Shown here piece by piece: positions 1-64,000 of a DNA stretch of 64,000 bases. The notes beneath the pieces are model-generated. The model saw only the letters and a program-made list of their open reading frames with translations. It had not been told where the DNA came from and did not search any database. How positions within the stretch are numbered: the stretch's first letter is position 1; each line of letters begins with the position of its first letter. Source of the DNA: a phage. The translations under genes were made by a program, and so were the position numbers. Location of the stretch: the NCBI GenBank assembly GCA_025823825.1, contig GCA_025823825.1_4720.1; one strand, written 5' to 3'.

Positions 1-3000
1 TTACTTGTAGGCACCGCAATGGGCTTTGATGAGGAAAAGCACCGCTTGCATCGGTTTATTGAACTGTTGCCATAACGTCAATGCCGGATGGAACAGCCAA
101 TCTTCCAGGCCGAGAACAATACCGTAGTTAACGACATTATTAACATCGTTCTCAACGTTGAGTTCGCTGTCCAGGAATTTATCGATTGAACGCAGGGTCT
201 GCATGGCGTTGTCAGCAATAAGCCAAGCTTCATGCGCTTCACGAGCCGCACGCAGCACTGCCTCCAGTTCGCTGATAGTAGCTACCGGTAATTCCTCGCT
301 GGTGAGGTCGTCAGAAACCGTAAACTGGCGATTGATACCGGTGTAGATCCACTGCATCAGTTTCGCTGCTTCCTCGTTCGGGTTGTTACGCGTTGTCGCA
401 TAAGTCGCGCTCACCTTCACGATGTGTGTTTCACCAAGATACGCTTTGGAACCAATGCCTTTACGATCGCTGTCTTTCCACGGTTGTACGGTAGCGACCA
501 TGAGCTTATCCCATTTCTGAATAGGAATACGCTTCAGACCAACAACCGATCCGGCGGATGTTTCGGACTGGTTGCTCTTCCGCACGTCGCTGAGTTCACG
601 ATCGATAGCAACGATTAATTCACGCGTCATGTTACCAAGCATTTTGATTTCACCCAACGCAGCGATGAGCTTCTTCACATCGGTAACAGGTTCACCATCG
701 ATGGTAAGATGACGGATGAAACGTTTCAGAATAATCCGTTCTGCTGCTGGGTTACCGCGACGCGCTTTAGCCAATGCTTGCTGCGTTTCGGCGAACAGCT
801 TATCCCATGGAGCCGTAGCGGCGGTATAGTAACGGTGGTTGGTTTCAATCCAGTTACCGATACGGTTGACCGCGCTCTTAACGGTATCCATGAATCCTTC
901 CATCGCAATTTCGGTAGCTTCGACGTTACCCTGGAAGTTATCAGGACCGATCTCACGTGCCGCTACCAGAATACCTTCCACCGCGCTCACCGCATGACGA
1001 CCGATAGCCAGATTTCGCTGTGCTTCTTCAGCACGCTCAACGAATTCCACTACCGCAGGATCGTCGACGATTTCCGCCTCGGCAACAACACGAGTACCTG
1101 CATCGCCTTCCAGTGTTTCGATGGTGACAACCGGATCGTTTTCACCAGCAACATCCTGATACTCTTCCTGTTTGAGATCGCCATCATCGGCCGCTGCAAC
1201 AGCGGTGAGTATACGAACGGTAACATCGCCGAGTTCTTTTGCAGCGAATCCGTAAACAGTGCATGCGGTCGTTGCAAAGTTCATCAGAGTACGTGTGCGC
1301 TGCGTGACGTAGCGTGCGCCTGATTCGTTTTCCACTTTGTCTAGATCGCGGAGTAACTGCTCGGCCGTCTCCTGAAGTTGAGTAGCTGCTTTCAGGAGGT
1401 CTTCGTCAAACAGTTTCGTTGACGCATCGATCAGCATTTCAACGCTAACGTTGGACGGTACAGCATCATCCTGCTGTTTCATGGCGCTAAGTTCGTCACG
1501 GAACTCACGAATGCCGTTTAACGCATCGTCGATGGAATATCCGAACGCTTTCACGCCTGCCATTCCAAGAGCGGCTTTCATTTCACCTGGATGCTGAACT
1601 TGCTCGCCTTCCTTGCTGTTCTTTAACTCATCGAAATATTTCTTCGACGCGTCCGCAATACGTTTACTGTCTTTAACCGCATTTACGATCTTATCGACAG
1701 ATTTCGAGTCGTTTGCGAGCAGGGTATCCAGTTTATTCCACTCAACGTCAACCTTCTTGGTGTCGCTCGGCGGAGGAAGCAGTTTCATCACTGGTGCTGT
1801 GCGTTGTTCTTTGGTCAGCTTGTTGGCCTTCTCTTCGATTTTTTTCTTATTAACACCAAAGAGATTTTTCAAACGCGCCACGAGGGCTTTTAAGAACTTC
1901 GCGACCGCTTCGTAAACCGACTTCAGAATCTGTTTAAAGCGACCCGGCTGCTTTTCCCCGTCTTCCAGATTGAGATCGCTGTTCAGTGCGACATCAAGCT
2001 GTTTGTACGATTCCATGATGTATTCGTCTTTGATTTCAGGACGAATCTCGAAGCTTTCCATCGGACCTTCAGCCGGACGGAATTCCATTTTCAGTTCGCC
2101 TTGCAGGGTAGGGTCGACAATGGCGATCGCTTCACCCTGACCATCAGCGTTAAAGCGTTCAGCGTAACGAGTACGGCGAACAATAACACTCTTATCCCCA
2201 TCAAGACGACGTACTACCATGGTGCCAGGAATGTACGGTTGTTCTGTTTCAATGACGGTTACATCTGTTTCACCCTCACCGAGAATAACAGATGCACGCT
2301 GTTCAACAACAGGAACATCTAATACACCACGGGCTTCCAGCTCTTGATGAATTTCGAACGACTCTTGTTTCAGATCTTCATCTTCTTCGTTTTCGTCGCC
2401 TTCATCATCGTCACCTTTGGTGTTTTCATCACCCTTGGTGGTTGTGTCGTCGGTGGCACCAGCGTCAGCGTCGGTGTTAGCAGGTTCTTCGGACGCAGGT
2501 TCGGTGGTGTTGTCCTCCGTGGACGACCCGTCAATGTTATCGACATCAACATCACCTTGCAGTTCTGTTTCCTGAGCAACTGCTTCGGCTTTCTGCTCGC
2601 CGGTATTACCATCATTAGCGTCGACAACAGGTTGTTCGTCAGCGACGGTATCTTCAACCTTTTCTACTTTCTCTACGACATGTTTAATCACGGTGACTTT
2701 GATGGGTTCTTCCGTTGTTTTGGTTTCTGGCGTCACCTCGGCTGCCGCAGCAGCTGTTTCAGCAACAGGTTCTGCTTTTTCCGGTTCGACGACATTACCT
2801 TTAACGCCTTCGGTGGTTTCTGCAGGTTGCGCCGTCTGTTCGATTTGTGCCGGATTGGTCGGATCGATGGCGTTAGCCGCATCCTGAATCTTGTTCTTCA
2901 GGTTGTCACGGTCAGCGTTAACGGTCGGGTCATTGGTTACTTTCGGTGCCGGGGTTTCGGTCGGCGCGTTTGCTGGATATGGGTTCTTCGGCTCTTCGCC

Positions 3001-3378
3001 AGGTGCGGTTGGTACCGCGATCAGAACGAACGGTTGAACGTCGTTACCGTCTTCCATGGTTACGCCGCCGTTACTTGGCGTGAAACGAATTCGCAAACTA
3101 CCATCAATAGGACGGGTCACAATAACAGCGCGTACGACATCTTCACCGTTCTCATCCGTGCTACGAATCACACGAACGGCGTCATCAACAGTAGCCCCTT
3201 CCTCGAGCGTATCTGATTCGATCGTCGCTTCGATGCTGTCTGGCCGTGCCGCTGTAGGTAATGCGATCACCTGCTCTTCTTTATCAGTAGAAAGCGTCGC
3301 TTTGACTTCGATCGGTGTATCGCCGCTTTCCAGGTTAAGATGCGACTTACGCATCAGATCAGCTAACGATTTTTTCAT
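1..3378 (-). CDS. large hypothetical protein (1125 aa) with strongly acidic low-complexity central region; probable virion/morphogenesis protein by context
   Basis: Complete ORF, ATG at 3378 preceded by AAGAGGA, TAA at 1-3; D/E-rich stretch (DDDEGDENEEDEDL); no recognisable catalytic motif. Confidence 0.75.
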   Translation of the reverse strand: MKKSLADLMRKSHLNLESGDTPIEVKATLSTDKEEQVIALPTAARPDSIEATIESDTLEEGATVDDAVRVIRSTDENGEDVVRAVIVTRPIDGSLRIRFTPSNGGVTMEDGNDVQPFVLIAVPTAPGEEPKNPYPANAPTETPAPKVTNDPTVNADRDNLKNKIQDAANAIDPTNPAQIEQTAQPAETTEGVKGNVVEPEKAEPVAETAAAAAEVTPETKTTEEPIKVTVIKHVVEKVEKVEDTVADEQPVVDANDGNTGEQKAEAVAQETELQGDVDVDNIDGSSTEDNTTEPASEEPANTDADAGATDDTTTKGDENTKGDDDEGDENEEDEDLKQESFEIHQELEARGVLDVPVVEQRASVILGEGETDVTVIETEQPYIPGTMVVRRLDGDKSVIVRRTRYAERFNADGQGEAIAIVDPTLQGELKMEFRPAEGPMESFEIRPEIKDEYIMESYKQLDVALNSDLNLEDGEKQPGRFKQILKSVYEAVAKFLKALVARLKNLFGVNKKKIEEKANKLTKEQRTAPVMKLLPPPSDTKKVDVEWNKLDTLLANDSKSVDKIVNAVKDSKRIADASKKYFDELKNSKEGEQVQHPGEMKAALGMAGVKAFGYSIDDALNGIREFRDELSAMKQQDDAVPSNVSVEMLIDASTKLFDEDLLKAATQLQETAEQLLRDLDKVENESGARYVTQRTRTLMNFATTACTVYGFAAKELGDVTVRILTAVAAADDGDLKQEEYQDVAGENDPVVTIETLEGDAGTRVVAEAEIVDDPAVVEFVERAEEAQRNLAIGRHAVSAVEGILVAAREIGPDNFQGNVEATEIAMEGFMDTVKSAVNRIGNWIETNHRYYTAATAPWDKLFAETQQALAKARRGNPAAERIILKRFIRHLTIDGEPVTDVKKLIAALGEIKMLGNMTRELIVAIDRELSDVRKSNQSETSAGSVVGLKRIPIQKWDKLMVATVQPWKDSDRKGIGSKAYLGETHIVKVSATYATTRNNPNEEAAKLMQWIYTGINRQFTVSDDLTSEELPVATISELEAVLRAAREAHEAWLIADNAMQTLRSIDKFLDSELNVENDVNNVVNYGIVLGLEDWLFHPALTLWQQFNKPMQAVLFLIKAHCGAYK

Positions 3379-3393
3379 AAAGCGTTATTCCTC

Positions 3394-4500
3394 TTAAAAG
3401 TAATATTTCAGCGCCTCGCGAGAGACATCAAGCATAGCCGCTGTTGAATTCGTAAAGAACTCGGCATAGCCCACAAGCGGCACCTTGATCCACGCGGTAT
3501 ACGCTGTAAGGTATCGAGAAAGGGCTACCATAGCATCATCAGAAGCAGTAGTAACTGACAACTGACCTTGTTGACGATAAACGTCGTTAAGTTTTGCTTG
3601 TAGATTCCCTGCGATTTCGAGTAACTCGTTGGCGTACTTTTTACGATGGTAACTAACCAGCAAATCAACACCCGTATTTACAGACTCGAGTAGCACACCA
3701 ACTTGTTCTAATGTTGGCGTTGTAACCACCATATCCAGTTCAACGGACGGTACATCCTGGACTTCAAACCGTGCAGATTGAATAGCGAGGGACTGTTGAA
3801 TTGAACCAGAACCTGAGGCGGTAACCTGATCGAGTCGTAGCGTACGGTTGCCCAGTAACGTTACGTTGACGAGTTTCGATTCGTTCAGCGTACTGTAGAC
3901 TTTATGCAATAACGTATACGCATCACGGTTAATCACATCGATTAATGCGGTATCCGTCTGTTTTAAGATAATGTCGAGCGCTCTATCTAACGTATTAGCG
4001 AACTGCTTGAAGTCATCACGGAACGACGAAGACAAGAGATATTCAGCGATTGCTAAATTCTGCTTGTATAACGTATTCCCGGTTGTGAAATCGAACCCAA
4101 AACTGTTCCCATACCGTAGGTGCGGAGCCAACGTCGACGAAGCTTCGAAGCTTTGCGCGATGGGTTTCCGACCAACGGCTTTTGTGTAATGACGGCGGAT
4201 GTTGCTGAGTTCGAGTTGTAGTGCGCGACTACGATCGATAAACCGTGCGATAAACGCGGTAATGTTCCGCAACGTTGTCCAGATCGCATCGATGATGGCT
4301 TTGATGATTTTCATCGCAAGCTGATTGTACGATTCCATCGTGAGGAGATCAGCACTTTCTGTGGTATAACCGGTTGCCGGAATACCGCCTGCTTGCTGAT
4401 AAATAAGCTGGTGAATTTGTCGTTGCGTTGCTGTCTCTGGCACAGGTAATGTTTTTAACAAGCTTAACGCTTGAATCTGTCCGTCATAGGTCTGCAGCAT
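3394..4500 (-). CDS. hypothetical protein (368 aa from internal ATG; track start 4542 gives 382 aa)
   Basis: Internal ATG at 4500 has GAGGAA 7 nt upstream and cuts overlap with upstream gene to 17 nt; the ATG at 4542 lacks an RBS. Confidence 0.65.
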   Translation of the reverse strand: MLQTYDGQIQALSLLKTLPVPETATQRQIHQLIYQQAGGIPATGYTTESADLLTMESYNQLAMKIIKAIIDAIWTTLRNITAFIARFIDRSRALQLELSNIRRHYTKAVGRKPIAQSFEASSTLAPHLRYGNSFGFDFTTGNTLYKQNLAIAEYLLSSSFRDDFKQFANTLDRALDIILKQTDTALIDVINRDAYTLLHKVYSTLNESKLVNVTLLGNRTLRLDQVTASGSGSIQQSLAIQSARFEVQDVPSVELDMVVTTPTLEQVGVLLESVNTGVDLLVSYHRKKYANELLEIAGNLQAKLNDVYRQQGQLSVTTASDDAMVALSRYLTAYTAWIKVPLVGYAEFFTNSTAAMLDVSREALKYYF

Positions 4501-5785
4501 TGCTGGTTTCCTCAAGTTCGAGATGCGCGTCAAGATAATCATTAAGACCGTCGATGACGTCGCAGACAGTTAACAGGAATCGGGCAAAAGCAACCGCCTG
4601 GAAGCCGACGACGTTACGCGCGATACCCACACGTTGAACGATAGCGGATGCGGTGGTATCGTCGTTGTCCATCTGTTGTAGCAAACGCTCGTAAGGTTGA
4701 ATCCATTCGTCCTGGTCGGCAAGGCTTGCTTCAAGACAACGTTTAAATTCCAACTGTCGTAGCGTAGACCATAACGTACTTAATGCGTTGATGATCGCGT
4801 TGGTTCCGTCGATAACATCGTTTAACGGTAAGAAACGGAATCCGTCTTTTGCTGATTGGAAAGATACGGCTTCCCACACAACACTGAACTGCGTTCCTGA
4901 TGCGTCTTCGATGTTGTGTAATTTAAGGTAGGAAGCACCAACAGGAACGTCAACGGCCAGATCGTCTGTTCCGGTAGGTGTTAACGGCTTCTCGCATAAC
5001 GCCTCGTTGATGGCCTCGAGAATATTCTCCCAATAGGCTTCGTTTTCCGCAGCGATACCTTCTTTGTTATCCGCTGATGGTGCTTTTAGTAGCTGCATTA
5101 ATAACGGATCAAGTTGACGGTGCCATGCTGCGAGGATTCCTGTGTTCGTTACGATGTTTTCTGCGGTTTGTCGTAAATCAGCAATACTGCTTACCGCACC
5201 GCCTTTCGGATGGAGATATCGCCAGTTGTAGGGAAAGTTCTCCCAGAATGCGTTATCTTCATCGACGTCGTATTCGGAAATATTTTTCAACGCAGCCGCT
5301 TTCTTTAATAACGGCTTCACCTGACGAACGAATCGACGATAACAACGATTACAGGTATCGATCGCGTAGCGGTATAACTCGTTCATGTAAAGCCATAACG
5401 CTCGGGTTGCTTCTTTTGCGGTCTTGTCAAAACTTTCCATGTTCAGACTCATCCCGCTGGAAGTTTCCTCTTCCAGACCCTCGATGATGTGGTTTGGATC
5501 CATCCCCATCCCGGCTGCTGCGGTCGATGCGATATGTTTGATGGTGTTGATATCGCGTTCCTCGACTTCAGCCATGTTTGGGATAATGTCCAGTCTGAGT
5601 TTATTTAATGTTTGAAGGTGTTGTTCACCTTCTTTCATCACCGTGTTTGTTTCGTCGATTGAGTGAAACTGATTCTCAATATTACCGGCATCGAGAATGT
5701 TGCCAGCGATACCGAACGATTCTACAGGTTCATCATCAATCCCTTGAAACAACGATGTCATGGGTTGTTGTAACACGTTTTCCAT
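4484..5785 (-). CDS. hypothetical protein, member of tandem paralog family (433 aa)
   Basis: ATG with AGGAG upstream; shares conserved core (IASTAAAGMGM...EG...A..ALW) with 5935-7224 and 7234-8550. Confidence 0.75.
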   Translation of the reverse strand: MENVLQQPMTSLFQGIDDEPVESFGIAGNILDAGNIENQFHSIDETNTVMKEGEQHLQTLNKLRLDIIPNMAEVEERDINTIKHIASTAAAGMGMDPNHIIEGLEEETSSGMSLNMESFDKTAKEATRALWLYMNELYRYAIDTCNRCYRRFVRQVKPLLKKAAALKNISEYDVDEDNAFWENFPYNWRYLHPKGGAVSSIADLRQTAENIVTNTGILAAWHRQLDPLLMQLLKAPSADNKEGIAAENEAYWENILEAINEALCEKPLTPTGTDDLAVDVPVGASYLKLHNIEDASGTQFSVVWEAVSFQSAKDGFRFLPLNDVIDGTNAIINALSTLWSTLRQLEFKRCLEASLADQDEWIQPYERLLQQMDNDDTTASAIVQRVGIARNVVGFQAVAFARFLLTVCDVIDGLNDYLDAHLELEETSNAADL

Positions 5786-5892
5786 TTGGGACTCCTACGT
5801 AGGAAAATCTTGGCGGGTGATCATGTCCGCCATTTACCTTCTGAACCGTTGATTCAGAAGTCAAAAGATAACCGGATACCAATGCCATAAAA

Positions 5893-5924
5893 CCTTCCTC
5901 CAACCCAACAGGGAAGGAGGAAGG
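5893..5924. repeat. GC-rich extragenic hairpin element (CCTTCCTCC-N14-GGAGGAAGG)
   Basis: 9-bp perfect stem, loop AACCCAACAGGGAA, flanked by GCCATAA...TTATGC; between co-oriented minus genes. Confidence 0.6.
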
Positions 5925-5934
5925 GATATAGTGG

Positions 5935-7224
5935 TTATGCTTTTTCGGTCGCTGCGTTGAAGTATTTCGCTGCAGCAAATACAGCATCCGCATATTGGCG
6001 TATCGAAGCGCGAAGAATCTTGGTTGACAATACCGTACTTAAACGTGCCATTTCAGAAACCGCGCCTACATAAGGACGGATGGTTTCACGATCGGCTTCA
6101 GGCAGCTTGTCAAGCATGTCGCCCCACTTCGTTTTGATTTTCATACCGTTGAGTTTAGCGGTACGCTCCACAGAACCAGCCAAAGCTTCAACCATGTGGA
6201 AATAAGAGGGGTCGATCGTACGGAACACGTTAAGATAGGAAGTCAACGCACCTTTCAGTTCGTTATCGTCTTTGAAAATGTTTGCGTTCTCTATCTCACC
6301 GGTCACCGTCGTCTCGGCTTCAACCCGAATATTTTTCACCAACGTATAGGCTTTAATCGCGTCACGTTCGTTTTCGACGGCGTCGAGACCTTGAATAACG
6401 AAACGTTTCCCACCACTTTCTGGAAAAACAACTTTATTCAGAGCGGATTTGATAGCCAGCAGGTATTTGTCTAAGATAGACGGAAGCAGAGTTAGGTCGG
6501 TGAGGTCTGCGACCTTTTTATTGATATCGGCTACTTGCTTAAACAATGAATCCATCCCGCTTGCGCTTGCAGCGAGTTGTTCGATATGCTTGCTTGCAAA
6601 CATGGCATTCGCTGATTTCGCATTAGGGAACATATTGACCATATTTTCAGTGGGCTTATCCAGTTGTTTGATATGGCGTTCACCTTTATTCACGGCGGTT
6701 GCGATGCCGACAATTTTGTTGTATGCGACGACCAGGTTCTTGAACAGCATCTGGAGCAGTTTGAACAGTTGTTCAGCGATATTTGCAATGATTACCCAGA
6801 CGGCATATAACGCTTGCGCTGCGCGCTCTTTAAAGCCTTCCAGTACAATAGCTTGCCCTTCCACCAAACGATCGTCAGCTTGGAACATGTCTTCATCAGA
6901 CATCCCCAGGTTTGCTGCTGATGTCGAAGCAATCTGACGGATAAAGGCGACGTCGCTTGCACGTGCTTCAGGGATCGTGGGTGCGATCATATACGCTGTA
7001 TCTTCCAGTGTCGCTGATGTACGCACTGCAATCTCAGCCAGTTCGCTGGATTCATCGATTGCCTCGTCGGTACGTTGAATTACCAACTCAACTTCACCCT
7101 CTTCAATTTCTGCGTTAGGATCGTTCTGCTCCGCCGGAATCGTTGCGAGGAGATCTTCAGCACTCAGTAGAGAGAGTTCGAATGCGTTTTTATTGACGTT
7201 GTCAAAAAGAGAAATGCGGGCCAT
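5935..7224 (-). CDS. hypothetical protein, paralog family member with acidic AxE-rich N-terminus (429 aa)
   Basis: ATG with AAGGA RBS; motif SDVAFIRQIASTSAANLGM...VEGQAIVLEGFKERAAQALYAVW aligns with neighbours. Confidence 0.8.
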   Translation of the reverse strand: MARISLFDNVNKNAFELSLLSAEDLLATIPAEQNDPNAEIEEGEVELVIQRTDEAIDESSELAEIAVRTSATLEDTAYMIAPTIPEARASDVAFIRQIASTSAANLGMSDEDMFQADDRLVEGQAIVLEGFKERAAQALYAVWVIIANIAEQLFKLLQMLFKNLVVAYNKIVGIATAVNKGERHIKQLDKPTENMVNMFPNAKSANAMFASKHIEQLAASASGMDSLFKQVADINKKVADLTDLTLLPSILDKYLLAIKSALNKVVFPESGGKRFVIQGLDAVENERDAIKAYTLVKNIRVEAETTVTGEIENANIFKDDNELKGALTSYLNVFRTIDPSYFHMVEALAGSVERTAKLNGMKIKTKWGDMLDKLPEADRETIRPYVGAVSEMARLSTVLSTKILRASIRQYADAVFAAAKYFNAATEKA

Positions 7225-7233
7225 GTTAGTTCC

Positions 7234-8550
7234 TTAACCTTTGGTATAAGCGTTAACGAGAGTATTGATAAATGAAGTCAGTGCGCGAAGATATTGGTAA
7301 GCGAATTGGTTTTCAATGCGGTTCTCTTTACCACAAAGCAGAATCGCGCGCTTAACGAGCTTAGGATAGATCTCGACATACGGTTGGTAGCTTGCGTCAA
7401 AATTCTGCTCGTTGAAGCGTTTCATGGTGATTTCCTGGATACGCTCCATGGTGCGAATTTTATTGCGAGAGAATATCTCAGAGAAAGCACGTCCGCGTTT
7501 TGTTACCATCAACAAATCTTTCGCGAACGTAAGTTGTCGAACGCTACGCAAATCGTCAGGTGTTGGTAGGACGTACGTTTCTGGATCGTTATCCCATTCA
7601 ACATCTTCAACGACAATATCCAAGTCGAGGTAACGTTTAACAGCATCGATGATATTGTCTTTTGACGCATCGAATTCTTTCAAGAAGACTGCACCGTTGA
7701 CGTAGCGGATGCGTTTCCCGGAAACCGTTGGGGTGATAACATCAGCACCTTCCACGGAACCGCGATTTTCCAGTGTCGATTTGACAGCGTGCAAGAAAGA
7801 CAGATAATCAACAGGAAGTTTTTCAACCTTATCTAAATGGAAGTCGATGATGTTTAACCCTAAACCATCAATAACTGAATAACCGTCCGATTTAAGGAAC
7901 ATCTGATTGAAGGTATCAATGTTGCTTTTCAGCGCGTCTACACCACCAACGTTGTTACGGTTAGGGAAAAGCGTCCGCCACTCCGCTTTAAACGCAACTT
8001 CTTTATTTTCCTCGTATTTGCCTTTGGGCATCTGTTCGAGGGCTGCAACGGCTTTCTGAAAATTACGTGTCTCGTCGTAAACAAGACGGGTAAGCTTCTC
8101 GAAAGCTGCTGCCAGTGTCAGGGCAATATCAACAATGATATCCCAGATCTTTTTCATGGCTTTTACAACGGTGTCCTTAAACCCTTCAACAACCAAAGCT
8201 TCTCCAACTTCAACACGATCGGTTGGAGCTAACAATGTTTCAGAGGGTAGACCCAAAGCAATCGATGCGGATTCTTGAACGTTACGAACCAATGCAACGT
8301 CGCTGTAATTAGCCGATTCGATAGTCGGGGCAACATCAAAACTGATTTCCCGTAATGCTTCAACAGCAGGGAAAGCACGATCAAGTGCATCTTCATGTTC
8401 GTCGATTGTTGCCAAACGTAATTCAACACCGTCCGCGTCGATGACCTCAGCTGTCGGTTCCGCAGCAAGCGCCTCAGCAACAATAGGATATTTTTCAAAC
8501 GCCTCAAGGCTGATATCGCCTTGCGACCCAAATAGCGGTATGTGTACCAT
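7234..8550 (-). CDS. hypothetical protein, paralog family member (438 aa from ATG; track start 8574 is TTG)
   Basis: Internal ATG (MVHIPLF) preceded by GGAGA; motif SDVALVRNVQESASIALGL...VEGFKDTVVKAMKKIW parallels 5935-7224. Confidence 0.75.
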   Translation of the reverse strand: MVHIPLFGSQGDISLEAFEKYPIVAEALAAEPTAEVIDADGVELRLATIDEHEDALDRAFPAVEALREISFDVAPTIESANYSDVALVRNVQESASIALGLPSETLLAPTDRVEVGEALVVEGFKDTVVKAMKKIWDIIVDIALTLAAAFEKLTRLVYDETRNFQKAVAALEQMPKGKYEENKEVAFKAEWRTLFPNRNNVGGVDALKSNIDTFNQMFLKSDGYSVIDGLGLNIIDFHLDKVEKLPVDYLSFLHAVKSTLENRGSVEGADVITPTVSGKRIRYVNGAVFLKEFDASKDNIIDAVKRYLDLDIVVEDVEWDNDPETYVLPTPDDLRSVRQLTFAKDLLMVTKRGRAFSEIFSRNKIRTMERIQEITMKRFNEQNFDASYQPYVEIYPKLVKRAILLCGKENRIENQFAYQYLRALTSFINTLVNAYTKG

Positions 8551-8598
8551 GTGTTGTCTCCAGTAATGATTCAAAAGATAAACCTGAGCGGCATAGAA

Positions 8599-8630
8599 CC
8601 CTCTCCCAACCCGTGAGGGAAGGGAGAGGG
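8599..8630. repeat. GC-rich extragenic hairpin element (CCCTCTCCC-AACCCGTGAGGGAA-GGGAGAGGG)
   Basis: 9-bp stem; loop with inner CCC/GGG pairing around GNRA-type GTGA. Confidence 0.6.
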
Positions 8631-8652
8631 AATATGTCAGTTTATTAACTGA

Positions 8653-9984
8653 TTATTTCTGTTCTGCGTCAGCCGGTTTCTCAGCCGTCTGGCCGCCGTA
8701 CTCTTTCAGCATTTTAGCAACGCCATCCAGAACAGCATTACCTGCCTGAACACCGTACTTCATCAGGCTAACCTGCGGGTTGATGTAGCAAGAACGTGCG
8801 TCTTTCAGTGCAGACAGCACGGTTTTAACACGCTGTTTTTCCTGAGCAGAAACTTCGCCTTTCTTAGACAGTTCAGCTTCCATATCGTCGCCGAATTTAA
8901 CGGCGTCTTTGAAGCCCTGGGATTTCTTACCGATGTTACCTTTCGCAGCCAGCAGTTTATCAGCCAGTGCTTCAACACTGTTGATCACCGCAGCCAACTG
9001 GTTCGGGGACAGTACATCAGCTTCCTGTTCCATCGCGGTGATTGCGTTATTACCGCGTTCCCAGGTAACTTTACCGTCGGTGGTTTTGAATCCCCAACCG
9101 TTCGGACCTTTCACATCAGCGATCGCAGGTGCGTTCAGTTTGTCGGTGTACTCAGTATGTGATTTAGACTTAACGAGTTCAACGAATTTATCCGCACGAT
9201 CGTCAGCCGCCTTCATTGCTTTCTCGAAGGTATCTGCGATTTTGCTTGATGCGCCAGCGATATCGGTATCGCCAATGTAACCGGTAACAGTGGTGCCCAG
9301 TTTAACTTTCGCGTTCTTCGGAGAGCCTTTACGTTTGGCGATCATTTCTTTCAGTTTAGCCGCACGCGCTTTCAGTTTGGTTGCACCGTCGAAGATACGA
9401 TCGATGAACTTCACGAAGTTGTCCCAGGTGGATTTCAGGAAGTTCTTAATTGCGGTCCACAGTTTCTGCCACCATTTTTGTTCTTCCAGGAAGATCATGT
9501 TGGTTGCATCGTAACGGGAAGCGGAACCGCCGAAGCTTTCGAAGGACGGCATGGTTTCCGGCAGTTTGAAACCGATAGTACCACACAGACGTTTCAGATT
9601 ACGCATGTGTTCCTGAGCGGTTTGTGCAGACATACCGCCGTCTTTCAGGTAGCTTTCGGTCGCAACAACGGTTTCCGTCAGTTCATCCATGGCTTCGTCC
9701 ATGGCTTCTGCGGTTTCGTCGTCTTTTGCAATTTCGATAACAACGGCATCAACCTGCTCGATATCACCACGAACTTCGATAGCCAGTTCGGTTTCAGCTG
9801 CGGTATCTTCAGCAATTTCAGCACGTTCGGTCAGTTCAGCGACAACGGTTTCATCCGCTGCTGCAGCATCAGCTGCCGGTTCTGCTTCAACGGTTGCCGC
9901 TGCATCCGGATCGATTTCAGCAGCAAGTTGAACCAGCTGTGCGTTAGATGGATTTGCGACAAGACGATCAAAAATAGAAGGCAT
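8653..9984 (-). CDS. hypothetical protein with very acidic Ala/Glu-rich N-terminal third (443 aa); possible distant member of the same family
   Basis: ATG with AAAGGA RBS; N-terminal 100 aa dominated by A/E/D/T; TAA stop at 8653. Confidence 0.75.
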   Translation of the reverse strand: MPSIFDRLVANPSNAQLVQLAAEIDPDAAATVEAEPAADAAAADETVVAELTERAEIAEDTAAETELAIEVRGDIEQVDAVVIEIAKDDETAEAMDEAMDELTETVVATESYLKDGGMSAQTAQEHMRNLKRLCGTIGFKLPETMPSFESFGGSASRYDATNMIFLEEQKWWQKLWTAIKNFLKSTWDNFVKFIDRIFDGATKLKARAAKLKEMIAKRKGSPKNAKVKLGTTVTGYIGDTDIAGASSKIADTFEKAMKAADDRADKFVELVKSKSHTEYTDKLNAPAIADVKGPNGWGFKTTDGKVTWERGNNAITAMEQEADVLSPNQLAAVINSVEALADKLLAAKGNIGKKSQGFKDAVKFGDDMEAELSKKGEVSAQEKQRVKTVLSALKDARSCYINPQVSLMKYGVQAGNAVLDGVAKMLKEYGGQTAEKPADAEQK

Positions 9985-10049
9985 AATTTTGTTTCCTTTA
10001 CAATAAATTGCACATTAGCTAATGCGGCTTAAGTGAACCGTCAGTTCAC

Positions 10050-10580
10050 TTAAAAGCCCTTAAAACCCGGTGCCATAGGTTGCCCAAACACCGCATTCAA
10101 AGTACATATGATGTCCTGGATACCATTGTCCCAATGGAGCCAAGTACGCACCATCTCTTCGTCTGACAACGCGATATAACTCATAAGTTTACCGCTGCTT
10201 TCCAGACGTTGGTGTGAACTTAACGATTGACGATCTGACCAGTTATCAATCAGTTGTCCAGCAATCTGAACGTTTGTGTCTCGTCTACCCGTGTGAATGA
10301 ATCGTAGCGTATCACGGATAAACTCCAGACTGGTGAAGTTCAGATTTGGGTTATGGCTGTTCATTTCCACCCAATCGGTGATGGGGTACATCAAACGATA
10401 AAGGGTAGAAAGAACCTGACGCTCATATTTCCAATCATCGAGAGGAGTACCGTCGACCAAACGCTGATACAAACTAACAACGTCACGATCGTAGTTCTCC
10501 TGGCGTTTTACGCCGTTAACCGGAAATCCAAAGAACCCGGTACCGTATAACGTTAAAGGGACGTCACGAAGTGCACTCAT
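10050..10580 (-). CDS. hypothetical protein (176 aa from internal ATG)
   Basis: Track start 10712 is TTG and would overlap upstream gene by 136 nt; internal ATG at 10580 forms an ATGA overlap with the stop of 10577-11479. Confidence 0.6.
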   Translation of the reverse strand: MSALRDVPLTLYGTGFFGFPVNGVKRQENYDRDVVSLYQRLVDGTPLDDWKYERQVLSTLYRLMYPITDWVEMNSHNPNLNFTSLEFIRDTLRFIHTGRRDTNVQIAGQLIDNWSDRQSLSSHQRLESSGKLMSYIALSDEEMVRTWLHWDNGIQDIICTLNAVFGQPMAPGFKGF

Positions 10581-11479
10581 ACAGCCGCCTCTTCTTTTCG
10601 TTTGATGTCGTAACGAAGTTTCTTCAGCCTGTCTTCGTGATATTCGATCTGCTGCTGGATTTTTGGATCGTTGCCCGCATTCTGTTGCTTTTGCTTCAGT
10701 GACAAAATCCAATACTCCAGCGCTTGGGCTTCTTCTTTGGCTGCTTGTAATGATGCTTCTTCACGTTCGCTGCGCCAGATACGGAAACGGTAAACAAGCG
10801 TGTCGGTTACATCGCCGTTAGCCCACGAACCCATACGCATCGGGTCAGTATTACCCGCATTGTACAATCCGTTACCAACACCGTCTTCATCAGAAACCAC
10901 GACATCCGGGATTTTATCCAATCCAGCAAGGATCTGTTGTTTCTGTCCACATAGCACCTCGGTGGCAACGGCGAAACCGTACATATTGGCGGTCAGGTAA
11001 GCAATCTCGTTTTTGGTGAAGAACTCACCAAGTGCTTTATCACCACCCGGCATGCTTTCGCAGATGACCGTCGCACGAAGCAGCGTACGAGCGTAGCTAA
11101 CGTAGAAGCCCAGAGACTCAACAAGACGTACCAGAGCGGCTTCTTTGAAACTCAGACCGTCAGCAGCAACATCGATTTCCAGGTTTTTGTTAACGCGTTT
11201 AACAATTTCTGGAATCAGATCAACAGCATTACGTAGCGCTAAGTGAACGTTTTCTACCCAGCTTCCAGAGCGAACGCGGGTTAAACGCTGGTGCAGATCC
11301 TTATCAGCAAGTTTCCATAGGGCGCTTTCACCCTTTTGGAGAAGCGAAGCGGATGTCTCGTAGTAAGGAATCGCGGTGTTGTTGATTTCGTCACGGATTG
11401 ATTCGAGTGCGTCAGCAACACCTGTGCGTTTAAAAAGCGGCTTCAAACCGCGAATGAATTCTTTAAAATCAATTGCCAT
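10577..11479 (-). CDS. hypothetical protein (300 aa)
   Basis: ATG with AGGTG upstream; no recognisable motif. Confidence 0.75.
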   Translation of the reverse strand: MAIDFKEFIRGLKPLFKRTGVADALESIRDEINNTAIPYYETSASLLQKGESALWKLADKDLHQRLTRVRSGSWVENVHLALRNAVDLIPEIVKRVNKNLEIDVAADGLSFKEAALVRLVESLGFYVSYARTLLRATVICESMPGGDKALGEFFTKNEIAYLTANMYGFAVATEVLCGQKQQILAGLDKIPDVVVSDEDGVGNGLYNAGNTDPMRMGSWANGDVTDTLVYRFRIWRSEREEASLQAAKEEAQALEYWILSLKQKQQNAGNDPKIQQQIEYHEDRLKKLRYDIKRKEEAAV

Positions 11480-11518
11480 GAGTGAGCACCTATGCTATTT
11501 CGAAACAGGTTGCGAGTG

Positions 11519-12625
11519 TTAACGAATCTGTGGGACGTTTCCGGTACGGAGCGCCTGGAGGATCGTCAGGAGATCGGAACCCGAGGTTGACGAACTGTTG
11601 GATTTTTCCAGTTGCTTGAAGCTTACGGTGGTCCCTTGATCCAAGCTGTGGAAATAGAAGGTCACCATCTCTTCAGCTTCGTCGATGATGATCAACTGCA
11701 TTGCGAGGGCTTCAGCCATGACTTTCTGACGTGTGTTATAGTCAGATAAACGACGTCCGATCTTACGCTCGATGGCTTCCTGGTTAGCCTTAGAGATGAT
11801 ATAGGTGGAGGCGATTGCTCCAGAAGAAGGGATCTTTGTGCTCGCTGCAGCTTTTGCGGCATTGATGCGCGCAGCATTAACAGCCTTGCGGATACCCTCT
11901 TTATCCATACGTGAGATTCGTTTATGCTCACGAACCAGATCGCTAAGCAGGATCATATCGCTCCAGAAAGACAGCTCACCAGCCATCATGCGATGCCAAC
12001 GTGCTCGCCAGGTGTTCTGTGGGCCACCGATCGCTAAAATCGCTGCAAGCACTTCCGCCGGTGAACTCGCGATACGCATGCTGATGTTCAATGGCATTTT
12101 CATCGTTGCCTGACCATCGGTCAGCGTCACGGTTAAGAACTTGCCGGTGACCGCGTTCGCATCTTTGTTCAGCAATTCGATCGCTGCGTCGCTGGCTCCA
12201 ACATCGGTGCTATTTTTTTGTTTCCCCAGCAGGTTGAATCCTTTGTCATCAAGGAAAACAAGGCTTTTGCTATCCGCACTTTCCAGTGCTAATTTGACAG
12301 CCTTATCCATCAGATTAGCGTTACGATTTGGGTTCACACGACCCAGCGTTTTATCGACACTGATATTACCCACCTGCATGATGGTGTTCAACGCCAGTAA
12401 ATAGAACCCGGTATACATGTTTTCAGCGGTGCGCATGCAGTTGCCTAACGCATTGCGTGCGTCGCTATAATACAACTCACGTTCAAAGATCAGCGGTGCG
12501 ATAACGCGTGAAGGTTGTGAGAGTTCAACCAGCGAACCTGGCTGGATAAGTTTATTAACTTCGTAGACTTTAGCGATACCGGACGCAACAACGTTAACAG
12601 CGTCGGCAATTTCTGATGCTACCAT
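11519..12625 (-). CDS. hypothetical protein (368 aa)
   Basis: ATG with AAGGA RBS; start is only about 34 nt from the divergently oriented start at 12660. Confidence 0.75.
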   Translation of the reverse strand: MVASEIADAVNVVASGIAKVYEVNKLIQPGSLVELSQPSRVIAPLIFERELYYSDARNALGNCMRTAENMYTGFYLLALNTIMQVGNISVDKTLGRVNPNRNANLMDKAVKLALESADSKSLVFLDDKGFNLLGKQKNSTDVGASDAAIELLNKDANAVTGKFLTVTLTDGQATMKMPLNISMRIASSPAEVLAAILAIGGPQNTWRARWHRMMAGELSFWSDMILLSDLVREHKRISRMDKEGIRKAVNAARINAAKAAASTKIPSSGAIASTYIISKANQEAIERKIGRRLSDYNTRQKVMAEALAMQLIIIDEAEEMVTFYFHSLDQGTTVSFKQLEKSNSSSTSGSDLLTILQALRTGNVPQIR

Positions 12626-12659
12626 ATTGAAATCCTTATTTACAAATAAAGGAAAGAAA

Positions 12660-13865
12660 ATGTCTAATTACTACGACCAAGCTATTCAAACCATTCAGGA
12701 GAATAATGCGTCGTTAACACCCGAAGCTGTGGAGGCAGCGGGCAATGCGGTGTTATTCACTGATTCGGATTGGGCAATAGCGCGGAAGAATATTCGTACC
12801 AGTGTCGGTCAAGGGACATACGAGGACAGTATCGCCAGACGGTATCGGAATGTGTCACCTATTCCAGGGAACAGCCCGATTCCGATTAACCGCGATCATG
12901 CCGGTATTACCTTCTTTACACGACCTAATTTACATCTTACCGACGCGAACTTAAAACGAGATCGACGTTTGTGGTCGTTACGCACGGATAACCCTAACAG
13001 TATTCAGGCTGTTGTCCGCGACTACTTGGACCCTGTGGGTGCCAGAAAGCGGAACCATCGAGGACGTGCCATCGTCGATGAGCGCAATCCATTCATAAGT
13101 ATACTGACGGACAACCTGACGGATATCAGCGGTTTCAATGACATGGAAATGCAGGTCTATCAGGGCAAACCGGGATTACGCCAAGAAACCGTTGTGATGG
13201 CTGACGGTTCAGTGGATATGTTTCAACCCTATAACCTGAACGCGACGTTCAAGAACATCATGGGTAACCCCATCATGTTCCTTCATTATATTTGGTTGAT
13301 TTACATCGCTGGTGTGCATAATGGCGAACTGACGCCAAGCCCTCAGGCCATCATTGATAATGAGATGGATTACTGGACAAGATGTTATCGTATCATCTTG
13401 GATCCGACTGGGATGTATGTTCGTTATATCTTCGCACCGACCGCGATGTTTCCTGTCGGACTACCGATTGGTAATATGGCCAACTACAGCATCGATAAAC
13501 CCTTCACGCAAGATAACGAACGTATCACTATTCCATACCAAGCGGTTGGTAACAACGCATTTGATGAGATTCTGAAGGATGAATTCAATCGACTTGTCCT
13601 GATGTTCTATTACGGTGAGAACGATACCCGTACGTTCCTTGAAGATGAGGAGTTGGTACCTATCTCACCCTACGAGCGTCGAATCATGTCGTATCGTGTC
13701 GATATGTATCCATTTATTCATCCGTTGACCTCAGAGCTTCTTTGGTTCGTACCCGCTGATGATTACAACGAATTCTATCTGGATCTTGAGCCGTCGGCGT
13801 TACCACCGGATACGTTCAGTCGCGATCTTGTCCGTACCACCATTCCGCAAAATTACGAGGGATAA
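12660..13865 (+). CDS. hypothetical protein (401 aa from ATG; track start 12627 is TTG)
   Basis: ATG preceded by AAAGGAAAG; first gene of a two-gene plus-strand island. Confidence 0.75.
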   Translation: MSNYYDQAIQTIQENNASLTPEAVEAAGNAVLFTDSDWAIARKNIRTSVGQGTYEDSIARRYRNVSPIPGNSPIPINRDHAGITFFTRPNLHLTDANLKRDRRLWSLRTDNPNSIQAVVRDYLDPVGARKRNHRGRAIVDERNPFISILTDNLTDISGFNDMEMQVYQGKPGLRQETVVMADGSVDMFQPYNLNATFKNIMGNPIMFLHYIWLIYIAGVHNGELTPSPQAIIDNEMDYWTRCYRIILDPTGMYVRYIFAPTAMFPVGLPIGNMANYSIDKPFTQDNERITIPYQAVGNNAFDEILKDEFNRLVLMFYYGENDTRTFLEDEELVPISPYERRIMSYRVDMYPFIHPLTSELLWFVPADDYNEFYLDLEPSALPPDTFSRDLVRTTIPQNYEG

Positions 13866-13868
13866 TAA

Positions 13869-16862
13869 ATGAGCGTAACCAACAAAGATCTTGCTGAACA
13901 GCTCAATCGCTATATGCTTTCACCTATTGAAATGCAGGCTGTTGCAAGCGATATGATCCGTTTGGCTTCTGATGGTGAATTAACCCTGGTTGATCCCAGC
14001 TGTCCGTTTGTTTATCTGCTGGAGGTTGCAACGGCGACGGCGGCGAACCAGAACGCGCGGGATGAGTCCCGTGTTCGCGAACTGTATCCAAAACTTGCGA
14101 CCAACTGGAGCCAGCTTTATCGTTGGATGTATGATGAGTCGTACGTTGGACGTTTCGCAATGCCGGGTAAAACGGAAATCATCTATTCGTTAGGGTATCA
14201 GGAAATCCTCGATCGTGCTGTAGAGATTCCCAACACCATCGCCTCCGATGATTTAAGCCGTTCTTACAGCCGTAAGTTAGTGATACCACGTACGACGGCG
14301 TTTACGGTGGCTGGGATGGATTTCGGGTTGCATTATCCCATCGAAATCCAAGTACAAGCGCACGACCAGATACGTGTCGTTTATAACACTGATAACATCA
14401 GCCCATTGCAAACCTTGGAGAGTAACCAAGTTGAGTATGGGGTTGTTCGTGTAAAAGCGGGTAAAGTGTTGGTGATGCGTATCCCGCTGTTCCAGTTTAA
14501 AACGCTGGTAAAAGATGTGCCGTTTAACAGCGTTCACGGGATGAACAGCAGCATTACCTTCGAAGATCAGTTTTACCATTGTCGTGCGTACATGTCGTCG
14601 GATAACGATACCTGGACGGAGATAGCGACAACACACAGTCAGCAGATCTACGATCCGTTAACACCAACTATCGCGTTACAAGTAGAAGGGAACAAACTTA
14701 ACTGGCGTGTTCCTGAAATTTATTTGTCTCAAGGTACGATGGATAAAAGCACCATTCGACTTGAGGTGTTGACGACGAAAGGGAAAATCAGCGTCGACCC
14801 GTCTGATTACGACGTGACCGATTGGAAAGATAACTACATCGATTTGTCACCAAAAGCTGAACAGAAATACAGTGCGCCGCTAAGTGCGTTCAACATTAAA
14901 GGGATTTATAGCGAAGGGGCATTGTCGGGTGGGCGATCTGCGTTAACGTTCGAGGAACAACGTGAACGTGTTATGGCGGGCGTGAACAAAACCAAGGTAC
15001 CGATCACGGGAACGCAGGTAGAGCTGGTGCTTCAAGATGCGGGCTATGGGATGGTGACCACCATCGACAACGTAACCAATCGTTCGTTCCTGGCAACCCG
15101 AGATTTACCGCAATTGAGCGACAGCGTGCCGCAAGCCGGTTCGTTGATGGGGTCTTTCTATACGTCAGCTGCAGCATTGGTGAAAAGTAAGTTTGTCGCT
15201 GATAACGGCGATCGTATTACGATTAAACCTGACTGCCTGTATCGTGACAGTAACGGAAGTATCACACTGTTGTCAGACGATGAAATTGACCGTATTAATG
15301 CAGGCAACTCCGATGCGAAGTTGAACGCGGTAAACAACGCCATGTTGTTTTACAGTCCGTTTCATTACGTATTAGACGCAACAAGCGATTTCGACATACA
15401 TGCTTATTACCTGGATGCCCCTAAGATCGGCACGCAAGCATTCCTCGACGCGAACGAGACAATCCCGTTAACCGCTATGGTGACCGGATACCGTCTGGAT
15501 CGTATCGCCGAAGGATATCGTCTAAGCCTCATTGTAGAAGGTAACGACGCATGGAAAGCGCTCGACGATAAAAACGTGCACATCCAGCTGGGGTTCAATC
15601 CGCGTGGTGAGGGTGATTACGCAACGATGTTAGCATCGCCTACAACCGATGAACAAGGTCGTCGTTTGTTCACTTTCGATATCACCACGAATTATGATTT
15701 TACACGAATCCTGGCCGATGATTCCACGGCGTATGAACCATATATCGCATTGACTTCGTTCTCGATGTATGAATCGACACCGCGGGATTATTGGGCATCA
15801 CTGCAGCAGTATTTGGAAATATTCCATGTGGTGACGGATTACGCGCCGGAAGATGTCGACGGTATCTTACACAGCGCTTCCGATAATTACCTGGTTAAGA
15901 AACTCACGCTTCAAAATGGGTATTGTTTCTACCGTGAACGTCTCACCGCAACCTTTGGTTATGATCTGGATGGTCTTTGGATGCGCTCACGTACGGTGGC
16001 CTCGGAGATTACGTATAAACGTTACACCGAGAACATTCCGTGGGTGTATGATGAAGATATCCCAGCGACGGATGAGACCGGTTCTGTTATCATCGAGCAG
16101 GGTGACGATGGTACGTTGTCGGTTAAATATCTGCATCGTAAAGGTGACCCGAAATTAAACAGTGATGGAAGCCAAGCCTATCGTTACTTGAAAGGCGACA
16201 TCATGAAAGATAATTACGGTAATCCGATCCCCGTCGATGAACGTGAGGTTCTGCGTAACCTGGACATGTTCTTTATTGATGCGTCGTATCTGTTAGCGAA
16301 CGATACAGACGTGATTGAGTATCGTAACGCGATTCCTACGCAGCTTATCGAATGGATCCAGAACGATATCGACACGTTCAGGAATTTCTGTTACGAAGAA
16401 ACAGAGATTTCATTGTATCCTAAGCAATCGCTGGGGTATGTGGATGTTATTGTGGAAAACGGATTGGAAACGACGCTTCCTGCCGCCCTCTCGTTCAACG
16501 TGACACTGTACTTACCAGCTAAGCAATACGCTGACCTGGATTTACGTCAAGTCCTTCAAGCGATGGTATCGAAAGTCATCAATGAATGCTTGACATCCCG
16601 TACAGTAGCTAAAGCAGAAATGATCGCGATGATTCGTGAGGAAGGAGGTGACGACATCCTGAACGTTGAAATCGATGATTTTGGACCAGGTAAGAACCTC
16701 AGTGTTTATACCGCGAAGAACGACGGTGTTCGTTGTGCGGTGAAGAAAGAGCTTTATGTGAAAGCGGATGGTATCTTGTCCGTACGTGAAGCGATCGATG
16801 TAAGTTTTGTGAAACATGCACAAAGCAACAGCACAGCGTTAGCGCAAGGCCTTCGTGTTTAA
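13869..16862 (+). CDS. large hypothetical protein (997 aa)
   Basis: ATG 3 nt after upstream TAA, GAGGGA RBS; no recognised motif. Confidence 0.8.
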   Translation: MSVTNKDLAEQLNRYMLSPIEMQAVASDMIRLASDGELTLVDPSCPFVYLLEVATATAANQNARDESRVRELYPKLATNWSQLYRWMYDESYVGRFAMPGKTEIIYSLGYQEILDRAVEIPNTIASDDLSRSYSRKLVIPRTTAFTVAGMDFGLHYPIEIQVQAHDQIRVVYNTDNISPLQTLESNQVEYGVVRVKAGKVLVMRIPLFQFKTLVKDVPFNSVHGMNSSITFEDQFYHCRAYMSSDNDTWTEIATTHSQQIYDPLTPTIALQVEGNKLNWRVPEIYLSQGTMDKSTIRLEVLTTKGKISVDPSDYDVTDWKDNYIDLSPKAEQKYSAPLSAFNIKGIYSEGALSGGRSALTFEEQRERVMAGVNKTKVPITGTQVELVLQDAGYGMVTTIDNVTNRSFLATRDLPQLSDSVPQAGSLMGSFYTSAAALVKSKFVADNGDRITIKPDCLYRDSNGSITLLSDDEIDRINAGNSDAKLNAVNNAMLFYSPFHYVLDATSDFDIHAYYLDAPKIGTQAFLDANETIPLTAMVTGYRLDRIAEGYRLSLIVEGNDAWKALDDKNVHIQLGFNPRGEGDYATMLASPTTDEQGRRLFTFDITTNYDFTRILADDSTAYEPYIALTSFSMYESTPRDYWASLQQYLEIFHVVTDYAPEDVDGILHSASDNYLVKKLTLQNGYCFYRERLTATFGYDLDGLWMRSRTVASEITYKRYTENIPWVYDEDIPATDETGSVIIEQGDDGTLSVKYLHRKGDPKLNSDGSQAYRYLKGDIMKDNYGNPIPVDEREVLRNLDMFFIDASYLLANDTDVIEYRNAIPTQLIEWIQNDIDTFRNFCYEETEISLYPKQSLGYVDVIVENGLETTLPAALSFNVTLYLPAKQYADLDLRQVLQAMVSKVINECLTSRTVAKAEMIAMIREEGGDDILNVEIDDFGPGKNLSVYTAKNDGVRCAVKKELYVKADGILSVREAIDVSFVKHAQSNSTALAQGLRV

Positions 16863-16883
16863 AACAAAATAGCGTGAGCATAA

Positions 16884-16915
16884 CCCTCCTCCAACCCGTA
16901 AGGGAAGGAGGAGGG
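16884..16915. repeat. GC-rich extragenic hairpin element (CCCTCCTCC-AACCCGTAAGGGAA-GGAGGAGGG)
   Basis: Canonical copy between convergent genes; flanks GCATAA/TATGC extend the palindrome. Confidence 0.65.
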
Positions 16916-16924
16916 AATATGCTG

Positions 16925-19717
16925 TTATCTTACGTTATTGCTATTCTGTTGTTCACTGAACCAACCATACACCTTGAGATCGGTACCGTATTTCAATGCG
17001 ATATACGCATTCAGCGCAGCACAGAACAAAGACGCGAATGCCCATATCAGCGAAGGATCAACATCTTCCGTTACCACTGGGAGAGTATTATCCGGTTCCC
17101 ATGATGGTGAACTGTCCATGAACGTCGCGTACCATCCCCGCCGTTGTTCTTCGGTGGTAAAGTCGCTGTGGGGTTCCAATGCTTCTTTTGCCAGACGTCG
17201 ATATTCGAACATATGCGTTGCTAAAGCCGACGAGTTACCAGATTCGCCTTCATAGTTCGGATCCACCGCATAACAGAGTTCTGTTGAATCTAACAAAGCA
17301 ACCGCCTGTGTGATGCTGTCGGCAGTGCCTGCACCATAGAGCTCGATAGACCGCGAAAGCTTCTCACAGAACGCATTTAACGCGGAAGGATTGGACACCT
17401 GAAGGTCAAGGCCTAATGTCCACGGATAGTTACTGAATACACCCGTAAACCGTGGCATAACACCCAACAGATGCTGTCCGATTACAGCGCGGTTATAAAC
17501 AGCCCTGTTATAGACTTGAAACGCAGCCTCCAAGGCTTGGTTATAATGACGACGAAGTTCGTCACGCGAGTTGCGGAATCTGTTTGCCGCGAGACTCGTG
17601 GCTGCGACGCTACAAACATCGTAATTGGTGGACGAGAGCACAACCTCGTTAAGATCGAACGCTTCCTGTTTCAATGTTCCGCTAACAGCCACCGCTTCGC
17701 TGTTCGCTTTATCGACAACAGTACTCAAAGCGTTGATGTAACGCTTAGCCCGGACTTCCAGCCATTGTGCGATGCCGAGAATATCCACCGCAGCTTTAGC
17801 AAGATCGCGAGCATTCACGATTTCGTTCTTCAACGCCCCTAAATCTTTATTTTCAGGCGATGAGGCTTGTTGACGAATCATGCTGTTCAACATGGTAAGC
17901 AGATTATCCAACTCATGTCCACTGACCTTGTTACGTGCATCGGTAATCGGCCCTTGCAGGAATTTACGGCAACCATCGTTGTATCGAATCAGTTTATCCA
18001 CATCGATAGATTCGTTCGTGGATTCCTTGAACTGATTCTTCAATTCTTCACGGTAATCATGGATTTCACTTGCGAGATTATCGATAGTGATACCGTTATG
18101 TCCAAGAAGAACTTTATTGAAGTTACCTTTCTCGAATGCCAGAGCAAGACCTTCACGAATCTTAGCGAGTTTATCCTGATCGAGTTCACGACCGTTCGAT
18201 AGCTCTTTCACTTCCGAGCTGATTAATGCCGAAACGTTACCCAGATTGTCGGTAACCCCTTTGAACGCTCCCGACCAAATCGTTCCTGCTTCAGCGTATT
18301 TCGCAATGGTCTGAATACCGACGGTGTGCAGCGACGCTAAACGTTTCTTCGTGCCTTCGGTAAGCAGAGCGTCTTTAGCTCGCGTAAGCTGACTGTTATT
18401 AGCTTCTGCCTGCTGAATCGCTGCTTTCGCACTTCCATTACGCCAGCTCTTAACCAGCCAATCAACCAAACGTTTTAGGATATTGACGGTGTATTCCATT
18501 GTCCGCCGTAACGTTTCCCACGCGCTTTCTGCGGTATAGATGCCGTACCCTTCCATCTTCGTTGGGTCAAAGAAACCTTCCTGCATGAGATCAATACGGG
18601 TGTAGCCATCAGCAGCTTCTACTTCCGCCTGGGTTTTATCCCAGAAGTCGTCGCTCTTTGCAGCAACCGCTGTATCTTTAACGTCCAGGATGATCTGACC
18701 AACCGTTTGTGCAAACAGCAAGGCCGCACGTACCGATTGTGCGAACATCCGCTGATATTTGATTCGAACGCATTGCATCTGGGTTAGCAGATTCAGTTGT
18801 GCGATCCCATCCAAGGTGCTATCCTGAGCAAGCCCTTCGGCTTTAGCGATAACCTGTTTTACACGTTCAGCGACATCACCATACTGCTGGCAAACATCCC
18901 GCAGAATACGTGCCGCGAAGACCCCGGTACCGATATAGTTCAATAGGTCTTTTAACGACCATTCGGTCGGACAATCGGTCGGCGCAATAGGGAGTAAGCA
19001 ACCATCACCGTCCATGAATCTCTCTAATGCGCTAATATCCTGATTTTCTACGCTCATGGGGATATCGACATCAGCCGCTTGCAGATCCAGCATCTGTTGT
19101 AGGATGTTGGTATCGGCTTGTACAAGCGTCGCAAGCGCTTGGCTGTGTGCGATTATTGGTAACGCAGGTGACCATACTGCAGCAAGCTTGTCGGCGTGAC
19201 GTTGAATGGCATACCCCATATCCTCGATCACATCGGGATGCTCGATAACCCCCTGAAGCGTTTGATGTAGCTCACCGAGTTGCTGAGACAGATCGACCAT
19301 CATGGTGTTGAAGGTTTCGCCATCCTCTTTGTGGTTGTCCAGACGCTCGAGTTCATGTCGAAGCAATGTGACGAGCTGTCCGTTGCCTTCTTGCTTCAGC
19401 TTGCTTTCCATTAACGTAATGGCTTTATCGACGATCTGACACGCTTCACGAAAACCGGTTGTGGAAGGAAGCTCTGTCCATAACGCCAGCGGTTTACCGT
19501 CAAGGGCTTCCGGCATCGATAACGAAAGCATAGACAGTTGTTGACGTGATACTTGCTGTTCACGGTGTAGTGTTTCTTTTAACGCCAAGAGATCGTCAAG
19601 AAACGCGCCGTTAAGGGTGGTCGTACGCGGTGTTGAATTAATACCGTCAGTTAACGATTCAAGCACCAGGAGACCGTTATCAGCTGAAGAGAGTCCCGCG
19701 GCAAGATATTTGTTCAT
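16925..19717 (-). CDS. large hypothetical protein (930 aa)
   Basis: ATG with upstream ACGGAG; long uninterrupted frame. Confidence 0.8.
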   Translation of the reverse strand: MNKYLAAGLSSADNGLLVLESLTDGINSTPRTTTLNGAFLDDLLALKETLHREQQVSRQQLSMLSLSMPEALDGKPLALWTELPSTTGFREACQIVDKAITLMESKLKQEGNGQLVTLLRHELERLDNHKEDGETFNTMMVDLSQQLGELHQTLQGVIEHPDVIEDMGYAIQRHADKLAAVWSPALPIIAHSQALATLVQADTNILQQMLDLQAADVDIPMSVENQDISALERFMDGDGCLLPIAPTDCPTEWSLKDLLNYIGTGVFAARILRDVCQQYGDVAERVKQVIAKAEGLAQDSTLDGIAQLNLLTQMQCVRIKYQRMFAQSVRAALLFAQTVGQIILDVKDTAVAAKSDDFWDKTQAEVEAADGYTRIDLMQEGFFDPTKMEGYGIYTAESAWETLRRTMEYTVNILKRLVDWLVKSWRNGSAKAAIQQAEANNSQLTRAKDALLTEGTKKRLASLHTVGIQTIAKYAEAGTIWSGAFKGVTDNLGNVSALISSEVKELSNGRELDQDKLAKIREGLALAFEKGNFNKVLLGHNGITIDNLASEIHDYREELKNQFKESTNESIDVDKLIRYNDGCRKFLQGPITDARNKVSGHELDNLLTMLNSMIRQQASSPENKDLGALKNEIVNARDLAKAAVDILGIAQWLEVRAKRYINALSTVVDKANSEAVAVSGTLKQEAFDLNEVVLSSTNYDVCSVAATSLAANRFRNSRDELRRHYNQALEAAFQVYNRAVYNRAVIGQHLLGVMPRFTGVFSNYPWTLGLDLQVSNPSALNAFCEKLSRSIELYGAGTADSITQAVALLDSTELCYAVDPNYEGESGNSSALATHMFEYRRLAKEALEPHSDFTTEEQRRGWYATFMDSSPSWEPDNTLPVVTEDVDPSLIWAFASLFCAALNAYIALKYGTDLKVYGWFSEQQNSNNVR

Positions 19718-19732
19718 AAAACACTCCGTTGG

Positions 19733-19764
19733 CCCAGGGGAAGGTTTTCAGCCTTCCCCTAGGG
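19733..19764. repeat. GC-rich intergenic hairpin (AGGGGAAGG-TTTTCAG-CCTTCCCCT), variant loop
   Basis: Stem of 9-12 bp between 16925-19717 and 19777-22581. Confidence 0.5.
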
Positions 19765-19776
19765 TTATAAACACAA

Positions 19777-22581
19777 TTAAGCTAATTTACCGAAACCGGC
19801 TTTCTGCAGTTTCTCGTTGATCAGTTTTGCTTCCGCGAAAACATAATCACGATACGCAGTCACTAACGCATCCACACGTGAACGCAAGGCTTCTTCGAAG
19901 CTATACCACGCAGCGATTTCACGAATCTGTGCGTTGATATAATCAACGGTTGAGCGAAGCTCGGTTGCGTTTTCTTGCGGGATGGCTTTCACCTGGCGAG
20001 CAACGTCATTTAAACGACGGAACTGCGTTTCGATTTCTTTAAACTTACTGTCGGCAAGTTTGCTGAATTCGTCACCGGAACGTGTAAATAACAGATAGCT
20101 GTTGCCGTCAAGTGCGGTCGCTAACTGCTGAAGTACGTTGGTGTCCGGATACACAGGAGTACCGCTTTGCAATACTTTCTCACCGAATTCCGCGAAGTCC
20201 TTCGGCGGTAAGTGCGCAGACGTTGTCAACTCGTTGAAACGGAAAGTCAGCGAATTGTCATACAGCATCCGGTACGCTTCCATGCCCTGTTTCATGGTAC
20301 CAGCCAGGTTGGCCAGACGCGGAGCAATCTCACCCTCTTTAGCGCGTTTCTGGTCTTCTAACGCCCCTTCCAGTTCTTTACACTGGTCATTCAGATACAC
20401 GATACGATCGGGACGCAGACGACGCATCTCACGAAGAATAGTATCCAGCTTACCTTCCTGGAAATAACCCAACGTTAAAGACGTACACGCTTGCTGAAGA
20501 CGATCGAAGACCGGTAAGGTCACCATCTCCTTACGGATACCATCAACAATCGCAGAAACAGCCGAAAGTTTCTGTTCTGTCGTTAATGGAACATCAGAGA
20601 CCGACTTGCTGGGCGCACCAACAACGTTACGCATTGCGTCGGTATCCTCGGTTTTATCAACCTCTTTACGAACATGCTCATCAGGAACATAAACGTTCGC
20701 ATTACGTTTCGCCTGCTTGATGGCATCGTTGGCCGCTTTTTCGGTGGCTGCTACGCTATCGGCACGTTTCTTCAAGAGTTCAATAATCCAGAGCACCAGA
20801 CGACGAATCGCAGTGTAGGCTGTCGTGATGATGACACCGATAACCGCCATCTTCATGATACCGAACGATTCCATGGTCGGCTCTAACGCCTGGTCGGGCA
20901 TATACCGTTCACGCAGCTCCAGATAGATCTGCTCATCCGGTTTGCTGATCTCGCCACGATGCGAAGTCCGATAGATGGCTTCGTCAATCTCAACAAGATC
21001 TTTGCGTGCCTGACGGTCTGTTTCGGTCAAATAAGCGCAGCCGGATACGTCGTCTTCAAAACTTTCGAACTTAAAGAAATCGACAACCATCTTGGCAAGC
21101 GCCTCTTTCTTAGCAGGATCGAGTGTCTTCGCATCTTCTTTTTGCTTATCCATTTTTTCCTTGAATTTCTCTTTGTAGTCATTCAAGGGTTTTACCGCTC
21201 TTGCTTTCAACGCGTTATAGATAGCTTTCCACTCATCGTTACGTTCGAGGACAATGAAATGGTTTTTGAGTTCGAAAGCGCGATAGCGTGCAACGAGCTG
21301 TTCTACCTGAATATGAGCGAGTTGGATATCCATTAACCAACGCGACATCGCCGAGATCAAACGGCTATAAGCGAACAACGTTTGGTAGGTTAACTTCATG
21401 TATGTTTCATACAGCTCAATATCGCCGCTCTGAATATTGGCTGTTGGATTCATTTCCTTTGTTGCCTTGAAGACCTGTTCTGCTTCTCTCAGCGTCTTTT
21501 CGAACTTAACGTCATTAAACGCAGTGAATGGTTCAGCCAACTCATGCATTTTATCGTGGAGTTCGCGGATCCAAGCTTCCTTGCTGTCGCGGATGGTGTT
21601 TTCATCATGGAGCACGGTTTGATGTTTTCGTACCCATTCTTCCACGATATCAGCAGCGGAAACAATCGGAACGCGATCTGAAATGAGCGGGACGATCGTG
21701 TGAAGCGCCCCGACACATTCTGGCGTGTCCCAGTGTTTCTGGAGTTCATCACGGAAACGGTTAATGTTTTCTAAGGTGGTACCTAAATCAAGGAAAGTGC
21801 CGCCATTATGACTCATCTGTGCAACCAGATCGGCAAATACCTTTTGTTTTTCGATGACAAAAGGAACCATCCGCATAAGCCATTCAGCAGTTGCTTTAGC
21901 CTTTTCTTTCAGGTTCTTATCAGCGATTTCCTTAAGGTTAATCGCGCTACCGTATCCAGCAAGTTCGTTGTAGACGTCGTTAAGCGTCATTTGTTTATCC
22001 AACATTTCTTTGAAACGTGGATAATCTGCACCTAACGCGTCGATGACTTCTTGGATGATGTCGTCTGTGGTAGCGATAAATTTATTTGTGCCGCCGTAAT
22101 GCTTCCAGATTTTCTGCAGCGTCTTCTTAAAGAATTCGAAGACGAATGTCCAGATACGTTTGATGAGTTCCCAGACTTTCTTCGCACCATCGACAAACAG
22201 TTTAGAGACCTTGGCAACGAATCCTTCCTGCACTAACTCAACGCCGTTACGTGATGGGATTTCCGTGAAGAAAGCATCTGGCAGTTGTTTCGGGAACGCA
22301 TCACCAAGACGCATACGCAATTCGGGTACATCGGCACGAGAAATACCACGCGTCGTTAGCTGCTCGTGAAGACGAACGTTTTCTTCACCAGAGGCTACGA
22401 ATTCGTTAACGTCAAATGAAACCAGTTCTTGATCTTCGGTGGTAACGACGCTTGAACCATCGCTGGTTTGGATGTCTTCGTCAGGGAACGCCATGAGCAT
22501 ACCGTGACGCATTTCAACCACTCCGTAATCGGTTGCTAAACCGAATTCGTTGTGATCGGGGGTAATAACTGGGATACTCAT
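19777..22581 (-). CDS. large hypothetical protein (934 aa)
   Basis: ATG preceded by AAGGAGAG; ATGA overlap with stop of 22578-23018. Confidence 0.8.
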   Translation of the reverse strand: MSIPVITPDHNEFGLATDYGVVEMRHGMLMAFPDEDIQTSDGSSVVTTEDQELVSFDVNEFVASGEENVRLHEQLTTRGISRADVPELRMRLGDAFPKQLPDAFFTEIPSRNGVELVQEGFVAKVSKLFVDGAKKVWELIKRIWTFVFEFFKKTLQKIWKHYGGTNKFIATTDDIIQEVIDALGADYPRFKEMLDKQMTLNDVYNELAGYGSAINLKEIADKNLKEKAKATAEWLMRMVPFVIEKQKVFADLVAQMSHNGGTFLDLGTTLENINRFRDELQKHWDTPECVGALHTIVPLISDRVPIVSAADIVEEWVRKHQTVLHDENTIRDSKEAWIRELHDKMHELAEPFTAFNDVKFEKTLREAEQVFKATKEMNPTANIQSGDIELYETYMKLTYQTLFAYSRLISAMSRWLMDIQLAHIQVEQLVARYRAFELKNHFIVLERNDEWKAIYNALKARAVKPLNDYKEKFKEKMDKQKEDAKTLDPAKKEALAKMVVDFFKFESFEDDVSGCAYLTETDRQARKDLVEIDEAIYRTSHRGEISKPDEQIYLELRERYMPDQALEPTMESFGIMKMAVIGVIITTAYTAIRRLVLWIIELLKKRADSVAATEKAANDAIKQAKRNANVYVPDEHVRKEVDKTEDTDAMRNVVGAPSKSVSDVPLTTEQKLSAVSAIVDGIRKEMVTLPVFDRLQQACTSLTLGYFQEGKLDTILREMRRLRPDRIVYLNDQCKELEGALEDQKRAKEGEIAPRLANLAGTMKQGMEAYRMLYDNSLTFRFNELTTSAHLPPKDFAEFGEKVLQSGTPVYPDTNVLQQLATALDGNSYLLFTRSGDEFSKLADSKFKEIETQFRRLNDVARQVKAIPQENATELRSTVDYINAQIREIAAWYSFEEALRSRVDALVTAYRDYVFAEAKLINEKLQKAGFGKLA

Positions 22582-23018
22582 GCATTCTCTCCTTGCAGTG
22601 CGTTAGCGAAAGCCGTTGCAAGTTGCGCAACCAGTTTCGGATCAACGCCTTCGATAACGTCAGGCAGCCCTGCGGTTTCTTGGTCACGAACAGCGGAGGC
22701 TAATAACAGCATGGTTTCAGGTGCGGTCGGCTCATGCACCATGCGGTAACGCAGGCACCAGAAGTAGCGAGCAACGTCTAACGCATCAGCCAGCCCGATA
22801 ACCAGTACCTTGTTCAGCTTATCCAGCCCTTCACGGATTTTAGGGAGATGTTCGCGAACGAAAATGCTATCTGCGGTCAGATCTTCTTTTTCAGCGAATA
22901 CCGGCATGCTGTAACCGGCGATGTAACCAGCGGCAATACTTAACGCGCGGGTCTGTTGTTCGGCTGGGAAGTCACGTACCAGGTCTTTCAGCTGAACGGC
23001 GAAATCAGAAATATTCAT
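22578..23018 (-). CDS. hypothetical protein (146 aa from internal ATG)
   Basis: Internal ATG (MNISDFAV) has AAAGGAA 8 nt upstream and avoids overlap with 23050-24360. Confidence 0.6.
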   Translation of the reverse strand: MNISDFAVQLKDLVRDFPAEQQTRALSIAAGYIAGYSMPVFAEKEDLTADSIFVREHLPKIREGLDKLNKVLVIGLADALDVARYFWCLRYRMVHEPTAPETMLLLASAVRDQETAGLPDVIEGVDPKLVAQLATAFANALQGENA

Positions 23019-23049
23019 GTTAAATTCCTTTATAGTAAAATAGAAGAGA

Positions 23050-24360
23050 TTAAGCGATAATGGAATCAAGAGTCGCTGCGGTTTTGAACAGATCGCTGTT
23101 CATTGTAGAAGAAAGGACTTGCTGAATTTCTTCCTGTTTAACGGCTTTACGAACTCCAGGACGAAGGATAAGCGTAACAATCTGCATAAATGTACGGTTG
23201 TTGTTCATCGCGCTTAACGTTTCATCAATTGTTTTGATGGTATCTAACGTAGTGGAGCGTATGTCGCTAGGGAGGTCACGATCTTTCAGACGTATAATCA
23301 AATCTTGTTTGATTTTTCTGAATCGTTCCATATCGTTGTCATAGATGCTGTATGTCGGATCTAACCAAACTGCAAGCGCCATAGCAGCAACAAATATTGC
23401 CATACCAAGAATATTAACCGAGGTGAAGCTGATCGCTATCAAAATTGTCACGGCTGCATCTTTAATGAAGGAGAGCCAGAACATCGTTTTTGACTTCATG
23501 GAGTTGGTGCCATAAAGTCGAAACATTTTAGCAAGCCCGCTAACGAGATACTCCCCACTGCCGTGACGCGTAGCGAACTGATCGGCCATGAATTCGGAAG
23601 CAACGTCGGTATATCGTCCAGCGTTGTTTACATTTCTTAACTGCATCGCTTTGTTAGACACGTAAACCGTGTACCAGACACTACCGTCGTCTGAATCACT
23701 GATTTTGTCTACGTCGACGTTGGTATCCAACGTTTTGTTTAACGCTTTCGCCAGTTCGATACGTTTTACCTTATCGGTTGTTCCCAACAGTTCGCGCTGC
23801 ACGGTCATGATTGAGGCTTCGACACGAACCGTTTCCGACAATGTTTCAAGGAAGGTAAATGCGTGCCCGATTTCATGCAGCATTATGGCTGCTTTTTCTT
23901 CCGGAAGAAAGGGTTCTGTTGCTGTTAGCAATTCATACGTGATGGCAGAACGAATCTTCAATTCTTCAAAGATACCGTAAACACGACCTTTTTCTAAATC
24001 GACGTAACCGACAGGTGTATCTTTAATCTTCTTAAGGAGCGTAACACCATCAGCACCACGCATCCATAACCGGTGATAGTCTGCCAGGATTGTGTTGTTT
24101 GTCGAAATATCCGGCGGGTATACGTAGGCATTCATCTGACCCATTTTCACGTCGACCGAGAATTCGATGTTCAACCCCGTATAGCGTTTGACCATCTTGG
24201 TTAAATGACCGTCCTTGAAAACGTTTAAAACATCTTTTTTATCCAGTCCCTGTTTGCTTCTGAAGAACTCGGTCATTTCCTTGAACAAGGAACCATCCTG
24301 AAACTTGATGGCCTCCATCGTTAATTCGTCATGACCATACACGCGTTGTAGTAATGACAT
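23050..24360 (-). CDS. putative zinc metallopeptidase-like protein with HExxH motif and C-terminal transmembrane hairpin (436 aa)
   Basis: HEIGH zincin signature (MLHEIGHAF); about 40-residue hydrophobic stretch FWLSFIKDAAVTILIAISFTSVNILGMAIFVAAMALAVWL. Confidence 0.7.
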   Translation of the reverse strand: MSLLQRVYGHDELTMEAIKFQDGSLFKEMTEFFRSKQGLDKKDVLNVFKDGHLTKMVKRYTGLNIEFSVDVKMGQMNAYVYPPDISTNNTILADYHRLWMRGADGVTLLKKIKDTPVGYVDLEKGRVYGIFEELKIRSAITYELLTATEPFLPEEKAAIMLHEIGHAFTFLETLSETVRVEASIMTVQRELLGTTDKVKRIELAKALNKTLDTNVDVDKISDSDDGSVWYTVYVSNKAMQLRNVNNAGRYTDVASEFMADQFATRHGSGEYLVSGLAKMFRLYGTNSMKSKTMFWLSFIKDAAVTILIAISFTSVNILGMAIFVAAMALAVWLDPTYSIYDNDMERFRKIKQDLIIRLKDRDLPSDIRSTTLDTIKTIDETLSAMNNNRTFMQIVTLILRPGVRKAVKQEEIQQVLSSTMNSDLFKTAATLDSIIA

Positions 24361-24372
24361 TGTACACTCTCT

Positions 24373-24390
24373 AAATTTACGTAAATTTAA
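24373..24390. promoter_or_regulatory. perfect 18-bp AT-rich palindrome TAAATTTACGTAAATTTA in divergent intergenic region
   Basis: Self-complementary 18-mer about 13 nt upstream of the 23050-24360 start, inside the 220-nt gap separating it from the PolB-fragment gene. Confidence 0.4.
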
Positions 24391-24581
24391 GGGCTAATGG
24401 ATCGGCTGGCCGCACCAATCACAATGTGTTCGTTGCTATGCAACGGCATTCATAGAAATACCTTTTGACGGTAACATCACCCATCACACCCCAAGCAATA
24501 AGAGTGGTCGGTTAAAAACAACAGAACGTGAGGATGATATAGAAATTCACCTTTTAACACCTATTACGAGTTTAGCAAGCC

Positions 24582-26333
24582 ATGAGCGAACAAGAACGAA
24601 AACCTAAGAAGAAACTGCTCGGTATTCAATGTCGACACATCAGTTATAACGAAGCGAACGATGGCAGCAAGAACGACCTCATGATCGCAAAAGAGATCAT
24701 GTTCTTTGATGACAATACGCAAGCGACGAACCTTCGCTTCTTTGAGAATTACAAACGTCCGTTTTGGGTGACGGTAGAGAGTAAACGTAAGAACAAATAT
24801 AAAAAGGAAAGCGAGAAGCTCTCGCATGTGCGTCGCTACGATGTCCGCCAAAGCGAACTGGTTGAAAAGATCAGCTCGGTACTTTATAAAAGACGTGCTG
24901 ACGATAACACCCGTTTACAGCAGCTTGCACGGAGTCCATACCTCTATGGAACGGACGTTAGCGCCAGCTGTTATTTAAAAACCCAGTACAACACAAAATG
25001 GCCGGAATACGTCGATAAATTACCCGCTTCCATTGCCTGTTTCGATATCGAAACCGACGTTGTCCACGGACACGGTAAGATCGTTTGTATGTCTATTACA
25101 ATGGGATACAATGCGATACTTTGCTATACCAAGGACTTCGTTGGTCATATTCCGAATGCCATTGAGAAAACCCATGAGAAGATTCGATATTACCTGGCCG
25201 AACGTCTGAATACCAAAGAAGATCCCCACGCATTCGAAAAATATCAGTACGATGTTCGAATCGTAGAAAGCCCGGCACAAGCGGTCATCCAATGCATGCA
25301 GAAGGTTCACGAATGGCAGCCGGATTATCTCCTTGGCTGGAATATCGCGTTCGATATTCCGCGTATGCTCCAGGCACTGAACGAGGAAGGGTATCGTCCC
25401 GAGGATGTTTTCTCCGATCCTCGCGTACCACCTAAGTATCGTATTGCTCGCTGGGTGCCACCGAAGACCGACAAGGTATCTGCTTCAGGTCGTAAAACCA
25501 ACCTTACCCTCGAGCAAACCTGGCCGATGTTTTATACGATGGCTACGTATCAGGTTATGGATGCGATGTGTGGTTATAAGTTCGTTCGTTTAGGAAGACC
25601 GGATGAAGGACGCTATTCACTCGATGCGGTATTAGAGCGAAATAAATGCCATACGAAATTAAAAGCAATTCCTGGTACAGAAGGGTTCACGGAGCTCGCC
25701 TGGCACGAAGAGATGCAAACGAACCATCAAATCGACTACGGCGTATATAACCTTTGGGATAACCAGGGTATTGAGGCGTTGGACCAGAAAACAAAAGACT
25801 ATTCGATGACCATCCCTATCCGTTTAGCGGCGTCGGATTTGAAAGATTTCAGTTCTAACCCTAAACGTATCTGCGATAAACTTTTCTTCGTTTATCTTAA
25901 CCGTGGGGAAGTCATGGGATGTACCGCTGACGACATGACCCAGGAAGAAGATAAGTGGGTTATCTCACGAGCTGGACATATCGTCACATTACCATGCGAT
26001 CTCATGGCTGACAACGGCATTCATCTCTTCTGGGATATGCCGAACCTGAGAAGTTATATCCGTCTATTCGTTGCAGACCTTGACATTAGCAGTTCATACC
26101 CAAATGGGCAGATCCTGTTGAATCTATCCAGAGCATGTGTTTTTCGTGAGCTCTCGCGCATTGAGGGCGTCTCTGACTATCAATTCAGGAAGTTAGGTAT
26201 CAACTTTATTACCGGAGGTAAAACGAACGCTGTAGACTTCTGTAGAATCGTTTATAAAGCACCGTCGATGTTTGAACTTTTAGAACATTTCGATGCGACG
26301 CGTCCAAAAGAGGAAGCGCGGACCATCGAATGA
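24582..26333 (+). CDS. family B DNA polymerase N-terminal part: 3'-5' exonuclease domain plus palm motif A; motifs B and C absent (583 aa)
   Basis: Exo I FDIETD, Exo II WNIAFD, Exo III-like YNLWD, motif A-like DLDISSSYP; ORF stops about 75 aa after motif A with no KxxxNSxYG or YGDTDS. Confidence 0.65.
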   Translation: MSEQERKPKKKLLGIQCRHISYNEANDGSKNDLMIAKEIMFFDDNTQATNLRFFENYKRPFWVTVESKRKNKYKKESEKLSHVRRYDVRQSELVEKISSVLYKRRADDNTRLQQLARSPYLYGTDVSASCYLKTQYNTKWPEYVDKLPASIACFDIETDVVHGHGKIVCMSITMGYNAILCYTKDFVGHIPNAIEKTHEKIRYYLAERLNTKEDPHAFEKYQYDVRIVESPAQAVIQCMQKVHEWQPDYLLGWNIAFDIPRMLQALNEEGYRPEDVFSDPRVPPKYRIARWVPPKTDKVSASGRKTNLTLEQTWPMFYTMATYQVMDAMCGYKFVRLGRPDEGRYSLDAVLERNKCHTKLKAIPGTEGFTELAWHEEMQTNHQIDYGVYNLWDNQGIEALDQKTKDYSMTIPIRLAASDLKDFSSNPKRICDKLFFVYLNRGEVMGCTADDMTQEEDKWVISRAGHIVTLPCDLMADNGIHLFWDMPNLRSYIRLFVADLDISSSYPNGQILLNLSRACVFRELSRIEGVSDYQFRKLGINFITGGKTNAVDFCRIVYKAPSMFELLEHFDATRPKEEARTIE

Positions 26334-26359
26334 ATCAAGTATGTTGATCCTCGTTTAAC

Positions 26360-26430
26360 AAAAAAAGAAAACGCATGCGAAGCCCCTCCCCCTGGCGGAA
26401 GCCGGAGGGAGGGGTGGAGGTTTTATGCGT
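26360..26430. terminator. putative bidirectional intrinsic terminator between convergent PolB-fragment gene and 26433-26879
   Basis: Hairpin CCCCTCCC-N16-GGGAGGGG flanked by T-rich tracts on both strands (TTTTATGCGTTTTTAATTATT on plus; GCGTTTTCTTTTTTTG on minus). Confidence 0.6.
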
Positions 26431-26432
26431 TT

Positions 26433-26879
26433 TTAATTATTGCTGCTGGGGTTATCGCCCGGATTATATTCGATGCTGTAGGCGACGTCGCGGTCTGTCG
26501 TATGAACGACAAGCGTGACGGGGAAATCATAATGCGCGGTTTTGTCTCGAACGAACGGGGTAAAGAGATCCGTATAACGTATTAAGTCTTCCCTGGTGTA
26601 ATCGGAAGGGAAGAAGGCATCGATGGTTATTGAATCTTCATAGAGGCGTATGATCAGCTTATCCAGAAGGTTGCTATATTGGTTAGCTGGGGTGACGTTC
26701 AGGTGACAGAAGTCACCGTCTTCTGCTTCTCGCAATACCCATACCGTGGTATCCTGTAACGTATTTTCAAGGATCTCGAAAATGCAGTTTGCTGTAAGTC
26801 TTAGTTTATTTGTTACTTCATGGTTAGGGGAATAATGCTCACGAATGTTTTTCACTGCGTCTTTGATAGAGAAAGTCAT
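26433..26879 (-). CDS. small hypothetical protein, paralog family A (149 aa from internal ATG)
   Basis: Internal ATG (MTFSIKD) with AAAGGAG 9 nt upstream; C-terminal motif HYDFPVTLVVH...EYNPGD shared with 28869, 29394, 28099 and 31238 genes. Confidence 0.6.
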   Translation of the reverse strand: MTFSIKDAVKNIREHYSPNHEVTNKLRLTANCIFEILENTLQDTTVWVLREAEDGDFCHLNVTPANQYSNLLDKLIIRLYEDSITIDAFFPSDYTREDLIRYTDLFTPFVRDKTAHYDFPVTLVVHTTDRDVAYSIEYNPGDNPSSNN

Positions 26880-26892
26880 TGCTGCTGCTCCT

Positions 26893-27186
26893 TTAAAAGA
26901 TATCAAGCCATGAGGATGGAGGAACCAGTTCGCTGGTAAAGTAATCGCCACTGATACCACTATCATCAAAGTGACGTTCGTTGTAACACTGGACGAGCTT
27001 ACCTCCACGTTCTTTCTGATACCATCCAAGGATACTATTAAGACCTCTGTCCACGCATTCGAATGCTTGAGTAATAACATCCTCAACGACGGAGGCTGCC
27101 GTGGGACCATTGAATAGACGATCTAAGCGCTTTTTCATCGATTTGGTTTTCTCGTTCATGATTTCTTTTCCTGTTATAATCGGCAT
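26893..27186 (-). CDS. small hypothetical protein (97 aa)
   Basis: ATG start; RBS candidates inside adjacent hairpin arm (GGAAGGG) or internal AGGAAAAG before a second ATG. Confidence 0.55.
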   Translation of the reverse strand: MPIITGKEIMNEKTKSMKKRLDRLFNGPTAASVVEDVITQAFECVDRGLNSILGWYQKERGGKLVQCYNERHFDDSGISGDYFTSELVPPSSWLDIF

Positions 27187-27190
27187 ACAA

Positions 27191-27222
27191 CCCTTCCCCG
27201 GCCTTGACGGCTAGGGAAGGGG
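27191..27222. repeat. GC-rich extragenic hairpin element, degenerate copy (CCCTTCCCC...GGGAAGGGG)
   Basis: Imperfect stem, flanked by GGCATACAA...CTATGC. Confidence 0.45.
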
Positions 27223-27235
27223 CTATGCTACGTTG

Positions 27236-27634
27236 TTATGCTTCGCAATCAGCTGAAGGCGTCGCGCCTTTCTTACCAGCGATACGCCAAATCCGACACG
27301 CTGGGTAATGGTTAACCTCTAGAGAGCAAGGAATGTTATATTTCTCTTCCAGCGCATAAAGACATTTCGTTAGCTGCTCCAGCGCGTTCTCGTCGTGTCG
27401 TAACGCGTGGTGACCTAATCGATGTTGGTCGTTCTTTATATACGCCTCGAAGAGAACATGTTGGCGATGTACGCTGACGTTTACAGCCTCGAGTATAGCT
27501 TGGTCGAGCATACGACTAAAGCACATCAACGAGTCAGATACGTTTTCTCGCTTAACCAGATCGATCATGGCGGGAATATACGAATGGTCGATGTTATCGA
27601 TGACCGCTTTAGCGACGGAATCAGCAACGTTCAT
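27236..27634 (-). CDS. small hypothetical protein, paralog family B (132 aa from internal ATG; track start is GTG)
   Basis: N-terminus MNVADSVAKAVIDNIDH aligns with MSIVESIVKAVNDNIDH of 27671-28066; shared C-terminal EEKYNIP(C/F)SLEVN. Confidence 0.65.
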   Translation of the reverse strand: MNVADSVAKAVIDNIDHSYIPAMIDLVKRENVSDSLMCFSRMLDQAILEAVNVSVHRQHVLFEAYIKNDQHRLGHHALRHDENALEQLTKCLYALEEKYNIPCSLEVNHYPACRIWRIAGKKGATPSADCEA

Positions 27635-27670
27635 CTTTTTAATCCCTAGTTTGTTATTGATCACGTATAT

Positions 27671-28066
27671 TTACTCTTTGACGTCAGTTGTCGTTTCGAC
27701 ATGCTTCTCACTACTGACGTACCAGAGCAGGTACGTTGGGAAAAGATTGACCTCTAAGCTAAATGGGATATTGTATTTCTCTTCCATTTTGCAGAGATGT
27801 TCTTTAAGTAAATTTCTCGCGTCTCTGTCACCACGAACAGAGTGCCAGTCTAGTTCTTTGTTCTCCTTTACCAGGATCTCTACGATGATACGTTGCTCGT
27901 GAACCTCGGTTTTCACAGCGGCAAGTAAATCGCTGCTATCAAAACGGGTAAAACGAATGTATGAACCAGGTGTTTTTTCTTGTTTAATAATATCGATCAT
28001 GGTAGAAATGCGCGGATGATCGATGTTGTCGTTAACAGCTTTAACGATGGATTCTACAATGCTCAT
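27671..28066 (-). CDS. small hypothetical protein, paralog family B (131 aa)
   Basis: ATG with AAGGA RBS; tandem duplicate of 27236-27634. Confidence 0.7.
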   Translation of the reverse strand: MSIVESIVKAVNDNIDHPRISTMIDIIKQEKTPGSYIRFTRFDSSDLLAAVKTEVHEQRIIVEILVKENKELDWHSVRGDRDARNLLKEHLCKMEEKYNIPFSLEVNLFPTYLLWYVSSEKHVETTTDVKE

Positions 28067-28098
28067 TTTTTATCCTTAATGTTATCGATTTGGAAATA

Positions 28099-28866
28099 TT
28101 ACTTATTTTTGCTTTCTTTATAGACAGTTGTTACCCACGATGGGAAAGCCGGATGGAAACAGAGCGTGAACGTAACTGTCGTATCGTATTTAAACGCACA
28201 GTTCACTAACCGGGTATCTAACGTTTTCCTTAATCCGTCATCATCGTTATCGATGATGGTCATATCTCTTAATATCCCAAGCACGTTAACGCCATCGGGT
28301 GTCTGGGTTACGACAAGTCGTCGTAATGGCCCGCATGTATAGTCACGTACAAATCCTTTCTTCGGGTCCGATACCCTGTTTAACGCATCGTGATTTTTGA
28401 TGAATTCATCGGCGATACAATAGGTTTGTTCCCTTGCTTTATCGGGATCGTATTCTGCTAATAGTTCCTTCGTGTCGAACGTTATCATGTTATTATCATT
28501 CGATTCAGAAGGGAAACATAAAACTAAACGAACAGGGTATTCGTATTGATCTGTTCTTGTTTCGAAAGCATTAGCTAGACACGGCTTGTATGCCTTTGCG
28601 TCGACATTGTCCAAACATGGATGCAATAATGCATGAATAACGGCACCATCGTCAGTTAAACCGAATTCCAGAAATTGTACCCTATCAGTATCCGCTACGG
28701 TTTTCTGAAGGTACGCTTTACCGTTAACAATATCGGTATCCCACATATCGTCGTTTAACGATTCTTCAAACTTATCGAATATATGGTTTACGAGATTGAC
28801 GAGTTCATCAATACGGCACTGTTGGTTGAATTCGATTAATCGTTGAACTTTATCTTTGATAGACAT
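28099..28866 (-). CDS. hypothetical protein, family A-related with internally duplicated motif (255 aa)
   Basis: Contains two copies of the family A strand motif (QYEYPVRLVLCF and KYDTTVTFTLCF). Confidence 0.7.
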   Translation of the reverse strand: MSIKDKVQRLIEFNQQCRIDELVNLVNHIFDKFEESLNDDMWDTDIVNGKAYLQKTVADTDRVQFLEFGLTDDGAVIHALLHPCLDNVDAKAYKPCLANAFETRTDQYEYPVRLVLCFPSESNDNNMITFDTKELLAEYDPDKAREQTYCIADEFIKNHDALNRVSDPKKGFVRDYTCGPLRRLVVTQTPDGVNVLGILRDMTIIDNDDDGLRKTLDTRLVNCAFKYDTTVTFTLCFHPAFPSWVTTVYKESKNK

Positions 28867-28868
28867 GA

Positions 28869-29327
28869 TTACCCATTAGCTCCTTCTTCGTCTGGAGAGT
28901 ATTCCATCGTGTAGAATTCATAACCATCGGAAAACTTGAGTGTTAATGTAATAGGGAAATCGCACGGCATAGCTGATTTCGTAAATGCGTTATTAGCAAC
29001 ATCGGCCAACCGACGTATAGCATCAGTCCCGCTGACGCTGAACGGTAGTTGTATGTTGATAAGGATGCGGTGCTTGTAAACATGGAAAACAACGGTACTG
29101 TCAAGATAAACGCTATGGAACGGTATTGTTGGGATGCGTTCCACGATGGTAAAATACGTCCCGTCATTATCGCTATGTCCCACCGACCAAATATCGGATT
29201 TGCGTAGATTTTGTTTGAGAGATTCGATGCTTCGAGTGACGGTCTCATCAACAGGCGTGACGTAAGTGTCTTTATGCGAGTCGAAAAGTTCGTTGACGTT
29301 AGATTCGAATGAATACATTGTTGCCAT
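28869..29327 (-). CDS. small hypothetical protein, paralog family A (152 aa)
   Basis: ATG with GAGGTAG RBS; C-terminal PCDFPITLTLKFSDGYEFYTMEYSPDEEG. Confidence 0.7.
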   Translation of the reverse strand: MATMYSFESNVNELFDSHKDTYVTPVDETVTRSIESLKQNLRKSDIWSVGHSDNDGTYFTIVERIPTIPFHSVYLDSTVVFHVYKHRILINIQLPFSVSGTDAIRRLADVANNAFTKSAMPCDFPITLTLKFSDGYEFYTMEYSPDEEGANG

Positions 29328-29393
29328 TATTCTACCTCAATGGTTTAACCGATACGTGCCCCACCTAACAAGGGACACGTTATCGTTGATTAA

Positions 29394-29888
29394 TTACTCT
29401 TCTGTGTTTTCATTATCGGGATCGTAGTGGAATTCGAACAGCCCTGAACCGTCGTGTCCGTTGATTGTTAGTATAACGGGCATATCGAATCCTCGGACGC
29501 GCGAATGAAAACATTGTGCTAATTTTAGTTTGGCGTATGCCGCTATTTCATTGACGGCAATACACGACTCACCTGTTATACTCAGTATAACGTCGATACT
29601 AACAACGTTGTCGTGCAACGCAAAACGCCAGCGATCGATACGATTATTATCTTTATCGGTTGTCTCGTTTACGAGATAGACTTTATCGTCAACCGACAAA
29701 GCGGGACTCCAGCAACGATCGTTTATTAAATTCGCCTGGAGTTTTAGTATCGTCTGATCGATAATATCCCAACACGTAACCAGCGTGGTGTCAGGCACTG
29801 AGTAGAGAAGGGCGTGCACTTTATCCTTTATTTTAAGTGCTTCCGCAGGACGTCCGCAAATACCATGCATTTCAACTTTCTTATTCAT
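29394..29888 (-). CDS. small hypothetical protein, paralog family A (164 aa from ATG; track start is GTG)
   Basis: C-terminal GFDMPVILTINGHDGSGLFEFHYDPDNEN matches family A motif. Confidence 0.65.
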   Translation of the reverse strand: MNKKVEMHGICGRPAEALKIKDKVHALLYSVPDTTLVTCWDIIDQTILKLQANLINDRCWSPALSVDDKVYLVNETTDKDNNRIDRWRFALHDNVVSIDVILSITGESCIAVNEIAAYAKLKLAQCFHSRVRGFDMPVILTINGHDGSGLFEFHYDPDNENTEE

Positions 29889-29931
29889 ATTCACTTCTTT
29901 CTTAATCTAAATGTTAGTTGGGGTGGGATGC

Positions 29932-30534
29932 TTACATGCTTTCTAGCATATTGACGATCATGGAACCCATACCGAAACTCGGTCTTTCACCGATGTACTC
30001 AGCAAGCTGGCGATGGACGTCTTTTGGATTTCCTTCTTCACCATCGGCATCGATGTAAACCGAAAAAGAAACCGAATCGGAATCCACGCTGATAACCAGA
30101 CGACGTTCATTGCGTTCCTTGAGCGTGTCGACGATAGATGCTTTCAGTACCGGGATCGCATTCATCGCGTGCAAGATATCTCCATCGGGTTTCGGCAGAT
30201 CGATCTTTTCTTTCAGGTCGATATTGATGTTGGTTACAATTGGGTTGAGGTCGACCTTGACGTAATCGTTAGGGTACATGCGAATAATCGCACGATCGAT
30301 ATCTGAACCGTAAAAGTCAACACGTGGCTTTAACACTTCTTTGTTTGGATCCATGTTTTCATCCATACCCGCCCGCAAGAAACGTTCTACGTTATCCAGT
30401 TCACGATAAACTGACGCTTCGATTTCTTTCAGATAGTTGGCTGCGGTTTCATGTTCTTTACGCAGCTCGTCTTTAAGGAGCTGTACGGTGGTTTCACTGG
30501 AACGAATGCTGTTCGCGAATTGGGTAATTGACAT
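29932..30534 (-). CDS. hypothetical protein (200 aa from internal ATG; track start is TTG)
   Basis: Internal ATG (MSITQF) with AAGGAA 7 nt upstream. Confidence 0.65.
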   Translation of the reverse strand: MSITQFANSIRSSETTVQLLKDELRKEHETAANYLKEIEASVYRELDNVERFLRAGMDENMDPNKEVLKPRVDFYGSDIDRAIIRMYPNDYVKVDLNPIVTNINIDLKEKIDLPKPDGDILHAMNAIPVLKASIVDTLKERNERRLVISVDSDSVSFSVYIDADGEEGNPKDVHRQLAEYIGERPSFGMGSMIVNMLESM

Positions 30535-30637
30535 ATCGAATTCCTTAAATTCTCTTGAGTTCAATTAATGATGAAAAGCTGTAAAAAAAAAAAAGGTGGG
30601 GCGAACCCCACCAAAACGTCAGACACACGCGGGAAAA

Positions 30638-31063
30638 TTAATTCAGTGATGCATATAAGGCATAACGACTGTAGATCTCAACCGCCGGTCCGTTATGCGT
30701 TAACAGACCGTCTCGGCTGTAATACTGGAAAAATGAATAACGTTTGTCGAAGTGATAAACAAAAGCAATGTCTTTGCCGTCAAAACCTGTGATGCGTGGT
30801 CTGTTTTTATCTAGCAATGCTTTGACTTTTAACAGTGTTGCCGCACGTGCTTTAACGTTAGGGATCAAGCCATCACAATCGATATAAACAGTGTAACCTG
30901 TTTCAGATGTTGCGACGGTCGTATTGCGATTGACGCGGAAGATTTTTGTTTCGTATGTACTATCTTCAAGAATTGGGTTTTGTTTTTCGTATTTTCGTTT
31001 ACGCAGAAATTCTACAACGGTGATATAGTTAGCGGTAATATGCCCGGTTATAGCTTGTATCAT
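30638..31063 (-). CDS. small hypothetical protein (141 aa), weak family A resemblance
   Basis: ATG with AAGAGGA RBS. Confidence 0.65.
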   Translation of the reverse strand: MIQAITGHITANYITVVEFLRKRKYEKQNPILEDSTYETKIFRVNRNTTVATSETGYTVYIDCDGLIPNVKARAATLLKVKALLDKNRPRITGFDGKDIAFVYHFDKRYSFFQYYSRDGLLTHNGPAVEIYSRYALYASLN

Positions 31064-31237
31064 CTTGACATCCTCTTATATCGGATTGGTTGCAATTGTC
31101 TTAAATAGATGATAAGATATTTTGCTCTTATCACTAAGGTAATGTAGTCGTGAAATAAACTGCGTTAACAAGAAATAAAAAACAGCATAGAAACCTCCTC
31201 CCCCATCCTTCAAGAGGACGGTGGGAAGAGGGAGAGA

Positions 31238-31639
31238 TTAAATGTCGTGGACGGCAATGCCGTTTAACCAGCAATACAGCTTAACGCGACACGGATACCG
31301 CTTCGTTGCAGCAACCATTTCATCACGTAAACGCTGGTAGATTTCATCCTGGTGTTCACGTTCAATGGGGTAATCAGCCCAACATTCGATCATGACGTCA
31401 CCATTCGTCAGAATCGTCGTACGCATCCTGTCCTGGATACGGCGGTCTTTCCCGGCGTTAGGGAAATACATTCCTTCAGTACGAATAAGGTCGCCGCAGG
31501 GCATGACTAACCATTCGTTCGTTTTGCCGGTATTCTTATAATCCATTACAGCTTGCATTGCGGTGTCAACGCTAAAAGAAACATAATTCCAAACGGATGT
31601 CCAACGATAGATTGCGGGTTGTTCGAGTGTTTCGTTCAT
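31238..31639 (-). CDS. small hypothetical protein (133 aa), family A-like C-terminus
   Basis: ATG with AGGAAAAG RBS; C-terminal RYPCRVKLYCWLNG resembles the family A strand motif. Confidence 0.65.
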   Translation of the reverse strand: MNETLEQPAIYRWTSVWNYVSFSVDTAMQAVMDYKNTGKTNEWLVMPCGDLIRTEGMYFPNAGKDRRIQDRMRTTILTNGDVMIECWADYPIEREHQDEIYQRLRDEMVAATKRYPCRVKLYCWLNGIAVHDI

Positions 31640-31695
31640 GGAGTGCTTTTCCTATTTTTATTTTCTGCACAGGATAAATTCAACGGCATAAAGCC

Positions 31696-31725
31696 CTTCC
31701 CTGCCCTTATATGGGGCGGGAAGAG
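31696..31725. repeat. GC-rich extragenic hairpin element, degenerate copy
   Basis: CCCTTCCCTGCCC...GGGGCGGGAAG with flanks CGGCATAAAG/TTTATG, in the 200-nt gap 31640-31852. Confidence 0.4.
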
Positions 31726-31852
31726 TTTATGACCGCAGTGAGAATCTCTCACGACAAGCTCACGACGATTATCGCATCACCCCGCGAGTGAGGGAGATCA
31801 GGATCACCTCCTACGTCGTAATGACAGCAATCCTGTTACGTCGCCTTAGACG

Positions 31853-32479
31853 TTATGCAAAGCGACGCATGTAACCTGCCAGATAGTTACGCGTATCGAA
31901 GTAGGCAATTTCAGGAATTGCGATATTAAGGTCGATAGCACGGATTTCAACTTGGCGACGGCTTTCATCATAGATCGCATCCATCAGACGCAGTACTGTC
32001 AGGAAAGCCATGCGGGTATGGTAGTCCAGCGGCATGTTATCGATACCGCGATACAGATAACGGTTTGCGTTAAATGCCCCTTCGCTGTTATCTTTCCAGA
32101 TCTTCAGAATATCAGCAAAGGCGGTGCGGAAAACCTCAGGATTATCCACATCCAGTAACGCACGGAAAGCAGACATTAAAGACCGCTGATGACGGATCAA
32201 CGACTGCGGCGTTTGCGGCATGGTCGGACCCATTTCTTCCGCATATTTCTGGAACGGAGCAACCAGGGTTGCGGCACGAGAAGCCACGATAGAAACAGCA
32301 GGCGATTCTTTCACCGCCGGTTTCGCAGGCTTTTCTTCAACAACGGTTTCCTTCTTCTCAACAGCGACCGTTTCCGGCTGTGCTACAACATCACTAACCG
32401 GAGCATCTGCAACGGTGGTTTCTACCGCAGTAATCTCCTCGTCCATTTTTGCAGAACGTTGGTCTTTATTCTTGCTCAT
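31853..32479 (-). CDS. hypothetical protein (208 aa) with Lys/Glu/Pro/Val-rich N-terminal linker
   Basis: ATG with AAAGGAAA RBS. Confidence 0.7.
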   Translation of the reverse strand: MSKNKDQRSAKMDEEITAVETTVADAPVSDVVAQPETVAVEKKETVVEEKPAKPAVKESPAVSIVASRAATLVAPFQKYAEEMGPTMPQTPQSLIRHQRSLMSAFRALLDVDNPEVFRTAFADILKIWKDNSEGAFNANRYLYRGIDNMPLDYHTRMAFLTVLRLMDAIYDESRRQVEIRAIDLNIAIPEIAYFDTRNYLAGYMRRFA

Positions 32480-32504
32480 GTTTATTTCCTTTCATTTAAC
32501 AAGG

Positions 32505-33806
32505 TTAACTAATATAAAGTTCAGGATCGTAAGGCGCTAACGATACACTGGCGTTATGCATTGCTTTCATCATAGTGTTCATGAAAACGTTGTTTACACC
32601 GGTGATCTCTGCCCCGATCGCGTCTGGGGTTGGAGCCATCGCGTTACCGCAACAGGTAGCACAGTATTCCAATGGGCCTGCTTTACAACGTTGAGGATCA
32701 CGTAACTTGATGGTCTGTCCTTCCAAGGAAGCAAGTAATTCAGCATCAATAAGTTTAAGCGCTGCGCCGTCGATCATGTAACGGCCGACAAGCAGCTTAT
32801 CTTTGATATGATCGCGGTTTACCGTGAACAGAATATGTTCGTGGGTACCACAGTCGTCCATCGTGATTTTAAGGTTCTGTGTCGCACGTTGTGATTCTTT
32901 CGCCGTCTGTCCCGCTAAAGCGGTCAGTGCGCCACGTGAGAACGAACCTGCACGTGCACTGTTGTTGTACTCCGCCCAATGGTCGACACGCATCCCTTCA
33001 GCCAGGCTGTGTGTGATAACGTTACGTTTACCAGGGTCAACGAAGTCGGCTTCAACCCCCATCATGATGTGTGTTTTCTTTCGAGTATTACCGAAACTCT
33101 TGCCTGGGTTAATATAGAACCCTTCCGATTCATCACCCTTAAAGGATTCCTTATCCATTTTGGTTAGCGTAGCTTCGAGTTTGATCAGTTCTTCAGGCGT
33201 GAACTTACCTTCCTCTTGTAAGCGTGCTAACTCTTTATCGCGATAGGCAATAATATCATCATCGACCGTTAACGCTTTATCGCTCATCGATGGGACAATT
33301 AAACGGTTGATAGCGGTTAACGCACTAATATTGTTGGTGAATTTCTTCACTTCGCTTGCGTACAGCGGGCCAATAGGACGTTCGTTAGGATCGGGTATCC
33401 CCTCTTCGGGATCGTCCGCTACGCGTGGCGCAATCAGTGATTCCAGTGTACCGCTGGTCAACCGTCCTGCCTGATATTCAATCTGAATACCGAAAGCATC
33501 ATAAAGGACGTACATATTGAACAACGCTTCACCGAAGGTTGTGGTGGTCGTATTCTTAACCGACGGTAGATCACCAGGTGCGAGCTCCAATGGCTCCCAG
33601 AAACTCAACAAGGGTTTTGTTGGCTCGGTTTCCCATTGATGTTCTTCACCGTCGATGGTAACCGTAACGACGTTACCTTGACGATGTAATTTGGGCTGAT
33701 ACTTCTCAGCACCACCTTCCGTAAAAGCAAACGCGTCGTTAATCCATTCAAGATAACGGTAGTGCCCTTCACGCATCGCGTAAAGGAAATATTCACGAGG
33801 TGTCAT
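32505..33806 (-). CDS. hypothetical protein (433 aa) with C-terminal Cys cluster (CKAGPLEYCATCCGN)
   Basis: ATG with AAAGGAG RBS; possible metal-binding cysteines; no named family recognised. Confidence 0.75.
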   Translation of the reverse strand: MTPREYFLYAMREGHYRYLEWINDAFAFTEGGAEKYQPKLHRQGNVVTVTIDGEEHQWETEPTKPLLSFWEPLELAPGDLPSVKNTTTTTFGEALFNMYVLYDAFGIQIEYQAGRLTSGTLESLIAPRVADDPEEGIPDPNERPIGPLYASEVKKFTNNISALTAINRLIVPSMSDKALTVDDDIIAYRDKELARLQEEGKFTPEELIKLEATLTKMDKESFKGDESEGFYINPGKSFGNTRKKTHIMMGVEADFVDPGKRNVITHSLAEGMRVDHWAEYNNSARAGSFSRGALTALAGQTAKESQRATQNLKITMDDCGTHEHILFTVNRDHIKDKLLVGRYMIDGAALKLIDAELLASLEGQTIKLRDPQRCKAGPLEYCATCCGNAMAPTPDAIGAEITGVNNVFMNTMMKAMHNASVSLAPYDPELYIS

Positions 33807-33819
33807 GTAACAACTCCTT

Positions 33820-34692
33820 TTAAACCTGGGTCAGGTCGCCGCGACGTGAAACGAACTCTGATAACGCTCGGGTTGCTTCTTTGGATTCTTCAGCCATCGG
33901 GAAGTTTGCGGTAATAAGTTCTCGTAAGACGGGAATAATTTCATTATCTTCGAGATCAGAAGCTAAAGCGAATGCAATCAGTTCTTGGGTGTATGCATAC
34001 GGTTGCTGGCGTAATGTAGCCAACTGATTCCGACACTGCGCCATCAGCAAGTCTAGTGGAACCGCTATTGTACCCCCTTCATCAATATATTGGCTGAACA
34101 CCGGTGGGAACGCATCGCCGATTACACGAATTCGTCGACGAATATGATCCGGAATCAGGACGTTTTCTTCATCGACGACGTTTTCGCTATCTTTCTCCAG
34201 CTTCTTGGTCAGTACCTCTTGAATACGTGGAAGTAAGCTTGAATGTACGAAACTGATTAACGGTGTTACGTTAACAGCATCAACGCCGTAAATATGATGC
34301 GCGCATTCCGCCAGCGCTTCAGCTGTGGTGTAGTCTTCATCTTCAACGATAGCGAGTAGAAAAGCGGTATCGTCGTGTGTTTCCAGGTCTAATAACGTAG
34401 ACGCCAGTGCATGAAGATATTTCAGGCTATCCAGAGTTAGCTGTCCTTCGTTAATTCGGATCCCGAAGGCAAGCAATTGTTGTTTATAAAGTTCGATACA
34501 TCCGTTTGTTAAAATGATATCTAATTCGTTTAAATCGTATTGTTCCCCAGCACCTGATAACATCGTACTGCAGAACGTTTCCAGTTGTTCGCATTTAAAA
34601 TCTTGGTATAAACGATGCATGCAGTGCTGTAACAGCGTACGCCTTGTTTCAGGGATCTTACCTTCTAACAAAGCCAAGACGGAATCAATCAT
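33820..34692 (-). CDS. hypothetical protein (290 aa from ATG; track start is GTG)
   Basis: ATG preceded by GGAG; first gene of minus-strand operon facing the divergent gap 34693-34788. Confidence 0.7.
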   Translation of the reverse strand: MIDSVLALLEGKIPETRRTLLQHCMHRLYQDFKCEQLETFCSTMLSGAGEQYDLNELDIILTNGCIELYKQQLLAFGIRINEGQLTLDSLKYLHALASTLLDLETHDDTAFLLAIVEDEDYTTAEALAECAHHIYGVDAVNVTPLISFVHSSLLPRIQEVLTKKLEKDSENVVDEENVLIPDHIRRRIRVIGDAFPPVFSQYIDEGGTIAVPLDLLMAQCRNQLATLRQQPYAYTQELIAFALASDLEDNEIIPVLRELITANFPMAEESKEATRALSEFVSRRGDLTQV

Positions 34693-34788
34693 ATCCACTC
34701 CGATGCGGTAAATGTCTACTAGCTCTCATAATCTATTGAAGAAACTACCGGCTTACGCCAACTTAGATTAATCAGGAGTAACCATCCC

Positions 34789-35262
34789 ATGCCAGTTTCA
34801 TCCAAACCAAGAAAAAAATCAGTAGGAAAACCGAAAGCTCAGGAAACAACAGCAATTCGTTGGGACGAGTTACGTGAACCTATCGAAAACTGCGAATTGT
34901 TATTGGGCACCCTGGGTGCGGCTATTTACCAAGCGACGCAGCCCTGTCGTTTACGATTAACCCAAAACAAACGTGATGAGTTCGTTGCGTTATCAACAAG
35001 CACGAATAAAGATCTGACCGAACTTCAAACCGAGTTGACGACGATCAAGAACTCCATTACGCCGATGTACGGTAAAGAAGTCGATGAACAAAGTATTCTG
35101 TTACAGTACAACTACGGGATGTCGTTAATGAACATCCTGGAACGCGCATCCGATATTCTGCGTCCTGACGTTGCACGCCTGAGCCAACTGCGTGTTGAAG
35201 GGATGGAGAACCAGATCCGATTCGCTAACAGTGTTAAATCTCAAGGAGCCACCGAAGCATGA
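34789..35262 (+). CDS. hypothetical protein (157 aa), basic N-terminus
   Basis: ATG with AGGAGT RBS; ATGA overlap with next gene. Confidence 0.7.
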   Translation: MPVSSKPRKKSVGKPKAQETTAIRWDELREPIENCELLLGTLGAAIYQATQPCRLRLTQNKRDEFVALSTSTNKDLTELQTELTTIKNSITPMYGKEVDEQSILLQYNYGMSLMNILERASDILRPDVARLSQLRVEGMENQIRFANSVKSQGATEA

Positions 35263-36944
35263 GCGAACAAGAAAAAGAAGTCGTGACGAATCAGGAAGCC
35301 ACCGAACGTTCAGAGTCGTCCGTTGAAACTACGATTCCGGCAAGTTCCGAGCCGGTTGGTTCCGCACAGCAGGAAAGTAAAGACGAAGTCAGCACGACTA
35401 AAGAAGATGTAGTGGCTCCAGAAGCAACCCGTGAAGAAGAACCATCACATCCACCGCTAATCGATTTCTCGAAGGCGACGATACGTTTCCAATGCGAAGA
35501 CATTCGTCCTAAGAGCCCGAAGAAAACAAAACGCCAGCCGTTGGTGTTACCGTTATATTCTCCGCGTGTACAGACAACGTATTACCGGGAATACATCAAC
35601 GAAGCAATGGATACCGTACAAGCCATTGTCGCTCAACGCGGTAAACCGACAGACGAACAGTTTGATAAATTCAGTAAAGCGGTGGTGCAATCGGTTGCTG
35701 ATGGACAATATCATCCGCGTGGTCCAGCTCACGATCGTGCGTTGGAACGTAAGGGCAGTCAGTGGACTAACGTGCCCGTAGACTCATCGGGTGTTGGTCG
35801 CGTTATTCCTGGCATCCCGCAACCGAACCATATTCCTGATGATGTCGAAGCGCCGCTGACAGGAACCGATGCGATCTATTTTGCCATCCGTAATACGAAA
35901 TCAGGTGCGCCTGCGGTAATGCCGTTATGGCATAGCGGTATTAAGCTGCAGTTTAATCCGCCGTCAAATGAACGTGTTGCAATTATGCACGAACGTATTG
36001 CTCGCGATAAAATCCTGGGTGGACGTGATAGTACCGGCTTCCTGTTTTCGGCAACCTCGATTATCACCATGAAGCACGCAATCGAATTAGCATTAGAATG
36101 CTGCTACATGGCCAACGTACCTAACCTGGATATACAGCGTTTGAAAGACATTATTCCGGTTACCGATGTTCCAGCGTTATTGTTGAACGTGTTGGTAACC
36201 ATGTATCCGTACGGATATCCTTACGTACAGACCTGCTATCAGAATCCAGAAACCTGCGACTATCGTGTCGAAGATACCGTAAGCTTTGCGAAACTCTATC
36301 AAGTTGACAACAGCGCAATAACCAAACGTATGCGACAGATCATGACCGAAGGTCCGGTCATGACAGATGAACTTTTGCGTGAGTATGCAAACGAACTGGG
36401 TGAAACAAACTCCCGTACGCTGGATCTGTCCGACAACGGTTCTGTTATCATTGAGCTTGAAGTACCGAAGATCTCACGACAAATCGCCATGGGCGAACGC
36501 TGGTTAAGCGATACCCTGGAAGATCTGCGTGATATTCTATCGCGTCCGTCAATGACCGAAGAAGAGCGTGATCGTGTTATTCGTGAACGTCAGTTCTATA
36601 GCTGGATGCGTCAGTATGATGCGTGGATCAAATCGATGCACGTGTCAGTAAACGGTACCATGCGTCGTGTAAGCGATGCGGATACAGCAACGGTATTAGC
36701 GCAGCTGTCTCGTGATAGCGATCTTCGTGAACGCTATATCGATGGGTTGATGCAATTCATCGGTGATTCGACGATTGCGCTTGCAGCAATGCCTGCCTGG
36801 AAATGTCCGAAATGTAATGCCGATATTGCTGACAATCTGCGTGACCAGAAATACTACGATCTGATTGCTTTGGATGTACCCCAGCTTTTTTTTACCCTAA
36901 ACTCCGTCCAATCTCTTCAGGAGGGGATGGACGCGGTATTCTAA
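35259..36944 (+). CDS. hypothetical protein (561 aa); U8 slippery tract 17 codons before its stop
   Basis: ATG start coupled to upstream gene; C-terminal region contains CTT TTT TTT ACC (see finding). Confidence 0.8.
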   Translation: MSEQEKEVVTNQEATERSESSVETTIPASSEPVGSAQQESKDEVSTTKEDVVAPEATREEEPSHPPLIDFSKATIRFQCEDIRPKSPKKTKRQPLVLPLYSPRVQTTYYREYINEAMDTVQAIVAQRGKPTDEQFDKFSKAVVQSVADGQYHPRGPAHDRALERKGSQWTNVPVDSSGVGRVIPGIPQPNHIPDDVEAPLTGTDAIYFAIRNTKSGAPAVMPLWHSGIKLQFNPPSNERVAIMHERIARDKILGGRDSTGFLFSATSIITMKHAIELALECCYMANVPNLDIQRLKDIIPVTDVPALLLNVLVTMYPYGYPYVQTCYQNPETCDYRVEDTVSFAKLYQVDNSAITKRMRQIMTEGPVMTDELLREYANELGETNSRTLDLSDNGSVIIELEVPKISRQIAMGERWLSDTLEDLRDILSRPSMTEEERDRVIRERQFYSWMRQYDAWIKSMHVSVNGTMRRVSDADTATVLAQLSRDSDLRERYIDGLMQFIGDSTIALAAMPAWKCPKCNADIADNLRDQKYYDLIALDVPQLFFTLNSVQSLQEGMDAVF

Positions 36945-37006
36945 TCGATCCGCGATACGGGTTACATGACGGACAACTTGTTCGTAATGATGAAAAAATC
37001 TGGGAA

Positions 37007-37366
37007 TTGCTGTTAGCGCGTAAAGGCGATGGTGGCATGAAACTGAACATCGAAATGGGTATTGCGTACGATACCATGTTTGGCTTGTACGATCGTGTTA
37101 ACGACTGGACGCCGTTGAAATGGGTTGCTCAGCACCCCGCTGAAGATCCCTGGGACAGATTAGGGATTAAGCCCTTAATCGAGGATTATGTTCGATTCGG
37201 TATTAAAGAGTTCATGACGTTGGATGCGTTTTTACAAGCACCGTATCCTTACGCGCAAACGGTACTCAAAATCGCACAAGACGAACTGCGGAAACGTAGT
37301 GCGGTACTGGACGACGATGAGGACAAGTTACGACGAGAAGAAGAACGTTTACGAAACGGAAAATAA
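37007..37366 (+). CDS. hypothetical ORF, possibly expressed only as a -1 frameshift extension of 35259-36944
   Basis: Track start is TTG with no RBS; frame is open back to 36845 with no ATG until 37037. Confidence 0.4.
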   Translation: MLLARKGDGGMKLNIEMGIAYDTMFGLYDRVNDWTPLKWVAQHPAEDPWDRLGIKPLIEDYVRFGIKEFMTLDAFLQAPYPYAQTVLKIAQDELRKRSAVLDDDEDKLRREEERLRNGK

Positions 37367-37367
37367 A

Positions 37368-37877
37368 ATGGCGAGATTTACCAGTTTGATTGGGTTGGAT
37401 ATTTGGGAAACACCGGCTGACGTTCGGGTTATTCCTGTCAACACCGTCGGTGTGATGGGACGCGGTCTTGCCAAACAGGCAGCCGATCGCGTCCCCGGTC
37501 TTCTTGAAGCGTACCGTAAGCAATGTCAAGATGGGTTTAAGGTGGGCGAAGTCGTATCGTATCAACACGGCGATAACGATCAACTCACCTACGTGTTGTT
37601 TCCATCAAAATCGGATTGGCGTGAAAGAACACGACGCGAGTATATCGTTAACGGATTACTGGCGTTAAAAGCGTGGTTATTGGAGCTTCAGTTCGAAAGA
37701 GACGGCTTCTCATACCAGCGTCCGGCTGAACCGCTGATTGTCGCAATTCCTCCGGTTGGTTCTGGTTGCGGTAATATCGGTTATGGACAATCTGAAACAA
37801 TCCAGCCTCAATGGGTACGCGCACAAATCAAACAGTATCTTGCCACCGTACCGAACGTTCATTTCTACTTGTTCTAA
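37368..37877 (+). CDS. putative macro-domain (ADP-ribose binding/hydrolase-like) protein (169 aa)
   Basis: ATG 1 nt after upstream TAA; N-terminal VRVIPVNTVGVMGRGLAKQAADR resembles the macro-domain Gly-rich ADP-ribose-binding loop. Confidence 0.5.
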   Translation: MARFTSLIGLDIWETPADVRVIPVNTVGVMGRGLAKQAADRVPGLLEAYRKQCQDGFKVGEVVSYQHGDNDQLTYVLFPSKSDWRERTRREYIVNGLLALKAWLLELQFERDGFSYQRPAEPLIVAIPPVGSGCGNIGYGQSETIQPQWVRAQIKQYLATVPNVHFYLF

Positions 37878-37893
37878 CGCAAAGGTAACATAA

Positions 37894-37925
37894 CCCTCCT
37901 CCTTCCCTCACGGGTTGGAGGAGGG
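37894..37925. repeat. GC-rich extragenic hairpin element, inverted orientation (CCCTCCTCC-TTCCCTCACGGGTT-GGAGGAGGG)
   Basis: Loop is the reverse complement of AACCCGTGAGGGAA; between convergent macro-domain gene and 37943-38317. Confidence 0.6.
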
Positions 37926-37942
37926 CTTATGCTGTTATGCTA

Positions 37943-38317
37943 TTAATGTTCGTTCCAGATGGCATCTTCCGGTGGAACAATAGGATCTTTCTTCGGCATT
38001 GATGGCACTTCATGACGATGCTTACGGAACTGCCTATCAATAACCTCACGAAGCCGGTACGCGTCAACCCAGGTTGATTTATTGAACAGCTCCAACGTCA
38101 CAGTTAATCGTGTTCTTGACATTGAATAGCTTTTCTTCGCAATCAAATTGGGATAATTCAGTTGAGCGAACCACGCACGTATTTGTGCTTCGGTAAAAGC
38201 GATGCTGTAATAACTAAGTTTACCGTCATTAAAATCGTGCGCGTGGGTGTAACGTCCAGCGTAACGCCAGACAAGATGCACATTCAGATCGATCCATGGT
38301 GGGGTGGTATCAGCCAT
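37943..38317 (-). CDS. hypothetical protein (124 aa)
   Basis: ATG with GAGGG RBS. Confidence 0.65.
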   Translation of the reverse strand: MADTTPPWIDLNVHLVWRYAGRYTHAHDFNDGKLSYYSIAFTEAQIRAWFAQLNYPNLIAKKSYSMSRTRLTVTLELFNKSTWVDAYRLREVIDRQFRKHRHEVPSMPKKDPIVPPEDAIWNEH

Positions 38318-38326
38318 GTGTTACCC

Positions 38327-38896
38327 TCAACGATTCTTCATCACTTTACCCAGGCTTTCGATATTATCCCAAAAGCGATTTTTACTTGGCGCATCGCCGA
38401 CGATAACCGACATCAAATCGCGACGTTCACGACTGATGATGCCCTGTGATTTCCAGATCACCATCGTCCAGCAAGCAGCCAGAACGAACAGATGATTAAT
38501 ACTCGGTTTGGTTTGCGCGATGAACGCGAGCCATGCCCAGATACCGGTATATACTATCGTCACTAAAAAGAGCGAGATTGTTGCAACGACAACAACGAAG
38601 TTTTGGACAGCGGGTTGATTCGCGTTATCATGAATAGCGGTAAGATCAGGAAGGTTACCTTCAACTGAACTCGTTTCATCGATTTCCAATTCTTCGATTT
38701 CTTTTCGTGTGTCGGGAGCTAATCCGGCATCATCAAGATGCTTTTTTAACCGCTGTATACTTAATCGTTGACCGATAGGAATGTTGATGTTGTCGTAACT
38801 ATTAAGCGCATCAACCAGGGAGCGCCCGTCAACGAGAACCAAGCTCGCAGTACCCATTGTCTGCGGTTTTATTTTGTAAAGGTCTTTTACTTTCAT
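38327..38896 (-). CDS. hypothetical membrane protein (189 aa), two predicted transmembrane helices
   Basis: ATG with GGAGGTGG RBS; hydrophobic stretches FVVVVATISLFLVTIVYTGIWAWLAFIA and LFVLAACWTMVIW. Confidence 0.65.
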   Translation of the reverse strand: MKVKDLYKIKPQTMGTASLVLVDGRSLVDALNSYDNINIPIGQRLSIQRLKKHLDDAGLAPDTRKEIEELEIDETSSVEGNLPDLTAIHDNANQPAVQNFVVVVATISLFLVTIVYTGIWAWLAFIAQTKPSINHLFVLAACWTMVIWKSQGIISRERRDLMSVIVGDAPSKNRFWDNIESLGKVMKNR

Positions 38897-38917
38897 GTAG
38901 ACACCACCTCCAACGTG

Positions 38918-41530
38918 TTAAGCGTCTGGTGTAAAATCAAAAGGAATGTCCGTACGAATGATATCATAACGTTTTCCTAGGAAATAAAACTCTTCGGGAA
39001 CCTGGCCGGGAATAATGCTATCGCCGATGAACTGCGGATACGCCCAGATGTACTGAGTGAGTCCTTCGAACTTATCCAGGTTATTTGCGTGGTTACCCAT
39101 GATACGTTTCCAGAGTTCGCGTTTATACGGTGTTTTAACATCGAATCCATAAAGCGGTGCAAGATCTTCACCAGGAACAAATCCCAGGTAATAATGGATC
39201 TGACTAACCGGGAAACCAAGCGTATCTCGCGGAATGGTGATCGCTTGCTCAGCCTTGGTGACATGCGTTTCAATAATCCAGTCGTAGCACTCCGAATAGA
39301 ACCGATCGAATTTCTCTGGGTTATACCACGCTTTGGGAAGATTCAGTTTCTCCGTGAACGCGTTCGACATGATCGTCGGCAAGAACGGAAGAACGCCGGT
39401 TTTGATCTGCGTGTATTTCGATTTTACCCGGTTAACCAAATTCCAGCAACTGTATCCTAATTGGTCGTTACAAAACTCAACGTAGAGATCGTAGTCACCA
39501 CCGGATAACGGGTTGTTAATATCACCGATGTCTGCGGCGTATTTGTTGGGATATCGGTTATTGAAAGCCAGTTTGGTTTGGTAATCGTAGATACACGGTT
39601 TGTTGTTCGCTGTATTGATCCACCACCAGGGTTCACCTATTTGCACACAAATGTCCTGGACATGGGGGTAGATGATATCAGCAAACGCGGTTAACACGTC
39701 CCCTAACCACGCCATCGCCTGTTGGTTACATGGAGACAGCAACCAGGACGGTGGTGTATATCCGGTTGCGGCGATGTTTCCTTCCCAATCCTGCTGCGCC
39801 CACTCGAACGGGCATGCTGTACTCATCAATTCGTAACTTAAACTGATGGTGACAGAGAAATGGTGTTTTGCAGCATATGCGGCGAAAGCTTCATGCCACG
39901 CGATACAGGGTGGATTTAATACATCCGTGGTGTTCACCAGTAACTTACCCGCACTTGGCGTCCAGACAGTATCGTAGAAATGCGACATTCCAACATAATG
40001 CACTAATTCATCTTGATACCCCGCATAAACCAGGTTTTCAAATACGCGCTCCGGCGTGATGTTGTAATGGTCATCGTAAGCGGTTATCGCACGAAGTTCG
40101 TGTGGTGTACAATGATGGCGATTAACCGTCATTTCTTGATACACCCCATCGATAGGAAGAATCTCGAGGGTTAAACCGAGGTCGATTGGCGTTTCCAGAT
40201 AGGTCGTTTCAGTCGCATCTTCCTTATAATGTCGAGAACTCATGCTGAACATCAACGACGTTACCGATTCGAGTTCGATAGGCTCGTCAGCATAGAACCC
40301 CGCCATTGCGTCATTGAAATCGATCGTTACGATTGCGCTTCTACCGTCTTCAGAGACATCGGTGGCGTATCGGGTTAATGAGATATACTGACGGCTATCG
40401 TCTTTGTGTACGATGGTTAGAACCGGCGGGTTTTCGGTATCTGCAAAGTTACGCTGATCGCCAGTAAACGTGATCTTCGCTTTAAAGATCAAACCGAATA
40501 ACGACGTCATGGGATCATACGCAATACAACCGTGATCCAGCGTATCCGTTGTCCGCCATTCTATCCCGACCAACCCGTTAGCGGTATGGCATCGCATATA
40601 CGCATTAAGGACCATGTCTTCACTGACAACCGCGAAGTTCTCTGTTGACTGACCGTTGATAATCCAATACATCGGTTGCCAGAGGTTACGCGTACCTTTT
40701 GCGTAGCGGTAGGTTGGTGCGCCTTTAGGGTTGCCATTATTGAGATGGAATACGGCAGTACCTTGATAATGGTCGTTCGTATTAATCGGAACACTGTAAG
40801 CATCACCGAGATCCGTACGTTCGACCTTCGTGACTGTTGCGTTTTCAAATAACCCACGTAGCGCCGGTAAACCGATATCTTCAGGCGCGTTTTCTCGACG
40901 AATCGCATCCGCGATGCGGTGGGCTAAGGCAGGGTAAATGACCTCACCCTGCTGTAGGTTTGCAAGACCTACAAAGCGATCGGGGTCGATGCTAGCAATC
41001 AATAACTCGACATCACCCTTCGTTCTATCGTCGTTAAGATATTTCAGTCCGGTAAGGTCAAGATGCTGAATAAGCGACAACAGGTTGTATTTACGGTTTT
41101 CAACAGTTAGTACAAGATCGCCTGCCCAAACCAAACTTCCCTCATCCGCTGTTACTTTAACGGATTGTCGGCCTGTGGTAGACGTTGTTGTCGTTTTATT
41201 TAATTGTCCTTGTAGGAAGTCGGTTGCGAGGTCAAAGGCAATGCCGTAACGGTCAGCGACCGCTTGCATGATTTCACGTAACTGGGTATCTTCTTCAATG
41301 ATAATCTTGACAGGTATTCCCAAGAACGCTTTAGCGAGGTCTCGTTTAACCAACGAGACGAATACGGATTTGTAGTATCGACTTCCATCTTTCCCTTTAA
41401 AAAGAATGGAGGTTGTTTCGGGTGCCGATAGAACACGTGCAAATTCAACATCGTCGAAAGTAAGAGAAAGTCCGTTTTTCTCGTTGGTTAATCTTAGTAT
41501 TTCATTTTGCGCGGTTTCATGTAACTTCAT
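38918..41530 (-). CDS. putative receptor-binding protein/tailspike (870 aa) with shared N-terminal anchor domain
   Basis: N-terminal 110 aa (RDLAKAFLGIPVKII...ADRYGIAFDL) conserved with N-termini of 47425-47952 and 48108-49862 genes; divergent C-terminal region. Confidence 0.7.
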   Translation of the reverse strand: MKLHETAQNEILRLTNEKNGLSLTFDDVEFARVLSAPETTSILFKGKDGSRYYKSVFVSLVKRDLAKAFLGIPVKIIIEEDTQLREIMQAVADRYGIAFDLATDFLQGQLNKTTTTSTTGRQSVKVTADEGSLVWAGDLVLTVENRKYNLLSLIQHLDLTGLKYLNDDRTKGDVELLIASIDPDRFVGLANLQQGEVIYPALAHRIADAIRRENAPEDIGLPALRGLFENATVTKVERTDLGDAYSVPINTNDHYQGTAVFHLNNGNPKGAPTYRYAKGTRNLWQPMYWIINGQSTENFAVVSEDMVLNAYMRCHTANGLVGIEWRTTDTLDHGCIAYDPMTSLFGLIFKAKITFTGDQRNFADTENPPVLTIVHKDDSRQYISLTRYATDVSEDGRSAIVTIDFNDAMAGFYADEPIELESVTSLMFSMSSRHYKEDATETTYLETPIDLGLTLEILPIDGVYQEMTVNRHHCTPHELRAITAYDDHYNITPERVFENLVYAGYQDELVHYVGMSHFYDTVWTPSAGKLLVNTTDVLNPPCIAWHEAFAAYAAKHHFSVTISLSYELMSTACPFEWAQQDWEGNIAATGYTPPSWLLSPCNQQAMAWLGDVLTAFADIIYPHVQDICVQIGEPWWWINTANNKPCIYDYQTKLAFNNRYPNKYAADIGDINNPLSGGDYDLYVEFCNDQLGYSCWNLVNRVKSKYTQIKTGVLPFLPTIMSNAFTEKLNLPKAWYNPEKFDRFYSECYDWIIETHVTKAEQAITIPRDTLGFPVSQIHYYLGFVPGEDLAPLYGFDVKTPYKRELWKRIMGNHANNLDKFEGLTQYIWAYPQFIGDSIIPGQVPEEFYFLGKRYDIIRTDIPFDFTPDA

Positions 41531-41552
41531 TAAAAACCTCAGCCCTTTAGAA

Positions 41553-42194
41553 TTAGATGTACTGCTTACCGCCCACGAAGGAAGTTAACCAGTTCCCGCT
41601 GACGAGTTGTGATACCCAACCTGGAACGGCTCTACCATTCTGGCTCATGATGTTACCACACCAACCAGGGAATCCGGGACGGATGTAATAGAAAGTTAAA
41701 TTGTAGAGATGGCAATTCCATACCGCAACGTTATGTTTACCAGAAACCGCTTTAAAGATAAACGCGACAGGTAACGGAGACGATAACAATTCGGTCACAG
41801 GGACGGCTGACCAGTTCGCATTCGCGTTCCATGGTTGCCAGGTATGGCTACGCGAGTCACCGTTAACGTTACCGTTGCTACCGCGTCCGCCCGCGTTCCA
41901 CCAAAGCGATGGACTCATGTTCTTAAGTGAGGTAAATTGCTGTGGTGGAATATTCGGAATGATAACAGGGTTGGTACCTTGTCCGTGTTTCTTTTCTTTT
42001 GCGTTCACATAGCCGTTTATCGATTCCAGGTATTTGGTACCAGGATAATTGTTCTGGACTTGTGTCGCAATATCACGAACATCGAACGTCCAGCAGATCA
42101 TGGTGTTGTAGTAAGCATCGGTGTTGTCGTACCATGCGTTACCATCTTGTAAACGTGCGCCACTATTCGGTGTTTTATCTGTGTTTATAGCCAT
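41553..42194 (-). CDS. hypothetical protein (213 aa), paralog of 42306-43022
   Basis: C-terminal IRPGFPGWCGNIMSQNGRAVPGWVSQLVSGNWLTSFVGGKQY nearly identical to neighbour. Confidence 0.7.
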   Translation of the reverse strand: MAINTDKTPNSGARLQDGNAWYDNTDAYYNTMICWTFDVRDIATQVQNNYPGTKYLESINGYVNAKEKKHGQGTNPVIIPNIPPQQFTSLKNMSPSLWWNAGGRGSNGNVNGDSRSHTWQPWNANANWSAVPVTELLSSPLPVAFIFKAVSGKHNVAVWNCHLYNLTFYYIRPGFPGWCGNIMSQNGRAVPGWVSQLVSGNWLTSFVGGKQYI

Positions 42195-42305
42195 AGTGTT
42201 GTCCTATACTGCGATGATTGAGATATCGGATGCCGGATGTGTGTTGCCATCAGGTGGTACGTACAGAAACACCCACAGATAAAACAGTAGCTTCTCTAAC
42301 TTCAA

Positions 42306-43022
42306 TTAAATTGAAGTTAGATATTGTTTACCTCCAACAAACGACGTTAACCAATTACCTGAAACAAGTTGCGATGCCCAGCCAGGCACTGCCCTACCGT
42401 TCTGGCTCATCACGTTACCTGCCCATCCCGGAAAACCCGGTCGGAAAATATATACTTGAATATGTGTTAAAGCGTTATCATTACCACTGCCAACAGCAAC
42501 GTTACGACTCCCAGATGACGGGAAATATTCTTTTAAGAACAGAGGATCGGTTGCTAATAAAGATGCGGGCCAAGGGTTCGCGGATGCATCAACATCGAAT
42601 TCGGTCCATCGCCATTTACGTCCCGTGTCGAACCATGTCGATGTACCACCACCCCTCACGGCAAGATTGCGCGCATCACGGACATTATAAATTGATTCGA
42701 TGTTACGCCATCCACCTTTTGCAGCGTTTGCTGCATAGCAAACCGCATTACCACCATTCTTCTTCTCGTAAACGGTTCGTTTGATATGAACACGGTCGAT
42801 GAACGCTTCACCGTATTTGTTGACGAGCGTTTGTGCGATATCACGAAGATCGTGCATGTGAAAAGCGATGTCTTCGTTATGGAACCATGTTGTCTGGTTC
42901 CAGACGGTACCGTTTGGTTCGGCACACATCGATCGGATATTGTTGCGTTGATTAATCGCGATAAAACCCATTGTATACCTCGTTCCTATTCTCAAAAAGG
43001 AAATTTCATACGATGACGCCAT
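42306..43022 (-). CDS. hypothetical protein (238 aa from internal ATG), paralog of 41553-42194
   Basis: Internal ATG (MASSYEISF); the upstream residues of the track ORF are a translated hairpin element whose arm GGAGGAGC serves as SD. Confidence 0.7.
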   Translation of the reverse strand: MASSYEISFLRIGTRYTMGFIAINQRNNIRSMCAEPNGTVWNQTTWFHNEDIAFHMHDLRDIAQTLVNKYGEAFIDRVHIKRTVYEKKNGGNAVCYAANAAKGGWRNIESIYNVRDARNLAVRGGGTSTWFDTGRKWRWTEFDVDASANPWPASLLATDPLFLKEYFPSSGSRNVAVGSGNDNALTHIQVYIFRPGFPGWAGNVMSQNGRAVPGWASQLVSGNWLTSFVGGKQYLTSI

Positions 43023-43026
43023 AGCA

Positions 43027-43056
43027 GCTCCTCCTTCCCTTACGGGTTGGAGGAGC
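43027..43056. repeat. GC-rich hairpin element whose arm provides the SD of 42306-43022
   Basis: Minus-strand reading GCTCCTCC-AACCCGTAAGGGAA-GGAGGAGC-TGCT-ATG. Confidence 0.6.
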
Positions 43057-43064
43057 ATACTTAA

Positions 43065-43571
43065 TTACTCGCTGATAACCTCAACGGAATTGGGATCAGC
43101 GATCATCGCACGGTCAGTAGAACAATTGAAGAAGACCATGCCGACACCATCGCCGTTCGAGTTCAGGGTTGAACTTACGTAAGACAGGGTTGGTTTATTC
43201 ATGCGGTAGAAGCGTTCGCTGGTAGCGGTATTGAACCCCAGATCAACGTAGTCTTTCACCGTGGTATACAACTGTGTGGATTCGAAAACGGTTACCGGAG
43301 AGTCGACGGTAAACTGACTACCTTCATCCACAACCAGAACTTTATCGTTCCAGATTTCAGTGGTTGAAAACTTCGGTTTCCAATGTTCGAATTCCTGGGT
43401 TGCTCCCCAGCAGGAATACACAGCGAGATTGCTGTTCTTCTCAACCGGTTTCAATCCCACCAGTTGTGTCAGGTCTTTATCCAGGTTCGGTAAGCCTTCC
43501 AGCGTAGCGCACCCACCCAGAGAAAGTACCATCAACATACCAAGAATAATCGCGCAGAGTTTCTTCATCAT
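43065..43571 (-). CDS. putative lipoprotein (168 aa)
   Basis: Signal peptide MMKKLCAIILGMLMVLSLGGC with lipobox-like LGGC. Confidence 0.7.
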   Translation of the reverse strand: MMKKLCAIILGMLMVLSLGGCATLEGLPNLDKDLTQLVGLKPVEKNSNLAVYSCWGATQEFEHWKPKFSTTEIWNDKVLVVDEGSQFTVDSPVTVFESTQLYTTVKDYVDLGFNTATSERFYRMNKPTLSYVSSTLNSNGDGVGMVFFNCSTDRAMIADPNSVEVISE

Positions 43572-43619
43572 TAGATTTCCTTATGTGTTAACGGAAGTGA
43601 CTTCCATAAGGATTGATGA

Positions 43620-44072
43620 TTACTTTTTGAGCGCTTTAAGTTCTTCTTCCAACGCTTCCACTTTTGCCGTAAGCTTCTGTACTTGTTTGATTAATGGAAC
43701 CACCAAACGTTCGTACATAACACCTTCAGCGACGAGTCCGTTAGAAGAAACGATAGCGGGGTCATCTTCTTCGGTTGCATCACGCCAGTGCACGTACTGC
43801 GGTGCGATCTCACCAACCTCTTCAGCAATCAACCCATACCAACCCCAATCCTTGTTGTCTGCTTCACATGTGGAACGATACCAAACAGGACGCATCTCCA
43901 ATACTTTATCCGCTTGTTCATCCGTGATATTCTCGATATCTTTCTTATAGCGACGCGACGACGTTGAACGAAACACATTGTTGATCCCAGAAACAGGACT
44001 GATATACATGTTAGCCCCGCTGGTTGTAGTGCTAATGTCCCATACCGCAAATCCGCCGTTACTCCCATTTTT
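43620..44072 (-). CDS. S74-type intramolecular chaperone-like domain, open frame out of phase (+1) with upstream tail fiber gene; probable frameshift-fused fiber C-terminus or homopolymer artefact
   Basis: SSRRYKKDIENI...WYGLIAEEV...PQYV...YERLVVPLIKQVQKL...LEEELKALKK matches the auto-processing chaperone pattern; frame open from 44072, first ATG only at 44009; A7 run at junction. Confidence 0.55.
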   Translation of the reverse strand, partial: KNGSNGGFAVWDISTTTSGANMYISPVSGINNVFRSTSSRRYKKDIENITDEQADKVLEMRPVWYRSTCEADNKDWGWYGLIAEEVGEIAPQYVHWRDATEEDDPAIVSSNGLVAEGVMYERLVVPLIKQVQKLTAKVEALEEELKALKK

Positions 44073-47000
44073 TTACGATCAATGTGTTGGCAATAATGTC
44101 CAGGTTATTGTCGTAACCGGTTAATTGTCTTTCCGTTACATAACTGGATAGATTGACCGAGTAGTTCTTACTGTTATAACAACGACGCCATCCTGGGCTG
44201 TTGGTACTGCCATTATAGTTGTCGTAGCTATAAATGAACTCGGAGTTGGTTTTCGCACCACTGACGGAAGACGTGGTTGCGGTCGTAACACGGATGGTAT
44301 AGTTTGTCATCCCGAAGCTAACGACCTCGATAACAGCACCAGCCAGAGGGATAATACCGCACTTGGTTTCACTGTCTGGGATGTATGCGCTGTCGGCAGC
44401 TGCGAAGGAGCAACGTGCGACCCAGGCGCGGGTATTGAATGCACCTTGGTTTTGCAACAACGTGATAAACGATGAGGTCGTAATCGAGCTGTTATTATCA
44501 CCGGTGATCAACCAGCCGGTCGGGCATGCGGTTGCGCCAACGTTTTTCGCTGTTAACGTGATGTTCTGCGATCCGTCGAAGGCTACGCCACTGATAGTGC
44601 GCGCAGTCTGCAGTTTCGTCGCCGTTGCTGCGTTCCCTGATGTGTTCTGGTTCCCTGCGGCGTTAACACCCGGCAGATTGATATTCGCACTACCGTCGAA
44701 AGACACCCCACCAATGGTGCGGGCGGTTTTCAGTTTTGTCGCCGTGGCGGCATTACCGGTCGTGTCTTGGTTACCGGTGGTGTTTACCCCAGGTAGGTTG
44801 ATATTGGCCGTTCCGTTAAATGAAACACCACCAATCGTCCGTGCCGTTTGCAACTTCGTTGCGGATGCCGCATTCCCCGTGGTGTTTTGGTTACCTGTTG
44901 TATTCACACCTGGGATACTATCCTTAGATGTGTAGATCTGTGCCCATTCCGACCAGTTCGCATCTGATGCATCACGACGCGAACGTAGGTAAGCTGGAGC
45001 GTGTGCGCCTGAAGTACCTGACCATCCAATAAGGATCTCACCTTCACCTACTGCGGTTGCTCCTTTAAGATGAACAACGTTACCGTAGGCTGTAGGGTAT
45101 CCGTTATTGTACGCTTCATACATCTGGATGCCCGTATTGCTGCCCTGGGTCGCATTAGCTAAAGCGGTGACTCGTCCCATGGAAGCGAGCACGTTAATGC
45201 TAAAGCTAATATCAGTTGTACCATCAAAGGCGACCCCATTAATCTTCCGTGCTGTTTGGAGTTTCGTGGCAGTAGCCGCATTACCAGAGGTACTCTGATT
45301 ACCTGCTTTGTTCACGCCTGGTAAATCAATGTTGGCGGTTCCATCAAAGGACACACCCCCTATGGTTCTCGCCGTCTGAAGTTTTGTTGCTGAACCGGCG
45401 TTTCCGGAAGTGCTTTGATTACCCGCCGCGTTAACACCCGGTAGGTTAATGCTAGCAGAACCATCAAAAGAAACACCACCGATTGTGACAGCCGTTTTCA
45501 ATTTCGTGGCTGTCGCAGCGTTACCCGTTGTATTCTGATTGCCAGCTGCATTGACGCCAGGTAATGCGATATCAGCTGTGCCATCGAACGCGACACCGCC
45601 TATTTTACGGGCGGTTTGTAGCTTGGTTGCTGTAGCGGCATTACCGCTGGTATTTTGCGTACCGGCTTTATTTACACCGGGAAGATCGATGTTAGCAGAA
45701 CCGTCGAAGCTGACGCCACCTATTGTTCTTGCGGTAGCGAGTTTAGTTGCTGTGGTTGCAGCATTACCAGCCTTTAACCATTCGCCCCATGGGCCATCCA
45801 CGCCGTTCCATGAAGCTGTTAAACTACGTACGTAAATATTTCCTGTACGTACGGTGTAACGCTGTGTTCCACCGAATTGCCCAGCTGGGAGCACTTCGAT
45901 GTAACCTACTGCGTTTGCTTCAGGGAAATTGTGGGCAGCATCAGCATTCGTTGACGTTTGTTTGGACCAAATACCCACAGACGCTTCAACCGGACCGTAG
46001 GTATTTAGATTCGCATCGGTGGGAAGCTGTCCTCGGAAACGTCGGAATAATGAAGCTGTTAACCCCAACGTTGTTTGCATCCCTTCAATGCTTGACTGCG
46101 ATAAAAGCGCCCGAGCTGTCGACGTGATAGCCGCTAAAGCAACCTTATCCGTACCGGTAAAATACGGGAATTTGTTTGCTGAAGTTGCTAAACCTGAAAG
46201 GGCGGTCAGTAATGCGTTAAGGGGTTGTTTCCCAGCCAGCGCGTTAGTTACTGTTGTTGCGAAATTAGGGTCGTTGCCTAAAGCTTGAGCCAGCTCATTA
46301 AGCGTATTTAGCGCTTCTGGCGACGAGTCGATCAGTGATGCGATAGCACGCATCACAAATTCCGTGTTGGCGATCTGTTGACTGCTATCGTTATCTGCAG
46401 CCGTAGGTGCTGCTGGGATACCGGTGAACACAGGGTTATTAAGATCTGCCTTGAGAGCGATGAGACGTCTAAGCGCTTCGACATCGACTTTCAGGTTTTC
46501 CCATCCGACGAGATAACCATCACCGGTTGTATGATAACGGTTGTACCAAAAATCACCATTGACACCGAAATAGAATATTCCTTTCTCTTCGTATTGTGGG
46601 CCGGAACTGTTCCGTGATGAGCTAATGTATTTTATTTCGATAAGGCCGTCGAATACCACTCCTGGGATGATTTTATTATTTCCAGCTGGCTGTGATACTT
46701 GGTACATCCCCGGGGTTGCGGCTTTAACCCACGTTAAGAATTCTGTTACTCCGGCGCTACCACTGAAATTCTTAACGTCGGTAAGTATCGCCCCATAACC
46801 GAACATACCGGGTAGAGCAACTCGTCCGCTGGTACGGTCACGAATATTTGATGCGACGACAGGCAGCTGTTTACGAACATTGTTAACCGCCTTAGGTGTG
46901 GCCGATTTTGTCTCGTCATCGCTATCGATGGCGTTGCTCAGGATGGTCAGTCCTCGAGTATTTGTGGTCGCATCAGGAAGAAACGCGTTATCCAACACCT

Positions 47001-47418
47001 TAAGTTGTACAGCGCTCGTGTTACTAACAACGAGATACATCTGACAGTTAAGAACGCTGGATGCACCTTCAGTAGGCACCGGCTTATATCTTTCCGGTGC
47101 GCTGCAAACAGCGATCAGAACACCCTGATCGTCATACAGACCGATTTCACGTACCCAGAATCCACCTTGGTTTACAGGAATAATACCCTCAACAATAATC
47201 CTGGTTGTGTCATCCGTATCGACACGGATATTAGCAACTTCCCCACGATAAACTTCGTGTACGAGCGCTGTTTGACCAACAGCCGGTGTCGGTATCGACC
47301 CGTTACCATCGCCAACAGCAAAATGTGTGATTTTTAGTTTCTCGCCACCAGGAAGTAGTGCGGCGGCGATACGTTCAGCGCCTTTATCGGTAATGACCGT
47401 TTTATATGTTGTACTCAT
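44059..47418 (-). CDS. tail fiber protein (1119 aa) with P2 gpH-like N-terminal domain and tandem 33-aa fiber repeats
   Basis: N-terminus TVITDKGAERIAAAL...ITHFAVGDGNG...GQTALVHEVYRG...GGFWVREIGLYDDQGVLIAV resembles the P2 gpH / lambda Stf fiber N-terminus (from memory); 8-9 repeats of TARTIGGVSFDGSANIxLPGVNxAGNQxTSGNAATATKLQ. Confidence 0.85.
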   Translation of the reverse strand: MSTTYKTVITDKGAERIAAALLPGGEKLKITHFAVGDGNGSIPTPAVGQTALVHEVYRGEVANIRVDTDDTTRIIVEGIIPVNQGGFWVREIGLYDDQGVLIAVCSAPERYKPVPTEGASSVLNCQMYLVVSNTSAVQLKVLDNAFLPDATTNTRGLTILSNAIDSDDETKSATPKAVNNVRKQLPVVASNIRDRTSGRVALPGMFGYGAILTDVKNFSGSAGVTEFLTWVKAATPGMYQVSQPAGNNKIIPGVVFDGLIEIKYISSSRNSSGPQYEEKGIFYFGVNGDFWYNRYHTTGDGYLVGWENLKVDVEALRRLIALKADLNNPVFTGIPAAPTAADNDSSQQIANTEFVMRAIASLIDSSPEALNTLNELAQALGNDPNFATTVTNALAGKQPLNALLTALSGLATSANKFPYFTGTDKVALAAITSTARALLSQSSIEGMQTTLGLTASLFRRFRGQLPTDANLNTYGPVEASVGIWSKQTSTNADAAHNFPEANAVGYIEVLPAGQFGGTQRYTVRTGNIYVRSLTASWNGVDGPWGEWLKAGNAATTATKLATARTIGGVSFDGSANIDLPGVNKAGTQNTSGNAATATKLQTARKIGGVAFDGTADIALPGVNAAGNQNTTGNAATATKLKTAVTIGGVSFDGSASINLPGVNAAGNQSTSGNAGSATKLQTARTIGGVSFDGTANIDLPGVNKAGNQSTSGNAATATKLQTARKINGVAFDGTTDISFSINVLASMGRVTALANATQGSNTGIQMYEAYNNGYPTAYGNVVHLKGATAVGEGEILIGWSGTSGAHAPAYLRSRRDASDANWSEWAQIYTSKDSIPGVNTTGNQNTTGNAASATKLQTARTIGGVSFNGTANINLPGVNTTGNQDTTGNAATATKLKTARTIGGVSFDGSANINLPGVNAAGNQNTSGNAATATKLQTARTISGVAFDGSQNITLTAKNVGATACPTGWLITGDNNSSITTSSFITLLQNQGAFNTRAWVARCSFAAADSAYIPDSETKCGIIPLAGAVIEVVSFGMTNYTIRVTTATTSSVSGAKTNSEFIYSYDNYNGSTNSPGWRRCYNSKNYSVNLSSYVTERQLTGYDNNLDIIANTLIVKKWE
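44540..45760 (-). repeat. in-frame tandem repeats of about 99 bp (33 aa) inside the tail fiber gene, two blocks
   Basis: Repeated peptide unit read in translation; coordinates back-calculated from protein positions, approximate. Confidence 0.7.
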
Positions 47419-47424
47419 GGCGTT

Positions 47425-47952
47425 TTATCCCGGGTAAATAGTGATGGTGTCACCAACGATAGTTGTAGCACCGGCGTAAAGATACGCTGGTGATGCCTCA
47501 CGTTGGTTTGTCACGATAAGATCCAGTCTCCCACGCCAAACCACGGAGGTATTCGCGATGGGAATCGAGATCTTCTTGGAAGTATCGTCACGAAAATTAA
47601 TGGCGGTAGCAAGGGTAACTGAATCAAAATCAACGTCGGGTTCAAAGTTGAATCCGTATTGATCTGAAATAGCTTGAATAACCGCTCTTATGGTTGTTGT
47701 TTCAACCGACTCCAAAACGATTTTTATCGGTATTCCTAGAAATGCTTTCGCGATATCACGTCGTGTGTAAGTGATAAAACTTTCACCACACCACCTTGTT
47801 CCTTCATTTGCTGTGACGATCACTTTTGCCCTGTTAGCACCAGAACTCCCATCCAGGGTTAAAGTGAGATCGGAGTTGCTGAATACACTACCGTTACGTT
47901 GGTTTATCAACGTAATAAGTTCGTCTTTCCATGGTGGGTAAAGTGAACGCAT
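47425..47952 (-). CDS. short protein (175 aa) made mostly of the shared RBP N-terminal anchor domain
   Basis: Internal ATG (MRSLYPPWKDELITLINQRNG) preceded by GGAGGAGGG; aligns with N-termini of 38918 and 48108 genes (RRDIAKAFLGIPIKIV...DQYGFNFE). Confidence 0.65.
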   Translation of the reverse strand: MRSLYPPWKDELITLINQRNGSVFSNSDLTLTLDGSSGANRAKVIVTANEGTRWCGESFITYTRRDIAKAFLGIPIKIVLESVETTTIRAVIQAISDQYGFNFEPDVDFDSVTLATAINFRDDTSKKISIPIANTSVVWRGRLDLIVTNQREASPAYLYAGATTIVGDTITIYPG

Positions 47953-47975
47953 ATGCGCACCCTCCTCCAATAATC

Positions 47976-48020
47976 AAATTAAAATGCAAAACGCCTCGAA
48001 ACCAGGGTGCGATTCGAGGC
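47976..48020 (-). terminator. putative intrinsic terminator (hairpin GCCTCGAA-N12-TTCGAGGC followed by U-rich tract on minus strand)
   Basis: 8-bp stem, then GUUUUGCAUUUUAAUUUG on the minus-strand transcript, downstream of 48108-49862. Confidence 0.4.
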
Positions 48021-48107
48021 AAACGTAAACAGTCTTAACGACCGCATAAAATTCCGCGCATATTACCCCCCCCCCTCGACGAAGCGAGGTAGAGGAGGAT
48101 AACACGA

Positions 48108-49862
48108 TTATGCTGCTACATACCCAGGCCAACGTTCTCTTGGCCAGTTTGTTGCGCCCTGTCCAACGTTGTCCTTACCAGAAGTTACATTACTTACATC
48201 CCAACCACTAAGATCCTGGTTAAATGCGGTGTTGTTACGCATCATGAGGTCGATATTACGTAATGATTGGGTATTCCAGCCGGAAATGTCTTGGTTGAAT
48301 GCCGTGTTGTAAGCAAACATGTTAACAACGTTTTGTAATTTTGAAGTGTTCCAGCCGCTAATATCGCCATTGAACTGCATGTTCGAGAACATACTGCTAG
48401 CATCGATAAGACTATCTGTTTTCCAGTTAACCAGCTTGTTCTCATCAAGTGCGTTGCAACTACTGAACATGTAACTCATGTTGTTAACTTTGGATACATC
48501 CCATTTATCTAACCCGTTACCAACGAACTCGTAACAAGCTTGGAACATCCAGCTCATGTCGGTAACCTGGCACACATTCCATTTGCTAAAGTCGAGGTTG
48601 AGTTTTGCGCATCCGGAGAAAGTTTTATACATACTGGTGATACGACTAACATCCCATTCTTGAATGTTAGGATCATTAAGTATAGATAAGAATTGGAACA
48701 ATCCGTCTAACGACGTCCATTTCTCTGGAATACGGTTTGGTACTGTACGGAGCGATGAAAGGTTATTGGTTGACGGAGAGCGGAACATACCGTTATCCCA
48801 ATTTACGATTTCCGTAATGTTGTACCCACGGATCGTTTGGCGTCCATTACCATTATACACAGACCCTGTTGCAGTTATTGTATATTCGTTTGTATCAGCA
48901 TACGTATATTCAGCCTGTGTAGGCCACTCACCTATTACATCCCTATTCCCATCACCCCAGTCAATGGAAATATCTATCCAACCATCAAGATCTAGGGTAA
49001 CGGTCCCGCCATTGGTCTTCAGGATGTATTTACCTGCATTGTCGGTATAATAACAAACAATCATCGCACCGTACAGGTTACCAATTTGCCAATCATCCTT
49101 TTGAGTTACCGCGATTTGTGCTGTACCACGCTGTAAGAAAAGTACCGTACGGTTCTCGTCAGTCTGTAGTGCGGTTAGTGCTTGAGTCTTATCATCGTCG
49201 GTAATTTCACCGGCTTCCATTAAAGCACTTAACATTCTTTCGAAGTACTCGATAGGCAACTGAGGTCCTACCGACATATCAACTGATGGAACAGTGAGAT
49301 CATCCAATGCTGCTGCCGTTGCGAGGACTAATGATCCCTTGGCGGTGTCTGTTTCTTGGAGGTAACGCAGTCCCGTAATCTGGTACGCTTGAATGATTGT
49401 AATCAGATCCAGTGTATCGTTAATGACCTGTACTTGTAAATGTCCAGACCAAACATAGCTGCTTTCAGCAATCGGTAATTCGACCGACTGAATACCCGAC
49501 GTTTCAAAACTGATCTTCTTATTAAGATCGGCTTCCAGGAAATCAACAGCTAGGTCGAAATTTATACCGTACTTCTCAGCGATGGAATCTACAATGTTCC
49601 TGAAAGCAACATCGGTACTTACGATGAAACGTAACGGGATCCCGGTGAACGCGTTGGCAATATCTCGACGAACATACGTGAGCGACTGCTCGAAGAAATA
49701 AGGACTGTTATCTCCAGGTTTGATGGTTACCTGGCATACTTCAGGATGTTCAGCTGGAATGAAAGATTCGAATTTAACGTCGGTTTCCTTCAACGATAGC
49801 ATGTTCTTCCGGTTTACCAACGCCAGAAGATCAGCTTTCCACCCAGGATAAACTGTAGACAT
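48108..49862 (-). CDS. putative receptor-binding protein (585 aa): shared N-terminal anchor domain plus C-terminal DUF285/BspA-type repeats
   Basis: Internal ATG (MSTVYPGWKADLLALVNRKN) with GGAG RBS; C-terminal repeats ...MFxxxxxFNQDISGWNTxxxxNxxxMF... typical of the Mycoplasma DUF285 / BspA-like family. Confidence 0.7.
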   Translation of the reverse strand: MSTVYPGWKADLLALVNRKNMLSLKETDVKFESFIPAEHPEVCQVTIKPGDNSPYFFEQSLTYVRRDIANAFTGIPLRFIVSTDVAFRNIVDSIAEKYGINFDLAVDFLEADLNKKISFETSGIQSVELPIAESSYVWSGHLQVQVINDTLDLITIIQAYQITGLRYLQETDTAKGSLVLATAAALDDLTVPSVDMSVGPQLPIEYFERMLSALMEAGEITDDDKTQALTALQTDENRTVLFLQRGTAQIAVTQKDDWQIGNLYGAMIVCYYTDNAGKYILKTNGGTVTLDLDGWIDISIDWGDGNRDVIGEWPTQAEYTYADTNEYTITATGSVYNGNGRQTIRGYNITEIVNWDNGMFRSPSTNNLSSLRTVPNRIPEKWTSLDGLFQFLSILNDPNIQEWDVSRITSMYKTFSGCAKLNLDFSKWNVCQVTDMSWMFQACYEFVGNGLDKWDVSKVNNMSYMFSSCNALDENKLVNWKTDSLIDASSMFSNMQFNGDISGWNTSKLQNVVNMFAYNTAFNQDISGWNTQSLRNIDLMMRNNTAFNQDLSGWDVSNVTSGKDNVGQGATNWPRERWPGYVAA

Positions 49863-50063
49863 AAGCACTCCAATCATGGGGGCGAACGCCCCCCATCAGT
49901 TAAATGATCGTTTACGTCGCGTAAGGGTAATATAATTGCTGTGAGCCATATCAGAAGTTCACAACATTCTGAATCATAAGGTTACGTCGTTGGAAACAAA
50001 CCGATACAGATTCTTCATAGAACATTGAGATGATGGAAACCTAATTCGTACCATGAAAGCCGC

Positions 50064-50118
50064 AATAAAAAAAAGAAAAATAGGAAAACGGTGTTCATCC
50101 TTTTAGGGATGAACACCG
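50064..50118 (-). terminator. rho-independent terminator downstream of 50139-50717
   Basis: Perfect 12-bp stem CGGTGTTCATCC/GGATGAACACCG with 6-nt loop, followed on the minus strand by a long U-rich tract. Confidence 0.75.
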
Positions 50119-50138
50119 CGTACCGTTATGTTGAATGC

Positions 50139-50717
50139 TTAGTAAGGAATCAGATCGTTAAGCTTCTCTTCTTCGATAACAAAGAAGTTGTTCTGGTCGT
50201 CTAAATCTGTTAACAAGACTTGCCCGACAGTAAAGCATGTACCACCTTTCTTAGGTGTCCATACCGGCTCGTTCGTTACCTTATCAGGATACCATTTGAA
50301 ACGATTGGTATCCAAGAAGAACGCCGCTTTGTTCTCTTTATCGGTTGAACGATAACTAACCAATGCGGGCCACTCAATCCAGGTATTCGTACACGGTACA
50401 TGTAAAGGGTACCACGCACGCCAACATTTACCTGGTCTGTTAGGATCTATCCAATATTTAGCAAACAATACAGCATCTTTATACTGTTTCTGCATCAGCA
50501 TTTCGAGGACAAGTTCGTTAATTGGTAAACCCGCCTTTTCTTTCGTCACACTAGGAAAACCGACGTACACGTTATTCTTCGACACGGATGATGTAACAAC
50601 ACCGGTAACTAACGGTCTGCTCGGTTTACGTTTCTGTTCTTTCCGACGTGTGTAAAAGAATAGTCCGACAGATACAGCAACAAGTATAATAAACAACACT
50701 ACCTTAATCCAGCTCAT
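50139..50717 (-). CDS. hypothetical membrane-anchored protein (192 aa)
   Basis: ATG in ATGA overlap with upstream gene; N-terminal signal-anchor WIKVVLFIILVAVSVGLFFY followed by basic stretch. Confidence 0.7.
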   Translation of the reverse strand: MSWIKVVLFIILVAVSVGLFFYTRRKEQKRKPSRPLVTGVVTSSVSKNNVYVGFPSVTKEKAGLPINELVLEMLMQKQYKDAVLFAKYWIDPNRPGKCWRAWYPLHVPCTNTWIEWPALVSYRSTDKENKAAFFLDTNRFKWYPDKVTNEPVWTPKKGGTCFTVGQVLLTDLDDQNNFFVIEEEKLNDLIPY

Positions 50718-51463
50718 TCGTCAATTTCTCCTTCTACAAACAGAGTCAATTTGATTTCAGGGTCATAGAACATGGTAATCACACCATCTTGCTCTACTGA
50801 ACGCTGCGCTGTCCATATTAACTGTTCATCCCGAATATCAAATTTATGCCGCTCATCACTCACCACAGCTTCTGCGTCGACGTAATGGTAAACATCGCCG
50901 AGAGGATTCTCAATCCAGCCGCGTACCATCAAACGTTCTTTTTGTTTACGTGTAAAGAAGCGATAAGGATCTTCGCACGTGCGCCACACATCCCCGTTCT
51001 CGTTAACCAGTTCATCATAAACTTTAGAGAGTTCGTCAGGTACCGGAATCAAAATGTTATCCTGATAGTTCGACCAGAAACGACGTACATCTTGGATCAA
51101 CTCATCGTCCTGCAGTTTAATTACCGCGTCACTATAATCGATTTCAACAGTATCGATATCAAGACGGGTAAACGGAAGAGCGTCTAGGTTTATCACAGCG
51201 ACATCGATCCGATCATGATGAATATAAACCCACCCATCAAACCACCTGTAACCATCAGCTTGATATAGCGTTGTGTGGTATCTGACGACGTTGATGTCTT
51301 CGAACGATTCTAATAAGGCTTTAGCTGCTAAAAGCGGCGAAAAGTTCTTTGATTGTCCTGGTTTACGTATTTCTTCTTTGATGAACAATTTACCAAGAGC
51401 TGGATGTTCGATAACAAAACCGCAGGAGAGCATGATGCTTCCTTGATAACGTGCTTCTTGCAT
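50714..51463 (-). CDS. hypothetical protein (249 aa from internal ATG)
   Basis: Internal ATG (MQEARYQ) with GAGGAA 7 nt upstream. Confidence 0.65.
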   Translation of the reverse strand: MQEARYQGSIMLSCGFVIEHPALGKLFIKEEIRKPGQSKNFSPLLAAKALLESFEDINVVRYHTTLYQADGYRWFDGWVYIHHDRIDVAVINLDALPFTRLDIDTVEIDYSDAVIKLQDDELIQDVRRFWSNYQDNILIPVPDELSKVYDELVNENGDVWRTCEDPYRFFTRKQKERLMVRGWIENPLGDVYHYVDAEAVVSDERHKFDIRDEQLIWTAQRSVEQDGVITMFYDPEIKLTLFVEGEIDE

Positions 51464-51638
51464 TTTCCATTCCTCAAACAAATGTGTGTCTTTTACGCGA
51501 CATGATTACTAGTACACAGGTTACTGGATTTCTGTAAAAGTTAATTTTCGTAAACTAAAAGAAAATGTATCCGTGTTTCCTGGTTCTTCCCCTCCACAGC
51601 CTCAGGAAGAGAAGAACCGTTTACTAAGTTGTTATGTA

Positions 51639-51896
51639 TTAAAATGCATTGATTGGATTGTTCAGCGCTTTATCGCGAATTTGAATCGCTGCCAGCATTG
51701 CTTTCTGATACGAATCGTAAGCATCAACAGAAACCGTCATATCAACCAATTTCTCTAATACGGATTCAGCCGCTTTTACGCGGATGCGGAACTTGGTGAT
51801 GACGTTATCTTTGTTACGGTAAACCGTGATGTGGTGCAGCGGCTGGACATTGGTTTTATTCGTTTTAACGGATTTAGTTGCTTTGATCGTTTTCAT
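51639..51896 (-). CDS. small basic hypothetical protein (85 aa)
   Basis: ATG with AAGGAAA RBS. Confidence 0.6.
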   Translation of the reverse strand: MKTIKATKSVKTNKTNVQPLHHITVYRNKDNVITKFRIRVKAAESVLEKLVDMTVSVDAYDSYQKAMLAAIQIRDKALNNPINAF

Positions 51897-51950
51897 GATG
51901 ATTTCCTTCTTTATTAGGATGATTACGTTTAGTCAGTTTAACGGCATAAA

Positions 51951-51975
51951 CCCTTCCTGCCTTACGCAGGAAGGG
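51951..51975. repeat. GC-rich intergenic hairpin (CCCTTCCTGC-CTTAC-GCAGGAAGGG)
   Basis: 10-bp stem, flanked by CGGCATAAA, between 51639-51896 and 51990-52487. Confidence 0.5.
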
Positions 51976-51989
51976 CATACGGATTTGTT

Positions 51990-52487
51990 TTACGTGTGTC
52001 GTCGTTTACCAAAGAAAATGTGGCTGTCTACCACGGTGATATTGGTAGCATGTTTTCTGAAATGCTTAGGGCGAAGATGTTTCGCGTTAAAGAATACGGC
52101 TCCTCGTGTTGGGTCGGCTTTATGGTAAGCCGCAATGTCAGTATAACGTAATGTTGCGACCTCTCGTGCTATTGCTCTTGCTCGCTCAAAAGCAGCATGA
52201 TCGCGTATGACAATACGCCTTTGTTTTGTCCAGGGGAATTGACCTCTCTGCAGTACGACGTCTTTGACGTTCGTAGGGAATCGGTAGTCCATAGATCGAT
52301 TATGTATTAAAAACGCAACGGAGTATTGCCCTTTTACAGATTCGCCTCTGGCTTCCATATACACAGCGCATGCGACGATCTCTTTCCGGCAATCGATTCT
52401 AGGTCCTGCGTTCACCGATGCTTGACTGAACGGTGTGATAAGCAACATAACAAGCCCTAAAATCAACGTGTGTAAAATACCTTGCAT
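51990..52487 (-). CDS. SleB-type cell wall hydrolase (Hydrolase_2 family) with N-terminal signal peptide; endolysin candidate (165 aa)
   Basis: CAVYMEARGESVKGQYSVAFLIHNRS...VLQRGQFPW matches the SleB signature; N-terminal hydrophobic signal LILGLVMLLITPFSQASVNA; ATG with GAGGT RBS. Confidence 0.75.
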   Translation of the reverse strand: MQGILHTLILGLVMLLITPFSQASVNAGPRIDCRKEIVACAVYMEARGESVKGQYSVAFLIHNRSMDYRFPTNVKDVVLQRGQFPWTKQRRIVIRDHAAFERARAIAREVATLRYTDIAAYHKADPTRGAVFFNAKHLRPKHFRKHATNITVVDSHIFFGKRRHT

Positions 52488-52740
52488 CTTAATAACCTCA
52501 CGATAAGGTGCTGTCCACTGGCGTCTTGATAACGCATCCCGTCTATCGGGTTGTTCTATTCAGCGGGCAGCAGGTTAGCGTCAGATGTTTGCCCGACATC
52601 CACGACAGAAATAAACGGTACTGAAAATACGGTCTCCTCTGGTTTGGCAATAAACATAACGTTGGATAACAGAACCCATTTCCCGCATCCAACGCGGTAA
52701 AGGTGTACATCGTTTGAATTCATATAGTTTCTCAAAGATG

Positions 52741-53052
52741 TTAACCTCTACCGTCAAGCCATAGGTTGTATTTATCCCGAAGGTATGGATCACGATAAAT
52801 ACGTCGATAGACTTGATACGGTATAAACTTGCAATGTACGAGTTCGTCGCTTAATTTATGACGTCGCTCCATACCGTTGTGAATACGACGTATCTCCCGG
52901 ATATTAAAGGTTGTTTTATTCAAGAGAATAGACATAATGACGGATCGATGATCCAGATTAAAGATCGCCATTACGCCTCGTATCTCGCGTAAAACAACTT
53001 CTCTATCGACAAGGATGCGATTATTTAACTTAAGATTCTCCGTGATACCCAT
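52741..53052 (-). CDS. hypothetical protein (start uncertain)
   Basis: Track start is GTG and overlaps upstream gene; internal ATGs at 53061/53052; competes with overlapping ORF 52581-52793. Confidence 0.35.
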   Translation of the reverse strand: MGITENLKLNNRILVDREVVLREIRGVMAIFNLDHRSVIMSILLNKTTFNIREIRRIHNGMERRHKLSDELVHCKFIPYQVYRRIYRDPYLRDKYNLWLDGRG

Positions 53053-53401
53053 AACCTTCATCCTCGACACGTCGACACATCGGTAAAAATAAACACCAGC
53101 TTGTTGCACTGAGGATCGCCGTTACGATGATATTTGCGATATCACTCAATCGAGCATCGGCTTGCCACATAACAAGCATAAAAAGAACGTACGCGAACCC
53201 ATACACGACAAACCGTCTGATGTTACGCGTCGACCACGTACAAATATACAAAAGGGGAAGTTGTCCTATAACACAAACGATGGTTCGGATAACGTAATAA
53301 ACGCGTTCCGTCGTTGTTTCAAAATCGATATTCGCTGCAGAAATCCCGATCATTATAAAAGTGAAAATGAAATAGATTTTTGCGTATGTCTTTAAACTCA
53401 T
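53030..53401 (-). CDS. hypothetical integral membrane protein (123 aa), about 4 predicted TM helices
   Basis: Hydrophobic segments IYFIFTFIMIGISAA, VIRTIVCVIGQLPLLYI, FVVYGFAYVLFMLVMW, IIVTAILSATSWCLFL. Confidence 0.6.
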   Translation of the reverse strand: MSLKTYAKIYFIFTFIMIGISAANIDFETTTERVYYVIRTIVCVIGQLPLLYICTWSTRNIRRFVVYGFAYVLFMLVMWQADARLSDIANIIVTAILSATSWCLFLPMCRRVEDEGYGYHGES

Positions 53402-53417
53402 GGCTTTTCTCGTTCGT

Positions 53418-53612
53418 TTATTTGCGTTTTCCTACATTCCTCAACAAGGTAACGATAACGAATACCGCTATCATCAAGAAGACGAACCATAACCCTACGT
53501 TAATTCGGGCGGCTGGTACATCCACCATAAGGAACATCGTCCCACAAAAACCAATTACCATCCATGCTAAGACCATCCCTGTTAATCCCCGTAGTAGCAT
53601 ATGTCCCATCAT
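53418..53612 (-). CDS. holin-like small membrane protein (about 64 aa) with tandem start codons
   Basis: AAGGAG then ATG ATG (MMGHM); two TM segments and basic C-terminal tail RNVGKRK; track start 53651 is TTG. Confidence 0.5.
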   Translation of the reverse strand: MMGHMLLRGLTGMVLAWMVIGFCGTMFLMVDVPAARINVGLWFVFLMIAVFVIVTLLRNVGKRK

Positions 53613-53785
53613 GAACTCCTTCTTACTTTTTCTGATAGAGCGATGATTCAAATTTTAGAAACACCGCTAACGCGAGTGCGATTAATAACGCACGTACCCA
53701 CATACCTCCTTGACAACTGTTGTACAACATAAAGACCAGAGCGATGCCGCCCATATGCAGGCGGCACTTATCGAACAGTGTTGGT

Positions 53786-53995
53786 TTATACATAAGAGAT
53801 CAATCGTTGAGTGATTTTTACTTTGCCTTTACCTGGGCCTTTCTTACAGCGATTCAACAGACGGATACGAGTTCGGGTTACGACGTCGCCATCATAATCA
53901 GCCTGGAACTGTGATAAGAAAGCAGGTTGTATCGGATCGACACCAGGATTGCTATAGAAAGGATTGAGACTTAAAAGAGGGTTAGCTGGAATCAT
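53786..53995 (-). CDS. small hypothetical protein (69 aa)
   Basis: ATG with AAGGA 7 nt upstream. Confidence 0.45.
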   Translation of the reverse strand: MIPANPLLSLNPFYSNPGVDPIQPAFLSQFQADYDGDVVTRTRIRLLNRCKKGPGKGKVKITQRLISYV

Positions 53996-54013
53996 CGTAT
54001 TGTCCTTACTCAG

Positions 54014-54364
54014 TTATTTACCCAGATAGAGGTATTCACCACCCTGAACAACACCGGTTGCTGGATCAACAAGTATACGAACCCGCGCGTAGGTCTTGAA
54101 AGAGGGGTTGAAAACTTCGAAGTCCGCCACTTTCAATTTCACGCTGGGGTTGATTGGGTTCTTAACACCAGGAAGTTCTTTCGGGGTACCGAAGTCAACA
54201 CCGCATTCTTCAAGGTCTGCTGGCGTCATGCTCTCCATGGCCATGTAGATTGTTTTTGCTTTATCGTAAACTTCCGGGCTATCCAGCAATCCCGCCTGCG
54301 CCGAACCGATAACACTACCGAACAGAATAGCAACAGCAACAAACAATTTAGTTAACGTTTTCAT
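54014..54364 (-). CDS. secreted hypothetical protein (116 aa)
   Basis: Signal peptide MKTLTKLFVAVAILFGSVIGSAQA; ATG with AAGGAAA RBS. Confidence 0.65.
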   Translation of the reverse strand: MKTLTKLFVAVAILFGSVIGSAQAGLLDSPEVYDKAKTIYMAMESMTPADLEECGVDFGTPKELPGVKNPINPSVKLKVADFEVFNPSFKTYARVRILVDPATGVVQGGEYLYLGK

Positions 54365-54402
54365 GATCGTTTCCTTAATAACTTAAATAAACCAATTTAG
54401 TA

Positions 54403-54825
54403 TTAACGTACAGCCGCTACGCTGCGAGCGCATGCCTGAATATCATCGGTGTTTACGATGATGGTTTCGTTAAACGCACGAATACGTGCGCGACGTGCTT
54501 CTTTAAGGCTGGCGATTGCGCTAGCAGCTTGATCTGTATTCGCAAGGCTAATAACCGGGATCAAACGCATGTCAGGACTGCAGATATTCAATGCTTGGTA
54601 CACACGTCCATTGATTCCCACGGTATCAGACATCGGATAGTGCGCACGGCATTGAAATTGACCCATGACAACAAGCGAACGATCGGAGATACCAATCTGA
54701 TAACGGCCGTCTTCGCTGTAGGCGTAGCAGTTATTCCCACGAGCCATCCAGTTAGCCTGTGCTTGTGTGCTAACAAAAGCCAGGGTGGTGACGATAGCGA
54801 ATACGATATTTTTGAACAGTTTCAT
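54403..54825 (-). CDS. secreted hypothetical protein (140 aa from internal ATG)
   Basis: Internal ATG gives signal peptide MKLFKNIVFAIVTTLAFVSTQAQA; AAGGA 8 nt upstream. Confidence 0.6.
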   Translation of the reverse strand: MKLFKNIVFAIVTTLAFVSTQAQANWMARGNNCYAYSEDGRYQIGISDRSLVVMGQFQCRAHYPMSDTVGINGRVYQALNICSPDMRLIPVISLANTDQAASAIASLKEARRARIRAFNETIIVNTDDIQACARSVAAVR

Positions 54826-54883
54826 GATAAAGATCCTTATTGAAATAAAATCGGTATAAAGGCCCCCATTTAGGGGGACCTGA

Positions 54884-55201
54884 TTAGTTTGCACGTAAGA
54901 AATGACCCAGAACCGTTACGATTGGAAACAGCCCTGTAACAGTATTATCACCCGAAAACATCATCATTGTTCCGTTAACGGTGATGAAACGGATGTCGGT
55001 TGCGGACCCATCGATAGCGACAAAACGCATCGAGTTCGGTGGAAGGTCCTCAACCACTTCCACGAGGTACTCGCGATTATCAAAGGCTTCTTTAACACGA
55101 CGCATGAAACGAATCAAGGTTCCTTCCGCGTCAGCTTCCAAATGACCTAAGATATCGCGATTATTACGAATAGCAAATACAGCCATTTTAAACATACTCA
55201 T
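54884..55201 (-). CDS. hypothetical protein (105 aa)
   Basis: ATG with AAAGGA RBS. Confidence 0.6.
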   Translation of the reverse strand: MSMFKMAVFAIRNNRDILGHLEADAEGTLIRFMRRVKEAFDNREYLVEVVEDLPPNSMRFVAIDGSATDIRFITVNGTMMMFSGDNTVTGLFPIVTVLGHFLRAN

Positions 55202-55309
55202 CTTGACATCCTTTTATATTGGATTGGTTGCTAATAATTCAAGGTGAAGCTGATTACTGCATTGCTTCACCTAAGTAATATAGCCGTGAAAATTAATGTA
55301 TTAACCCAT

Positions 55310-56263
55310 TCACGCTTTTGCTAAGTAGGGTTGGATCTCATTAATCCGTTTAACCACAACCTCAGGGAAAAGTTTGAGTATTTCATCAGGTGGTATCGTA
55401 CCTTCTGTCCAACGATAGCGTTCGACCATCTCGATGCGTGGACTCCCTCCGACATCAGCGATACGAAAGATACAGGCGATGCCTAAATCGAAGCATACGC
55501 TGTAAATATCTTCCGTACCTCCTTTATCAGCAAGTATTTTCGCAAAATGCTCGTTGTCAGGAAGAATGGCTAAATTACGGATACACCAAACATTACTACC
55601 CATTTCTTCAAGTTTTGGGTAAGTTAAAGTGTGTCCGTATTGTGTTAACCATCGATGACTTTCGAGGTAGAAGTCCTTATCCCCTGGTCGATAACCCAAT
55701 ATCACTCCCGTGTAGAAGAGATTGGGCATATCGAGCAGTTCTCGAATCGTTGGGCCGGTATGCTCCCAGAGACAGATTTGTTTACGGTCTATATCGTAAT
55801 CTGTGACGTTACTCACCTCCCAACTTATCGTAAGTTCATCGGCAACACGCCAACCTAAAGCATGTTCGCCACCAAGCAGATTAACAATGGCCGATATTTC
55901 ATACTTGTCAAATACACCCAAATTACACGGCGGCTGCATCGTACGTAATGGCTCCCACAGCACATTGTAATCATAGAGCAAATGGCGACATAAACTTTTT
56001 GTTAGGGGTGTCTGTTCAGTGAAAAGTGGAAGAATCACCGTATCCAATAACGGGCGTAACGGATGATCGTTCGGTGGTAACGGGGCAGCCAGCCGACCTC
56101 CTTCTTTGGGGTAATCGAGACCAAACCCGTAGCGCTCCGAAATAAGCGCAACCAGCACTTTTGCTACGCGGTTACGTAGCATGCGATGGATATCATCACT
56201 GTAACTGAATTTCGGTTTATTTCCGCAAACGAAGGTGAAGTATCTAGGCGATAGCTTAACCAT
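55310..56263 (-). CDS. hypothetical protein (317 aa from internal ATG; track start is TTG)
   Basis: Internal ATG (MVKLSPRYF) with AAGGAA 6-7 nt upstream, 10 nt after stop of upstream gene. Confidence 0.7.
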   Translation of the reverse strand: MVKLSPRYFTFVCGNKPKFSYSDDIHRMLRNRVAKVLVALISERYGFGLDYPKEGGRLAAPLPPNDHPLRPLLDTVILPLFTEQTPLTKSLCRHLLYDYNVLWEPLRTMQPPCNLGVFDKYEISAIVNLLGGEHALGWRVADELTISWEVSNVTDYDIDRKQICLWEHTGPTIRELLDMPNLFYTGVILGYRPGDKDFYLESHRWLTQYGHTLTYPKLEEMGSNVWCIRNLAILPDNEHFAKILADKGGTEDIYSVCFDLGIACIFRIADVGGSPRIEMVERYRWTEGTIPPDEILKLFPEVVVKRINEIQPYLAKA

Positions 56264-56273
56264 AGTCTTTTCC

Positions 56274-56720
56274 TTAATCCAGATAGTACGTGATGGATAG
56301 GTCTTTTCCATCGAATACAATATCCGTGCAGTCGTGGATGGTCGGTAATACCATTTTTGCTGCTATTGGGACGTATGCTTGCAACTCCATGAAGTTATTC
56401 ATACGGAACGCACGACGTACCATCAGCGGCGTTAGCGTAAACGTTACGCTGACGTTACCGCTTGGGAGCAGGTGCATTATCGCATGTCCATGATCGCACC
56501 AGCAATGGTTTTCGATCCATCCGGTGTAAATCAGAATGTCTTTATCTTCGTCGTAATAAGCAATGCCGGGCTGCTTTAGATGACTAGTGAATCGAGAGGC
56601 TTGCTCGTAGCCTGCACGCAACATTCGAGCAACCAGTCGAGTATTGTTAGCGATTCGATTCTGTTCGTTGGTTTTTGTGGTTTTGAAAATTTCGATACGT
56701 TCTGCTTTTGTAATTTGCAT
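56274..56720 (-). CDS. hypothetical protein (148 aa) with Cys/His cluster (CWCDHGH)
   Basis: Complete ORF; possible metal-binding residues. Confidence 0.65.
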   Translation of the reverse strand: MQITKAERIEIFKTTKTNEQNRIANNTRLVARMLRAGYEQASRFTSHLKQPGIAYYDEDKDILIYTGWIENHCWCDHGHAIMHLLPSGNVSVTFTLTPLMVRRAFRMNNFMELQAYVPIAAKMVLPTIHDCTDIVFDGKDLSITYYLD

Positions 56721-56798
56721 GATTACTGTCCTTTTGAAATATGTTTAGATAAGGAGGATTTACCGGGTATTAAAAAGTTATTTGGTGTGTAATGTTTT

Positions 56799-57398
56799 TT
56801 ACTTAGGTTCCAGTATTGGTCCGAACAACCAGAATGTCAGACGCTGGTAAACCTGTTCGATGACTGCAGCTTCTGTTTGCTCTTCTAGTGCTTTCCCTTT
56901 CTTATGTTGTATTTCTGGCGGGATGTCGCCGTTGTAAACATACTCTGTTGAGAAGTCCCACGCCAGCCGTTTACCGAAAGTGGGTAAGAACACCTCTTCG
57001 AATCGGAACGCTTTCGAATTCCAATGCAACAGCTGATCGGATTCAACACGTAAAGCTTTATTACGTTTGCTTGGCATGTTTCCGAAGTACTGAACGATAG
57101 CTGATTTCATAACCCGATCTGCGAAGTCTTTGGCTTCGGCCTCATCGAGGGGAGGCAGACGATGTGATAGATTCAGCTTGCGTTGTTCAACATCGATCTT
57201 ACGCATCGCTTTAATCAAATCACTAGGAACGATTTTACCCTTATGGCCTTCCTGTCGGTGTATGAAACACCCCTGGAATAACACGCAAAGTTCTTGAGGC
57301 GCGCTACTTTCCATTCGTCCGTAAGCAACGATCACCGAACGACGACGATCAATAACTTCGCGGATAAACCGCGGCTCAGTAATACTCACCACTGTCAT
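56799..57398 (-). CDS. hypothetical protein (199 aa)
   Basis: ATG with AAGAGGG RBS. Confidence 0.7.
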   Translation of the reverse strand: MTVVSITEPRFIREVIDRRRSVIVAYGRMESSAPQELCVLFQGCFIHRQEGHKGKIVPSDLIKAMRKIDVEQRKLNLSHRLPPLDEAEAKDFADRVMKSAIVQYFGNMPSKRNKALRVESDQLLHWNSKAFRFEEVFLPTFGKRLAWDFSTEYVYNGDIPPEIQHKKGKALEEQTEAAVIEQVYQRLTFWLFGPILEPK

Positions 57399-57442
57399 TT
57401 AAAGCCCTCTTTATCTTTTTCCATTTCTCTTTACATAACCAC

Positions 57443-58114
57443 TTAAGACGTTGCCATCTTATCTTCCAGAGACTTCTTCGGTAAACCATGGATAACTCCT
57501 TCCGGGGTTAAGAACACACAGTCTGGATTCTGCGTTCGTGAACGGTCGTCTGGACTGTTCAACGAAAACAGCAATGCAGAAATACCTTTTGTCCGATTTA
57601 ACGTTGCGACGATCACATCAAGCTGTCGTAGCGCATCCGATACCGTTCGATGAGGAACGATTCGCGACTGTTTGAAGCTGGCTAACCGCCAAGTCTCGAA
57701 CAAACAACGCAGTTTAAACACGTCGGACGGAATAGCTGTAGATCCCTGTTCGATAACCTCAACCCGATCAGCTTCAGGATAACCTACAGCAACCGCACTA
57801 AAGTGTCTTACCCCATTATGAAAATCATCGATAGACGCTTCAGCGTATTTACATACCGTACCAGAAACGACCATCACTTTTGCTAAACCGCGATAATTGA
57901 TCGTTAACGGAATACGAAATACGCGTAAAGCATGTTCCGGATTTAATGAGACGTCATTCACTTTCGCAGATACCAGCGCACCTCGTTCATATCGAGCTTT
58001 GAACGGCAGCCCATTATAAACGGGATTGATCACAACGCCCCCTGGGGAGGCGTTAGCGTTAAGATGAGTGTTAAGCCAATCGGATACTTCCTGTCTGCTG
58101 GTTACGATTAACAT
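57443..58114 (-). CDS. hypothetical protein (224 aa from internal ATG)
   Basis: Internal ATG (MLIVTSRQ) has GGAGGA with 7-nt spacing; alternatives at 58129 and 58147. Confidence 0.6.
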   Translation of the reverse strand: MLIVTSRQEVSDWLNTHLNANASPGGVVINPVYNGLPFKARYERGALVSAKVNDVSLNPEHALRVFRIPLTINYRGLAKVMVVSGTVCKYAEASIDDFHNGVRHFSAVAVGYPEADRVEVIEQGSTAIPSDVFKLRCLFETWRLASFKQSRIVPHRTVSDALRQLDVIVATLNRTKGISALLFSLNSPDDRSRTQNPDCVFLTPEGVIHGLPKKSLEDKMATS

Positions 58115-58139
58115 AAAACGGTCCTCCATTTCTTTTCCT

Positions 58140-58790
58140 TCATTCATGACGCATATCTTCCAAATCATCCTTTTGTTTTGTAAATTCTGATTGCTTGCGA
58201 TAAACCGCCCATGCGTCGTATATACCGTTAAAAGTCAAATGACGCGCATTTAAGTTCACGGTGAATTCTTCCACAGAGGCAAAATCCGAACGAAGCATCG
58301 AATGGAAGGTGTCATCTCCAGTGCAGCCTCCGTACCCTTCGCCCTGATAAACCAAAAGCTGGTGGGGTTGGATACGTGCGGCAACCAACGCCGCTTGTGA
58401 TTCGTGGTAAGGTGGCCACGACAGTAGAATAACGTCGTACTGTGAAAGATCGATGTTTGTGTAGTCCGCTTGCTGGATATCATCAATAAACGGATGGGGG
58501 TGTATTGCGATGTCGTACGCGGTAATATCCTCAACACCAAGTTTACGTAACACGTAAGTCAGGTAACCTGTCCCACAACCCAAGTCAGCGATGCGTCGCC
58601 CGTAACAGATGTTCGCTAACTGGAGCGCGGTATCCATGGTTAACAACGACCATCCAACATGCTGGGTATATTCTTCACGGACAATCCATTGTTGATGGTG
58701 CGTCATCGGTTCTAAGATAGCAGCAAGCTGCTGGTACGGCAACGGCATTTTGGTTTCGCCTTGCGTGAGTAATGCAATAACATCGTTCAT
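58140..58790 (-). CDS. class I SAM-dependent methyltransferase (217 aa from internal ATG), possible amino-methyltransferase
   Basis: Motif I IADLGCGTGYL, acidic AYDI after it, then DVILLSWPPYHE resembling the xPPY catalytic motif; internal ATG with AAAGGA RBS; the track N-terminal extension is a translated intergenic hairpin. Confidence 0.65.
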   Translation of the reverse strand: MNDVIALLTQGETKMPLPYQQLAAILEPMTHHQQWIVREEYTQHVGWSLLTMDTALQLANICYGRRIADLGCGTGYLTYVLRKLGVEDITAYDIAIHPHPFIDDIQQADYTNIDLSQYDVILLSWPPYHESQAALVAARIQPHQLLVYQGEGYGGCTGDDTFHSMLRSDFASVEEFTVNLNARHLTFNGIYDAWAVYRKQSEFTKQKDDLEDMRHE

Positions 58791-58814
58791 TCTGTTTCCT
58801 TTTATCGGCATAAG

Positions 58815-58833
58815 CCCTCCCATGCCGGGAGGG
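58815..58833. repeat. GC-rich intergenic hairpin (CCCTCCC-ATGCC-GGGAGGG)
   Basis: 7-bp stem flanked by CGGCATAAG, between 58839-59267 and the methyltransferase start. Confidence 0.45.
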
Positions 58834-58838
58834 TACAA

Positions 58839-59267
58839 TTATTCATTTTCAATAACTTTAAGATTCGGTGTACCAAGCGTTTTCTTCACCAACGCTTCGG
58901 CAACACGTTTCTCGATGAAATCGGTCGCATTGCTTCCGTCTATCGTACGCATGTCGCCACGGAAGTTATTGAAGACCATAAACAAGTCACAACCGTCGAT
59001 AGGTATCGCAAGATCATAACTGACTTGTGATGCCGTGAAATGGACACCCACGACAACGGCGGGAACGAATTTAACCGCTGTGTTATCTCCTTCTTCTCCG
59101 GTTCCGAACGGAAGCTCAACACGATCACCGATAGAGAACTGTGAGACATCATTAATCGCGTGAGTTAGTGCGATTCGTTGCATGTCGGCGATCTTTTCCT
59201 TATTCGCGTCGCAAGGTAGGTCCAAGACTTCTTCCAACGTGAAGAATTTACGATCGAACCAGCTCAT
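58839..59267 (-). CDS. hypothetical protein (142 aa)
   Basis: ATG with AAAGGAG RBS. Confidence 0.65.
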   Translation of the reverse strand: MSWFDRKFFTLEEVLDLPCDANKEKIADMQRIALTHAINDVSQFSIGDRVELPFGTGEEGDNTAVKFVPAVVVGVHFTASQVSYDLAIPIDGCDLFMVFNNFRGDMRTIDGSNATDFIEKRVAEALVKKTLGTPNLKVIENE

Positions 59268-59268
59268 G

Positions 59269-59802
59269 TTAAGCTCCTTTGTGTTTTACGGACGATGTTA
59301 ACCAGGACGATCTTACCGTGAAACCCTCAGACTCGTAGAACGCCTGGGCTTCATCATTGTCGGCGCGAACATCCAGACCGATAGAATGGCCACCGCACTG
59401 GTAAGCGATGTTGCGCGCCTCATTCATCAAGGCATGGCCGATCCCGCGTCCGCGATATTCGGGTTTTACAATAATCGATGTAACGTCATGAATGCCCATA
59501 TGGCTCTCTGTATTCACTTCCAAGAGGCCTACCGGCATCGAAGCGATAGCATCGATCATAACGACCAACATTGCAGTATCTGGTAAACGCTTTTCTAATT
59601 CTAAAGCATCGTACTCGCGTTTTAAATCGGGGATATTCTCAAACATAAACGTGGTAGCCCATGCCTCTGATTCTACATCGTCGAGAATACGGTACAGCTC
59701 ACGAATCTGTCGTTTATGTGGGTAAAGGTGTGGATCGGCAGCCGTTGAGGCGATAACGCAATAGAACGGTCGTTCATTAATAACTACTGTTTTGATGCTC
59801 AT
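59269..59802 (-). CDS. GNAT-family N-acetyltransferase (177 aa)
   Basis: Acetyl-CoA binding motif VKPEYRGRGIGHALM and C-terminal AQAFYESEGF; ATGA overlap with upstream gene. Confidence 0.8.
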   Translation of the reverse strand: MSIKTVVINERPFYCVIASTAADPHLYPHKRQIRELYRILDDVESEAWATTFMFENIPDLKREYDALELEKRLPDTAMLVVMIDAIASMPVGLLEVNTESHMGIHDVTSIIVKPEYRGRGIGHALMNEARNIAYQCGGHSIGLDVRADNDEAQAFYESEGFTVRSSWLTSSVKHKGA

Positions 59803-60305
59803 GCTAAAATTCCCTCATTACCTAACAGTCGATTACGATGACGTCGGTACATTTGACAAAGTGTTGTGATTTGATAATGTTTGTTATAACGTAATTCGAT
59901 ACGTTTTTGCACCTCTTTCCATGAAAGTTTATCGTATTGCCGATAACGATGGATTTCATTTAACATACGAAGACGAGTAGGATCGGTGTTCTTTATCGTC
60001 GTGAGCTTCACACGTTGATATCCACGCTGTAGTCCCGATTCGGAATACGTGACGTCAAACTCATCTTGAATGATGGTAATGATCTCCCGCCACCGACGGT
60101 TCTCGCCGTCACGTAAATGGACAACCCGCGATAAGATATCGTTCCGATTACGATGACTCAGTTTAATGTTAAGCATTGAAGCAATCGCGCTAATTGCTCT
60201 CTGACTCCGTCCTAACGCTTCACCTATTTCTTTCGATGTCATGACGCCCGCGTTTCGGCGTATGAATGCGATTTCGGTTGTTGTGTATTCTTTACCTGCT
60301 GCCAT
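59799..60305 (-). CDS. Myb/SANT-like helix-turn-helix repeat protein, array member A (168 aa)
   Basis: EIGEALGRSQRAISAIASML and W-containing repeats (WREIITIIQDEF, WKEVQKRIELRY) shared with the next five genes. Confidence 0.7.
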   Translation of the reverse strand: MAAGKEYTTTEIAFIRRNAGVMTSKEIGEALGRSQRAISAIASMLNIKLSHRNRNDILSRVVHLRDGENRRWREIITIIQDEFDVTYSESGLQRGYQRVKLTTIKNTDPTRLRMLNEIHRYRQYDKLSWKEVQKRIELRYNKHYQITTLCQMYRRHRNRLLGNEGILA

Positions 60306-60769
60306 TTCTTACCACGTGTGTTATAATAGTAACGCTGACAAAGATGTGTGTGATGATACTCCCGTTTGAACTCGACGCTGATAATGCGAGCAACTTCTCT
60401 CCAGTTAACTCCTTCATGCCGAAGTGCTGTAATACGGTCTGAAATTTTGCACCATTCATCTGGATCGTATCGTCGTAGTTTGAGTCGTCGTATTACGGAG
60501 GCGACACTCGCTCTCGATCGACCAAGATGATTTGACAGTTGTTTAACCGAGTATCTGTGGATATTGTCACGAATATAGGAAATCTCGTTGTCCGTATATG
60601 CCTCATTGGTTCTCGACGAAGGGAACAGCATATACAACTTATTCTTAATCGCGCTTTCTGTGCGTTGAAATACAGAAGCCAGCTCACTAACCGGTGGTCT
60701 GGGTATCTGGTCCGCGTAATACTCGAGGCGCGAGAGTTCCTCATCTGTCCAGCGACGACACTTGCGCAT
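60239..60769 (-). CDS. Myb/SANT-like HTH repeat protein, array member B (176 aa from internal ATG)
   Basis: Internal ATG (MRKCRRWTDEELSRL) with AAGGAG 7 nt upstream; QLSNHLGRSRASVASVIRRL; WREVARIISVEF. Confidence 0.7.
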   Translation of the reverse strand: MRKCRRWTDEELSRLEYYADQIPRPPVSELASVFQRTESAIKNKLYMLFPSSRTNEAYTDNEISYIRDNIHRYSVKQLSNHLGRSRASVASVIRRLKLRRYDPDEWCKISDRITALRHEGVNWREVARIISVEFKREYHHTHLCQRYYYNTRGKKWQQVKNTQQPKSHSYAETRAS

Positions 60770-61244
60770 GGGCAACTCCTTTGTTTTTCGTGTAGTAACA
60801 CCAACGTTGATACAACGCATGTTTATTCGTTGTAATCCCAAATTTAACAACAACGTCGTATGTGATAACATTCCAATTTTGGGTAACGTTAAGTCGTTCC
60901 GCGATAAACGCGATAATCGCTTCCCGTTCTTGCTTGGTTAGCGCACGACGAATTCTATTAAGCCGTATAAACTGACGAACCGAGTCATACGAACGGTTTA
61001 AATCGTACGCAATCTCCCTCAGCGATTTTTGTTTGATTACCGACTTGATGTACGCGCGTTCTTCTTCCGTATACGGTCGATGCTTTTGACGTTGACGTAT
61101 TCCCAAACGTCCCAGACGCGCGTCGATGCTGGCGCGTGTTCGTCCTGTCCGTTGTGCGATTTCATCAATCGTCAGCGACGTGTTCAAATACAGGTGTGTA
61201 ACATCTTTTAACTCATCGTCACACCACGGCCGAGGTCGTCCCAT
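60741..61244 (-). CDS. Myb/SANT-like HTH repeat protein, array member C (167 aa)
   Basis: PWCDDELKD...IDEIAQRTGRTRASIDARLGRL; WNVITYDVVVKF; GAGGGA RBS. Confidence 0.75.
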   Translation of the reverse strand: MGRPRPWCDDELKDVTHLYLNTSLTIDEIAQRTGRTRASIDARLGRLGIRQRQKHRPYTEEERAYIKSVIKQKSLREIAYDLNRSYDSVRQFIRLNRIRRALTKQEREAIIAFIAERLNVTQNWNVITYDVVVKFGITTNKHALYQRWCYYTKNKGVAHAQVSSLDR

Positions 61245-61722
61245 CTTGTATCCCTCTTTTCTTTCTATGATGCCACCAACGCTGATAGACAGCTTGCTTC
61301 GTACGTGTTATGCCAAAATGCGCATTAACCCGTTCAGCAATGTGGTGCCAATCCTGTGTTTCTTCCAACAATGTATCAACGAAGGCTATGAAGATCTTAG
61401 TATCATCCTCACTTAACCGCTTGAAACCATGACGGTGTGCTATCGTTCTAATACTGTTTGGATCTCTGTTTAAATCGCGTGCGAGTTGTTTGTAACTTTT
61501 GTGTTTGCAGTGCACTCTGATGTATTCCAACTCATCGACACTGAAACGTTTATGCGGTTTACGACGTTCAACATTTAAGTACCTCAACCTAGATTCGATT
61601 GCCCCATACGTCGTTTCCATGATTTCCGCGATTTCACGGATTTTTAATTTCGGATGGCGGTGGTACAATTTCAGCAACTGTTCATCGTCCTTACGATTCC
61701 ATCGTCGTACTGGAGGTTTCAC
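61219..61722 (-). CDS. Myb/SANT-like HTH repeat protein, array member D (167 aa, GTG start)
   Basis: GTG preceded by AGGAGA; RWNRKDDEQLLKLY...IREIAEIMETTYGAIESRLRYL; WHHIAERVNAHF. Confidence 0.7.
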   Translation of the reverse strand: MKPPVRRWNRKDDEQLLKLYHRHPKLKIREIAEIMETTYGAIESRLRYLNVERRKPHKRFSVDELEYIRVHCKHKSYKQLARDLNRDPNSIRTIAHRHGFKRLSEDDTKIFIAFVDTLLEETQDWHHIAERVNAHFGITRTKQAVYQRWWHHRKKRGIQDGTTSAVV

Positions 61723-61735
61723 AACGAGATTTCTC

Positions 61736-62203
61736 CTATTCTACGCGTTTTAATGCTTGAGTGTAGTAGAGGGCATGAACACCGCTTAACGTGTAATGGG
61801 TGTTAAATTCGTTATTGATGATATTCTGTATTCTCTCCCAGGTTTTCTTCTCTTTTCTAAGAGTATGTATTCGGTGATAGATCATCTCTCGACGTTGCGC
61901 TTTGCACGCGATAATACCGTAGCGGTAGCAGAGTTTAGCGATCGCATCCACGCTACGATTGAACATTACCGCGGCTTCTTTCACGCTGTGCGTCTTGAGA
62001 TAATCGGCTAACATCACGCGTTCTTCGAAACAACAATAGCGGTGACGCGACGTGAGTTTCCAGCGCTTGCGATTACGGTTAATTCGACCTTGAACCGAAC
62101 CTTCCGTTCGGCCAAGTCGTACCGCAATCTCTTGCATCGGTATACCGTTTCGGTACAGGGTAATCAACATCGCATCTTCTTCGGGTGTCCAGTCCTTGAC
62201 CAT
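61736..62203 (-). CDS. Myb/SANT-like HTH repeat protein, array member E (155 aa)
   Basis: DWTPEEDAMLITLYRNGIPMQEIAVRLGRTEGSVQGRINRNRKRW closely follows the Myb repeat pattern (WTxEED ... W); WERIQNIINNEF. Confidence 0.75.
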   Translation of the reverse strand: MVKDWTPEEDAMLITLYRNGIPMQEIAVRLGRTEGSVQGRINRNRKRWKLTSRHRYCCFEERVMLADYLKTHSVKEAAVMFNRSVDAIAKLCYRYGIIACKAQRREMIYHRIHTLRKEKKTWERIQNIINNEFNTHYTLSGVHALYYTQALKRVE

Positions 62204-62215
62204 AATGCCACCCCA

Positions 62216-64000
<1,785 letters not shown>

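Follow-up and report, generated by a model that had tools for sequence, protein, structure and literature searches.

Introduction

Lys44 of the Oenococcus phage fOg44 is an endolysin with a cleaved signal whose export by Sec is independent of a holin; a holin would contribute only by collapsing the membrane potential. Sec export of the enzyme is also a feature of the signal-anchor-release (SAR) endolysin/pinholin systems, as in R21/S21 of phage 21 and Lyz of P1. Bacillus SleB is a spore cortex-lytic enzyme, with catalytic domain structures available for B. cereus/B. anthracis (4F55, 4FET). The described lysis system of a chimallivirus is the phiKZ cassette, gp141/141.1/142/143/144 (PMC12894885), which was resolved experimentally only in 2025-26 within the literature searched. 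It sets the expectation of holin, endolysin and spanins; its transglycosylase is soluble and has a PG-binding domain, its class III holin has 1 TM, and the genes of both adjoin those of an Rz/Rz1-type pair (PMC12894885). Signal-peptide SleB-like proteins of the Vequintavirinae (CB7 gp83 from a Pectobacterium phage, CR3 gp087 from a Cronobacter phage, CR9 SleB) are described as an extra lysin beside another endolysin (PMC7344957). In CB7 (Certrevirus), the SleB-like protein is reported to carry a signal peptide and to be toxic on expression in E. coli, the second candidate endolysin is a T5-type peptidase, the spanins are located elsewhere, and the gene is outside any classic cassette (PMC7344957).

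Here we describe a SleB-type hydrolase gene and its neighbours in a phage DNA of 64,000 nucleotides, the whole of which is called the window. Unlike in phiKZ, none of the gene types of the phiKZ cassette is recognisable in this block. The hydrolase resembles the Vequintavirinae proteins (approximately 30-36% identity), all being small, single-domain Hydrolase_2 proteins with a signal peptide that are encoded by large virulent phages of enterobacteria, and differs from them by its setting in a nucleus-forming jumbo phage, by a structured leader and by conserved membrane and secreted neighbours.

Source phage and gene content

At 95.8% identity to Escherichia phage Goslar, the window derives, by its sequence, from a Goslar-like, nucleus-forming jumbo coliphage. 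Five ORFs to which an earlier note on this DNA drew attention (those of the hydrolase, a 4-TM protein, a 2-TM protein and two secreted proteins) are present at the coordinates given there, all on the minus strand (Table 1), the last four being located upstream of the hydrolase gene. They are real genes and not chance ORFs, because they are conserved in Goslar, in L008 and L013 and in a sister clade (L010, L212-L214), with the exception of the 4-TM gene, which is missing from L008/L013 and from the sister clade. The hydrolases of the sister clade are approximately 48-51% identical to that of the window.

Table 1. Features of the hydrolase block, in window coordinates. A slash in a peptide marks the predicted cleavage site.
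Feature	Position	Strand	Description
Hydrolase	51990..52487	-	SleB/CwlJ-type (Hydrolase_2), single-domain, 165 aa; orthologue of Goslar gp098
Hydrolase 5' leader	52488..52740	-	conserved, non-coding
Leader long-range helix	52584-52561 with 52520-52497	-	predicted pairing, reaching Shine-Dalgarno GAGG (52499-52496)
Leader hairpin	52599-52585	-	invariant CGGGCAA loop
Leader invariant block	52658-52634	-	TATGTTTATTGCCAAACCAGAGGAG
gp099-like protein	52741..53061	-	small, soluble, basic; fast-evolving, 63-73% nt identity to L008
gp100-like membrane protein	53030..53401	-	3-4 TM; variable accessory gene
gp101-like 2-TM protein	53418..53612	-	63-64 aa; basic C-terminal tail RNVGKRK
56-aa small membrane protein	53623..53793	-	N-terminal motif YKxTxFDKxRLHxGG and hydrophobic hairpin
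gp102-like protein	53786..53995	-	69 aa; KKGPGKGK motif
SP1 (gp103-like)	54014..54364	-	116 aa; signal peptide ...SAQA/G
SP2 (gp104-like)	54403..54825	-	140 aa; signal peptide ...AQA/N; 4 conserved Cys
GC-rich stem-loop	54861..54880	-	GGTCCCCC-TAAAT-GGGGGCC, then T-rich tract

The hydrolase and its relatives

The description as a SleB/Hydrolase_2-type protein with an N-terminal signal sequence holds, given an N-terminal hydrophobic segment and a Pfam match that spans the complete model (PF07486, positions 1-100 of 100, E=4.2e-16, 59.8 bits against a cutoff of 27). The protein also matches PHROG 938 'endolysin' (E=3.9e-16). In phmmer, the SleB catalytic domains 4F55 and 4FET are matched with avYmEaRGE aligned to avYgEsRGE, in agreement with the pattern YxE(A/S)RGE. 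Glu45 of YMEARGE, which aligns with YGESRGE, is presumably the catalytic residue, going by the SleB structures; E45, A46, R47 and E49 are invariant in the alignment of relatives. The hydrolase has, on the other hand, one Pfam domain only, lacking the N-terminal PG_binding_1 domain of SleB proper, and carries a Cys33/Cys40 pair ahead of the catalytic motif that is conserved across clades. The muramic-delta-lactam cortex attacked by Bacillus SleB cannot be its substrate in E. coli. A PepSY Pfam match indicative of a YpeB partner was absent among the neighbours, where the fold resemblance is generic. By homology to SleB, the hydrolase is probably a lytic transglycosylase.

The hydrolase as such is known already, since Goslar gp098 is annotated as cell wall hydrolase/endolysin and the class has been noted in other phages; as a mere helper lysin it would be an ordinary finding. 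Relatives were found by tblastn in 1043 phage records, including Vequintavirinae and Klebsiella phages of approximately 110 kb. This abundance, together with the proposed role of the Vequintavirinae proteins as extra lysin (PMC7344957), contradicts the view of the enzyme as an atypical endolysin choice.

The scatter of these relatives over unrelated phage groups suggests horizontal spread, and one could regard the hydrolase as a dispensable, horizontally acquired gene, one of several accessory genes of no relation to each other that would exclude superinfecting phages or help to take over the host and are joined by nothing but collinearity. The whole region from ligase to tail fibre is collinear throughout between the two clades, the 4-TM gene comes and goes, and the gp099-like gene evolves fast. 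Periplasmic proteins and small membrane proteins also typify superinfection exclusion, Sp and Imm of T4 being examples. We nevertheless consider this explanation very improbable: catalytic motif and signal are retained in all hydrolase relatives seen, the leader is under strong constraint at the nucleotide level, and conservation across clades extends to the 56-aa protein and to SP2/SP1.

Export signal of the hydrolase

The hydrophobic segment comprises residues 3-21 and is followed by SQA/S; the predicted signal peptide covers approximately residues 1-23, with cleavage at SQA/SV. The xQA motif is kept in both clades, reading AQA/K in the sister clade, and a hydrophobic N-terminal segment is found in 129 of the 153 closest family representatives. 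The n-region MQGILH is devoid of Lys/Arg, which is unusual for a Sec signal, and further upstream L008 and L009 have in-frame starts whose frame is not conserved. Judging by the hydrophobic core and the xQA site, the Sec-dependent export previously proposed for this protein is almost certain, and the N-terminus has the appearance of a Sec signal peptide of the cleavable kind.

The SAR alternative suggested at the same time is not supported. A SAR endolysin needs a weakly hydrophobic, Gly/Ala/Ser-rich segment lacking a cleavage site, and the hydrolase has the opposite: its core TLILGLVMLLITPF is strongly hydrophobic, with Gly/Ala/Ser/Thr at 3 of 14 positions, and the signal-peptidase motif is conserved. 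Such a segment should therefore be cleaved rather than held and then released, and a pinholin would find the enzyme without any membrane tether to be freed from. The locus is like the systems of phage 21 and P1 in the Sec export of the enzyme and in the presence of a pinholin-like 2-TM protein nearby, but the hydrolase belongs to another enzyme family and the 2-TM protein is not homologous to S21. Lys44 of fOg44 is alike in that an endolysin-type enzyme is exported by Sec without a holin; it differs by its Gram-positive host, its fold and its status as sole endolysin, whereas the closest relative of the present phage has a second, soluble endolysin.

A structured leader upstream of the hydrolase gene

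The leader is 98-100% identical at the nucleotide level, compared to 63-90% in the flanking genes. On the reading strand, the L213/L214 leader holds no ORF of at least 45 codons, and indels between the conserved blocks are of unequal size and do not come in multiples of three. The long-range helix listed in Table 1 displays covariation, with 154/154 and 220/220 cells paired and 5 compensatory pairs on a base of two clades plus one sub-split; sliding the partner strand as a control reduces pairing to 23-41%. An alternative local hairpin (ACCUUA/UGAGGU) likewise buries the Shine-Dalgarno sequence (SD), and in single-sequence folds either the helix or this hairpin covers it, with modest z-scores of -1.3 to -2.4. 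Among 23 scanned IMG/VR loci with hydrolase relatives, taken whatever their family, the structured leader was not found.

The leader appears to occlude the SD of the hydrolase gene, which suggests low or gated translation. Leader and 56-aa gene add to what was known of this locus, and the leader represents a small, well-delimited candidate for the translational control of a toxic phage gene.

Other wall enzymes and the proposed role of the hydrolase

The hydrolase had been called the only recognisable muralytic enzyme. This is correct within the window, where the families listed for 56 other ORFs in a Pfam sweep (25 of 33) include no muralytic one, but it does not extend to the Goslar genome. 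Goslar gp024 is a soluble endolysin with Glyco_hydro_108 (2.1e-19) and PG_binding_3 (8.1e-20) domains and no hydrophobic segment, and a lysozyme domain is also carried by the tail protein gp204. As gp024 lies outside the window, its presence in the source phage is expected from Goslar. Many jumbo phages have homologues of gp024 (PaBG, phiEaH2, Stratton, pVa-21, SPN3US, Asesino), and those of SPN3US and Asesino occupy the equivalent position, where the virion/tail block ends. Of the canonical endolysin and holin whose presence elsewhere would speak against a lysis function of the block, Goslar hence contains the endolysin, whereas a holin was not identifiable. The same applies to spanins, both beside gp024 and elsewhere in Goslar; the single good lipoprotein candidate found in that genome looks Llp/Cor-like and is not spanin-like.

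Based on this dataset, we hypothesize that the hydrolase is an accessory periplasmic enzyme that needs no holin and whose translation is restrained, encoded within a conserved block of envelope genes, a reading that we hold to be about evenly balanced between right and wrong. The small, very basic protein (27 K+R versus 12 D+E) would be made with a cleavable Sec signal peptide, reach the periplasm without a holin by virtue of this signal, and attack the sacculus from beyond the cytoplasmic membrane. Since a hydrolase that is free in the periplasm endangers the infected cell, its production seems to be curbed: the leader would pair the SD region either with a segment further away or with an anti-SD next to it. 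The hydrolase is probably a helper enzyme and not the principal endolysin, because the closest sequenced relative has an ordinary one, the canonical soluble GH108 and PG_binding_3 protein, elsewhere in its genome. The one other group with a described arrangement of this kind, that of CB7, likewise has a second candidate endolysin (PMC7344957). The remainder of the block is made up of the secreted protein with two domains, which here is split into SP2 and SP1, and of the 56-aa and 2-TM membrane proteins. On the other hand, gp024, sited among virion genes, could be virion-associated, leaving gp098 as the real endolysin.

Small membrane proteins and the question of a lysis cassette

The gp100-like protein was announced as a 4-TM protein; the Goslar copy does have four hydrophobic segments, but in the window copy three pass the threshold. 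For the gp101-like protein, the two TM segments, the basic tail and the tandem start (ATGATG at 53612-53607, preceded by GAAGGAG) agree with the earlier description, whereas the antiholin isoform proposed from them does not stand: the two Met residues have no charged residue between them, and the tandem ATG is not conserved, the N-terminus in L008/L013 being MIWLKLLRG. The sister clade has positional counterparts of the same topology at 13-21% identity. Being small, with TM segments and a charged tail, the protein corresponds to a class II holin or pinholin in size and topology, and by these only it is holin-like; its best Pfam match, Phage_holin_3_6, falls below the cutoff (E=0.099, 13.1 bits versus 28.4) and PHROG yields none. 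The 56-aa gene, conserved yet unannotated in Goslar, ends with its stop codon 10 nt ahead of the 2-TM start, and its product retains 39-46% identity across the two clades. We regard the 56-aa and 2-TM proteins as the best holin/antiholin candidates in the window.

Hydrolase and holin-like candidates lie within 1.2 kb, with variable intervening genes and no spanins. The block is the densest grouping of small membrane and exported proteins in the Goslar genome, and its gene order is maintained in the sister clade. The hydrolase sits in a conserved block of envelope-directed genes, which may include a holin, although the conservation of the neighbourhood may be due just to the general collinearity of two related genera. 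Taken as a true lysis cassette, the block would use the exported hydrolase as endolysin; depolarisation of the pinholin type by the 2-TM protein, modulated by the 56-aa or the 4-TM protein, would trigger or sensitise wall degradation, and the periplasmic proteins would handle the outer membrane. The Gly/Thr-containing TM1 of the 2-TM protein and its basic tail, the 56-aa gene immediately upstream as in a holin/antiholin pair, the lack of a canonical spanin pair or holin elsewhere in Goslar and the toxicity of the CB7 homologue (PMC7344957) agree with such a function. We consider it a serious but rather unlikely option, in view of gp024, the cleavable-type signal, the poor family match of the 2-TM protein, its non-conserved tandem start and the secreted proteins, which have no spanin feature. 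Moreover, the sister clade has 5-6 unrelated genes between its membrane genes and its hydrolase gene, and small TM ORFs are not convincingly enriched beside SleB-like genes in other phages.

The block provides testable candidates for the lysis system of enterobacterial nucleus-forming phages (Goslar, SPN3US, Erwinia phages), namely a holin-independent exported hydrolase, a conserved pair of 56-aa and 2-TM membrane proteins and a secreted two-domain protein, which can be addressed by the knockdown tools already applied to Goslar.

The secreted proteins SP1 and SP2

Both proteins have classic signal peptides (Table 1), as the earlier note had indicated. SP2 is homologous to the N-terminal beta-rich domain, and SP1 to the C-terminal helix-plus-4-strand domain, of a fused protein of the sister clade; by alignment, SP2 and SP1 are the halves of one secreted protein. 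A predicted model likewise displays one beta-rich domain and one helix-plus-sheet domain. A role as i-, o- or u-spanins, previously suggested, was rejected on account of this alignment to two halves of one protein, and the cleavable AQA signals and the lack of a lipobox, membrane anchor or coiled coil argue in the same direction.

Relation to envelope bulging

Bulging of the cell envelope is described as characteristic of Goslar infection (10.1101/2021.10.25.465362). This may suggest that the hydrolase loosens the sacculus before lysis, so that the cell widens around the growing phage nucleus, with the leader limiting the dose to below the lytic level; the secreted and membrane proteins encoded nearby would be its partners or envelope factors of no relation to it. 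Knockdown cells, which have no visible nuclei and express essentially the early programme only, show 0 lysed cells by 150 mpi (10.1101/2023.09.20.558163), and the genes around that of the hydrolase are small and non-structural, as is typical of the large early class (175/249 genes; 10.1101/2023.09.20.558163); holin-independent export and the occluded SD would also fit. However, bulging could stem from nucleus size or inhibited division, chimalliviruses without this gene, e.g. phiKZ, swell too, and late tail-fibre genes follow directly downstream on the same strand. We therefore judge pre-lytic wall remodelling improbable; if it applied, a phage enzyme would be linked to the unexplained bulging of infected cells. 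An extended version, to our judgement distinctly improbable, would have a small dose of the secreted SleB-type transglycosylase, set by a new class of SD-occluding leader as switch, remodel the sacculus together with SP2/SP1 as its dedicated periplasmic partner of two domains (possibly PepSY/YpeB-like), the resulting bulging making room for the nucleus and lysis being left to the GH108 endolysin and holins, perhaps the 56-aa/2-TM pair.

The upstream edge of the block

The gp102-like protein is a member of a small paralogous family, which in the sister clade has undergone expansion in the interval from the membrane genes to the hydrolase gene. The GC-rich stem-loop lies 4 nt past the stop codon of the gp105-like gene and 35 nt ahead of the SP2 start, and L010 has a different stem-loop at the equivalent position. 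It is a possible terminator or processing site at the upstream edge of the block.

Origin and gene content of the block

The region 51576-55300 shows 95.8% nucleotide identity with Escherichia phage vB_EcoM_Goslar, a nucleus-forming jumbo phage of 237 kb (genus Goslarvirus), and the coordinate offset places the window at about 58.5-122.5 kb of that genome. All ORFs named in an earlier note on this DNA were recovered in place, and the genes of the block, all on the minus strand, match gp098-gp104 of Goslar. The hydrolase (gp098) is listed as 'putative cell wall hydrolase' in GenBank and as 'endolysin' in RefSeq, and every one of its neighbours as 'hypothetical protein'; no study on the Goslar hydrolase was found in the literature searched. 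Annotation of this gene was thus already available and its class had been noted earlier, while the leader RNA, an unannotated 56-aa gene and a split or fused secreted protein are new here.

Four contigs of up to 255 kb (L010, L212-L214) form a sister clade, collinear with Goslar from NAD-ligase through the tail fibres, in which the hydrolase is about 48-51% identical. In the sister clade a 230-aa secreted protein comes first. After it lie 2-TM proteins of 80 aa and 67 aa (the latter with a basic tail) on either side of a 66-aa protein, then several small (K/R)xGPGKG(K/R) proteins, a gap of about 265 nt and lastly the hydrolase.

Coordinates of the features discussed (window coordinates unless another contig or genome is named)
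Feature	Coordinates	Strand	Description
gp088-like lipoprotein	43065-43568	-	167 aa; LGGC; signal MKKLCAIILGMLMVLSLGG|C; C-terminal TM absent
gp094-like	50139-50717	-	192 aa; N-terminal TM, then RRKEQKRK
Hydrolase (gp098-like)	51990-52487	-	165 aa
Hydrolase leader	52488-52740	-	conserved, non-coding; covarying hairpin and long-range helix
Leader hairpin	52599-52585	-	CGGGCAA loop
Long-range leader helix	52584-52561 / 52520-52497	-	18 pairs
4-TM gene (gp100-like)	53030-53401	-	
2-TM gene (gp101-like)	53418-53612	-	
Small membrane-protein gene	53623-53793	-	56 aa; homologue of sister-clade 66-aa protein
gp102-like	53786-53995	-	(K/R)xGPGKG(K/R) family
SP1 (gp103-like)	54014-54364	-	secreted
SP2 (gp104-like)	54403-54825	-	secreted
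Stem-loop	54861-54880	-	GC-rich, T-rich tail
(K/R)xGPGKG(K/R) genes	L010 5942-6265, 8341-9249, 9452-9736		also in L212-L214
Stem-loop	L010 6962-6981		unlike in sequence to 54861-54880
Fused secreted protein	L010 7010-7708		230 aa; counterpart of SP2/SP1; fusion or fission event
gp024	Goslar 17700-18335		211 aa
gp122	L005 5163-5447 (Goslar 124162-124446)		94 aa; 2 TM; highly charged C-terminal tail; holin-like
gp189	L007 15665-16216		N-terminal TM and coiled-coil-like region; Rz-like

The hydrolase and its export signal

The 165-aa product matches the whole Pfam Hydrolase_2 model (E=4.2e-16, 59.8 bits, cutoff 27), as the earlier note had expected, and also PHROG 938 'endolysin'; in its match to the SleB catalytic domains 4F55/4FET, YMEARGE lies opposite YGESRGE. 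A hydropathy scan bore out the proposed N-terminal signal-type segment as a hydrophobic stretch. Its core, TLILGLVMLLITPF, holds three Gly/Ala/Ser/Thr residues among 14 and is followed by SQA|SV. In signal-anchor-release (SAR) domains, such as those of P1 Lyz and R21, Gly, Ala and Ser are abundant and there is no cleavage. With this core and the SQA|SV site the hydrolase is unlike them, and the signal-anchor-release reading is not supported; by its sequence the N-terminus resembles a normal type I signal peptide. The sister clade, despite a diverged h-region, retains the xQA motif (FAAQA|KS). An oddity is the n-region, MQGILH, which carries no positive charge; L008 and L009 have in-frame starts further upstream, but their frame is not conserved. 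A Cys pair just ahead of the catalytic motif (C33, C40) is also retained in the sister clade, as would suit a periplasmic protein with a disulfide bond.

Exhaustive phmmer searches returned 3244 cluster representatives at E<=0.001. Since an N-terminal hydrophobic segment occurs in 129 of the 153 closest relatives, the export signal is a family trait and not an invention of this phage. Relatives were found by tblastn in 1043 of 50,697 phage records, mostly from phages of Escherichia, Salmonella and Klebsiella with genomes of about 110-150 kb, Vequintavirinae such as CR9 included; Salmonella phage Arash (180 kb) also carries one, and Goslar is the sole jumbo (>200 kb) phage among the best-ranked 60 of the 1043 records. 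A protein of the same class is described for Certrevirus CB7: the SleB-like CB7_83 carries a signal peptide, proved toxic upon expression in E. coli and is represented by homologues across the Vequintavirinae (PMC7344957). CB7 has a T5-type peptidase as second candidate endolysin and spanins elsewhere, and a classic cassette is absent (PMC7344957). Given the 1043 records and CB7, the suggestion that a SleB-type enzyme is an atypical endolysin choice does not hold.

A structured leader ahead of the hydrolase gene

Four Goslar-clade genomes agree at 98-100% over the 250 nt that separate the gp099-like gene from the hydrolase, against 63-90% in the flanking coding DNA, and blocks of this leader are identical in the sister clade too, third-codon positions included. 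Coding potential (a 55-aa ORF in L008, a 72-aa ORF in L010/L212) was considered and rejected: on the reading strand the leaders of L213/L214 contain no ORF of at least 45 codons, indels do not come in multiples of three and, within the conserved blocks, third positions are invariant. Hence, the leader is non-coding.

RNAalifold places in the leader a hairpin whose CGGGCAA loop is invariant and three of whose four stem pairs covary (three variants), along with a long-range helix whose 18 pairs include two that are compensatory and one with a GC/GU change; the covariation draws on two clades and a single sub-split, and folding z-scores are modest. Standard pairs fill 154 of 154 cells in seven sequences and 220 of 220 cells in ten distinct sequences, and pairing falls to 23-41% upon sliding the partner strand. 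The 3' strand of the helix enters, and would occlude, the Shine-Dalgarno sequence CGUGAGG (GAGG at 52499-52496; ATG at 52487). Single-sequence folds form the full helix in the sister clade versus an inner helix together with a local ACCUUA/UGAGGU hairpin burying the Shine-Dalgarno sequence in the Goslar clade, which suggests that the leader has alternative conformers.

Nothing relevant was matched in Rfam at E<=1 within 50000-57000. A covariance model of the leader matches this locus only, among the window, five Goslar loci and 23 IMG/VR loci with hydrolase relatives, the Goslar 100-119 kb stretch being represented by the window. Scanning IMG/VR by 14-mers brought up chance matches only, and a metagenome scan added eight contigs, all of the Goslar clade and with no new covariation. 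The element has accordingly been found in no place but this locus of the Goslar-like and sister-clade jumbo phages. A sigma-70 promoter and terminator scan found fewer promoter-like sites than in shuffles, which is uninformative because the phage has its own RNA polymerases.

Membrane and secreted proteins of the block

Hydropathy scans agree with the membrane proteins described earlier, with three to four hydrophobic segments in the 4-TM protein and two segments plus an RNVGKRK tail in the 2-TM protein; its tandem starts are also present (ATGATG at 53612-53607, preceded by GAAGGAG). Its N-terminus reads MMGHMLLRG in the window versus MIWLKLLRG in the Goslar-clade contigs L008/L013. Across the two clades the 2-TM proteins share topology and a basic tail at only 13-21% identity, and no holin family was matched in Pfam or PHROG. 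The 4-TM gene shows a clean presence/absence polymorphism: the window and Goslar have it, and L008/L013, whose hydrolase is about 90% identical, and the sister clade lack it.

The reading frame at 53623-53793, unannotated in both Goslar records, is on sequence grounds a real small membrane-protein gene. Its product is 39-46% identical to the sister-clade 66-aa protein, with an invariant N-terminal YKxTxFDKxRLHxGG, and its stop codon lies 10 nt ahead of the 2-TM start. The small basic (K/R)xGPGKG(K/R) proteins, which match no Pfam or PHROG entry, have one copy in the window and three to five in the sister clade between the membrane genes and the hydrolase. A gp094-like gene with an N-terminal TM lies 1.3 kb downstream of the hydrolase.

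SP1 and SP2 carry the signal peptides attributed to them, both classic and ending in AQA (hydropathy scan). SP2 is 32% identical to the N-terminal 140 residues of the sister-clade 230-aa protein, with four conserved Cys, and mature SP1 is 31% identical to its C-terminal 85 residues; by these alignments SP2 and SP1 are a single periplasmic protein split in two. An AlphaFold model (pLDDT 74.7) gives a beta-rich N-domain and a C-domain of one helix and four strands, the latter modelled as a cystatin/PepSY-like alpha+beta roll with no significant fold match. Lipobox, membrane anchor and coiled coil are all missing from SP1 and SP2; they are therefore not spanins, contrary to the spanin-like role proposed for them. 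Directly after the gp105-like stop, ahead of the SP2 start, lies a possible terminator or processing site, a stem-loop absent from Goslar's annotated terminators; L010 has a stem-loop at the equivalent position.

Candidate lysis functions elsewhere in Goslar

A Pfam sweep of 56 other window ORFs found no muralytic family among 25/33 families listed, so the hydrolase is indeed the only recognisable muralytic enzyme of the window, as claimed; for the Goslar genome the claim fails. Review of the Goslar annotation, genome-wide except for about 4 kb inside the tail-fibre genes that the window covers, brought up gp204, a tail protein of 2252 aa with a lysozyme domain, and gp024, which combines Glyco_hydro_108 (2.1e-19) with PG_binding_3 (8.1e-20) and has no hydrophobic segment. 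The predicted architecture of gp024 is that of the standard soluble, holin-dependent endolysin. Many jumbo phages carry homologues at 43-53% identity, PaBG, phiEaH2, Stratton, Asesino, SPN3US, SEGD1 and pVa-21 among them, and in SPN3US and Asesino these share its location at the end of the virion/tail block. The predicted principal soluble endolysin is gp024, away from the block in the genome.

Hence, of the canonical endolysin and holin whose presence elsewhere would, by the earlier note, count against the cassette, the endolysin is present and a canonical holin was not found in Goslar. Other small membrane proteins (greedy gene call) include gp122, gp002/gp003, gp182 and gp189, none of them beside gp024. 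In phiKZ, by contrast, i-spanin, o-spanin, class III holin, regulator and soluble endolysin are adjacent, as experimentally shown (PMC12894885). As a spanin gp189 was rejected, a lipoprotein partner not being found. When the Goslar genome and the window were scanned for lipoboxes, the gp088-like protein was the only convincing lipoprotein; it was rejected as o- or u-spanin since it lacks a C-terminal TM, has no i-spanin upstream and adjoins tail-fibre genes. Its location, right after the tail-fibre and tail-fibre-assembly genes, points more to an Llp/Cor-type exclusion protein that masks the receptor than to an o-spanin.

The earlier note had proposed a self-contained lysis cassette of SAR/pinholin style around the secreted hydrolase. 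An exported SleB-type hydrolase does lie near membrane genes, and the block is the densest small-membrane-protein cluster in Goslar; the SAR domain, the spanins and the unusual enzyme fell away. The model is supported in part only, and we consider it rather unlikely. A crude and weak count at 22 other phage loci gave 22 small TM ORFs beside SleB-like genes versus 20 in controls about twice as large. We favour, with about an even chance of being right, an accessory, Sec-exported and holin-independent peptidoglycan hydrolase, its translation restrained by the leader, within a conserved envelope-directed block that may hold a holin.

A pre-lytic wall-remodelling role of the hydrolase, linked to bulging, seems improbable to us. 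Goslar-infected cells do bulge (10.1101/2021.10.25.465362). ChmA-knockdown cells show essentially the early programme only and no visible nuclei, and none had lysed by 150 mpi (10.1101/2023.09.20.558163). We infer that these cells were recognised by bulging; the legend spans both strains and the text is not direct on the point. By these findings lysis needs late genes, and bulging may not.

Follow-up and report, generated by a model that had tools for sequence, protein, structure and literature searches.

Two enzyme genes near each other in a Goslar-like jumbo phage: a predicted spermidine N-acetyltransferase and a viral methyltransferase probably acting on a non-DNA substrate

When a phage encodes an acetyltransferase and a methyltransferase almost side by side, it may be asked whether the two enzymes act on DNA or on host proteins, and whether they act together. 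Such a pair is found in the window analyzed here, a 64,000-nucleotide stretch of phage DNA that is 96.9% identical to phage Goslar; the source is thus a Goslar-like, nucleus-forming jumbo phage of E. coli. The region 58140–59802 contains three genes on the minus strand: one codes for a GNAT, the next for an ORFan of 142 aa, and the third for a SAM-methyltransferase of class I. Their counterparts in Goslar are gp113, gp112, and gp111, respectively. The reading that we favor, with a probability of roughly 0.55, is that of two functionally independent accessory enzymes, a spermidine N-acetyltransferase and a viral methyltransferase with a cationic, non-DNA substrate.

Table 1. Coordinates of genes and motifs in the acetyltransferase–methyltransferase region (positions in the window).
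Feature	Position	Strand	Basis
GNAT CDS, 177 aa, orthologue of Goslar gp113 (QBO63906)	59269..59802	-	PF00583 match, 174/177 identity
GNAT motif A, R117-G-R-G-I-G122, acetyl-CoA pyrophosphate-binding loop	59437..59454	-	sequence; inside PF00583 and PF13508 matches
Acidic 142-aa ORFan between the two enzymes, orthologue of Goslar gp112	58839..59267	-	ORF
Methyltransferase ORF with TTG start, 232 aa	58140..58838	-	ORF as first listed
Methyltransferase CDS, 223 aa, orthologue of Goslar gp111	58140..58811	-	ATG 58811 with RBS GGGAGGG; PHROG 19090
Methyltransferase motif I, D76-L-G-C-G-T-G82, SAM-binding glycine loop after β1	58566..58586	-	sequence
Methyltransferase β4 and motif IV, D126-VILLS-W132-P-P-Y135-HE, DVILLSWPPYHE	58401..58436	-	sequence, model
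Methyltransferase W-P-P-Y tetrad	58407-58418	-	sequence
Methyltransferase post-β5 signature, G157-E-G-Y-G-G-C-T-G-D-D167, motif VI region	58311..58343	-	family conservation

The motifs DLGCGTG and DVILLSWPPYHE, and the coordinates given in an earlier note on this DNA, were recovered when the sequence was read again directly. These motif and domain features are far beyond chance, since the GNAT scores 56.0 bits with Pfam PF00583 (E=6e-15) against a curated cut-off of 20.7, and both methyltransferase motifs are retained across 260 homologues. The note's description of the two genes as adjacent holds in the sense of proximity, but not strictly, as the 142-aa gene intervenes; in the order of transcription the GNAT gene is upstream, followed by the 142-aa gene and then by the methyltransferase gene. 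Both enzyme genes would be co-transcribed within a long leftward gene block, and a scan for promoters and terminators gave no signal beyond the shuffled expectation. The 232-aa methyltransferase ORF beginning with TTG is probably too long, because a GGGAGGG sequence precedes the ATG at 58811, the probable true start, from which translation yields a protein of 223 aa, as annotated for Goslar. An alternative ATG at 58790 would give a protein of 216 aa.

The GNAT is canonical, as the earlier note had stated: in addition to the Pfam score obtained in the HMM check, motif A (R/Q-x-x-G-x-G/A) is present as R117-GRGIG-122. Sequence matches in the PDB include PaiA, SpeG, and diamine N-acetyltransferase, and the best NCBIfam match is RimI (TIGR01575) with 55.1 bits, below its cut-off of 86.4; the score with the PaiA equivalog NF053587, 36.7 bits, is far below the cut-off of 250. 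The function is indicated by a much closer relative. The protein is identical at 174 of 177 positions (98.3%) to Goslar QBO63906, and this protein, heterologously over-expressed in E. coli BL21 delta-speG, produced N-acetylspermidine, as detected by LC-MS (Li et al., 2023; PMC9992855, section 8 and SI Table S4). The same assay gave N-acetylspermidine for SpeG, PaiA, and the enzymes of Erwinia phages phiEaH2 and Caitlin. With the Erwinia phage enzyme, the window GNAT shares only about 30% identity (PMC9992855, SI Table S4).

Because of its near-identity to the experimentally assayed Goslar protein, the window GNAT is by homology a spermidine N-acetyltransferase, which would transfer the acetyl group of acetyl-CoA to the spermidine of the host and so yield N-acetylspermidine, an inactive form. 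It is thus predicted to modify polyamines, not DNA or host proteins, which the earlier note had named as targets. The fold and motif A are shared with SpeG and PaiA; judged by sequence, the enzyme is nevertheless not an orthologue of either, but a member of the GNAT superfamily with an analogous function, because its NCBIfam PaiA and RimI scores are below the cut-offs and its identity to the Erwinia phage enzyme is about 30%. No kinetics or substrate range has been published for QBO63906, and we found nothing in the literature that names Goslar gp111 or gp113, nor any mention of a WPPY motif. GNATs in general can be promiscuous. For this half of the locus nothing new emerges, as it represents a further copy of an already assayed phage spermidine acetyltransferase.

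The methyltransferase is 93% identical in protein sequence to Goslar gp111. Its AF2 model (pLDDT 92.8) has the seven-stranded α/β class I fold with the canonical strand order, and consists of a Rossmann core of about 170 aa with an N-terminal helical lid and no further domain. In motif I, the glycines G80 and G82 are retained in 258/260 and 256/260 homologues (98–99%) and are invariant in a 65-row alignment; many methyltransferase models from Pfam and NCBIfam match this region. Residue D100, at the end of strand β2 (residues 96–100), is 95% conserved and fits the acidic residue that binds the SAM ribose. Based on the motifs and the fold, we predict a stand-alone Rossmann-fold SAM-dependent enzyme that would bind SAM via GCGTG and D100. 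Matches in Pfam, NCBIfam, and PADLOC cover motifs I–IV alone, at or below the cut-offs, and assign the protein to no named family. The best Pfam match is PF05175 (MTS), at its cut-off.

The note had recognized an xPPY-like tetrad with Trp at the position usually occupied by Asn, Asp, or Ser, and both observations are borne out. In the model, β4 comprises residues 127–131 and W132-P-P-Y135 follows directly; among 260 homologues, W132 is present in all, P133 in 258, P134 in 150, and Y135 in 226. The possibility that the PPY motif is not structurally equivalent, raised at the same time, does not hold, because hhalign places LLSWPPYHE on IVSNPPYID of PrmC, with W-P-P-Y in register with N183-P-P-Y186. 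The position of the tetrad immediately after β4 and its aromatic fourth residue (Y135, 87%) are as in amino-methyltransferases. In contrast, the first tetrad residue in HemK/PrmC, RsmC/RsmD (MTS, PF05175), and METTL5/Ta1320 is Asp, Asn, or Ser and the Pro-Pro dipeptide is conserved, whereas in the window family Trp is invariant at the first position, and only 58% of members have the second proline, with Asp, Cys, Asn, Glu, and Ser also occurring there. Hence the canonical amino-methyltransferase chemistry suggested by the resemblance is not supported, as Trp is invariant exactly where Asp, Asn, or Ser is obligatory.

The retained scaffold may still be taken to indicate an RNA or protein amino-methyltransferase that acts on the translation apparatus in the manner of RsmD, METTL5/Ta1320, Mtq2, or PrmC, with Trp serving for substrate stacking; candidate targets would be m2G or m6A sites in rRNA or tRNA, Gln or Lys residues of release factors or ribosomal proteins, and EF-Tu. 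Consistent with this are the register of motif IV with the PrmC NPPY, the PF05175 match, a phmmer match to METTL5, and the small size and absence of added domains, as in RsmD and METTL5; a ribosomal target is also universal and suits the host range described below. However, the invariant Trp stands in place of the acceptor residue by which this group is defined, the second proline is variable, and the proteins are acidic. Moreover, the similarity ends at motif IV, as PrmC-type enzymes have no counterpart of the GEGxGGCTGDD loop and HD pair that follow in the window family, and the PF05175 score reaches its cut-off for the Goslar-like members alone. We consider a target in the translation apparatus unlikely, though by no means far-fetched.

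Beyond motif IV, in the post-β5 signature, G157 is present in 100% of the 260 homologues, E158 in 259, G162 in 258, C163 in 255, and T164 in 235. Further family features are an (H/Y)-D pair before β7 (D199) and an N-terminal arginine, R45. Searches of the PDB by sequence, performed with the single sequence, the full profile, and a profile of the C-terminal half, matched the N-terminal half alone; the C-terminal (catalytic) profile had zero matches at E<=10, including no m5C or m5U structure. Likewise, none of the curated Pfam and NCBIfam families spans the catalytic half.

RNA m5C/m5U methyltransferases carry their nucleophile in the motif VI (post-β5) loop, and the 98% conserved Cys163 and the near-invariant Glu158 occupy a loop at the same place. 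They could act covalently on RNA, DNA, or a nucleotide, in the way known from the C5 methylation of pyrimidines (m5U/m5C), with the substrate held by the glycine-rich loop acting as a phosphate-binding element. Yet this cysteine is situated six residues past β5 and lacks a TCS or SCNP context, the m5U match spans motifs I–IV alone, and the C-terminal profile finds no structure of this or any other type, so that we regard covalent catalysis as very improbable. A resemblance to another class may be noted: the PRMT motif 'SEWMGY' and THW loop recall 'SWPPY' and 'IHDxW' of the window family. However, the PRMT matches span the motif I region alone, and the methyltransferase has no PRMT β-barrel domain.

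Homologues of the methyltransferase form the uncharacterized family PHROG 19090 (E=2.9e-17; residues 53–214 aligned to profile positions 34–190 of 191). At E<=1e-30, metagenomes contain approximately 790 clusters at 50% identity. Members are found almost exclusively on contigs of viruses: 25 loci were found in 185,579 species genomes, mostly on short MAG contigs, compared with 109 in IMG/VR. Its hosts include Proteobacteria, Actinobacteria, Firmicutes, and haloarchaea. Among the members, with 25–36% identity (tblastn), are PhiCh1 ORF83, PhiH1_425, HGTV-1 gene 67, and gp121 of Klebsiella phage Miami; these, like the related proteins of Klosneuvirinae, are annotated as uncharacterized or as generic AdoMet methyltransferases. 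In a structural search of BFVD, family members including Miami gp121 occupied ranks 1–3 (TM 0.73–0.81), and the giant-virus (Klosneuvirinae) methyltransferases, with TM 0.56–0.66, were above every PDB entry; apart from the family itself, no proteins are structurally closer. The eight longest homologues (298–864 aa) contain no informative additional Pfam domain that would indicate a fusion partner. Similarly, analysis of gene neighborhoods in annotated phages and metagenomic contigs, together with clustering by BLAST of the 1,105 ORFs that surround 80 IMG/VR loci, yielded no enriched partner. When 98 flanking proteins were scanned with Pfam, one DNA methylase and no GNAT were identified.

The earlier note had proposed protection of phage DNA from host restriction by an N6-adenine or N4-cytosine methylase. 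Apart from the xPPY-like tetrad, two observations point in this direction. Firstly, the protein has weak matches to γ-class DNA N6-adenine methyltransferases (PADLOC Type II MTase and MADS mad2) over motifs I–IV, at residues 62–137 (E=2e-6 to 8e-6), the alignments running through residues 136–137, in agreement with the register of motif IV. Secondly, two DNA methylase genes, of the C5 and the N4 type, directly precede the gene of the homologue in PhiCh1 and phiH, both of which are haloviruses. Against this, the PADLOC alignments cover 75 residues of models of roughly 500, and the window protein, unlike the γ-class enzymes, has no target-recognition domain, no motif IV Asn/Asp (the catalytic position being an invariant Trp), and no specificity subunit or restriction partner nearby. 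The protein is acidic (pI 5.07, net charge -13), and so is the family, with a median pI of 5.3 and 87% of members below 7. The need for protective methylation is also lower in this phage, whose DNA is kept inside a protein nucleus. Thus, the methyltransferase is probably not a sequence-specific DNA methylase guarding the genome from restriction, given its core of only about 170 aa, its acidic pI, the lack of a recurrent neighbor in 80 loci, and the single DNA methylase among 98 flanking proteins; we find the protective role highly improbable.

What the enzyme may methylate instead is suggested by its predicted substrate pocket, which would be formed by the W-P-x-Y tetrad, the G-E-G-x-G-G-C-T-G-D-D loop, the (H/Y)-D pair, and R45. 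Here Trp stands in place of the Asp, Asn, or Ser hydrogen-bond acceptor, and the conserved acidic residues E158, D166, D167, and D199 are located around the predicted site. The two aromatic residues could form a clamp or a cation–π cage, and the acidic residues could serve as acceptors. Because the invariant Trp replaces the acceptor and acidic residues surround the site, we infer a positively charged substrate, methylated at a nitrogen or another nucleophile. It is probably cationic and not DNA, as judged from the protein charge, the composition of the pocket, and the lack of a recognition domain. The target may further be universally present, because the host range extends from Proteobacteria, Actinobacteria, and Firmicutes to haloarchaea, and the structurally closest proteins beyond the family are methyltransferases of giant viruses. 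A small metabolite (an amine or a polyamine) or a nucleotide would then be likelier than a conserved part of the translation machinery.

The methyltransferase half of the locus is modestly useful, as it defines a sizeable and almost purely viral family, distributed among bacterial phages and haloarchaeal viruses and with structural relatives in giant viruses. The family retains the amino-methyltransferase scaffold, but has an invariant Trp in place of the catalytic Asp/Asn and, in addition, a unique loop rich in Gly, Cys, and Asp. Automated annotation classes such proteins as generic SAM methyltransferases, or, in some pipelines, perhaps as methylases of DNA or tRNA; that they fall outside the amino-methyltransferase definition guards against over-reading them as anti-restriction genes. 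While no long-standing question depends on this enzyme, it is a tractable target for substrate discovery.

Polyamines are universal; the conserved acidic and aromatic residues of the catalytic half (whose location in the pocket is predicted), like the acidic protein as a whole, would suit a polycationic amine; and the neighboring gene encodes the orthologue of a proven spermidine acetyltransferase. The products of all three genes might therefore be thought to form a single polyamine-remodeling module. The methyltransferase would then N-methylate spermidine, putrescine, or N-acetylspermidine, or perform polyamine chemistry linked to SAM or decarboxylated SAM that complements acetylation. Nicotianamine synthase is among the Foldseek matches, as are N-methyltransferases (for example NodS), but the matches are weak (E about 1e-6, TM < 0.55). 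Outside the Goslar-like phages, moreover, GNATs are absent from the 98 methyltransferase-flanking proteins, and the Klebsiella and Serratia jumbo phages that possess both genes hold them approximately 200 kb apart. This distance, and the absence of a GNAT near the methyltransferase in the closest non-Goslar relative, argue for the independence of the two genes, and a joint module seems doubtful in the extreme. An even bolder version, equally hard to credit, is that the W-P-x-Y/GEGxGGCTGDD proteins constitute an unrecognized virus-specific class of SAM enzymes with a universal cationic metabolite as substrate, and that in Goslar-like phages such an enzyme acts jointly with the GNAT, for instance as an N-methylase of spermidine or acetylspermidine, and thereby reprograms the host polyamine pool in the course of infection; if true, no pathway of polyamine methylation would have been known from phages before.

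The 142-aa protein encoded by the middle gene has zero matches in Pfam, PHROG, NCBIfam, and PADLOC and only six homologues among 5.8 billion proteins, and its AF2 model is unusable (pLDDT 42.5). The GNAT–ORFan–methyltransferase triad is kept among Goslar-like phages down to approximately 61% identity of the middle gene, as would suit a module; this conserved adjacency is, however, little informative, because the whole region is syntenic in the Goslar relatives. Functional coupling of the two enzyme genes is accordingly not supported, linkage being limited to a lineage in which the entire neighborhood is syntenic. The persistence of the triad to this level of divergence leaves room for a shared role in Goslar-like phages.

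The interval 58140–59802 contains three consecutive ORFs, all on the minus strand, in a window that shares 96.9% DNA identity with Escherichia phage vB_EcoM_Goslar, a nucleus-forming chimallivirus. Both methyltransferase strings quoted in the earlier note, DLGCGTG and DVILLSWPPYHE, are exact. At its longest, the methyltransferase ORF begins with a TTG codon; an ATG at 58811, preceded by GGGAGGG, yields a 223-aa product, as annotated in the reference phage. A single base separates the GNAT stop codon from the next start, and the GNAT start is overlapped by the gene upstream; hence all three genes lie within one long leftward block. A scan for σ70 promoters and terminators gave nothing exceeding shuffled expectation. 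The ligase gene, with its frame open, is cut by the window edge.

Features of the locus and of the methyltransferase; residue positions refer to the 223-aa product, secondary structure to its AF2 model, and conservation to an alignment of 260 family members
Feature	Position	Strand	Description
GNAT	59802..59269	minus	177 aa; Goslar gp113 (acetyltransferase)
Middle ORF	59267..58839	minus	142 aa; Goslar gp112 (hypothetical)
Methyltransferase ORF	58838..58140	minus	Goslar gp111 (class I SAM-dependent methyltransferase)
DLGCGTG	58566-58586	minus	read from sequence
DVILLSWPPYHE	58401-58436	minus	read from sequence
DNA ligase, NAD-dependent (LigA)	62529-64000	minus	Goslar gp121 orthologue; frame open to window end
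N-terminal helical lid	residues 7-69		AF2 model
β1	residues 74-77		AF2 model; motif I next
β2	residues 96-100		AF2 model; D100 at its end
β4	residues 127-131		AF2 model
β5	residues 152-157		AF2 model
β7	residues 200-206		AF2 model
Arg	R45		97%
Asp	D100		95%
Trp	W132		260/260
Pro	P133		258/260
Variable position	134		Pro 150/260; otherwise D, C, N, E, S
Tyr	Y135		226/260
Gly	G157		100%
Glu	E158		259/260
Gly	G162		258/260
Cys	C163		255/260
Thr	T164		235/260
Asp pair	D166 / D167		73% / 76%
Asp	D199		97%; His ahead of it in 80%, Tyr in window protein

Pfam and NCBIfam profiles matched only the motif I region of the methyltransferase, at or under their cut-offs (top Pfam match PF05175 MTS, 23.1 bits against 23.0), and its RefSeq label reads only “class I SAM-dependent methyltransferase.” A full-length match was obtained to PHROG 19090, of unknown function (E = 2.9e-17). 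Among 5.8 billion proteins, 19 homologues were identified by single sequence and then 341 by profile, whereas an exhaustive search of 50%-identity representatives yielded 7,497 (E ≤ 1e-3), 4,811 (E ≤ 1e-10), and 788 (E ≤ 1e-30). Most members are stand-alone proteins of about 200 aa, and the few longer ones have no recognisable added domain. By tblastn, the family occurs in jumbo phages of Aeromonas, Klebsiella, Serratia, Salmonella, Xanthomonas, Stenotrophomonas, and Pseudomonas, in one Streptococcus phage, and in the haloarchaeal viruses PhiCh1, phiH, and HGTV-1. Pattern scans found 109 relatives in IMG/VR and only 25, mostly on short MAG contigs, in 185,579 prokaryotic species (one genome each). 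The family is thus essentially virus-borne. We found no paper on it, on its W-P-x-Y motif, or on the function of any member.

The confident AF2 model (65-sequence alignment; pLDDT 92.8, pTM 0.89) and the sequence show a class I fold with SAM-binding motifs. Foldseek matches in the PDB (E about 1e-6, TM below 0.55) are mostly small-molecule methyltransferases, and structure searches revealed no specific neighbour; the top structural relatives are other viral proteins, with phage family members at TM 0.73–0.81. In BFVD, the model (m79ea96f45105) finds closer matches than any solved structure offers: uncharacterised “methyltransferases” of giant viruses in the Klosneuvirinae (Gaeavirus, Harvfovirus, Bodo saltans virus, Hokovirus, Hyperionvirus), with TM 0.56–0.66 and E between 1e-14 and 1e-9. 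Judging from these matches, the fold variant may extend to eukaryotic viruses.

The tetrad W132-P-P-Y135, previously likened to the xPPY motif of amino-methyltransferases, comes straight after β4. In the hhalign comparison of the family profile with E. coli PrmC (probability 93.8%), LLSWPPYHE falls on IVSNPPYID, with W132 on N183 of NPPY, and the alignment ends thereafter. Hence the tetrad is the equivalent of motif IV in topology as well as in position, and this part of the likeness holds. The residues themselves do not follow: amino-methyltransferases have an Asp, Asn, or Ser acceptor at the position of the invariant Trp, where the family never does, and the Pro-Pro dipeptide that defines their motif IV is not conserved. 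Thus, the methyltransferase builds on the amino-methyltransferase scaffold but lies outside that group as defined by its motif. The catalytic half (WPxY ... GEGxGGCTGDD ... HD) matched zero PDB chains by sequence, even at E ≤ 10.

Class I methyltransferases form their acceptor site from the loops that follow β4 and β5 and the loop that precedes β7, and the highly invariant residues of the family are situated on these same loops. Conserved in the family are aromatic (W132, Y135) and acidic (E158, D166, D167, D199) residues. The window protein is acidic (pI 5.07, net charge -13), as is the family (median pI 5.3; 87% of members below pI 7); neither a recognition domain nor a partner was found for it, and the hosts of the viruses bearing it include both bacteria and archaea. 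From these observations, we infer an acceptor that is small or extremely conserved and positively charged, rather than sequence-specific DNA. The evidence runs against the DNA-protecting role raised as a possibility in the earlier note, and corrects an anti-restriction interpretation that is otherwise tempting. Compared with an RNA or protein target of the translation apparatus, N-methylation of an amine-type metabolite is preferred by a small margin. A Cys-dependent C5-pyrimidine mechanism, suggested by the conserved Cys163 and Glu158 and by nothing else, is without sequence support. These findings are not so surprising as to alter current views. The family presents a clean target for substrate discovery.

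The GNAT half is already known, being characterised through Goslar QBO63906.1 (174/177 residues identical). When QBO63906 (177 aa, SI Table S4) was expressed in E. coli BL21 ΔspeG, dibenzoylated N-acetylspermidine was seen by LC-MS, and the protein was assigned to phage spermidine N-acetyltransferases (Li et al., 2023; PMC9992855). The authors hypothesise that an early loss of spermidine could make CRISPR and restriction less faithful. The window protein scores 56 bits against PF00583 (cut-off 20.7) and contains motif A (R117-GRGIG-122). Its PDB sequence matches, including PaiA, SpeG, and a diamine N-acetyltransferase, are consistent with this role, and since it falls below the NCBIfam equivalog cut-offs of PaiA and RimI, it is an analogue of the bacterial enzymes in function and not their orthologue.

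A polyamine role of the methyltransferase tied to this acetyltransferase is attractive but unsupported beyond the Goslar clade. The GNAT–ORFan–methyltransferase triad is restricted to Goslar-like E. coli phages, recurring at 83% methyltransferase and about 61% middle-gene identity; as the whole block there is syntenic, from the DNA ligase through the HTH paralogues, the adjacency is uninformative. In KpLz_1_41, LPKP23, MJ359, and KpYy_2_45, the GNAT homologue and the methyltransferase are about 200 kb apart.

No conserved partner of the family was observed across the contexts examined. When the 1,105 ORFs of 80 viral loci were clustered by BLAST, no neighbour family occurred in more than four loci; a 10-locus cluster, resembling antisense ORFs overlapping the methyltransferase gene, was set aside as probably spurious. 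Among 98 immediately flanking proteins, no Pfam family occurred in more than three loci, with zero GNATs and one DNA methylase, probably from PhiCh1 (L047). Aeromonas phage pAEv1810 and Klebsiella phage Miami have hypothetical proteins as annotated neighbours, none with a Pfam match, and the metagenomic surroundings are accessory regions of a kind usual in phages. In PhiCh1 and phiH, the family gene comes after C5 and N4 DNA methylase genes.

In these two viruses (PhiCh1, L004 1289-4474; phiH, PhiH1_405-425), it overlaps the stop codon of the N4/N6 methylase gene, itself preceded by the C5 methylase gene, the sole context found in which the family is tied to DNA modification. One metagenomic phage lineage that is widespread (protein P0120, on 47 contigs) has a gene with a GmrSD_N (DUF262/ParB-like) domain whose end is overlapped by the methyltransferase gene (L007-L009, 5447-6636), a pairing unseen in other lineages.

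The middle protein is an acidic (pI 4.6), lineage-restricted ORFan without a family match. Only six homologues were found in 5.8 billion proteins, all on Goslar-like E. coli phage contigs, along with a weak tblastn match in Erwinia phage Bue1. The N-terminal sequence of the protein, MSWFDRKF-TLEEVLD, varies at one position only; the AF2 model (pLDDT 42.5) is unusable. Directly upstream of the GNAT gene, six tandem paralogues of 115–210 aa (59799-62563, minus strand; counterparts of Goslar gp114–gp119) encode Myb/SANT-like or HTH proteins, some in overlapping frames, with pairwise BLASTP E-values from 1e-5 to 2e-26. The first has a match (E = 1e-9) to PHROG 323, “transcriptional regulator, D5-like”. 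Together the six make up an expanded array of putatively DNA-binding proteins in a phage of the nucleus-forming type.
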